Below, piece by piece: positions 1 through 64,000 of a stretch of DNA of 64,000 nucleotides (within the stretch, counting starts at the first letter, position 1; each line of letters begins with the position of its first letter). The notes below the pieces were generated by a model. The model did no database searches and was not told the DNA's origin. It saw only the letters and a program-made list of their open reading frames with translations. A program made the position numbers and the translations under genes. This DNA is from Pecten maximus (lineage: Eukaryota). The stretch spans positions 28,334,001 through 28,398,000 of the forward strand of contig NC_047021.1 of the NCBI RefSeq assembly GCF_902652985.1. Direction: 5' to 3'.

Positions 1-519
1 TATCACATGAATCTAACCGTATGCTGGTGCCTCCTATCCCAGGGCTATCTCCTATACACAGAATGAGTTGATACTGACGACTTATCAGCTGTATGATGTT
101 ATGTTTATAGCAATAAGTCTATACCGTATGGTATATATCTATCTCCCTAGATCTTTTATCAACTAAACCAAAGTACAAGCGGGTACGCAGATAACGCGGG
201 TCAACTGATAGTACGGAGTCAGGGTACTCTAGTAAAAGTCTGGTTATCTTAATAAACCTGTTATGTACTAATCTTCATAGAATATTCACTCATACTAATA
301 TTCTATGTTTCCTGATACATGTTCAGCACGTGAAATGGAAACAAATCTAATATGCCGCCATAACGAACCTAAAGCTAAGGGGTATACTGTTTCTATTTTC
401 ATAAAAAGCTACAGTCCCAAATCATTATCAGTGTTTGATATAATTATATATAGATATCGCTCATCCTGCTAAAACCAATATATATTCGTATATAATCCAT
501 ACGCGCGTGAACAACAAGA

Positions 520-3209
520 ATGGCGACCATAACATATTTACTCCTATTGTTTAGCGTACTTATTGGTAAGTTCTATTTCATTACCCAGTTTGGCGTACGG
601 AAGTTTTTGGACGATTTATAAACCGGATATCCGTAAAGACATGGTGAACCAAGTCAAATTATACAAACTAGGATAGGTCGAAATACACATACAGTGTTAC
701 ATTTGTATATTAGCATGCAATTTCTTGCTATGATAATTTTTTTTTCAGATTTCAATTTTCATGGTTATAGCAAGCCACAATATGATTTCATAATGACCTG
801 AGGAAATCGTTTTTTTTTTTTTTTTTTTTTTTTATCAATTCCTATACGTGTTGGTTGCTATTTGTAAAAGGCCCTTCCGACCGGCTGACAAAAATTGACA
901 AATTTATCGGCAGTGCATGAATTATTTTATATTTGTGACAGTGGTATAATATTATAACGTTGTTTTGTGTTCCTATGTCAGCTACACGTTCTATGTGTGG
1001 ATGTGAGTGTATTAATGACAAATGGCTGGATTCAGATAATTCAGGTTGTCTGTACTGTCGCTGCTTCATCGATCATATATCTATTGTAATTTGCATGCAA
1101 TGAACGACATTTTGGATCCAGCACCTATTTTAGGTTTTAGGTTGTTATCACTAACTGTTCCCTTAACATATAGCCAGTTTAAACATAAATGCGACATCTT
1201 TTATTCTCATTCAGCTGATCTCCAATGGCGGTCAATGTGTCACATCAATACACACGTTTATATATATAGGGTTGCGTAATGAAAACAGAATTGTCGCAAA
1301 CAAAATAATTTTCAATGTTTCAATGTTATTATGATTTATAACGATGTTTAGTTTAAACATGTTGACAAAGGGATTAGTCGTTAAGTGTTTCCAACTTATT
1401 AGTGACTTCTCCCGTAATACAACACACAATTTCCACATGATGTCAAGAAATATCCCATTGCGTGGAATACGCTAAAATATCAGTTTTCTTCATAATGATA
1501 CATAAATGCACATCGTACCATTTGAATAAAATTATATTCAATGGCTTTATTAACGAATTTCGGCCTATAACGGACAACAATACATACATATACACACATA
1601 AACATAGAGTATAGGAGTAAAACAAGACAGATTAATGGACATGGCTATTGACATTATATCTTTGCAGCATCTGTATATTCATTGCAACATCTGCACATTT
1701 ATTGAAGCACCTGTATATTCATTGAAGCACCTGTATATTCATTGAAGCATCTGTACATTCATTGAAGCACCTGTATATTCATTGCAGCATCTGCACATTC
1801 ATTGCAACATCTGCACATTCATTGCAACATCTGCATATTCATTGAAGCATCTGTACATTCATTGCAGCATCTGTATATTCATTGAAGCATATGTATATTC
1901 ATTGAGGCATCTGTACATTCATTGAAGCATCTGAACATTACAACATTGGTACATTCATTGCAGCATATGTATATTCATTGAGGCATCTGTACATTCATTG
2001 AAGCATCTGAACATTACAACATTGGTACATTCATTGCAGCATTGGTACATTCATTGCAGCATTGGTACATTCATTACAGCACATGTACATTGATATATAA
2101 AATATATTACTTCATATAATTGTACATGGCACACTGATGGTACATGACCTTTGTTCCGACAGGTGCCAAGGCCGAAGTTTGCTGGTATTGGGATGACATC
2201 CTAGACGAAGAAGACAGCATCATCTGTTACTCCGGCTGCTGCGGCGATGAATGTTGCGATGATTATTGGTGAGTCTAATTGTAGGGTTAACGAAAACTGT
2301 AGATGGAATAGGCTATTAGCAAAAATCCTACCGATTGTCTGCCTGTTTGATATATCTTTTCCTTGAAACTCTTGTACCAATGACGAGTCCTAAACGTTTA
2401 ATTATAGGTTTGTAGTGTGTATTGTTTACAATCCATCCTTTGTCCTAGTTAGACGACATCATATGTATTACAGGTCAGACGGCAGTATCGCTGGGGCAAC
2501 CATTGGCAGTATAGTCGGCGCTATTATCCTTCTCTCTATCTTCATCACCATTTTAAGGATTTGCTGTGCTGCATCACGACGCAGTTCAGGCGGAGTATAC
2601 GGCCGTCGTGCTCAAACTGCTACTGTAGTCACTGTGGCCAGCACGAGTAAGTATAACCTGATATACCAGAGTTATGTCCCTTCTTTTCACTAATAAGATT
2701 GTTTTACATATAGTTAGTGGCGATTGTTAAGTGGCTTGATGTAAGTATACAAGTAGATAAGAAATTGTATTCAGAGAAAAATTAAAAAAAAAAAAAACAC
2801 CAAAAAACAAAAAACATGAAGTTTGATAACAGGCCATTTGAGCCCGAGGTTTGTTGTAGATTTACCACCAGATTTATAGTTTTACAAACAAGCAAAAATA
2901 GCTTATGGCCACATGCAGATGATGATAACATAGAGTACTCCGAAGCCCTTTGATATTATTTTAAGCTATTTTTCCCCAGTGACTATCACGCAAATATAAC
3001 AAAAAATCATGACATTTTATAAACTCTAAACTATTTTTCTGTTGATAGACGCGTCGAATAACCTGGTTGCCACTCCTTACATGAGATACCCTCAGTCCCA
3101 GCTGATGACGAGTCCAGTGGCGCCCCCTGCCTACGAACAGGTCGTGCAAGATGGAGCTCGTGGTGGGATTGTCAACCCTAACTATCCCCAGGGTCCTCCA
3201 AAGTACTGA
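520..3209 (+). CDS. Cysteine/tyrosine-rich protein 1-like (CYYR1/Shisa/WBP1-type) single-pass membrane protein, 4 coding exons
   Basis: Exons 520-565, 2163-2268, 2474-2646 and 3049-3209, all GT-AG with compatible phases. Translation: signal peptide MATITYLLLLFSVLIGAKA, Cys-rich ectodomain (VCWYW...ICYSGCCGDECCDDYW), TM helix (IAGATIGSIVGAIILLSIFITIL), juxtamembrane CC, and a Pro/Tyr-rich tail with PPAY and C-terminal PPKY motifs. Confidence 0.85.
1340..1420 (-). mobile_element. 3' tail fragment of the CR1/L2-like LINE family
   Basis: The minus strand reads GGGAGAAGTCACTAATAAGTTGGAAACACTTAACGACTAATCCCTTTGTC...GTTTAAACTAAAC, matching the 3' end of the LINE at about 42108-42190. Confidence 0.7.
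1662..2092. repeat. 20-bp minisatellite (about TTCATTGAAGCATCTGTACA) in intron 1 of the CYYR1-like gene
   Basis: About 20 tandem copies are visible directly. Confidence 0.95.
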
Positions 3210-3816
3210 CGGAATAAACATATCGGCTGCATTACTAATGTAGTTGATTACTACTTACATTTCTTTACAAACTCGTCCCACTGACTTGTTCATTCGTTAC
3301 TATATTGAATTCTGGCCATGCCATCATTCCGGGGACTCGCATTATGGGGTGCCTAGAGAGTAATATCATTATTATATTATCCTTAATTGTTTGGTTTCAT
3401 CATGCGAAATAAATATCATGTATTATAAGCTAAAACAGTATTGTTTTTTATTCTGTTACACTTTTGTCAACCTCAATACAGGGATACTTTAATTTAACTG
3501 TCGTCTTTATAGCTAGATATTCAAACGAAAGCTGTGACACAGAACAGTTTCATTAAAGAAATTAAATCTGAAGAGCATACAAACTTGCTGCATTCAAAGA
3601 CAAATAATTGCCAATACGTAAATATATGAATTACATTCGCATTATCATTCAATATACATGAAAAGCATTTGATGTTGCTGTCCGAAACGTTATGTGGAAA
3701 CCACTGAAAGCCTGTCTATGTGTTTAATAGCAGAGTCTTTAATACAACGGCTCACTTTGGTTGAATATAAAATATCATTTTAATATGATCTCAATCTTTG
3801 ATAGTAATAATATAAG

Positions 3817-5517
3817 ACTAGATTTGATCAAGATCAAAACACGGGATTTCCAAATAGAAAATGATCGCAGACATGTTCTCGTTCTGACGAACGCTTTTGT
3901 TCGTTTTACCTACGTTTTCTCTTCGTTTTCTCTTCGCTTCCCTTCTTTAACTGATCAATCGACTTTCAACCCAGTCTGTGACCTTGAACTTCGAATGTCA
4001 AGGTCAAAGATTTGCGTGCCTTTTGTAGCCAGTCATTCATACTATAGATGTGCCAATTATCAAGTCTGAGGGTGTCAGACTATCGGAAGAAAAACATTTC
4101 AAGTGTAATTGTAGGATAATATTTAATTTTGGCAGTAAAATGTTTTCCTTAGTATTTTCTCTGAGATATAATGATGTTTTGACCTTAAAACGTTGCAAAC
4201 ATCTTCAAACGATCGTTTTCTTTGATATCCGATGAAAATAAACCGTTTTAAAGAGAATTTGAAATTTTCGATTTTTGATCATTAGACCTCTATGACCTTG
4301 AACGAAGGTCAAGGTCAATGAAAAGTAATCAAGTTTGTAGGCATCCGTTGATGCTATTACTGTGCCAAATATCAAATCTGTATGTGTAAAGATATAGGAG
4401 CAGAGGGTAATTACAAAAAATGTAAGTGCATTTTTTGGGATAAATTTGAATTTTTGGCGGGAAAACGGACATTTTTCAAAGTGCCATTTCTACCTCATTT
4501 TTCATCGCACGACACTAAAACTTGCACAGTTCGTCTTCATTAATCATGCACTTTGTAATGCAATTAAAAAATAACCTCATTTTGAATTTTGAATTTTTGA
4601 CCTTGATTTGACCTCCTGCTTAGACCTTGACCTTGACATATTTTCTGATAACATATTGAAGAGAAAAGTGAGCCCCGCCAATTTACTACGAGATGCATTG
4701 ATTGTTCAAGGGAAAAAACGAACAGACAAAGAACCTGATTCAAAAGAATTTTTGTTTTATTTTATTTTTTTTTGGCTTATTTGACCTTGAATGATGTTCA
4801 AGGTCAGTGAAAAATAACTTCTTTTGTATCCACTCTTACGTTCTATAGTTGTGCCAAATATCAAGTCTGTATGTGTTTAAATGAAGGAGCTGAAACAAAT
4901 TTAGACATTTTTGCTCGATTTTTGAATTTTGGCGGGGAAAACTTTGAAATTTCAAAGTGCCATATCTTCGTCATTTTTCATTCGATCACTAATTTTTTTC
5001 ACATTCCAACTCAGTGGTTCATGCTCTTTTATATGGTATGGTACACTTAACTCGATTAGAGAATTTTATTTTTGACCTTACTTTCAACCCATAGCGAGGT
5101 CATGACCTTGACACTTTTTCTGATAACATGGCATGGAAAAAAGTTAGCCCCGACAACGATCTGTATGACACACTGAGCGTGCACGAAATAGAACGATCGT
5201 GCATGAAGTTATGGTCGTTCAAAGAAAAATCTGTGTTTTGACCTGTGACCTTGACCTTTGAACTTATGATCACAATAATGTTAGACAAATCACCAGCTCG
5301 GTCGTTGGGTACCATGTAATGTAATACGAACGCTTTATTTGTTTGCGTTTTTGCTGGAAAGTGTTCACAGCAAGTGTTAAGAATAATAAGAATAATAAGA
5401 AGAAAAAACATAACAAAAACAATAGTGATTTCCATCCGAAATGGGAATCCCTAATAATAATAAGAAAAAACATAACAATAACAATAGTGATTTCCATCCG
5501 AAATGGAAATCCCTAAT
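3817..5517 (-). mobile_element. Non-autonomous Helentron (HINE/DINE-like), family A, copy 1
   Basis: The minus strand starts in T-rich sequence with an inverted repeat (GATTTCCATTTCGGATGGAAATC), followed by a (TTA/TTC)n microsatellite and internal ~480-bp repeats rich in TGACCTTGA. It ends with subTIR GGAAATCCC and hairpin TTTGATCTTGATCAAA-TCTAGT. The terminal ~60-bp segment is duplicated. Confidence 0.7.
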
Positions 5518-7089
5518 AAAAATTATATAAATAGCCTATAATGTGTCGGAGTATTGTGGGAAACACATTCACAATAAGATTTGATGATGCTTTTGGATTT
5601 TGGCGGGAAAAAAAGGATTTAAATGTCGGCCAATGAGGTGATGTTTCACTTGATTCAAGTCCCTAAAGAATATTGGTTTTTGAGATACGTATGGATTTTT
5701 TGGGGGAATTGATGCTTGGAGTAGGTACTTCATTCATACGAGAGTAAACTGTTTGGTCTTAAGATTTGCTAAACAAATGCATACATTCCAATTCAAAATA
5801 GAAAGCGTAGTAATTTAGTCATGTGCAAAGGGATTCCCCAGCGGGAATTTCCCTATCGGCTGTTCATATCGTGGTTACTGTTCGAAGGCAGATAACTCTC
5901 GCGTTTCAGGTTTCGTGTAGGGGAATGATTTGAACCATATCGTATAAGTACTGTCACTTTGGAAAAGATATCGGAAGTTCAAGTCCTTATTGAATGTACA
6001 ATGTGCTTTATCTATTCATTTGTCCTATCTCTTTGCATATAGGATCGGGCATATATGACTACTGAATGTTATGATAATGCTGTTGTTGTTTTTTTTTCTT
6101 GAAATTATTAGACTCTGACACCGACACGGTCTTCGTTGTTTGGGAGATATCTCGAGATAAAAACCAAACAAATCTTGATCATAATCAAATTATATCCATA
6201 CAGGTTTTGCTGTTGGCAAATGTTGCATATATGCTGATAGCAAAGGGACTTTACACAAACCAGAATACATAATGTGGGTTTGTATGCGTGCCTGTGTGAT
6301 GCATATGTATGTACTATTTGGAATCTCTCCCGGCGCATGAGAATGGGGATTCTGAGCTCAAGGACGTAGCATTTTTCAGTTCCTAATGACAATCTGACAT
6401 CAGCTGCAGAGGCAAATAAATACGAAATCTATTTTATACGATCAAATATTGTGCATTCCATTGAAACCAAATAGCCTAAAATTAACATGACACAATTACG
6501 GTAACTATGATTAATTGTCTCTGATGGAGGCATATTGCTACGTTTCGTATTTGATGAAAAAATATCCTACTCATATCCATAAGAGCCTGTGGATCGTACA
6601 CGTAATGCATGTACTACTTACTCCCTGTATATGCGTGGCTCAGGACGACAATGTCAGACGACAGTCCACTCGGGTATCTGATTATGATGCATATTTGCAT
6701 ACAAGTTTCACACGGATGCGAGTACATTTATACCTTGTTATTTTATTATATTATGATAGTACACACATTTAGAGGAACTCATTTTCTATATGCGCACACA
6801 AGTATCGAAAGACGTCTCGCGGAATTCGTAGAAAGATAAGGTAACAACCTTAACACGTGTGCTCGACAACAGTGGGGCTTGAGTACCGATTTTTTGCAGT
6901 TTCCCGAAAACATCAAAGAAACCAATTGCAATGTTTTCGTTAGATTATCAAATGGATCTTAATTAACATAATTATGCATTATATACAATGATCACACAAA
7001 TACTTTTAGCGGGAATTTAAAAGCAATTCCTGCTTTGTAACTTTCGGATAAAGTAAACTAAATGGTCAAACATCCTATGTTATCTCCTG

Positions 7090-7480
7090 CCATGTAGCGT
7101 GTATCCTACACCATGTATTGTGTATCTCGTACCGTGTATAGTGTTTACTGTACCGCATACCGTGTATCCTGTACAACGTTTCGTGTATCCCGTACAGTGT
7201 ATTGTGTAAATCGTACTGTGTATCATGTATACCGTACTATGTATCTCCTACCAAGTATCGTGTATTTCGTACCGTGTATTGTGTATACCGTACTGTGTAC
7301 CTCGTACCAAGTACCGTGTATGTCGTACCGTGTTTCGTGTGTACTGTACCATATATTATGTATCCCACACCATGTATCGTGTTTACTGTATCGTATGTCG
7401 TGTATCCAGTAAAAATATCGTGAATCCTGTACGGTGTATCGTGTATACCTTACCGTGTATCGTGTATACCATACTGTTAT
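7090..7480. repeat. Degenerate low-complexity array (GTGTATCGTACC-like units)
   Basis: Reiterated CGTGTAT/GTACC words; source of the spurious Y/C/V/R-rich ORFs on both strands. Confidence 0.85.
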
Positions 7481-7529
7481 CTTCGGGTATTTTTTTTTGT
7501 GTTTTTGTGTTGTTTTTTTTTTATATAAT

Positions 7530-10220
7530 TTGACCTTTAAATGTTGCATACATCTTCACAAGAGCATTTTCTTCTATAGATGATCAAAATACACAGTTTT
7601 TAAAAGAATCTGACATTTTCGATTTTTGGTCATTTGACCTTTGTAACCTTGAACGAAGGTCAAGGTAAATGAAAAGCAATCAAGTTTGTAGCCCTTCGTC
7701 CAAGCTATCACTGTACCAAAAATCAAATCTGTATGTGTAACGATATAGGAGTAAAACGAAATTTAGTGCATTTTGGGGACACATTTGAATTTTGGCGGGA
7801 AAACCAACATTTTTCAAAGTGCCATTTCTACGTGAGTTTTCATCGTACGACCATGAAACTTGCACAGTTCGTCTTCATTTATCATGTTCTTTGCAATGCA
7901 TTCAAAAAATAAACTCATTTTGAATTTTAAAATTTTGACCTTCATTTGACCTCGTTCTAGGCCTTGACCTTGACATATTTTCTGATAACATGTTATAGAG
8001 AAAAGTTAGCCCCGACACTAAACTACAATTTGCAGTGATTGTTCAAGGAATAAACTACGAACAGAAAAAGAGCCTGATCGAAAAAAGATTTTAGATTTAG
8101 TTTTTTTCGATAATTTGACCTTGAATGAAGGTCAAGGTCAATGAAAAATAGTAATTTTTTGTAGCTACTCTTACATGCTATTAGTTGTGCCAAATATCAA
8201 AGTCTGTATGTGTATAAATGAAGGAGCTGAAAAAATTTTAGGTCATTTTTTGCTCGCTTTTTGAATTTTGGCGGGAAAATTTAGAAATTTTCAAAGTGCC
8301 ATATCCCCGTCATTTTTTATCCGATTATCAAAAAATGTTCATATTCCGTCTCAGTGCATCAAACTCTATCGTTTTTAACGGGAAAAGTTCTTCGATTGAG
8401 ATTTTTTTTTCGATATTTTCTTTACCCCTTGGCGAGGTCATGACCTTGACATATTCTCTGATAAGATGGTATGGAGAAAAGTTAGCTCTGTCCCTGATCT
8501 ACATAACGCACTGAACTGGAACGAAATAGAACGATCCGTTACGAAGTTAGGATCGTTCAAAAAACGTCCAAAAATGTTCTATTTATAGATCTGTGACCTT
8601 GACCGTTGAACGTATGAACATAAAATTGCACCAAGAACGACAACTTGATATTGTCTATCATGTACTTAGATATGAACGTTCTATCTGCATTCGTTTTTGA
8701 GAGATTTTGGTCACAAAAAAAGTGTTAAGAATAATAATAATAACTAGATTTGATCAAGATCAAAACACGGGATTTCCAACAAGAAAAAGATAGCTGACAT
8801 GTTCTCGTTCTGACGAACGCTTTTGTACGTTTTACCTACGATTCTCTTCGTTTTCTCTTCGCTTCCCTTCTTTAACCGATCAGTTGACCTTCTAACGTTG
8901 CAAACATCTTTTAAATAACGTTTTCTTTCACATACGATGAAAATATTTGGAAAATTTGAAATTTTCGATTTTTGATCATTTGACCTTTGTGACCTTGAGC
9001 GAAGGTCAACATCAATGAAAAGCAATTAAGTTTGTAGCCCTTTGTCCAAGCTATCACTGTACCAAAAATCAAATCTGTATGTGTAAAGATATAGGAGTAA
9101 AAGGAAATTTAGTGCATTTTTGGGACAAATTTGAATTTTGGCGGGAAAACCAACATTTTTCAAGTGCCATTTCTACGTCATTTTTTATCGCACGACCATA
9201 AAACTTGCACTGTTTGTCATGATTAATCATGCGCTTTCCGATTCATATAAAATTTTTTAGTAATTTTGAATTTTAAATTTTTGACCTTGATTTGACCTCA
9301 TGCTTAGACCTTGACCTTGAGATGTTTTTTAATAACATGTATAGGAAAAAAGTTAGTGCCGACCATGATCTACAAGATGCACTGATTGTTCAAGGAATCA
9401 AACGAACAGAAAAAGAGCCTGACTCAAAAGATTTTTTTTTAATTTTAGTTTTTTTTGATAATTTGACCTTGAATGAAGGTCAAGGTCAATGAAAAATAGT
9501 ATTTTTTGTAGCTACTTTTACATGCTATTGTTGTGCCAAATATCAAATCTGTATGTGTATAAATGAAGGAGCTGAAAAAAATTTAGTCATTTTTTACCGA
9601 ATTTTGAATTTTGGCGGGAAAAACTTCGAAATTTTCAAAGTGCCATATCTCCGTCATTTTTCATCCGACGATCAAAAAAAGTTCATATTTCGTCTCAGCA
9701 CATCATACTCTTTTGTTTGGGATGAAAACAGTTTTCAGATTGAGAATTTTTTTTTCGATATTTTCTTTACCCCTTGGCGAGGTCATGACCTTGACATATT
9801 CTCTGATAAGATGGCATGGAGAAAAGTTAGCTCTGTCCCTGATCTACATAACACACTGAACGGGAACGAAATAGAACGATCCGTTACGAAGTTATGACCG
9901 TTCAAAAAACGTCCAAATTTTTTCTATTTATAGATCTGTGACCTTGACCGTTGAACGTATGAACATCAAATTGCACCAAGATCGACAACTTGATATTGTC
10001 TATCATGTACTAAGATATGAACGTTCTATCTGCATTCGTTTTTGAGAGATTTTGTTCACAAAAAAAGTGTTAAGAATAATAATAATAACGAGAATGACAT
10101 AGAACGATCGTGTATGAAGTTATGGTCGTTCAAAGAAAAATCCGTGTTTTGACCTGTGACCTTGACCTTTGAACTTATGATCTCCAAAATCTCACACTAA
10201 ACACCAGCTCGGTTGTTGGG
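7530..10220 (-). mobile_element. Family A Helentron/HINE copies, nested or tandem
   Basis: Same TGACCTTGA-rich ~480-bp units as 3817-5517. A second element terminus (ACTAGATTTGATCAAGATCAAAACACGGGATTTCC) starts at 8743, directly after the (AAT)n tract of the preceding copy. Confidence 0.75.
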
Positions 10221-10299
10221 TTTTGTCACGTGGATGAATAATTATTGTCTTATTGTATTTTATGGGTGAAGAATTATTACAAGTATTAGATAATTTACA

Positions 10300-10860
10300 G
10301 ATAGATTTGGCAATCCGTCACCATTTCCTAGGAGGAACAGTCTTATCAGCAAGTGCATTCTGAAGTTTATTTGAATATTGTTCCTTTGCATTTCTTATCA
10401 TTAAAATAGTTTCATTACGAATCATTCGAAATTTAGTCCAATCTTGGTCTCTGGTTTTTTTTTGGCTTTCTTGTGAATTCTATTTTTTTCTGAGTTGTAA
10501 CCTAATTTCATTAGTCATCCAAGGTTTATCATCAGGGCGAATTATCACAGTTTTTTGAGGAATGTGAGAATTAGTGAAAGAGTGTTATTATCAGTGTTAG
10601 AAAGTAATTCATCCCAATTAGTATAGAGTAAATCAGTTTTCAGACCATTCCAATCAGCTTCCTGAAATTTGTAGATAGTTTTCTTGTAGGACTGTTTCTT
10701 AAGAACTTTAAAGGAAATGCTTGCTAATATCGGACTATGGTCACTACATAGAGGAGATAAGACTTCAGTATAATTGAATATATTGACATTGTTAGTGAAA
10801 AATATGTCAAGCATAGTAGCTGTAGAATTAGTGATACGGGGAGGTGCATGGATTATAATG
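10300..10860 (-). pseudogene. Decayed LINE ORF2 fragment (end of APE endonuclease and linker)
   Basis: Minus translation includes PRITNSTATMLDIFFTN...SDHSPI...YKFQEADW and, after frameshifts, DDKPWMT; these parallel motifs in the LINE at 38297-41723. Confidence 0.75.
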
Positions 10861-11399
10861 AATAAATGTCTTTCACATGTTTATCTTCAAAATGAACAAT
10901 AATATCACTGCATCAGTGTAATAAGAAAAGCTGCAAATGTAATTTGTTTAATTGAGTGAAAATTACAAAATTATTTTCTTACTTTTTTTGCAGGGAACAT
11001 CTAATTGAAAATATTTTTTTTTTTTTTTTTTTTTACATTAAGAACATTATAAACATTTAAAACAGACTTACGTAATTGATTATTATAGTAACCAAATAAT
11101 AAGTTCAGTGTAACCTATGCATGCACGTAGAAAATGTAAATTGAAACAAAATCACTGAAATCAAAACATGTTTGGATCCATGCAACCTGATCCAGGAATT
11201 AATTGTTTTTCTTTAATTAAACTGATTTGCATATCAATTCCTGAAATTTGAAATTGGAAGATTGACAGGTATGAAATTAAACAGTAAAAAATAATTAAAA
11301 CTGAACTTGCATTGATACAGGTAATATTTTGAGTGGCTTTATCCGTCGGTTGATAATTAAGAAGAAAAACAATATTTGATTTCAGAATTAAATTTTTAA

Positions 11400-12920
11400 C
11401 TTTAGAACTTACATCCAGCGTACAAGGTGAGTGAAACTGGGCCACTTTTCTTTTCAAATCGTTGGATTGTCTAGATACATCAATGCAAACCCACACCATT
11501 TTAGTTTTGAATACACAACAGTTATAGGGAAATCCTTGTCTCTTAAAAGTTGTTGTATTAATGGTTGAATGACAGATAAATATGACCTTTCATTGTCTTT
11601 ATTTGCAGGGCTTTTTGAAAGTTCAATTTGATGTTATTTCTACATAATGAGGATTTGATCAGAACAAAGTCATCGATCAAAAGATTGCATGTGATCAATT
11701 GAATGGTTTTGTTACTAGCAGTTCAAGTCAGTACTAAAACTTTTGCTAAGAATGGATTTTGAAAGATATGCATATTAAATTTATTTCACATGTCTTCACC
11801 CATGTATTAATATGTTTTGACTTTCGTTATGATAAAAATATTGTACATTTTGTAATTTATGTATTTGTGAAAAACACATTTATATATATGAATGAAATCA
11901 GTACTCTGTACATGACAGAAGTTATTCATGTTTGTTCCTTCATAAATTCGATAACCTGTTATACAATGCGAGATATATATAAGGGCCTCTCCCATTAGAG
12001 AGGGATTTGATCCCAGGCATCACGCCATCCTTGATGAAAATATCAGGATTATATATCTCATTACAGATTGATCAATTAATCGTTAGAAACATATTGTTAC
12101 TCCCGATCAGTTGATTGAAAACATCTTAAAATGTATTATTGTATCATATACATGTACATTGTAAATGACATATTAATATAATGGAACTGCTAATTTTGTA
12201 TTTATAAATTGTAAAACTAGAATGACTGTATTAATTAGACCAACCTAGTTACAATCATGTTATAGAAAAAAAAATACAGCATAGCAATCAGACTTAATTT
12301 TTACTTAAATTATGTAATATGTGATATGCAACATGGAAATAAACAACATTGTATTTTACCATATTATTTATATATCATTATCTAACTCCTGATTATAAAT
12401 GAACTATATTACACTGACAGTATTTTGTATATGCGACTATACTCACCACTTGGAATAGCCCAAGTTTTCTCTGGCCCTGTCACCATGTCTGGTGTAGGCC
12501 AGACATGGTGACAGGGCCAGAGAAAACTTGGGCTACACTTGGAAATAGTGCTCTCAGTTTTTGTATTTTCATGAAATCTTGTCGGAATTCTTCGCCCCAA
12601 AGATGAATGCAGTGTTCTTCATCAATAAATATAAATTTAACATTATGCTGGAGCTCCTCCGAACACAACACATTGAATAGATCATTCTGCAGGAAATGCT
12701 CCGGGTGTCCAATCAAAAACGAATGTTTTTGAAGAATAAAGAAACGCCGTTCTTCAAGGTTACCTAACTTTTTATGGAGTTAAGGTTTGTCATACCTGTC
12801 TACCTGCTCGGCATTAATAGAGTTTAGTTGATTTATCAAAATAACAGCAGAGTTTTTAATATTTTTTTACAATTTCAAATATTAAAGATTTCCCATATCC
12901 TGTCGGTATGACATGAGGGA
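11400..12920 (-). pseudogene. Decayed, intron-containing RecQ-like SF2 helicase (possible AcademH-type transposon remnant)
   Basis: Minus-strand fragments: Walker A IPTGYGKSLIFE (~12910-12875), GHPEHF...FIDEEHCIHLWGEEFRQDF...LRALFPS followed by a GTGAGT donor, and a downstream piece DFPITVVYSKLKWCG...VAQFHSP (~11545-11420). Contains stops and frameshifts. Confidence 0.7.
12456..12535. mobile_element. 80-bp hairpin MITE with TAG...CTA termini and a 9-bp TSD
   Basis: Perfect 37-bp arms (TAGCCCAAGTTTTCTCTGGCCCTGTCACCATGTCTGG) around a 6-nt loop; direct repeat CACTTGGAA at 12447-12455 and 12536-12544. Confidence 0.9.
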
Positions 12921-13820
12921 CTATATTATTCCTTCTGGAAATTTCGGCTGTTCCAGTATTTGATTTGATGACGTCAGTGATAGGGGAAGCGGCAAATTTA
13001 AATGCGTCTTAAGCTTCAGTAAATAAAAAAAATATGAATGTAAATATGTATTTAACTGTTACCAAATGGTAGTATACAGTCGATATGAATACAATTTGGA
13101 TGACAGATAAATATTTCATATCACTCTAATGGGCACAGGCGACATTCTATGTAAAACATGGTTGTGTTTGTATACCCTGGTAAATTATACTAGTCAAATT
13201 CCATAGACTCAATATACTATACCTATGCAATGTATAAAATATGGTTGTGTTTGTATAATTCTTATTGTTGTTGCTGCTAAATCTGTTGACATTGTTGATT
13301 TGCATTTCGAGAATTAAAATTCAATGTCTTTCATCATAACTTGGTTTCAGTGTCCTTCATAGTTTTCCCAAATAGAATAAAACATTTTTCCTACCTACCG
13401 ACCCAGTACTCCCATTACTGGTAGGGTGGGTTGATCAATGCTAAACAAGGAATATTTCGAGGCTGGTCTAATTAAGATTAGTCAGAAACTCTGGAATGAT
13501 CTGACAAAGTTTTTAACAAGAAAGTCATTGTGACACACATCTATAAAAATATAAAAATAAACATTGTATGTTTAACTTTCTGTTGAAAACAGTTTAACAG
13601 AGTAATGTTTATTGTGTATTTGTATATGTTGAATGAAATTGTCGTGATATAAAAATACAAGTAAAGAATAAAATTCTTTAATGAACATTTGTTTGTTTCT
13701 TATCATTTTATCATCACGACAAGCCCCAGGCGATGTACTGGTCATATACAGTATTTTATTTTGGTACAAAGCGCAATTCTCTTCCTCTTGGACACGGGCA
13801 TGTGTAGTTTTATATTTAAA

Positions 13821-15307
13821 ACAAGAGATCCCAGAGGGATCTTGGCGCCCACCATTGAATGATCTTTATAGGTTCCATGTCAGATTGATCTTTTCCCTAC
13901 TTTTCCCTTCCTCTAAGTCTTACTTATCTGTGTAAATTCAGAAACAGCCCTCTAGTACTTTTCAAACAAGGGGAACCTATATACAGAATTTAAGATTTAG
14001 CTATAATGGCTGTCTGTCGGCCATGTAGTTTTCGTATTGGTCCCAATATGCAAAACTAGGCACTGAGGGGAACCTACATATGAAATTTGAAAAAGATCCC
14101 TTCAGTACTTTCACAGAAATAGCGATAACAAACTTTAATTGTCATAATCCAAGATGGCTGCCTGTCAGCCATGTTGTTTTCTGATTAGTCTCAAAATGCA
14201 ATATGCATAACCAGGCACAAAGAGGAACCTGCATATGAAATTTGAGAAAGATCCCTTCAGTACTTTCACAGAAATAGCGATAACAAACTTCAATTGTCAA
14301 AATCCAAGATGGCTGCCTGTCGGCCATTTTGTTTTCCGATTGGTCCCAAAATGCAATATGCATAACTAGGCACCAAAGGGAACCTACATATAAAATTTGA
14401 GAAAGATCCCTTCAGTACTTCCTCAGAAATAGCGTTAACAAACTTCAATTGTCAAAATCCAAGATGGCTGCCTGTCGGCCATGTTTTTTCCGATTGGTCC
14501 CAAAATCAAATATGCATAACTAGGCACCAAAGGGAACCTACATATGAAATTTGAGAAAGATCCCTTCAGTACTTCCTCAGAAATAGCGATAACAAACTCC
14601 AATTGTCAAAATCCAAGATGGCTGCCTGTCGGCCATGTTGTTTTCTGATCGGTCCCAAAATGCAATATGCATATCTAGGCACCAAGAGGAACCTACATAT
14701 GAAATTTGAGAAAGATCCCTTCAATACTTTCTCAGAAATAGCGTTAACAAACTCCAATTGTCAAAATCCAAGATGGCTGCCTGTCGGCCATGTTGTTTTC
14801 TGATCGGGCCCAAAATGCAATATGCATAACTAGGCACCAAGGGGAACCTACATATGAAATTTGAGAAAGATCCCTTCAATACTTTCTCAGAAATAGAGAT
14901 AACAAACTTCAATTGTCAAAATCCAAGATGGCTGCCTGTCGGCCATGTTGTTTTCCGATCGGTCCCAAAATGCAATATGCACAACTAGGCACCAAGGGGA
15001 ACCTACATATGAAATTTGAGAAAGATCCCTTCAAGACTTTCTCAGAAATAGAGATAACAAACTTCAATTGTCAAAATCCAAGATGGCTGCCTGTCGGCCA
15101 TGTTGTTTTCCGATCGGTCCCAAAATGCAATATGCACAACTAGGCACCAAGGGGAACCTACATATGAAATTTGAGAAAGATCCCATCAGCACTTTCTCAG
15201 AAATAGCGATAACAAGAATTGTTTACGGACGGAGGGACGGACGGACGGACCACGGACCACGGACGCAGGGCGATTTGAATAGCCCACCATCTGATGATGG
15301 TGGGCTA
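13821..15307 (-). mobile_element. Non-autonomous Helentron (HINE), family B, with an internal 155-bp satellite array
   Basis: Minus strand: T-run, inverted repeat AGCCCACCATCATCAGATGGTGGGCT, (GTCC)n microsatellite, about 8 tandem 155-bp units (~13935-15215), subTIR GGTGGGCG, 3' hairpin AGATCCCTCTGGGATCT, ending in a T-run. Confidence 0.85.
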
Positions 15308-15847
15308 AAAAACCAGTCAGAAATACCTATATATATATTCAATATATATAGGTATTTCTGACTATTTTTTCGACAAAGCCGTCTAATTTTGTTTTGGCCC
15401 AGGATATGACGCGACAGGTGGCGTTGTTGGTCAAGATGAAGTATGTGATTGGTCAATGTAGCGGTCAATGGAAAATGCAGATATACAGTTAAAAACGAAA
15501 CAAAGTTAAAGAGACAACATTCATTTTGTATTTTTTATCATATTATTGGGTATATCTTTTAAAAAAATAACCTTCTGAACAATAACCATTCGAATTTGAT
15601 GATGTATGTACATAAAAACATCAATTATTAAAAAGTTATCATTCTGAATATGCAACTTTTGTGACATATACGATAAACGCATGCGCTTATGGCTTCCAAT
15701 GTGAATTGACTGCGGTTGAAAACGATAACAGCTTCCGCAATAAATGAAGAGAATAATAGGAAAATGGGTCAAACACAATCCTGGAATTAAACTTGGGAAG
15801 CAGTACAATAGATTGTAACAGTTCAAACATGAAAACAGCAGTAAAGG

Positions 15848-16347
15848 NNNNNNNNNNNNNNNNNNNNNNNNNNNNNNNNNNNNNNNNNNNNNNNNNNNNN
15901 NNNNNNNNNNNNNNNNNNNNNNNNNNNNNNNNNNNNNNNNNNNNNNNNNNNNNNNNNNNNNNNNNNNNNNNNNNNNNNNNNNNNNNNNNNNNNNNNNNNN
16001 NNNNNNNNNNNNNNNNNNNNNNNNNNNNNNNNNNNNNNNNNNNNNNNNNNNNNNNNNNNNNNNNNNNNNNNNNNNNNNNNNNNNNNNNNNNNNNNNNNNN
16101 NNNNNNNNNNNNNNNNNNNNNNNNNNNNNNNNNNNNNNNNNNNNNNNNNNNNNNNNNNNNNNNNNNNNNNNNNNNNNNNNNNNNNNNNNNNNNNNNNNNN
16201 NNNNNNNNNNNNNNNNNNNNNNNNNNNNNNNNNNNNNNNNNNNNNNNNNNNNNNNNNNNNNNNNNNNNNNNNNNNNNNNNNNNNNNNNNNNNNNNNNNNN
16301 NNNNNNNNNNNNNNNNNNNNNNNNNNNNNNNNNNNNNNNNNNNNNNN
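15848..16347. other. Assembly gap (500 N)
   Basis: Run of N. Confidence 1.
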
Positions 16348-16429
16348 AGGTAAAAAATATTTGTATTTCTTCCTCCGAGATCAAAATGTCATTGAATTTC
16401 GAATCTCAAGTGCATTCGAGATCAAAAAT

Positions 16430-16987
16430 TAGCTTTCGTTTGGGATGAAAACAGTTCTCAGATTGAGATTTTTTTTTTCGATATTTTCTTTACCCCTTGG
16501 CGAGGTCATGACCTTGACATATTCTCTGATAAGATGGCATGGAGAAAAGTTAGCTCTGTCCCTGATCTACATAACACACTGAACGGGAACGAAACAGAAC
16601 GATCCGTTATGAAGTTATGATAGTTCAAAAAACGTCCAAAAATGTTCTATTTATAGATCTGTGACCTTGACCGTTGAACGTATGAACATAAAATTGCACC
16701 AAGATCGACAGCTTGATATTGTCTATCATGTACTAAGATATGAACGTTCTATCTGCATTCGTTTTTGAGAGATTTTGTTCACAAAAAAAGTGTTAAGAAT
16801 AATAATAATAATAAGAAGAAGAAGAAAAAACATAACAATAACAATATGGATTTCCATCCGAAATGGAAATCCCTAATAAGAAAAAACATAACAATAACAA
16901 TAGTGATTTCCATCCGAAATGGAAATCCCTAATAAGAAAAAACATAACAATAACAATAGTGATTTCCATCCGAAATGGAAATCCCTA
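16430..16987 (-). mobile_element. Family A HINE 5' part with a triplicated terminal segment
   Basis: Near-identical to ~9715-10085, followed by three tandem copies of AAGAAAAAACATAACAATAACAATAGTGATTTCCATCCGAAATGGAAATCCCTAA. Confidence 0.75.
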
Positions 16988-19900
16988 AAAAGTAACCGTG
17001 GAACAGGGGCTTACGTTCTAGTTTAATTCAAGTCAATATGTTAGTTGCTTCCCATAGATTACAAATATACTTACTTCTTATCGTGAAACTGTTAACTTTT
17101 TCGTGTAATTAGTCAGTACAGTAAATGGTATAACAAAGTTTCGGAGTTATCCGTGAACCATCGCAAGTATCGTGTTTCGTGTTACAATTGCTATCTCTAG
17201 AGAAGTATTGCAAAAAGTAGTTCAACGTGTGCCCAATCCATGTGTTATAAGATGTACTTATATCAAAATCATTATCATTAGGGAGTTACATGTAACACAT
17301 TGACCTCTAGTTTGGCCCGCATCTTTTTTCTACATGTGTATCTCCACCAAATTATTTATATAATTGGATTTTTTCAATAAACATTTAAACTTAATTGACC
17401 TCTAGTCTGCCTGCCTGCCTGCCTGCATACGGAGAGTTAGATTGCTTGCCCCTTATATTTATCACAAACACCAAGATAATTAAATACCGAACGAGCTTTA
17501 CACACAAGCGAAAACTTTTCGTAACATATTATGTACTTATGGTTTTGGTTGTGTTTGGCTTGAACAGGGATTTGGAGATATCGATGTATTTTATCATTAT
17601 TCCAACCAAGGGTACAGACATATTTATACCAGGCTTGTAGAGTCGCCACCGGCCAGATGTTATATACTTTTCTCAGATGAATTTGTTTACAAGACATATC
17701 TTGATATTGTTAATATTAAAGAAAAAAATAACAAGGATTCGGGAATCTTCTCAAAGATTAAATATAGAAGTGGGAAGATGGCATCGCCCGATATCTTATG
17801 TCACCAGAGAACTGTGTCATCATTCAAAATCTGGCTATGTATATTCGCAAAGCAAATGAATTAAGAAATAAAATACAATTTAACTAAGAGAGCTAGACAT
17901 GTGTGATAGTATGTGTATAGTGGCCTTCGCTTGCTATACGATTATATTGTTTTTCATGCTTTAAAGGTCTGTTAGAACTACTATGTATATTCACAAAGCA
18001 AATGATTTAAGAAATGAAATACTATTTAACAAAGAGACTTATGAAACAACGTGTATAGTATCTTCCGCTTACTATACGGTAATACAAAATGTATTGCTTT
18101 TCATGCCAGGTAAGAAATACTGTGAAGAAATACATGTATTTCAATTATCAGTTTATCAATTGTTGTTGACTGAAATCGTACGAAAATAGTATTATATCTG
18201 TAACTGTTACAACTGAATATAAACACTAGTATGTATTGAATCAAGTTCCACCATAAGCATATGTATGTTGATTATTTGCACTAACGCAATAATGCCTTTT
18301 GCAAAATAAATATATATATATACGGTCGGCTGAAACAGACTACAATGGTATACATGACGAGATCTTATAATCTACGTACAACAGTAAACAGTCGGGTAAT
18401 AAGATAAGTGGATTGACATGATGATATACAGAGTATACCTGTATGTCTGGTATGTACATAGATAAGTGATGTTTCTATAGATTTGTGGTCCAATAGTTGT
18501 AAATAAGTGACGAAGTGCCGATTTTTGGGTGGGGCTACTCCCCCGAGCACCACAACATCCCCACCACCCATCCCCACCCCGTACCGTTTATTTCCATTAT
18601 GGTAGGGTTTCTGATGTTACTCGCTCCATATATTTTTTAGATGTCGATAAATTTATTTATTTAACTGGTTTTACGTCCGCTATTACGGCAGATGTCGATA
18701 AACATCATACTCCTTTTATATATTAGTACGACACTGACTTTGTATCCCCCCCCCAAACGGGAGATATAGTACATGTACAAAGGGTTTCGTCCATCCGTCC
18801 TTTCGTCCGGTGGCGTTACCGGATCACATCTCCTACACTATTTAATATCACTTCCCAAAACTTTCTACACAAATCAATCGAGTGGTCTAATAGTGTATTT
18901 TGCTGTGGAGCAATTTCCAGTCTCAATACTTCCATAGTTACAAATGTACCATGGAAACATAAATTACAAGTAATGTATGTACTAGTATGATTTTGCCTGT
19001 CCCGCTTCGTCAATACACTACAATGTGAATTTCAAGCAAACTCCAAAATTCACTAACCTTTCAGTATTTTTCCAAAAACAACAACAACAAAAACCTCCCC
19101 ACAATAGTTGGGAGCACTCTGTATAATGTACTACAAAACAAATATGAAATATCGCAAAATCACTAAGTCTCAAAATTCACATAAAAAGTGAGAGGAAAAT
19201 ACATTTGATATATAATAGAATTCATTATTAACATTTGTCGGTTTAGTTTTGCATGAGAAAAAACACATCTCTAATAATGATCACACAGGCTACCTGACTA
19301 CGGAAGTTGTGTCCCTTGGATTGTGGATGTCTGTAGAAACCAGTATAGCACATGCTATTATTATTTCTTTCGCACATTAAAAAGCTATTTTCTTGGTAAG
19401 TGGGGAAAATGTTTTATGTAAGTTTTATAAAACTTTATTTATTTTACAACGTTTGCGAACAAGCTATATCAACTTATATGTATCACGTTTGTTGGCCCGG
19501 ATTGTTCAAAGCGCGCGGAGGGTCTTCCTATGGGAGGAAACCGAAGTTCCTGGGGAAAACTTAAGTGTAAAACCATATCACATTCATGATTATGTGTAAT
19601 ACCATCCTACAGTTGGTTCGTCCTTCTAAGACTCGCCAGTGGTGTTAAGGGTCAAAAGTGTAACAGTACATTTGTAATTTGTAATCTGTAAATGAAACAT
19701 ATGGAAAGAAAAGGCCATAGAATGTGAATTCCTCGTAGATATAATGTATGATAAAATGGAAAATAAAACCACACCACACGGACAAAGTGTGTGAATTCCT
19801 CGTAGATATGATATACAGTGTATATAATTAAATGGTAAATAAAACTACACCACACAGGTTTTACATCATTCTAGCTCCACGCAAGGCACCAAAGTGTGTT

Positions 19901-20279
19901 AATTCAGAACTAAGGCAAGGAATAATGAGTCAATCAAAATAATTCATACTTCAAACAAAAAAAATAAATAAATAAAATAAAATAAAAAAATTTATCTTGT
20001 AGAATTAAGATATTTGATAATTTAGAATATCAAACATAACAGTTTATGATGACTTAGCTTTCGACATATATATTAACATCGATAGAACGGCTCGGGAGAC
20101 GATTTTAATTACCAATCTTGGGGCACTGGTCATAACGCTTTGTGTTTTGAAAAGAAACAAATCGATATTTTGATTTAGCAGTGATGACGTATAGATGCAA
20201 TAACTAACAGCCTCGGTGAAGTGAAAAAAAAATCTTAAGACGGTTTTCATAAATCTCCAGGGTTCCATTTTCTTCGTCG

Positions 20280-20748
20280 GTGCTCACACCTGGGCGTCGA
20301 TGAATTTTACACTCAGGTAACGATAATTCCTATAGAAAATAAGCACGGGGTGAAAACACGGTTGATTTTGGTTCTCTTTTTTCTATCTGATAATCGTTTC
20401 ATTGTTTCAAGTTTCAAGATAATGCAGTCTCTCAAGGAAAATAACCCGACCACGGAACAATATGATAAATTGTCTATAATTTGCAAGGATAACGGACAGG
20501 TAAAACACTAACTTCTTAATTTTTTGCTAAGTCACCCACAGTGTGGGTGGGTATGACCAAATATGTACCAATCCACGAATTATGTAACATATACAGTAAA
20601 ATCCACAATCAAAATGACCAGTCTCACAGTCTATCGGTATTATATATTATAACATTGTCAAGTTTGGATTGATTGGCATAATTAGTTAAATATTCTATAG
20701 AAATTATCATTGCCCGGGGAAAATTCATCGACGCCCAGGTGTAAGCAC
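20280..20748. mobile_element. MITE-like element with ~29-bp TIRs upstream of the GST gene
   Basis: GTGCTCACACCTGGGCGTCGATGAATTTT at 20280 and its inverted copy AAAATTCATCGACGCCCAGGTGTAAGCAC ending at 20748 (1 mismatch). No clear TSD. Confidence 0.7.
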
Positions 20749-21097
20749 TAGCGCCCGGTCAGTACGATTGATTAATTACCATTATATAACTTATATAACA
20801 TGGCTTTATATAAGTTATATAATTACCGGGTAGAGGAATGCATACATCTGACAAAAATCAACAAGTATCGTTGGATTGAAATATCTGTCATGATAATACT
20901 AGCTTTATAAATACATAAAAGTGAATATCAATGTGTGTCAGGTGCCATAAATAATATCCAATATTATTTACATAGACACGTATTTGTATGGGGAGGTCAT
21001 CGGTGCGTGAGGACGGCGGCATAATAAAGTTTGTTGTCTCGGAAGCCTGCTCCCGGTAACCCAACCTGCAGTAGCCGAAGCCCAACGTGAAATCAAC

Positions 21098-24000
21098 ATG
21101 TCCGGCAAGCCCTGGAAAGTCACGTACTTCAATGGTCGTGGTAGGGCGGAAAGTATCCGGATTGTACTCACGGAGGCTGGAATGTCGTTTGAGGACGTCC
21201 GCATTAACAAAGAAGAATGGGATGCGATGAGAGAGTGTAAGTATTTTTATCTGTGTAGACTAATAACAAGGAATGGATATTGAGGAAAACCTATCGTATC
21301 AGTATTTAACGCATGGCCTACTTCTGTAAACCACTTACATGATATTGTACAGTTTTACATGTAGGCTTGTAATCCACTCGAATGGCTAGTACATGTACGT
21401 ATATACCTTCAACATTGTCGATAACCACTACATACGTTACGTCGAAATCCGGTCTGGGTGTCGTAAATATTGTATGACTCTGACGTATACGTATACAACT
21501 GTATGTAGATATGGCTAAAAATAGCATGGCTTGGTGATTAATCTAAATATAAACGAACTACTCACATGGAACGCCACGGCTGTCTTTTTTTCAACTTGCA
21601 TCTGTGTATAGTCCATCCCTTTCAATCCACATTTCATAGCTACTGTTATTTATGAACTGTAAATAATCCTAAATGGAACAATTTTTGTGTATATAATCTA
21701 CATGATATATTCACAACCAGGAAGTATATATTATCATAATCATTAGAAAATAGGTAATCAATGCGCAACCGGTATGTGACCATACATGTAACCGTTCCCC
21801 TTACAAGCTAAAGCAAGCTTTCAACGACACGAAGACTGTGATTCTGTATCCTGAAGTTATTAAAATAGAAATAAAAAGTAAAGGTGATAACCCGGTTCTT
21901 GTTGATAACCCTGTGTATACCCTATGGTACTGAGTGGGTGATAACCCGGTTCTTGTTGATAACCCTGTGTATAACCCTATGGTACTGGGTGGGTGTTAAC
22001 CCGGTTCTTGTTGATAACCCTGTATAAACCCTATGGTACTGGGTGGGTGTTAACCCGGTTCTTGTTGATAACCCTGTGTAAACCCTATGATACTGAGTGG
22101 GTGATAACCATGTCCTTGTTAATGACACTATATAGAACCTATGATACTGAGTGGGTGATAACCCGATCCTTGTTGATAACCCTGTGTAAACCCTATGATA
22201 CTGAGTGGGTGATAACCATGTCCTTGTTAATGACACTGTATAGAACCTATGATACTGAGTGGGTGATAACCCGGTTCTTGTTGATAACCCTGTGTATACC
22301 CTATGATACTGAGTGGGTGTTAACCCGGTTCTTGTTAATGACACTGTATAGAACCTATGATACTGAGTGGGTGATAACCCGGTTCTTGTTGATGGCCCTG
22401 TATAAACCTTATGGTACTGGGTAGGTGATTACCCGGTTCTTGTTGATGACCCTGTATAGACTCTATGGTACTGAGTGGGTGATAACCCGATCCTTGTTGA
22501 TAACCCTGTATAAACCCTATGATACTGAGTGGGTGATAACCATGCCCTTGTTAATGACACTATATAGAACCTATGATACTGAGTGGGTGATAACCCGATC
22601 CTTGTTGATAACCCTGTGTAAACCCTATGATACTGAGTGGGTGATAACCATGTCCTTGTTAATGACACTGTATAGAACCTATGATACTGAGTGGGTGATA
22701 ACCCGGTTCTTGTTGATGACCCTGTGTATACCCTATGATACTGAGTGGGTGATAACCCGGTTCTTGTTAATGACACTGTTTATACCTTATGATACTGAGT
22801 GGGTGATAACCCGGTTCTTGTTGATGACCCTGTATAAACCTTATGGTACTGGGTAGGTGATTACCCGGTTCTTGTTGATGACCCTGTATAGACTCTATGG
22901 TACTGAGTGGGTGTTAACCCGGTTCTTGTTGATGACCCTGTGTATAGACCCTTTGACACTGAATGGGTGATAACTCGGTTCTGATGACCCTGTGTTGACC
23001 CTATGATACTGAGTGGGCGATAACCATGTCCTTGTTGATGACCCTGTGTATAGACCCTATGATACTGAGTGGGCGATAACCATGTCCTTGTTGATGACCC
23101 TGTGTATAGACCCTTTGACACTGAATGGGTGATAACTCGGTTCTGATGACCCTGTGTTGACCCTATGGTACTGAGTAGTGATAACGTTATTCTTGTTGAT
23201 GACCCTGTGTTGACCCATGGTACTGGGTAGTGATGGTCTCCATTCTTGTTGATGACCCTGTTTTGGCCTCGTGGTACTGAGTAGCGATAACGTTATTCTT
23301 GTTGATGACCCTGTGTTGACCCTATTGTACTGAGTAGTGATGACGTTATTCTTGTTGATGTCCCTGTGTTGACCCTATGGTACTGGTTAGTGATGACGTT
23401 ATTCTTGTTGATGGCCCTGTGTTGACCCTATGGTACTGGTTAGTGATGACGTTATTCTTGTTGATGGCCCTGTGTTGACTCTATTGTACTGAGTAGTGAT
23501 AACGTTATTCTTGTTGATGACCCTGTGTTGACCCTATTGCACTGAGTAGTGATGACGTTATTCTTGTTGATGTCCCTGTGTTGACCCTATGGTACTGAGT
23601 AGTGATAGTCTCTATTCTTGTTGATGACCCTGGGTTGACCCTATAGTACTGGGTAGTGATAGTCTCTATTCTTGTTGATGACCCTGTGTTGACCCTATGG
23701 TACTGAGTAGTGATAGTCTCTATTCTTGTTGATGACCCTGGGTTGACCCTATTGTACTGGGTAGTGATAACGTTATTCTTGTTGATGACCCTGTGTTGAC
23801 CCTATGGTACTGAGTAGTGATAACGTTATTCTTGTTGATGACCCTGTGTTGACCCTATGGTACTGAGTAGTGATAACGTTATTCTTGTTGATGACCCTGT
23901 GTTGACCCTATGGTACTGGTTAGTGATGACGTTATTCTTGTTGATGGCCCTGTGTTGACCCTATGGTACTGGTTAGTGATGACGTTATTCTTGTTGATGA

Positions 24001-27000
24001 CCCTGTGTTGACCCTATGGTACTGGTTAGTGATGACGTTATTCTTGTTGATGGCCCTGTGTTGACCCTATTGTACTGAGTAGTGATAACCCTCTTCTTGT
24101 TGATGACCCTGTGTTGGCCTTATGGTACTTTGAAGATAATAACCCTGTTTTCTGATGACCTACAGCTACACCTACCCATACCCTCCCTATCGTGGAGACG
24201 GACGACGGAGTCGTTCTCAGTCAGTCATCGGCCATCCTTAGGTTCCTTGGAAGGAAGTTTAGTAAGTCAACTTACTGTTGTTTTCAGTTATCTTTTTGAA
24301 GTTTTCGAATGTTTCAATATCTTGCCAAATTAAATCTAGGAATGAGAGACGACAATTTAACCTGTTCAAAGTATTGACATAACTAATTGAGTATACGTTA
24401 TCTTACATTCTTAAATGTTATAATGTCTATTTTGTTGTGGTTTGCTAAGGCTAAAAAGAGAAGAATTAGTGTGTTGAGTTTTAATGAGATTATACAAGGT
24501 GTACCGAAACGTTTCCAATTAATACTTATAACACAGATATGTATAGCGAGGATTTGATGGAACAGTACAGAATCGACCTTGTCATGAACATCATAGACGA
24601 TCTGGTCGATAAGAAACTTATATCAGCTCTTTTCGAAAAAGATCTCGTTGTGAAGGTTAGTATTTTCTAACTAAATGACATCAAACATTTGACCAACCAA
24701 GTCGATAAAAGGAGATACCCTGTATCAGAAGGTGGTTAGGGCAAGCCAAGTTGTCATTTATTGACGAGCAATGTTGATCTAGTATTTTACCAAATTATAT
24801 AAGATATCTTATATATTATATAAGATATCTTATATATTTATTGGGTATCTTATATGTGGTCTTATTTAAAGTTTATAAGATATAGTGTATATTATATAAG
24901 ATATCTTATAAACGTATCTTTGTAATGTATCTCATATAATATATAAGATATATTATAAAATATATAAGATATCGTATTTAATTTTCTTTATAAGATATCT
25001 ATCCTTTATATTATATAAGTTATCTTATAAAGAAAAGTATATAAGGTATCCCATTTATTATATAAGATATCTTATAAAGTATATAAGAGATCTTATAAAA
25101 GTTCATAAGATATCTTATATAATTATATAAGATATCTGGTATAATTTGGTAAAATCCTAGATCAACGTTGCTCCGTGAATAAATGACAACTTTATTTGCT
25201 ATATGTGGTACTTGTCCAGACCTCAGCAATTATATTTACATTATTTATTGTTTATTAAATGCCTCCGTCAGCAAACTGTTGTCGATATTAACTTTCATAT
25301 GAAATCTAATAAAACATTTGGAATGCACACGTATCTCTCGCAATTTGATATTGTCACTAAGATAACCAACACTTTATAACAACCTATATATAATCTGAGG
25401 TACAGACTAAGAATGGGTCAGGTTTATGTGATTAGCGGGATTCATTGAACATGATTACATTATTGTGTAAAATGTTAAAGTTAATCATTCTTATTTTATC
25501 ATGATTTGTTAAATGTATTGTTGTCTGCGGGGAAACTGAGTGTCTTCTTAATTAATGTTTGTAGACAAATGCCTTTTTTTTTGTGATATGGAATAAACAT
25601 GCAATGTATGAAGAATGGAGATTAACCGTGTATGTGGTAATTTCTACATGTGACACATATATATGTAGCTCTATGGTGCCGATTTATTTAATATTTCTTC
25701 AGACAGAAAAAATAAAAAAGGTTGAAGCTGAGGATTTACCTGGATATATGAAACTGTTGTCGAGGGAGCTTAAGGCAGGGGGTAGTGGCTTTTTCGTTGG
25801 AGCCAAGGTAAGTGTTGTGATGGGTTATGTTACGTTTTACAAGAGACAGTAGTCTGAATCCATCACAATGTTTTAATTATATTATCATTGTATTGGGTGT
25901 TATCCGATGCTGACCTTGTTGTTCAAGATTGCCAATGGTTCAGGATTTTTTCGTCGACAGGTATCTCTGTATCTGGAAGCTTAAAGCTTTACAGAAATAA
26001 ATCACAAGAGTCCTTGTTATTGCACTGTTTTGATGATTTGTCTGCTTCTTGTTTTATAAACCTGTCTGAGAGTTTCCTTAAAGAGTTAGGGAGTACATGC
26101 CAGATTTATGTAACTTTACACAAGTAATAATAGGGATCCGTATGTATTCAATATGACTACCATTTCCTTACTTCTGATTGGCTGACTCTTAAAATTATGT
26201 TGATGTCGAGGAAATTTAGTATTTAAAGATCATCGTTGTCGTCGTCCACTCGAGAGGGGGGGGGGTAAGGAGGGGGATAAGGAGTGGGGGAGGGAGGGGG
26301 GTGTATGGAGTAGAAAAAGAAGTTTACATACATATATACTTTGCTTTTGCAAAGAAAATAAAGAGCATAACCTCAGGCCCCAGAGAATGGTCGTCGTTAG
26401 AAATGTTAATATGAAAATATCGCAATCGCAAAATTAAACAGCCAGGTACTGGATCCTAACAAACAAATGTTCGTTGGATGCGTATTACTAGAAATAGATA
26501 ATTGTCAAGTAGTAATAACGACAGTACAGACAAGTGAATTGTCGAATTTTCGAGGCAATCTGCCTCTTTATCAAGACACAGGTAAATTACAAACGATCAC
26601 ATAGACATAGAACATGGAACAGTTACACAGATATAGTGGGTACCCACTGTATCTGTGTACATACATTACATACATACATACATATATATATATACATGTA
26701 TATATAATCTTACAGTATGATACTTAAATATCATCGTCAGGACTGTTACCAGCAATATGCTCATTGTCAACAGACAGTCCTTATTTTATTTTATTTACTT
26801 ATTTTATTGAAAGGAAAAGGAATGAGAAGAGCATTCAACATGTTCTAAAGAAGAAAATTCGACTTCAGAGACTTACCACATAATATGAACTATAGTTTCT
26901 CACTCTAAATTACAAAATGAACAGTCTGGATTATTTGATAGTCCTATTTTAAGCATGCAGGAATTTGTATTAAGAATATGTTGTACTAGCATGAAGGAAT

Positions 27001-27599
27001 TTGTAGTAAAGATATGTTGTACTTTTCTGTACTAAAACCATTGTAATTTGGTATATCTTCTTTTTTTTTATATTTTATATGTTTTTAGTAGCTAAAAACA
27101 ATGAGACGATAGACATTTTTAATCCAATTTAAGTCACTTAATTCTAATATTTCTTCCCATCTTTTTCTACTTGCTAGAATTAAACATTTCTTAACCATAG
27201 TATTTTATAGAAATCCTTGGTCCCCTAGCTTTTCATTAAGATATATTCAATTTTAAATGGGGTACTTGGAAGAGGTGGTTGGTTTATATTAAAATCATAT
27301 TTGGTATAATAGGATTTAACAGCAGAAATCAAAGATTAGTTTTCTGTCGTTAAAACGTTTAGAGTTGTTAAAACATTCAATACTCAAAGCATACGATATT
27401 TTGTTTTTATTATTTATTTAATTTTCTATTCCAGCTAACAATAGCCGATGTCAAAGTCTTCACTGTCTTGGAAAACATGACCAGTGCTTTTCCAGAAACT
27501 ATGGAAAAATGGGATGATATAAGGGAATTCAAAGAAAGAATAGCAGCCCGACCAAAGATAGCGACTTGGATAAAAGAACGACCTAAAACTTGGTTTTAA
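21098..27599 (+). CDS. Glutathione S-transferase, sigma class (207 aa, 5 exons)
   Basis: Exons 21098-21236, 24166-24261, 24537-24655, 25703-25807 and 27435-27599, all GT-AG, 624 nt in frame. Motifs: KVTYFNGRGRAESIR (catalytic Tyr), EDVRI..EEW, LP...SQS.AILRFLGRKF, GFFVGAKLTIADV, RPKIATWIKERPKT. Confidence 0.93.
21883..24160. repeat. 2.3-kb minisatellite (54-bp then 53-bp units) in GST intron 1
   Basis: About 42 tandem units. The first part has 54-bp units (…GAGTGGGTGATAACCCGGTT…) and the second part 53-bp units (…GAGTAGTGATAACGTTATT…). Confidence 0.97.
24748..25192. mobile_element. Foldback/MITE-like element in GST intron 3
   Basis: About 55-bp imperfect inverted termini (AAGTTGTCATTTATT...GATCTAGTATTTTACCAAATTATA) enclosing many TATAAGATATCTTATA palindromic words. 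Confidence 0.75.
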
Positions 27600-29814
27600 T
27601 TTATTTTGAGGACATATTGAAACAATACAAGTCTCATTTGTATCATTACCATTAATTTCATTCGACGAACATTATTCATTTTGATTCGCGATGGTGATTT
27701 ATATTTATATAATTCTCTAGGTTCAAAATCACAAAATCCTCAAAATAGCCAAGCTAGTTTTTATTTCTCCCTCTGAAAAGCAAACAACAAATCCAACATG
27801 AAATTAAATTAAGTGTTCACTATAAAGCACACTAATATATAAACTGCAGTACTGATTTTATAGAATTAACACTTGATTTTGTAATGATTGTCATTCTTAG
27901 TTATTGTCATACTGTACCGTTATTATGTGTTTGTGATGTGCGAGAAAATCTAAATGGATGCCTAACTTGTCTTTAATTATATGTTCTATACGCTGTTGTT
28001 TTCTAAAATAAAGGTACTGTATGGTATTCTACAATATACTGTATTGTTTTCAGAACTGTATGTAATCTGTTGTGTTTAGAAATTCTTAAATATATGAACT
28101 GTATAGTTTTTTTCTGTATGTTCTTTTTTTGTTTTCTTCATATAATCTATTGTCAATTGTATGTACTGTATTCTTTTTCTTTAAGTCTATTAAGTATATA
28201 ATTTATTGTTTTGGTCTAATGCTGTTCAACATACATTCATAAGGACGGTGATTTTATGATAGTTGTATCGTATGCCGTTCACTTCGCTCTTAGGAGTACC
28301 AGAATTTATTATGAAATAAAACGTTCTCCGTATTATAATGACATATATTAATATGTAACGGTTTCTATTAGTTTTATTTGCATTAATAAACTTTTATACG
28401 CTGACATGATCTATTTTATGGATACTGGATCATGTGTTGTCAGCAAATTGATTTTTTTTATTGATAAATGTATTATTAAAAAATCGAAATCCCTACTCAT
28501 TACACGACGTCCCCAGTATACAAATATTTATGTCTCACATGAGTGAATTTGATTATAATAAATTCGTAAAACAGCTTCATTAAATCCTGACAATATGACA
28601 TGAATTTCGGATTATTTTTTTATAAGATATCCGTGTTGATATTGTTTCTTATCACAGTCGGTTTACAATGAATTGGTGTTTAAAGCAAATAGCTGAATCA
28701 GCTGCAAAGGTTATATAACATGTACGAAGAAGTCAGTCAAATGATCCACACATATATTTCACCTGTGTATGTAGACTTGTATAGAAGACGGTGGTAACAG
28801 AAATTATCAACTGTAAACATAACCTACACGACATGTTAACATAATTATAGTTCTAAACTCAAAACCGATGAGACGAATAGGAAATTTGATCCAAAAAAAA
28901 TTAAAAGCATTGAAAATTGTTCTAGGCGATAAGCTTCATGGACAACATTCGCCATGTAAATTTGGATCAAATATTGGCATCATAATAAGTCTCAAAATGT
29001 CAACAAAACTACATTTATGTGTACTTTAGGAATATGAACAAGCATCGAACACGCAGCACTATATATATCACCCAAGGAGTACAGAATTCAATACCATTCG
29101 GAAACAAAAAACATGCTACGAGAGTCGTAAATGCATGTTTGCTTAATTTGCGTCTTTGAAGGGCAGGTAAGCGTCAAGAATTAGACGTCGAGACTACAAT
29201 TGGATTTAATCTACAACTATGCTTCATTTGTCAGACAGAAACTATGGATTTTTTTCATATTTATGTAATTATCACTTCAGCGTTAGTAATTGAATAGCGC
29301 ATTTGACCTTCTACAATAATAATAATGTATGTAAAATGAGCATAGGAGCCTTCAGCACATCAAGATACACTATGAAGAATTTCTACTTATCAACACTCCG
29401 GTCAAGTATGGTATACCTGGTCGTCGTGTTATTCGATAAGGACTTTCTAATCAAGAACCTATTTTTAATGTGTTATCTTTAACTCGTTGTATTTTCCCAT
29501 TCGATATTATTTAACAACATATTCCTGAAAATTAGAAATTACTTGAACATGTTTTAAACCAATGTCAAATCCACTTTCGGATAATTGTCCCAAATTGATA
29601 AAACTTGTTCATGAAAGGTTAGTAATTCCCAGAAAAAGATTCAACGAGTAAACTTTTAATAGCGTGGGTATTCAATTTGCAATTACCGCGCGGCCATTAG
29701 GCTATGGTTGCTTTCTTACCACGATCCATGGTATATAGATGATGTGAATGAGCCAACCTAGGTTAATGACTTCATAGGCAAACTTTTGCAATACGAATTC
29801 TGATTCTCTGAAAC

Positions 29815-29846
29815 CAGAGACCTATATACTAGTATATAGGTCTCTG
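29815..29846. mobile_element. 32-bp perfect palindromic insertion with 7-bp TSD (copy 1)
   Basis: CAGAGACCTATATACTAGTATATAGGTCTCTG flanked by CTGAAAC at 29808-29814 and 29847-29853. Confidence 0.85.
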
Positions 29847-31077
29847 CTGAAACTCATTAAATTCAATTTTAAACAATGTGTGTTATTTAAACAAATTATG
29901 AATCCCCTACAGTATTAACGAAAAAAACGCAAGCTTAATTTACGCACAACTTCCAAAAGCATAAGTTCGGAACAATTTTGACGCGCAAGGAAACCATACG
30001 CGCAGATACGTACATTGTATATCACAGCTCGGGGATATATACGCCAACTCGCAAGTAATTATCGGCGCGTGACGATTAGAAGGCCAGAAAAAGCACGGAC
30101 ACCGCCGGTACCTGTGATGCTGTGACAGAGGTGACGAGCGAGTGGACCGTAATATCACACCTTGTTATTGTTTAGCGGTATACTTACCCACTCGCAGTCG
30201 TGTACACGTAATTGTCCCAACATGGTTGTAATCATGTGTTTAAGGCTTGTTTGAAGAGAAGAGGATTCAGTCACTTCATGATAATTTAACAAAACACATA
30301 CCCGTTTTTCATTGTGAGATGTTTACATGGTAGTTTAACCAGTTTTAAGTGTTTGTTATAGTTCCTCATGATTGACCAAACTGTCTTTTTCGTGTTACAC
30401 TAGCAAATGTGTTGAATTAACTTTAAACATGTGCTTCCAGGAGAGTGAGGTCATGGGTTATAAGACACTTCAACCATTTGATATTTAGCTAACCATCAAG
30501 GGTAATTTAGTGCCCTGTATCGTATAAATATTTCGATTCATACATTTCATTGGATTATTTTCTCGTATGCCAATTGTTAATAAATTTGTTGCGAAGCATT
30601 TTATATAATTTCGCTGACAATCTTTCTCAAGCAGTTAATCGTCGGTAAGCCACGAGGCCATGACATGTATATAAAAAAAGCAGTCAGTATCTGGGTTTTA
30701 TACAACGGGAGAGAAAGTCGATGTCACCACGCAATTTGTCATAACGGCGCAATTTGTAATAAAAAAATCAAAGTCTTTTTTTTTACCAGGTCAGTTGTCA
30801 TCAGATGGAAAGCTTATCTTCACTTGATATATGTTTCAACCTTATTCTATTGGGAAAATACTCATTTATTACTAATAGTGACATTTGAAAAGTTATTACT
30901 AATTGCGTGGTGACAAGTCATGTATGTTTATTTGAATATAAATTTGTGAATAAAATGGCACATTATCAACAAATTGTTGATGTCGTGTTCTTTTTCATTT
31001 GAATAAGTAAGAAATGGTAAGCACGTAACTATACATTTATTGGTGATCGGTCGATTACTAGATCGTGCAAAACATAC

Positions 31078-31289
31078 CAGTCTGTGTTATCCAAGCGGTC
31101 ATTTTCAGAGTCCGTTTCACGAAGATCTAATTATCTAATTCTTAGACTTAAACTGATATGTTTGGATTCCATATTGTTGTGGGCAATCTTCGCCAAAGTC
31201 ATCAACCCCAAAACTCACGTCCATATCGCATCCAGTCATGTATCTGTGTTGCTACTGCTCACACTGTCGTCTGTTTTGCTGGTCGCCAT
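31078..31289 (-). pseudogene. Decayed first exon of a P2X7-ballast-like (KolX-like) gene, probable Kolobok remnant
   Basis: ATG at 31289, acidic/Ser-rich leader, YGIQTYQFKS (cf. GIQPYQFEP), then ENDRLDNTDW split by a TG|GTATGT donor. Interrupted by stops and frameshifts. Confidence 0.45.
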
Positions 31290-33355
31290 TACAGTTCACT
31301 CAATTAAACCTCTGACGTCAAAGACCGAAGAGTCCCACACAAGCAGTCGACCGACAGGTGCAAATCGCGTACTTCGATGTGCGATATCTCGGCACTCGGT
31401 CAACCGATTTTGATGCGGTTTGCGGCATTCTTTTTTTGGCAAATCGTTTTTCGTTCCAGGTACACTTTAGGTATACATGTCATGTCAATTATGCAATAAT
31501 ACGTACATCTACTTAAATCCTCACTTTCACCGTTATACAGCGCGAACCACCTGTATGCTTTGTTGCGACTACAGGTATCATTTGTGATCATGTTTGCAGA
31601 TGTTTTTTCTTCATTTTAATTTCTATTCTGTCCGCGCATGTTTCTTTTTTTTTTTTTTTTTTACAATTTTTCATTTAATACAATGTAAACATCTTTCTAT
31701 AGCATGGCAATCTGGTACTTCGAAACTGTTTGAACCAATCTATGTATGTTTTGTTAATTTTAACGCAAACTTCGATGCAGTTCCAATGAACTCAAAATAT
31801 TTACCTTGGTGTAAAATTTAACAGGGTGTGCCATTGATCAGCAAAAACATGCACATGTCTGATAAACCACGGAAGAGATGAAAGAACCCGGATAGTGTTC
31901 ACCAAGGCTGGAGTGCCGTTTAAGTTTGTGTTTTGATACCTCATTTTCCCTCTCCACAATTGAACCTTTCAGCGGATGTTTATGTCAAAACCTATTGTCT
32001 TGTTTACGCGTCACACATGTTATTCCCAACTGAAATGATTGAGATAATTGAAGTATTTTAGCGAAATTTAATCTGGAACATTTAACAAATGGCACTTTTA
32101 TGTGCGTCCAAATTTATATAGCAACACATCCGTACACGCGTGAAATTGATATGATATTAGATTTGACATTTTAAGCAGACAATTGATGCCGTAACCTCGA
32201 AGCCCATCCCCTTGTTAGTGATAAGGGAGGCTTCTATTTTGTAACAAGGGAATCCTTTTTTCAAAGTAACTTCATGTTTTCACTTTGATGTAGGTGATGC
32301 TAACATGGTATCGTTTCTATCATAGATCACAGATAACAAAATCATATCAAACAATAAGATTAATTTTAAAAACTTTTGCAAAACCTGGAATGTTATTTGG
32401 AATGTTGCTCCTCTGTAATAGAATATCAACTTCCGGTCAGAAGATGTGTGTTAGTTGAAATAGGGTCTAGTTTAGGATTACGAAAGAAGTCAGAAATATT
32501 CAACCTTCTCTCGAACTGAAAAGAAGTTATAACCAGTTACGCGTCGATGTGGTAAGAAGAAACGAAATGATATAGATGTAACTTGTATTACATTATCAAA
32601 ACTTGTAAGGAAATACAAAAACAACATTTTACCGGCTCATGTGATCATAAGTCTCCACTTCTTCTTGATGTGTTTGTCGTTTACATAATAGATCGTGTGT
32701 CTCCTAGACACTTCATCAAGCTGTAGGCTTAACCGACATAAAAAATTAATGGAAACACTTGAAGAAGTATGTTCTGATTGCAACTTGAAGATTCCGTCAG
32801 TGCCCATAAAATGTCTTAAGATTATAGAAACAATGCAATGCGTGTTTCTTGAGCATGCATTTTTTTTCAGGAAAATGAATCAAAATCAATATGCATGTAA
32901 ACTAAACATAATGGGTTATTCATCAGTGAAGTGGTTTTCCTTTAATGCATTTAGAATGATTGCTAAATAATAGATAATGCATAATTCTTTATTGTTCTTT
33001 AAAAAAAATAGCATATTGAAGTAATAACTTAAAGGAGAAAATATATGAAAAGAGGCATTTATTTTTCACACAGTAATATTTCGCCAGACAGTCGTAAACA
33101 TCAGTTGAAATTTTTTTTCTTTACAATCCACTTGAAATTCTGTAACAAACACAAAACATATCGCAATTAATATTGACTGAAACTTACTTAAAAAGACTAA
33201 TATCTTAAGCTGCTAATTGTCATCAGACATCAAATGGATGTCAATTGTCTGGTGATGGATAATCAACATGATTTATCATCTTATATAATACCGGGGAAAT
33301 TATTATGATTACAATTAATTTCTAATTAATTGTCGCCAACCTTAAGTACTTACAA

Positions 33356-36049
33356 TTATAGTGAACATCCATAGGCTCCATTAATACCAGCAAGCTGATC
33401 AGCTGTCAAATTTTCATAAAACTCGGTCAAGCCACATCCATTCACCTCGTATTTCTCAATATCAGATGGATATACGTACCCTATAAAAATGAATTGTCTA
33501 AATTGACCAATACTACAACTATCAAATACATTTCTGACGTAATTACTTCTTCTTGATTTATTGTCGTATTTATAAATAACATTTCTTGTGAAGAAATTAA
33601 ACAAAAAATATGTTACATATTACATTTGCATTTTACTTTGACAAACATGTACATTAGTTTTATATCTAATGGTGATAACAGAAATATTCAATAATTACTA
33701 ATAGAAGAAACACACATTTAATATGTAAATACATGTATAACCAAGAGATAACATAACTGAAACTTTTTTTTAAGTTTAAGTGCACTGATTTGAAATCTTG
33801 TAAGGGATATTAACAGACCAAAGGCATTAATGCAGACCTTGTAGACGAAACTATAAGCGAAATAAAACTTGCATCGACGAATAAAGTAATTAAGAGTTGT
33901 GGCTATGTTATTACATCTGACATCAAGTCATGAATCGTTCCAGCCTTCGGCTAAAACACAGCAACAGTCCGATATCCCATTTCACATCTATATATATAAA
34001 CTAGGCAGGTAATTAATAGAACCAGTCCAAAATGACAGGTGGATAATAGAACTAGTTCAAAAAATGACAGGTGGTTCATTATCTATATTCAAATATCTGC
34101 ATATAATTATGAAAGTACTGGTCATGCGTTATCCAAACATTTTACAATATTTAACACAATATTAATATTTAAATCGGATGCTAACAACAACAGCAATAAC
34201 AACAACAACGACGACAACAACAACAACAACAACGACGACAGCAACCGAGGACAATTTTGATCCATGTGAAAGTGTTGCTTTTGCAAAGAAATATCACGGA
34301 ATACAATATCGTATACATTTGTATATAAGTAAGGGTACATTTAGCACAGATTTTTGTGGGAAATGGTCCGCCTATAGTAACTATGTCAGGACTTACTGAA
34401 TTTATTAATGAAATGCTGTTTTTAAACATAAATACCTTTTGTTGGTTTAACTGAAAAGAAATAAACTTATAAAACTATAACCTAATAAAACATTAAACAT
34501 TTGACATAGCTGCTTGAATTATATAGAGTTTGTGTAAATTAAGGGTAAATTAATGTTGCTACCAATATAAAGAAAAGTAAAAATATATGGTAGACTTAGC
34601 AGACCTCCAATGATGTAATCACGGCCCTCTGTCAGAGTCATCCCACACATTGAAGACTGATACGGCACCGAAATGGTAAGACTGTCTCCAATAGTCTCAT
34701 CTGATGGCTCCTACAACGACAAACAGACAAATAGTCTCACCTAATGGATTCTATAACGACAACCCGACAAATAAGTCTTATCTGGTGGCTCCTATAACGA
34801 CAAACCAACAAATAGTCTTATCTGATGGATTCTACATCGACAAACCAACAAATAGTCTTATCTGATGGCTCCTATAACGACAAACCGACAAATAGTCTTA
34901 TCTGATGGATTCTACATCGACAAACCGACAAAACTAAATGATAGTTCTACACGGAAAAATATACACTTGCTTTTAAAGATGCAATTTTCAGGTAAGATTA
35001 TATTAAATTGTATTTATTTGATCAAGTATTATCATTTTACCGTATCGTTTAAGTCAAAACATATTACTACAATTGCCAATATAAAATGTCCATTTACAAA
35101 CATATTATAATATCAACATAATACAGATTTCTGTGCTATACTTACCCTATACACCTGTTCAACTCTAACCGTGTAACGAGTATATACTCTTTCAAAGTCA
35201 TTCCACACCTCATCACCAGATTCCACGATGCCTCTTATTGCTAAAGAAAGAATAAACGAAGTCATTCTTTAGATTACAAAGGGTTACCATTACATGCGAA
35301 GAAACTATCAAAGGATATTTTTAATTTTCCCAAATTTAAGACGTCGCTGCATAAGATTTATTCATAGACACGATTCATTAAGTCGTTTGATTTTTTTTCG
35401 ATAAAGAATTAGAAATCGTTATAAAACTAACATCAAAATAGATGGTAAATCAGCAACTATATGATGTATGATGCCAGGATGCAAAGTGTATTTGTATCAG
35501 GCTACAAATCATATTTTGGAGACGAAGCCCAATTAAATGAATTAAATGAGAAATGAGTAGTCAAGCCTTTTTGGCAACTAAAGTATTCTTACGGCAGGGA
35601 GGGAAATCACTTCATCAAAGACAATGTGGCAATATTCTCCCTCTTTTGTATAAAACGCATGCATAAGATTGCCCTGCCTCTTAAACGAGATAAGTCTTTC
35701 ACTAAAGTATACGTGTGGAAAAACCAACATATGTATATGTATATACATATCTGTAACAACTCTTCCACTCAAAAAAAATAAAAAAAAAATAAAAATTAAA
35801 CAATTCATGCCATTTCTTCATTATTTTTATTCTCACTAATTCGGATACGTACTACTTACTTACATTTTGTAATTGCGTTAACATGGATATAAATTTAGAA
35901 TTATCTAAAAACAAAGGAAACTTGCCAAAAGGTGATTCACAAAACTGGTCCCGAAAAGGTGCCGGAGGACAGTAACAACATTTGGTGATGTCCACGGTTA
36001 CTAGCAGAACCAGCAACGGGGTAAGGATCATCGACTTTCTCAATCCCAT
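33356..36049 (-). CDS. TIMP-like metalloproteinase inhibitor, N-terminal (NTR) domain only, 149 aa, 4 coding exons
   Basis: Exons 36049-35926 (GC donor), 35240-35146, 34710-34605 and 33480-33356; 450 nt in frame. Signal peptide, then CYCPPAPFRDQFCESPFAIRG...YTVRVEQVYR...SSMCG...GRDYIIGG...NGCG...ENLTADQLAGINGAYGCSL*, which has the six N-TIMP cysteines. Confidence 0.85.
34183..34245. repeat. (AAC/GAC)n microsatellite in the last TIMP intron
   Basis: Seen directly. Confidence 0.95.
34690..34930. repeat. ~40-bp minisatellite (6 units) overlapping the TIMP exon-3 acceptor
   Basis: Unit about AATAGTCTTATCTGATGGCTCCTATAACGACAAACCGACA. The lowest-coordinate unit includes the first 7 codons of the exon and its AG. 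Confidence 0.9.
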
Positions 36050-37127
36050 TTTACCTAAAATGTGTAAAGATTTACAAAACATTAGTATGATACAAACACA
36101 ATGTAACCCATTACACTAGCTTTGCTATTCTGCGCATGCGTCTCAAAAAGATTCCATTAAATCTAAACTTTATCATTTCCTATTGACACTATTGAAAAAA
36201 CAAGAGTAAAGTTATCTAATCAATTAAAAAAACATTGATATTAATGCCTATATGTTGATATAGTTTGTATCGTTAGCAACATAGCTGAACCAAACAAAAT
36301 GACCCTTACTGAAAACTGTCATTGTTTTACTAACCCCTAATTTCTTATATTCAAAGTTTTCAATTTTGATCGCAACAGGGAACAAAGGACTGCATATATA
36401 CATATATTCAATGTAATATTAGCTTAGCATTCTTCGTGCTGAAACCATTTAGAGTAAATATCATTGTGCTAATTACATTAACCATGTGCCACTTTAATAG
36501 CAAATCAAAAAAATCATTTTTGGTGTGCAAAAAAAGCATTGCGCTAATCTCTAAGTATACTAATACATTTTGATATGTCTAAATAGATACAGTATAATGC
36601 ATGTCGATCAAAAATACCTTTTCTGGTCTAGTCCTGACTCCCGGCTGCTAGGTGATAAGGGTAAGGCTGTTATTTCAAATAATGATGGTACGTCCTATCG
36701 GACGTGGTTATATTAGCATTAAAACTAACCAATATCAATCATTACGACACGAGATTATTCAAAGCCATTCACGTAGTCGGATGTAACATATGTTTCGATA
36801 TGTCACATTATCAATGACATTTTGGCTTTTGTTGCCTGTATCATAAAAAAAATGATATTCAAACATTAATTTCCCTTTTTGGGTATTTATGAAAAGGTCT
36901 AGTAAAAAACCAATACACGTACGTTTTCAATTACATATATATAACGAAATCTCATTTAGTATGAAACTTTAACAATAAACTTCTTAAATTAATTCAATAT
37001 CACATGAACCCTCCTGTTACATCATGTGTGCTATATGATGCGTTATATTTAGAGCAACTTATGTGTTTACCCAAGCATACCCTACCTGCATTGTTGAAAC
37101 CTACCTGATGTAAATTATCGAATCCTC

Positions 37128-37497
37128 ATATGAAATATGTCTTAAATATAGTTTATTTTTCAAGTTAATGTATTGCTTCCCGCTTACAGTACTAGCAACC
37201 GTCACGTTGTAGCCGGTGTTCAATTGTATATATAGGGGTGTGTGGCGGTGTGTGAGCGCATACATAAGGTCCTCACGTGTACAAATTCATGTCGTCCTGC
37301 TTACATGTATATAGAATATGAAATATGTCTTATATATAGTTTATTTTTTAAGTTAATGTATTGTTTCCCGCTTACAGTACTAGCGACTGTTACGTTGTAG
37401 CCGGTGTTCAATCGTAAATAATATATGTGATGATGTGTGAGCACATACATAAGGTCCTCACGTGTACAAATTCATGTCTCCATGCTTACATGTATAC
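37128..37497. repeat. Tandem duplication of about 187 bp upstream of TIMP
   Basis: ATATGAAATATGTCTT...CCCGCTTACAGTACTAGC...GTCCTCACGTGTACAAATTCATGTC occurs twice in succession. Confidence 0.9.
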
Positions 37498-38296
37498 AAT
37501 TGTATGGATACAATATGGTCGGTAAATTCCGACTATGTAAATACATTTATGTGTGATCAATGTAGATATCATACTGGATATTATTATTATTTTATTTTTT
37601 TTTTTATTTTTTTTTATTTTTTTAAATTTTGTTGTTGTTGTAAAAGTAATATTTCATGTAGAGTTGTAGTTCGAAATCTTGATAGTTTTGTTATTTGGAT
37701 CTTTCACTTATTCAACTCAATTATTCATGGTTTTATATTCTATCTGTAGTGTAAACCGTTCAAAAGAAGCATACTTTTAGCCAAAATCAGTACTTATAAC
37801 ATATAAACCACAATATAGTAGACATGAGACCATTATGTTCCCTACATACATGTATATATAATAATCTTTTACATTGCAACTGTTTAGTAGCTTATACCTT
37901 TCATATATAATATATATATATATCTTATTCATTAGATATCATGTTCATCATATATATTTAGTATACAAGTGATTGTTGTAATCAATATATTCTGTATAAA
38001 TAATGAACTTATCTATACAATATCCATAGTACATCTGTATCAATACATATAATATAAATACCCACCACTCAATCCCGATACTCAATCGAGTATATGCTGA
38101 AAATAAGCTGTAATTTACCTGTATTATTTTATCCTCTTTTCTGTCTTCCTCTTTCTAAAGCATTCATTCTGTTCTTTCTCCTCTATATATTCTCCTTACT
38201 CGACTCCCCGTCCTTCCCAAGATGTACGTGCGCACACCGGCTATCACCTACGGCAGACCTCCTTAACTTCTTTGAGATTTTCACCTTTGACCCTCC

Positions 38297-41200
38297 ATGA
38301 CGGGTAATGATGTTTGCGCTTGGAGGGCTGCCATAGGATGCTTCTATTGTAAGTTGTCTTGTATTCCAGTCACCTTTGTTTTCAACAATGACTTCTTCAG
38401 AGTTTTTAAAAGAGTTATCTGCAATCTCAACTGTCTTCATAGGATCTATATTTTATTACTGCAGTTGTCCCACTACGTCCAGCATCCGTTTAACGCAACC
38501 TTGATAATTTTATTAATAGCTGGGGATATCCACCCAAACCCAGGACCCAATTCTGAAAATTCGGTCTCCAGTGTCCTTAGTTTGCTCCATCTAAACATTC
38601 GTAGTTTGCGTAACAAGGTTCAATATTTGAGTTCTTTGATAGACGACATTGATATAGTATGTATAACTGAGACCCATCTCGACAACTCTATCCCCAACTC
38701 TGCAATACAAATCGATGGTTTTTCGGAACCCTTTCGCAAAGATCGTAACATGTTTGGGGGAGGTGTTGCCCTATACTTTTCTGAAACACTTGTAGCTAAA
38801 CGGAGAATTGATCTCGAATTTGGTCATGATGAAATGATATGGTCTCAAATCAAATTACGTAATACTTTGTATCTAATCTGTAACGTATACAGGCCACCCT
38901 CTTATAGTGGCGCTGGTTTGTGGCATCATTTACGACATTCCATTGAAAAAGCACTCGAAGAAACGCCCAATCTATTAATTACAGGTGATTTAAATATTGA
39001 TTTTCTTAAACCCATCAGAGGTGATCTATGTGATATTTTGTCCAATTATAATTTAACCAACGTCATTACCGAACCCACTAGACAAACCGATACCTCCTCA
39101 ACCCTTCTTGACCCTATCATTGTAAGTGATACTGTAAATGTAATTTTTTCCGGTGTTATTGACATTGAGCGAACTATAAGTGACCATGATGCCGTTTTCG
39201 CAATTATAAACATTCCTGTTAAAATCAAACATTATTTTAAAAGAAAAGTGTGGCTGTATAATAAAACTGATATTAATAAGTTAAAAGGAATGATAAACAG
39301 TATTCCCTGGATTGACACTTTTACCAATCTTTCAAATGTTAATGAAATGTGTAATTTCTTTACTGAAAAATTCCATGATGCTATTGATAAATGTTTACCA
39401 TCCAAAGAAATACTAGTACGCGACAGTGATAAACCGTGGATGAATGGAATGGTTAGACGTAATATAAGGAAAAGAGACAGACTTAAAAAAATAATGTTTA
39501 ATAATAATTCAGAGTCCAATAAGAATAAATACAAACATATGAGGAATAAAGTAAATAATATGATAAAGAGGGCTAAAGAAATATTTTATGAAAACATTAA
39601 CACAGTTATAGACAATAGTAAAAACAACCCAAAAGTGTATTGGAAACTTCTGGGAAACCTTATCAGAGGTAAAAAAAAACACAGATATATCTCCCCTACT
39701 TGATAGTACTACAAATGAAATTATATATGACAACAATAGGAAATGTGAACTGTTGAATAATTATTTTAGCTCTGTGTGTACCCAGTCAGAAAATGTCATA
39801 GATAAAGAATTACCCTTTTTTGAAAAGAGGACAGATTCTATTTTATCAGAAATACATATAGTTTCCAGTGAAGTTGAAGACATTATAAAAATTCTAGATG
39901 TTAAAAAAGCGTCAGGTCCTGACGGTATTAGCCACAGAATGCTACAATTACTTTCAAGTGAAATTTCTATACCACTTTCTTTTATATTCAATTATTCTTT
40001 GTCATCTTGTATATTTCCTGAGAGCTGGAAAATTGCTCATGTCATGCCTATATTTAAGGCCAATGATGCAAGCATTGTCTCCAATTACAGACCTATCTCT
40101 CTGCTAAGTTGTATAGGTAAACTTTTTGAGCGTGTAGTATATAAGCATATCTACAATTTTTTAATCGAAAACGACCTTATTTATAAGTATCAGTCTGGAT
40201 TCCTACCAAATCACTCCACAACACATCAACTTATTGAAATATATCATTCAGTCATTTCTTCCTTAGAAAATTATGAACATTCTATCTTAATTTTTTGTGA
40301 TTTTTCTAAGGCATTTGACCGCGTGTGGCACAAAGGCCTCTTACATAAACTCGACAATTATGGTATCTCTGGACCTCTTCTTCGTTGGGTGGCTAGTTAT
40401 CTTTCAAAAAGAAAGCAAGCTGTATTTATCAATGATTCACTTTCCTCTTTTAAGCCTATAAATGCTGGTGTCCCCCAAGGGTCAGTTCTTGGTCCACTTT
40501 TCTTTCTACTATACATAAATGATATTTCCTGTAATCTTTCATCTCTATCTAGGCTTTTCGCTGACGATACTTCTCTATCCTACGCGTCATATGACCTCAA
40601 CCTTATTGAGACGGAGGCTAAACGGGACTTATTAAAACTTGAAATTTGGTCCAATGAATGGCTTATGTCCTTTAATCCTAATAAAACCGAGGCCCTCGTA
40701 ATATCAACTAGACAACTTCCTTTTGTTCCGTCCTTTACATTCGACAATACCCCGATTAAAATAACAAACCACCATAAACACCTAGGAGTCATTCTTTCTG
40801 ATGATTGTAAGTGGAACGTACATGTAGAATCTATAGTCAATAAAGTAACTAAATATATAGCCACCCTCCGTAAGTTAAAACTTATCTTAAACAGGAACAC
40901 ATTAGAAAAAATGTACCTTACATATATACGACCATTACTTGAATATGCATGTGAAGTATGGGACAACTGCGGTACAACAAACTCATTGTTATTAGAAAAG
41001 ATAAATCTAGAGGCCGCAAGAATAGTCACAGGGCTGCCCATATTCACAAAAAAAAGAGTTCTTATATCTGGAAACCGGTTGGTTACCCCTTTCGAAGAGA
41101 AGAGATGCTCGGAAACTTTCCTTATTCTATTCTATAGTAAATAATCTGGCACCTACTTTTCTTATCGACCTACTACCAATGTATATTGGCAACATAGCTC

Positions 41201-51004: not shown

Positions 51005-53378
51005 GGTTACTTGTTGTTGGTACCTATATAAGTAAACAAAAATAAATAGACACATGAAGATTAATAAGGTTAAAGCTTATCAATAAATAATAGTACAGCT
51101 TATGATATCGTAACATATTAAGCTTTTCCATGGTAATATTAGCTGTTTATATTATAATCAAAGTACTGGAAGTACTGTAAACGAACATTATTGTTTAATG
51201 CAAAATCAGTAATCTTCTAAGTTTAAAGTCGATAAATTTACTGATATTGGTTTAGGAATTAATTGCCAATTATTTGAAATGTTTGCAGCTGTTCTGATAT
51301 GATTGGACACATGCATATTTCTGTAAGGTCCTGATTGAAATTGAAAGTTTATTGATCTATCTTGGATGGATGAAAATAAAATATGTCTTCTTTCTTTCGG
51401 GAAGCCATCATCAGTTATAATACAGCCAGGACTCTGTGACCTTATTGATGCCAACTTCTAATATGCACTAAATTTAGGCTAGTTCCATCGTTAGTTTAGC
51501 ATATTTCAACTTAATATGATGAAACACACATAAAGAACTACTGAAAACCAAAACCAGAGCTGCTAATCAAGGCCCGGATTAGGAATGTATCCTATTGAAA
51601 CTGTACTCAAGCATGTATGGTACTTCAAAACAAAAAAACTTCGACTCCTTTTGTTCAGGAATCATTTGATGTTAATAAATCTTTATATGAGAAGATATAC
51701 TTCTGGTATAATTACAGCATTGTACACAATGTGATAAAGAATAACAACCATATAAAGACTATCTTCATCAAATAATTCAGCAAACAGGAAAAGAAAACTT
51801 CAAGCTTCATTTTCAACTTCAAACTGATAAAGGTTACAGTCCATTCGATGGGATGACACATTCCCTATTTATTGTCCCTTTCCAATGTTGACCATCCAAT
51901 CATAGTGAACCACACAGTTCAGCAATGTAATTGCACAAATCACATCCTTTATGTGGAGAGAACAGTCTTTGGGGTGTTATAAGATTCCATAACTGTATGC
52001 AAATTTGTGAATAATTCCATATCTTTATCTATATATATACCGTTCGTGTATATATTTACACATATCAAAATTGGAATGACACAGGAGATTTGCAAGTTTA
52101 AGTTCACCATCAGTCATGGGAGGTTTACGTAAAATGTTATATTTACCGGGGTAATTAGTAATTTTGATTATATATTTATCAAGCTCTATTCTGTACTTTC
52201 TACCAGTGCTTATATTAGAGAATGGACACAATTATATGTTCTCCAATGTCAAAATTAATCATATGTAAAATATTAGGGGTTTATTTGACCGAGACGTATT
52301 TAAAATGTTTGTAATCATTCGCCATTCGAGGCCTGATTGCCGTCATATTTGAATTACCAAAATGGACCTGAAATCAATATTTAATCAAAGTACTGAAAGT
52401 ACTGTAGGAGGCGTTAGTCAGATGTAAAAGGAGATATTTGAAATAAAGCAAGAATACAAATTAAACTGATATCAACATGACTAAACATTTCCACTTAAGT
52501 GTGTCAAACCAACTGGACATAATGGTTTTCACAGTCCTGATGAATGTAATGGTTTAGACTGTTTCGATGTACATAATGGTTTTAACCAACTTAAAAGTTG
52601 CAAACCTACTTCTAAAAGTAGTTAAACATTTCTTATTTCAATCAAACCTTTACTTAAAAAGTCAAACATTTAAATTTTTTTTCAAATCAACTTCTACTTA
52701 GGTACATGTCATTAACATTCATACTTTAAACCATCTTTTATACTTAAGTAGTTCAAAATTTGCATTTATGTGTTTAAAACAAACTTATATTTTATAGGCC
52801 TGGGTATTAGAAATGTCGAAACAATATGATATGCATTTCGATAAGTTATAACAATACACGATATGTATTGAAAATACAGGGAGTGTCTGCTACTTTTTTT
52901 GTTGAAAGTGTGCAATGTCTTTCAATATCTTGTAAACAAAATTGTTTATTCCTTTCTATTTTGATCTTAGAATAATATCAAAATTAGATTGACAGCTTTT
53001 AAAAGTTATTACACTTTTTTTTCAACAAAGACCTCATTTTTAAGGACAATTATTTCAAAATTAGATATCAATTCCATCTATTTTAATAGATCCAATGGCA
53101 ATATTAACAATAAACTGTGATTTGTGATTTGTTGCTTTTTAATTTAGCACCAAGATGTAGATAATAGCCTAGTAGCTATAGGTACTGTATATAAATATAC
53201 AGCGTTTTACATGCAAAATATTGAAGAAAACTTTCATATTTGATATCAATTCAATTTGATTGTATAAGGCCCTTGGGGTGGGGAAAGAACCCTGGGCCTA
53301 TTTTTACATCAGGATTGTGTTCATCTCCTGTTGTCCAGCAAGATTATGGAGTTGGGATCTGAATGGTTTCACAGATAA

Positions 53379-54925
53379 AACAAGAGGCCCAGAGGGCCTG
53401 TATCGCTCACCTGGTTTTATGAGATATGAAACAAAAATGATGCTTAAGTTTATTTGTCAATATATCATAAGCATTTTATATGGGTACATGTACATTGGTT
53501 TATTGTTATTCTAAAAATGTCAATTTAGCGAAATTGACCTATTTTGGTCCCATCCTTCAGCCCCCGGGAGGTTAACCCCAACATTCGTACAATTTTGAAT
53601 ACCCACCCCATAACCATGCTACCATACGAATGTAGGTTTTATACCAAATTGTGCAATCAATCCATGAAATGAAATTGACTTTGGGTACAACCCCATAGGG
53701 ATTGCTACCACACCAATGTGAGTTATATCCATAACTTAGTTTCAGAGAAACCAATTGACCCCTTTTGACCCTGCCCCCCAGGGGTCAACCCCACCATTTT
53801 TACAATTTTGAATCCCTACCCAAAAGGATGCTACCAGTCAAGTATGAGCTATATCGATTGCTTAGTTTCAGAGAAGAAGTTATTTCCGTCAATTGAGCCA
53901 AATTGACCCCTTTTGAGCCAACAATTGAATTGCAATTTACGGATAATTTTTGATTTTGGCAAGAAAACATTCTTTAAAGGGCATGTCTGCATCATTTTTA
54001 ATAATTTGCCTTTGAAACTTCGCACACACCTTCATAAGAGCCGGTTCTTTAAAATGTGAATGAAGGTCAAGGTCAGAGAGATAAACTCAATATTTGTAGC
54101 CAGTCACACATCTTACATGTATCCAGCCTTCGTGTGTATGTGCAGCTTTGGGTCATTTTTTAATTTTGGTAGGAATTTCTTTTTAAAAGTGTCATATCTG
54201 CGTCATTTTGATTATTTGACCTTGATGCATTGCACACACCTTTAAAAGGGCTGATTCTTTAAAATGTGACCCAAATTAATACTTTGAAAGAACTTTGAAT
54301 TTTCTTGATCATTTGACCCCCATGACCTTGAATGAAGGTCAAGGTCAAATATAAGTATAACATTTGTACCCAGCCATACGTTATCGATGCGCCAAACATC
54401 AAGCCTTCATGTGTATATTATAGATAAAAGAGCAGAAACCTTTATTCTGCAATTTTGGATTATTTTTTTAATTTTGGCTGGAGAAAATAGCTTTATGATT
54501 CTTTTCCAAGTGCCATATCTTTCTGCCATATTTTTATCTGATGACAATAAAATATGCACATTCTGTTTCAGTGGACTATGTTCTTTCATATGAAATGGAA
54601 AAAAATAATCAATATAAGATTTTTATTTTTGACATTCGAACCCATAACAAGTCGTTGGCCTTGACATTCTCTGACAATATATCATTGAGAAAAGTTTGCC
54701 CTAACCACGTGCTAACCAATTTCCAATGAAAATGAAACAAATTATGCTAAAATATGTGTGATGAGTTTTCTATATAAACTATAGTAAAATGTATCCTCTC
54801 CCCAGGGAGAATGCGACACATAGGGGGCCATGAAATTAACAATTTTGATAAAACAGCTTAAGAACCTTTTGTACACCATTCTGCGATATCTTGGTCTTAA
54901 GAAGAAGACCGACGCATGACGACAG
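53379..54925 (-). mobile_element. Decayed Helentron/HINE remnants inside the large transposon
   Basis: Terminus ACAAGAGGCCCAGAGGGCCTGTATCGCTCACCTG (hairpin plus subTIR, same layout as family B), ~150-bp degenerate repeats, and TGACCTTGA-rich segments similar to family A. Confidence 0.65.
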
Positions 54926-57900
54926 ATCAAATTATAATGGTGTATATTATGAGCTGAATGTCAAAGGATTGTAAACTCTGTACAAATTGTATTATATTAT
55001 CAGGCAGTCAGCCTAAATGTATGTTTCATTTTTACCATATTAGAAGTTTGATGTTTTGTACGATATATATATATACTTAATTTTTACACATACATTAAAG
55101 GAGTTAGCTACTTTCATAAATTAAGATGTTTTTTCTAGAGTTTACTAGGCCGGATGAAATATGATCATGAGCAATCAGTATGGTAAATATGAGATTTGAT
55201 AAAATGCCTCTCGTAGTCAACCAATCATGATCACTCAACTTCTTTTTGTAGGAGTCAATATTATATGTAGGAGAATTAAACTCTCGCGATGTCTGTTGCA
55301 CATAAGTACAAAGAAATACATTATCACTGAAGCCGAAAAAATTCACACTTAAGTAGCAATAACAAATAATAGTCAAAAACCCAATATATGTGATCAGTGA
55401 TAAGAAACAGTACTTATAAGCATTTTTGGCAATTTATCCTGAAACAGCTATAGCCTTCCATATTTGACATCCCACAGATTGTTGCTTGTATATATATATA
55501 GTTTTAAAGGTCAACATTGGAAAAAAACCTAAATGGTTATACATGAATTCATAATGAATAGAATTATTGACAAAAAAGTTTCATTTATTTTCACACTTTC
55601 TGGAGACCAATAAGGAGATTGATGATCATTTTAAGGGATTTGTTCGTGACATGAAAATCAAACATTTTTAATGAAATTTCAAAAGCAAATATAGATTTAT
55701 TTTGAAAGTTATGAGGATATTGATATTTGAGAAAGTCTTATATTATATGGATTGTATATCGATTGCCAATAGATATACATGTATTTATCATTTTACATGA
55801 AAACAACAAAAAGTTATATTACATGAAAACAACAAAAAGTTGTACTAGTACGTTAAAATGCAATTGGTATACATTTTGTTAATCTACAATTACTTTGTAT
55901 TGTTTAAATATTCTATGTAATACAAACATTCCACAGCTTGGTGCATACAAATGTATATATATATATTACATGAAAACATTTGAAAAGGTTGCATTGAATC
56001 GTGAGCTGAATAATATATAAATAAGACAAGCTGGTTCAATAATAATTTAGCATTTTCATATATATTACGAGTGCGAGTAGCTACTGCAGTAAACCTTATC
56101 ACAAAAATCCAGATTATGTATATTGTCTCTGTCGGGGAAGGTACAGCACAAATGACCACCAAGACAGATATGTGCCAGTTTTCTTAGTTTTGAAAAATAA
56201 ACGATCGAATTCCATCACGCCATCACGTAGGTCTATCGATTCATAGATTTGAAACACATGGACTTCGATCAGTTATCGCAGTAATCCGAAAGGTTCTGGT
56301 GTTGATATCGCCTTAAAGCTGATTAAAGTCTGCATATAGTATATAGCAAGATCGTCAGAAAATTCGGACTATAATCGCAGTAGATATTGTGATTTTGTGG
56401 TCTGGCCAGGCTTGAACAACTTATCGTAAACAGTTTCGTCCTAAATAAACAAACGCTTATTTCAGTGGGTCAACAAACAGATTTAAACTTTGTAAGCAAC
56501 TTGCCTTTAATTCATAATGATAGATATTAATTTCTAGCGACAATCATCACACTTTGATGCTTCGTGTGAAGCCCGTGTCCACGTGCCTCCATTTTGACAG
56601 AGTGCTCGCTCACGTAAACAGACGAAACACGTGATCGCTAAATATCGGACCAAATCTCATAAAATCTCGTGAACAAACTACCAAGTTGTAAACAAAAGAA
56701 ATGTTGTTAGCCAAAACCTGGAGGGTATTATGAAAATCGGAAATTTATTTGCGCTTGGGTTGTTATGCCGTCTTTATTCCTAGTAGCTAAACAAGTGTCC
56801 TCTGTAAGGTAACGTCAGAATATCGCAGTTATCTCCCTTCAATCAGTATTTTCGATATAGATTTGCAAAAATCGATGCAGGTGTAGATATTTACAAGACA
56901 TTATTCTTATTGTTTATTCAAAATAGTTCCTGAAATGGTCACAACATTATCAGCATAGTTAATACATTTCTGTACACATCTACTTTGAATGACGGACTAC
57001 AATGACGTGCCTCATACTTGGACTAATAAGCGAATCATTACCCCTAGTTACAGAAATTACCACCAGAGGTCTCAAATTCCGGGCTTCCGCCGAAGAGAAA
57101 TTTATACTGAATATACCTTTTTTCATGTAATAGCACTTTATTTGTAGTCGTGATAGTTTTCATAAATGTATATATAGTTCAACTACATCATATATGAACC
57201 GAAAGAAACTACAAAATGAACTGTGGAAGGAAATATAACGAAAATGAAAGTGAGAGATTGTGACGTCACAACTCGTAGGTGATTGTGATATGGCAGGCGT
57301 AAACGCCTCCATAAAAAAAGAGAATGATCTGTGACTTGAATATTTCATAAAAATAATTTAATACATCGTTTATTCACTTCATTCAGATCTTCAGACACCA
57401 CATAATTTGTGAAGTCATATATAGAAATATATGAACCATTTTGTTATTGATTAATAGTTCACACAAGTAAGCACTAGATGTAAGCAGAAAGTATATGTAC
57501 CGCTATCTACTGGCATGACTTTGAGTACAGTAGACTACACTCGCTTTGTGGATATTGACAGGATAACATATATTAATTTAAATACTAATTCAATTTTAGA
57601 ATTGTAACTGAAATCTTGTAACAGCATGGCACAAATAGTCATCTGAACATTTGTTGTATATTGAAAAAATATTTAAGGTAAACATTAACTCATTTGCTTG
57701 ACTTAAATTTTCAGTTTATTAATTCATCGATTACTCTGTGTTTGAAGTATGGTGTAGTGAGAATTTCAAGTCTTGATTATGACTTGATGAAAATTCTAAA
57801 TTAACAAATTATTAAAATGAATTTGTTTGAAAAATAACACAAGTTCCACAGCAATATTATATAGAGTATCAATCACAAAATATCAGAAGTTATCAAACTA

Positions 57901-60113
57901 CAGATAACAATTAACGACTGAATATCAAATTAAGTGAATATCACAAGTATTTTTGCATTTGTTTTTAGATAATCCGGATTTCCGTCTTTAAAAAAAAATA
58001 CCTAGTAGACGTAGTGCATAGTAAACGTAGCCATGTAACAGCTGATTTTAATCAGATATAACTTAACATGAACTTAACACCGTCACAGAAGTTCTTCGCA
58101 ATCGAAAATTTGGTCGTGAATTCGGTATTTTGCAAATTATTTCAAAATACTTTCAGGTAAAAGAAAACAAAAATTCTCGTAAAAATATCGATTTTGGGTC
58201 GACTATCGGCCATTTCGGTAATTCAACTCCAACGACAATCGGGCCGCGATTCGCAAATGAATAATTAATTTAAAATTCGGTCAAATAAACCTCTAATATT
58301 TTATATATGATACAATCAGGCATTGCAGAACATATATTGTGGTCAATCCTCTGAAAATAATGCCAATTTATATTATAATTAAGCCCGATTTTTCTTCGTT
58401 TCGGTATTTCCAAGTCTGCTTCACGTGTGGTCCGTTTCAGTAAATATTCTCGTCTTTGCCGAAATAAAAACAAGCTATATAATTGTTCATTTTAAACATG
58501 ACAACAACTGCCAACCACACGTATCCAAAAATGTTATTGTTGATATCATCTGAATATTGCCGTAGTTATCTGTCACTTCGATTGTACACCCCATGCCAAA
58601 GTGAAAGAAGAATCGACCAATCAAATTGGTTTATTTTTGATTTCCGTAAATCTTGCAGTTACCTCCCTTACAACAGTAAATACGTTCCAAGTATCGCCTA
58701 CAACAAGCAATCCCGTGCACATAGCAAGATATTATCATTTGCATTTGATTTATTGGGTCATTTTCGTCAAAGGAAAATGGTATATGGAAATCGATGACAA
58801 TTTTAACGCTATGACCAGTCACCCTGACCACAAATGCCACCTAATTGTAAGCCTGTACATATGTACAGTTCTTTCTCGCAAACACGTACAGTAACTACAG
58901 TATAGTATGATACAATGTATCGTCTTGTATGCCGTCATTGATATATTTCTTTCTCTAAATTATAGAAATACACACCTAGTTGATAATGATGTAACATTCT
59001 AGAATATATATATTAGACATTTAAGTAAATCGCGGACAAATTTGCAGACCTATGCTATAATGTCAGCCGTTTTGGAAAGAACACAGAAGAGCAAAACTTT
59101 CTAACCATCCGGAGACGCCTGCGCAATAGTTGTTTACATAAATATATTGACCTGGACCGGAGTTATTCGCAAAGTTCAGGTTCATTTAGTCTTTTCATTT
59201 CGCTAGAGTTATGCATTTCTCAAATCGTATGCATCTTGAAAACACCTACTGAATACATTTCAACCTTTTCGGTAAAACTACTATATAAAACGAAGATGTT
59301 TTTGCAAGTAAATTATTTGAAGCGTAAGGCAATGGGGGCAGCCATATTTCATTGAAACAGACAGTAGATGGCGTATTGGTGAATGTGGCTACCATATATG
59401 GTTATATTTCTCAGTCCAGTTCTTGATCACAATAACCGAACATTAATGTTCGTTTAATAAACCATTAAGACTATATGCATGTATTTATTGCATTTTACTG
59501 ACAGAAATCCTATATTATCACTAGTGATGATATAAGATTTTGACTGTACTGCATGGAAGAAATCTGATAAAATCACTAGTCATAATCAAATGTAAGATTT
59601 CTTGAATTCAATGCATTAACATAAAAGATACATTCAATGTGCTTTCAGATGTCTGCAAATGCATTTTAAGTTTAACTGCAAATGCAATAAACAGAAAATT
59701 TAATAATTTCTCGTTTGATATAAAATATATATCACTTGTATTTCAGATTTTATAATTAGATAACACTTGTGCTACACACTCGTGAAAATATAATTTATAA
59801 ATAAATCTGTCATACTCATGAAATATATCTTATATTAAATAGGTAACTCTGAATATCCTCATTGATTCCTATGAGCCATATATATATCAAAATATTCAAA
59901 AGCAGATTTTACCCTGTTCTTAAATAGGCCTAATAAACAACATAACTGAAGATATATATATTTGTCATTATAACATAAAACAGGGCCAAAAACAAAACAT
60001 CAACATGACTGCTAAAAATCTTTTTTTATTTTTGGTTAAAAAAATATTTTCATCATCATGTTTTGTCATTATCAACCTCTTGATGTCACGTGACTCTACC
60101 TGCTCGAAATATA

Positions 60114-60598
60114 AAATGGCGGCATTCAAAACACCTTTCAAACTTACCTGTAATGTTACCTGGTGCAAATAGTATTTATGGATATATCGTTATTTATTTC
60201 GCTATCATCGTTATGATGCCGTCATTTCATAAGCAGTGACTGATTCTATTCGATCTATACAAATCAAGAACTAATAAATGAATCGTGAATCATACAATGA
60301 CCGATTTTTAATGCTACACCTGTGTAAATGAGTTACATAGCATTCTGCAGGGTTTCTCACCTGGGGTATTTGAACAAGTGTATATCGGTCTTATATCGCC
60401 TTATTTCCTTATAAAATCATTCCAAAATAAAGACTTACTTACCTATATACGCATTTAAGCACGAAGATTTTCTGGAAAAAGTCTAATTTGACGCGTAGCG
60501 CTGATAAAACACTAAAAACATGTGCTGTGACACGGACACACCATACGCCGCCATCTTGGATTATGATCCGCCAGGTGGCGCTGAATTGGAAAGTGGCC
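60114..60598 (-). repeat. Right TIR (485 bp)
   Basis: Reverse complement of 45851-46335. Confidence 0.95.
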
Positions 60599-60939
60599 AA
60601 TTGTTGAGTTTTTCATTTTATTTTCCTTATAAAACGCTGAAAAGTGATATTAAAACCTCATTTTTTAAATATTATTTATTTAATCGCAACCCGCAATAAG
60701 TCTCCGCTATAAAGTGGAGTCTAATTTTGATTGACACATCAAAGAAACAAGCACGTGCACAGTGCCGCACAGTGATAACTTCAAAGGCAGCGGCGATTTA
60801 CAAAGAAAATTTGCCGTTATATTCCATACATTTCCCTCTCAGGTTGAGTTTTAAAACGTCTTTTAAATACATATTCTGTAATTGTTTTCAAGAAATAAAG
60901 TCGGAAAGCCTCTAATTTTGTCACATAGAAACGTGTACT

Positions 60940-60971
60940 CAGAGACCTATATACTAGTATATAGGTCTCTG
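60940..60971. mobile_element. 32-bp perfect palindromic insertion with 7-bp TSD (copy 2)
   Basis: Identical to 29815-29846, flanked by GTGTACT at 60933-60939 and 60972-60978. Confidence 0.85.
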
Positions 60972-62639
60972 GTGTACTGAAGTTTATTTAGTGACCGGAG
61001 ATGTGCCGTTTACTGGTCCGTCTGCGGGTAAGCCTCTTTAACTTAAACAATTTCATGTTCACAAAAGAATTCATTGCACCATGTAGGGAGATATTTTAAT
61101 GATAAATGTAAATGTAATATCTATATGTTTCATTGAATTTCTCAGATTTTAAGTTGCTTCACCCTTATCAAAAGATATACTTACAGATTAATTAAGATGT
61201 TTTAAAACCATTTTTATCTATTTCATTATTAGGAACAAATCAGTTTATAAAATATAGCAGACGCGCAGATCAACAATCTAAAGCCTAGCTCGCCTAATTA
61301 CATGAATTATGACAACTTAATTACAGTGTAATTGCATTCGACGACAACAATTTGAAAATACAATAGAGGCGTCACTTCGGTAAGTTTGGTAATTTGTGAT
61401 TTGATGCGTTAAGATTTCGAAGTTCTCCTTCCAATTTAACAAGGCCCCAAAGCGATGATACTGGAATTTCTGTACATGTAATCTGGTAAAATCCAAAAGT
61501 TTTTTTGTTTGTTTTGTTTTTCAATCTGAACAAATAATCAATAAAAGGAATATCGAATATACACAAAGTTCGACCATAAAGAAATGAATGATATCTTAGC
61601 AAGCAAATTACTTACGTTTAAGTGACTTTCTTCTGTAGAGTTTGCTATGATAGAGTGACAACCAATAGACAACCAATATTATTGCTTCCAGCTTCAAGAA
61701 TGAAAAACAAAAAGATTGCGGTAGAACCGAGGTGGAATAAAATCCTCTTAAGTCAAATTCAATGGCGTCGGGATATTAGGGCATTCGAGACGGGAGTTCC
61801 AGTTGCACAAACTGTATACGTGAAATAGCATTGTCCCGCCCATCGGTTCCTATTGGTTATTTGAGGAACAGTTATAAGATATGAGAGAGAGAGAGAGCGG
61901 TACGTGAGAGGTTGTGCTCGATACACTTAAAAATCAAACTAATTCTACATGTAGTTTAAATTGTGTATCAGGACGGGACAATCCAATGGTTGGAGAACAG
62001 GAAATATCTAAACTGTTCATTAACGAATGCCGGGACCAGAAATGTTAATTTAGTGGTTTTACTGTGGCGTACACACAGGAAGCAAAGACAAAACATTTGT
62101 GAACGTTCTGTGGTTCAAGTATAAAGTTATTTCGGTCATTAGAGCAGTATAAGAAAAAGAACGAACTACTGTAAATTTACTCATTTTAGCGTATTTTCAA
62201 ATTTTAACTGGTCAGTGCAATTATTTTAATTGGCGCACCCCCATCATTTGCTATATAAACAGTCTGTATAGCTAAATGATAATTCCGAGCGATGCTTCCA
62301 GCACAAAGCCCCACTGAAATAAGACAACCGTTAACTTATTTTCATTTACAGTATGATTTAGGTTTGATCTGAAGTCGGCCTATTGCAGCATTGAAATAGT
62401 CATCGGTCATAATTAGGGTATTAATGTATTCACAAGGTGAGACCTCAGCATTCTTAGTTATCTACAGATCGTTAAAGAGACAGAGCTTACAGAAAATGGT
62501 TTCCGTCTGGAATCCGTCCTATTGTAATCGTGACTAAGTCCATCCTTTTTTGTGTGTGTGTGTGTGGATTTGTTCCAGTACTAGTGTTTCAACAAATAAC
62601 ATAGGCATCTCTTTATTATTATGTAGACTTCTTATACCG

Positions 62640-62805
62640 GCATTTTCATAACAATCATTCTAAATATATATAAACTTAGCAACACAAATGACGAAGGAAG
62701 ACAACTTTTTTACTTGTGCCCTGACCGGTCCTCGAACTCACGATCTACGGCACCCAATCGCCAAGCCAGAAATACCCGCAGCTTATACCGCTGTGCCACA
62801 TCGGC
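62640..62805 (-). mobile_element. tRNA-derived SINE
   Basis: The minus strand begins GCCGATGTGGCACAGCGGTATAAG (A box) ... GAGTTCGAGGACCGG (B box) and continues into a non-tRNA body; no clean cloverleaf. The 3' boundary is approximate. Confidence 0.6.
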
Positions 62806-64000
62806 GTTCTGAAATTATTTAGTTTTAAACAGTGGTTGTTTTCTGCAAGATATTTACGGAATGTGATTATAATGAACTGTTATTAAGTAGGCCTATTACT
62901 GGCATATATTTTGCTTACTCTACCCATCACCCCTTCCGGTCGGGAATGGGAAAAGAATGTAGCCTACCTTTTCTTGTCCAATGGAAAAGGCACGTTAGAG
63001 GCGACTAATTTGGTATCTATTTAATTTTTAAAAGTATAATATTTATAGATTGACTTAACTGTCGACTCGATGTCATTGTTGTCAAAGACGTCATAATTAC
63101 TATAAATTTGAAATCCTCCGTCTCAGCCTTCGGTAAGATAAAAAAAATTCCCCACTTGCAAAACATCGCATTAAAGAATCTTTCATCTCTTTTGGGTGAT
63201 AGGCAAGGGAATTTTGATTCGAGAGTCGGGTATTTCGTAGTTTGATAAAAAGCTTGTAGGCGTAGAGGGTTAAAAAAAAACCACCTTAACTGTCTCATCC
63301 CAAGGAGGAAGTGATTGGTTAGGAAGACTGTTGGTAAGGAAAGTGAAGTCACTCAATATTCTGAAAGTGTGATTTTTTTAGTGATGAAAACAATCAAATG
63401 TATCAATCTCCAATAATAATAATAAAAATAAAAACTAGTCGACAAATAATAAACACAAAATATTCCTCGCAAATGGGCATCCATTTCCCCAAAATTGTTT
63501 CACATAAATCATTTTAGTAGGGCACTACAATGTTTAAATCGAATTGGCATACCGGTGCTATTTATATTTTGACGAGAATGTCGAGAATATAAACTGGTGC
63601 TCAGCCCACAAGAAACTCGAGGCTTCACAGAGTTGTCGTTCCTTAAAGTGAGCTCAAGGGATGATAACTCACTAGGCCTATACAGTGCAGTAGTCTATAC
63701 CACACTTATTTTCTTCTCTCAAAATTATATTTCAGGAGATTTTTTAAATGTATATATTAATAAGATTGCTGTTTTCCTTAATGATAACATCCGAATTCTT
63801 CCCGTCCCTCGACGTTTCATTGGCTCTTTTATTAGTCAGTCGGATTTTAGTACAACCGTCACCGAGAATATGGCGGAAGCTATGATCGGCAAGATGAACA
63901 TCAACACGGAAATAACCAAGCAACATATAGGCCTACGACATATTTTGAAGAATGCAGAAAAACATGAATTAGCATTTCAGGAAATATTTAATTGTAGTGC

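What the first reader, a model, noticed from the sequence alone, without database searches (positions are those of the whole stretch)
29808..29853. A 32-bp perfect palindrome that behaves like a mobile element (second copy at 60940-60971)
Seen: the identical 32-mer CAGAGACCTATATACTAGTATATAGGTCTCTG occurs twice, 31 kb apart, each with its own 7-bp direct repeat (CTGAAAC; GTGTACT). Established: CA termini with 7-8-bp TSDs are typical of the P superfamily, and P excision can leave about 16 nt of each end. Inference: this is either an extremely small MITE or a stereotyped excision footprint (16+16 nt of TIR joined head to head) marking former insertion sites of a P-like element. Two copies in 64 kb suggests a high genomic copy number.
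Basis: partly seen in the sequence, partly recalled or inferred. Interest (0 to 1): 0.7.

Follow-up and report, generated by a model that had tools for sequence, protein, structure and literature searches.

The report
Excision scars of P-type transposons
This 32-base palindrome is the commonest of about a thousand tiny end-to-end remnants of a P-element-like jumping gene in this genome, likely the repair scars left when copies were cut out, and the scar lengths of three sister families suggest cuts 17, 18 and 19 bases inside the element's ends, likely set by a short inner motif.

Summary
The 32-mer has 183 exact copies genome-wide, and 14 of 15 fetched copies have exact 7-bp target duplications. 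It is one member of a continuous series of about 1,000 end-to-end joins, 20-62 bp long. Its arms match the outer ends of 4-5-kb non-autonomous elements with 31-bp inverted repeats. These share ends and internal DNA with an element encoding a P-type transposase (split RNase H plus GTP-binding domain; no THAP found). Arms stop at 17 nt. Annealing the terminal TA of two 17-nt overhangs predicts 32-, 29-, 27- and 25-mers, and all four are common. Drosophila P excision gives the same 15+TA+15 join. So this is most likely an excision scar, not a self-mobile MITE. Two sister families leave about 750 more scars, capped at 18 and 19 nt. All three caps fall just before a G[AG]GA[CT]T motif. That points to a nick set by sequence rather than a fixed 17 nt, which is inferred and not assayed. 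Two copies in 64 kb is a local cluster: the genome average is 1 per 5 Mb. The scan reported similar scars earlier in other genomes (skate, abalone, another shellfish).

The parts
29808..29814 (.). left copy of 7-bp target-site duplication, scar 1
29815..29846 (.). scar 1: outer 17 nt of two element ends joined through a shared central TA (15+2+15), perfect palindrome
   Evidence: arm matches the first 18 nt of the 31-bp TIR of long elements; 17-nt reading
29847..29853 (.). right copy of 7-bp target-site duplication, scar 1
29640..29990 (.). dispersed repeat that hosts scar 1 (limits approximate: the query used). Of 11 paralogous loci aligned, 10 lack a scar; one (L292) carries an independent 29-nt scar with its own 7-bp duplication
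   Evidence: a contig of run X12 spans the site without the scar
60933..60939 (.). left copy of 7-bp target-site duplication, scar 2
60940..60971 (.). scar 2, identical 32-mer
60972..60978 (.). right copy of 7-bp target-site duplication, scar 2
60620..61041 (.). very high-copy repeat that hosts scar 2 (left limit = start of the stretch laid); empty copies are exactly 39 bp shorter
   Evidence: summed depth 10^4-10^5; joint 60932-60972 skips 39, both = 7

Best explanation
The 32-mer is the outer ends of a P-like DNA transposon joined head to head between the two copies of its 7-bp target duplication, and is likely the repair scar left after the element was cut out. Shown: the parent elements, their 31-bp inverted repeats, their 7-bp duplications, a related P-type transposase gene, and a scar series whose arms stop at 17 nt. 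Inferred: (1) the transposase cuts one strand at the element end and nicks the other 17 nt inside the repeat, leaving a 17-nt 3' overhang ending in TA on each side of the break; (2) the host joins the overhangs by microhomology end joining, probably polymerase-theta type. Pairing the two terminal TAs gives the 32-mer with no flap to trim, which would make it the commonest product. Pairing one terminal TA with inner TAs gives 29, 27 and 25 nt, and blunt or filled joins give 34 nt and longer; (3) the scar lacks repeat positions 18-31 and all subterminal DNA, so it is likely a dead end; (4) the nick is likely set by the inner G[AG]GA[CT]T motif, because sister families with 18 and 19 nt before that motif leave scars capped at 18 and 19 nt.
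For: Parents: 225 full element ends; 31-bp TIRs; 18 of 19 long or internally deleted elements checked have exact 7-bp duplications. Transposase link: the non-autonomous elements keep the start of a transposase ORF, 84% identical over 152 nt to L139. The L139 element shares 80-92% internal DNA with them and ends in the same TIR plus one base. Its 996-aa ORF hits PF21787, PF21788 and PF21789 and PDB 6P5A at E 9.5e-15. Series: 381 joins of 33-60 nt, 458 of 16-31 nt (control 9), 183 exact 32-mers. In 102 fetched family-A joins, 30 of 74 arms followed by inserted bases end at nt 17, 1 at 16, 4 at 18 and none later. A 17-nt overhang reproduces 42 of 102 joins exactly; 16 nt gives 22, 18 nt gives 23, 19 and 20 nt give 0. 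Genome-wide, 241 short joins have a full 17-nt arm, and 68 of the first 100 listed are exactly the predicted 29- (41), 27- (17) or 25-mers (10) (counted by hand). Sister family B: 0 of 78 arms exceed 18 nt. Sister family C: 1 of 100 arms exceeds 19 nt, and 6 of 50 joins are blunt 19+19. Drosophila: 17-nt 3' tails and a 15+(TA)+15 join in 5 isolates (PMC2895639 Table 1).
Against: No biochemistry, so the cut depth is read from scars only. In family A, 10 of 204 arms need more than 17 TIR bases. Eight keep G18 within a CTAG core and could come from 32-mers by later slippage or extra synthesis; two keep 20-21 nt. The fetched sample is the first hits of three size-class searches, not random, and 24 variant-arm joins plus nested joins were set aside before counting. 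No site was seen in both the full-element and the scar state. No intact transposase element with the exact family-A TIRs was found among the first 100 of 225 ends listed; the C18 element belongs to an older subfamily and its left end is cut off by the contig start. In family B the best inner motif match is after nt 16 (score 5) rather than 18 (4.5), and arms peak at 14 (24), 16 (9) and 18 (9) of 56.
Confidence: 0.88

Rival explanations
1. The 32-mer first arose as a scar but is now itself mobilised as a minimal MITE.
For: 183 identical copies, most of those fetched with perfect 7-bp duplications; two copies in one window.
Against: Non-palindromic joins have the same kind of duplications (88 of 122 exact 7-bp, 7 exact 8-bp). 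The 29-mer is nearly as common: 41 of the first 100 of 241 hits, roughly 100 genome-wide. Each sister family has its own favoured joins, such as 38- and 27-mers in family C. The 32-mer lacks TIR positions 18-31, and the fly enzyme's HTH domain contacts the inner half of the TIR (PMC7776569 section 8).
Confidence: 0.07
2. The joins are transposase-independent deletions between the inverted repeats (hairpin or replication slippage), or extreme aborted gap-repair products.
For: Internally deleted elements of 120 bp to 2.6 kb exist; many short joins show microhomology; 2 arms reach 20-21 nt.
Against: Such deletions should leave arms anywhere up to 31 nt, yet arms stop sharply at 17, 18 and 19 nt by family, with blunt 19+19 joins and inserted bases after the cap. 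Internally deleted copies also break at 17-18 nt on the damaged side (L055, L058, L052), as expected when gap repair starts from a 17-nt tail.
Confidence: 0.05

Closest known systems
Drosophila melanogaster P element and its donor-site end-joining products (PMC7776569: passages and section 8 read; PMC2895639: passages and section 7 with Table 1 read)
   Same: 31-bp TIRs starting CA; split RNase H with GTP-binding insertion; scars made of up to 17 nt of each end between target duplications, including a 32-bp 15+TA+15 palindrome, microhomology joins and insertions.
   Different: 7-bp rather than 8-bp duplication; no THAP domain found; elements 10-17 kb with a second convergent gene; about 1,750 scars standing in one natural genome assembly; sister families capped at 18 and 19 nt.
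Galileo (P superfamily; PMC4168063, passages read)
   Same: Mostly 7-bp, sometimes 8-bp duplications; palindromic target preference with T at position 2 and A at position 6 (here 0.68 each; Galileo GTATTAC); D(2)H motif.
   Different: Galileo has long foldback TIRs and a THAP domain; the word 'footprint' does not occur in that paper.
Zebrafish Pdre2 / THAP9 (PMC10983969, passages read)
   Same: Non-fly P-superfamily transposon.
   Different: 13-bp TIR, 8-bp duplication; the passages read give no cut depth for it and describe larger flanking deletions.

Membership tests
P superfamily (parent element) | [quoted passage not shown] | tested here: met
   PF21787, PF21788, PF21789 above cut-off in L139, L134, L141; only PDB hit 6P5A/6PE2
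P superfamily (parent element) | DDE triad, D(2)H motif and GTP-contact motifs | tested here: met
   FDE, CDGA, DVPH, MKVxLAAQVxS, FDxxN and QDPLE all found in L139 and aligned to the fly enzyme; one motif pattern each missed in L134 and L141
P superfamily (parent element) | N-terminal THAP (C2CH) DNA-binding domain | tested here: not met
   No THAP hit in the three long ORFs or in 48 further frames of 55-80 aa or more; no credible C..HF motif upstream of the three ORFs. Very short exons are not excluded. So filed as P-like (P-type catalytic core), not as a canonical P element.
P superfamily (parent element) | TIRs beginning CA with 7-8-bp target duplication | tested here: met
   31-bp TIR; 18 of 19 family-A elements with exact 7-bp duplication, plus one B and one C element; 7 of 122 scars with 8 bp
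P superfamily (parent element) | Long staggered donor cleavage (17 nt in the fly) | tested here: inconclusive
   Inferred from arm caps at 17, 18 and 19 nt; not assayed
P superfamily (parent element) | GTP requirement | not testable with these tools
   motifs present only
MITE (for the 32-mer) | Full TIRs or subterminal binding sites allowing mobilisation in trans | tested here: not met
   Holds only 18 of the 31 TIR positions and no subterminal DNA
MITE (for the 32-mer) | Uniform size family amplified from one founder | tested here: not met
   Continuous 20-62-nt series; exact 32-mers are 183 of about 1,022 family-A joins
Excision footprint | Same site seen with the full element and with the scar | tested here: inconclusive
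   Scar-free forms seen; a full-element allele at either window site was not seen

The most novel reading that the evidence does not exclude
A THAP-less, two-gene clade of P transposons places its inner nick by sequence, at an inner copy of its terminal GAGAC motif that lets the freed strand re-pair, rather than at a fixed 17 nt. Overhang length would then evolve freely (17, 18 and 19 nt in three co-resident families, and unequal at the two ends of an older subfamily). The second, C2H2-finger gene may supply the missing DNA-binding function. The roughly 1,750 scars form a natural read-out of both the cut and germline end joining.
Probability: 0.45. Interest if true: 0.7.

Novelty: new variant of a known kind. 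Interest (0 to 1): 0.5.

Why it matters
The 17-nt staggered cut is described as unusual and has been measured for the fly enzyme (PMC7776569). I found no paper giving it for non-fly P relatives or describing genome-wide natural P scars (searches; subscription papers and Repbase reports are outside the library). Scars let one read cut depth for unassayed transposases from sequence alone. Three families in one genome give a directly testable rule for where the nick is placed. About a thousand repairs of one defined break also describe germline end joining in a non-model animal. Practically, such palindromes should be annotated as footprints, not as MITEs.

Tried and rejected
Tiny-MITE reading: disfavoured (see rivals). 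16+16 blunt and 18-nt CTAG-overlap readings fit the 32-mer alone but not the 29/27-mers or the arm-length peak. Larger-than-usual family-A elements (L094-L113) held nested unrelated elements, not the partner transposase. The 20 transposase loci scanned for family-A ends within 5 kb gave none, because the elements are longer; the ends were found after extension. The 3-mismatch hits at window 44432 and 54433 are at chance level (0.63 expected); I looked only at 44432. No RNA holder on record was listed for the window stretch, so expression was not tested. The primary structure and cleavage papers (PMC6948148, PMC316450) were not held, so the pairing register in the fly complex was not checked. 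The ESM Atlas gave no result for the second gene or the transposase N-terminal part. The search for THAP-less two-ORF P elements returned 0 papers. PMC10294476 (bivalve TEs) was seen only as a search listing. No supplements were read; supplements or Repbase entries may already describe these families. No structure or complex prediction was run.

Full report
Observation. Both copies and both 7-bp duplications are as described. A scan of the window for short inverted arms with 7-9-bp duplications lists both, among 19 rows that are mostly tandem-repeat by-products; ten shuffles gave 0-4 rows. The genome (G000, 918 Mb) holds 183 exact copies and the control gives 0. Of 15 fetched copies, 14 have an exact 7-bp duplication. 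Both window copies sit inside repeats. Other copies of the repeat around scar 2 are exactly 39 bp shorter in contigs of runs X2, X6 and X9; these are paralogues, not necessarily the same locus. For scar 1, one contig of run X12 spans 29300-30128. From its length and gap counts I infer that it lacks 29 letters across the scar. That is 10 letters longer than a clean empty site, and paralogues also carry about 10-12 extra letters there, so the window allele probably has a small flanking deletion as well.

Parent elements. Extending the half-palindrome by one base revealed paired ends 4-5 kb apart. These are one family (mostly 90-99% identical) with 31-bp TIRs. There are 225 such ends, and 18 of 19 elements checked have exact 7-bp duplications. 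They are non-autonomous: they carry a LINE reverse-transcriptase fragment and a stub of a transposase start. That stub leads to an element at C18:1-16864 with a 996-aa open frame that hits the three P-transposase Pfam domains and the fly P transposase structure. It shares 80-92% internal DNA with the non-autonomous family and ends in the same TIR with one extra base. Its left end is cut off by the contig start. A decayed relative on C2 shows both ends. These belong to an older subfamily; a transposase copy with the exact modern TIRs was not found among the first 100 of 225 ends listed. Two complete sister elements were delimited: B (C5:3888865-3902535) and C (C4:52489941-52500252), each with an exact 7-bp duplication and an open transposase frame. 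No THAP domain was found in any of the three. Each has a second, convergent gene at its far end: a C2H2-finger exon plus a roughly 370-aa exon with no credible Pfam match, 51% identical between A and C.

The scar series. Besides the 32-mer there are 381 joins of 33-60 nt and 458 of 16-31 nt (control 9), about 1,022 in all. Nested hits may be counted twice and imperfect 32-mers are missed. I fetched the 50 long joins and 46 of the 50 short joins listed, plus 15 32-mers and incidental ones: 122 joins, of which 88 have an exact 7-bp duplication, 15 have one mismatch and 7 have an exact 8-bp duplication. After setting aside 24 variant-arm joins and nested joins, 102 remained in the larger pool. 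Arms followed by inserted bases end at nt 17 in 30 of 74 cases, at 16 in 1, at 18 in 4, and never later. A 17-nt 3' overhang ends in TA and holds four TA steps, so pairing the terminal TA predicts 32, 29, 27 and 25 nt, plus a blunt 34. This reproduces 42 of 102 joins exactly, against 22 for 16 nt, 23 for 18 nt and 0 for 19 or 20 nt. Genome-wide, 241 short joins keep a whole 17-nt arm; of the first 100 listed, 41 are the 29-mer, 17 the 27-mer and 10 the 25-mer (hand count). Against the reading: 10 of 204 arms need more than 17 TIR bases (eight keep G18 in a CTAG core, two reach 20-21), and the sample is not random. Half-repaired elements point the same way: internally deleted copies break at 17-18 nt, and some long copies have a duplicated outer arm.

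Comparison with the fly. P transposase leaves 17-nt 3' tails on the donor. In Rad51-deficient flies the repair products include a 15+(TA)+15 join (5 isolates), other microhomology joins and insertions after nt 17 (PMC2895639, section 7 and Table 1 read; PMC7776569 passages). The geometry here is the same. The repair pathway (polymerase-theta-type end joining) is inferred from that likeness, not tested.

Sister families. B and C together give 745 joins; C gives 213 with a looser anchor. In 39 fetched B joins no arm of 78 exceeds 18 nt. In 50 C joins (all of those listed) 1 arm of 100 exceeds 19 nt, 11 of 48 free arms end at 19, and 6 joins are blunt 19+19. In long ends, a G[AG]GA[CT]T motif starts after nt 17 (A), 18 (B) and 19 (C), exactly at each cap. 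That motif resembles TIR positions 3-8: 6 of 6 in C, and 3-4 matches plus 2-3 wobble-compatible positions in A. In B the best match is after nt 16, with 18 second, and B arms also peak at 14 and 16, so B is the weakest case. The review of the fly structure says the transferred strand loops out, that nucleotides -14 to -18 are disordered, that the strand pairs back with the 5' part of the non-transferred strand, and that the HTH binds the inner TIR (section 8 read). This makes a motif-set nick with a variable spacer plausible. I could not read the primary paper to check the register. A further 225 hits carry a variant arm; nearly all of the 30 fetched are scars rather than long-element ends. 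Their partner arm often runs to 19 nt (a run of three A in 10 of 28), which fits the older subfamily with unequal ends, but this is tentative.

Verdict. Most likely an excision scar of a P-like element (0.88). Scars of this kind are known from fly experiments. The natural genome-wide archive, the three cut depths and the THAP-less two-gene parent were not found in my searches, which do not cover subscription journals or Repbase. Earlier notes of this scan report like scars in other genomes; they are unchecked and not counted as support. My reading, including the 17/18/19 caps, was formed before that look-up. One note prompted the inner-repeat test.

Noticed in passing
G000 C18:1-16864, C5:3888865-3902535, C4:52489941-52500252 (L139/L164/L165, L134/L168/L169, L141/L166): P-type transposase elements of 10-17 kb with no THAP found and a second convergent gene (C2H2-finger exon plus ~370-aa exon of unknown family, 51% identical between two families).
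   Followed up: partly
L146, L147, L149, L150, L151 (G000 C15, C269, C1, C5, C3762): A second, distant group of P-like transposase frames lies beside long frames with Pif1-helicase and/or PHD-finger features (Pfam-checked for L147 and L149 only), some inside long inverted repeats of 6-8 kb span (L145, L146, L150); possibly a helicase-carrying P-like lineage.
   Followed up: partly
L292 (G000 C11:22237517): An independent 29-nt scar with its own 7-bp duplication sits within a few bases of the same position in a paralogue of the repeat that hosts window scar 1: a repeated target hot spot.
   Followed up: partly
L247, L250, L252, L267, L269: One scar was copied with its flanks to at least five places, so some scars were spread afterwards by another repeat and counts overstate independent events.
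   Followed up: no
window 12456-12535: 80-bp near-perfect hairpin (37-bp arms) with an exact 9-bp duplication; a 28-bp hairpin with the same first 7 bases lies at 15280-15307.
   Followed up: no
window 45847-46335 and 60114-60602: 489-bp stretch present twice, 100% identical, in inverted orientation 13.8 kb apart.
   Followed up: no
window 15315-15367: AT-rich hairpin matching the centre of a ~130-bp palindromic insert found inside some non-autonomous elements (L048, L050, L051).
   Followed up: partly
L094 3600-8200: A nested element with long inverted ends and a Ulp1-protease frame sits inside one non-autonomous copy.
   Followed up: partly
L052 (G000 C2:51183065-51190148): Two family-A elements abut across a single 7-bp spacer; the second keeps only 18 nt of its left end: likely local hopping with aborted repair.
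   Followed up: no
window 15848-16347: Run of N (gap or withheld stretch).
   Followed up: no
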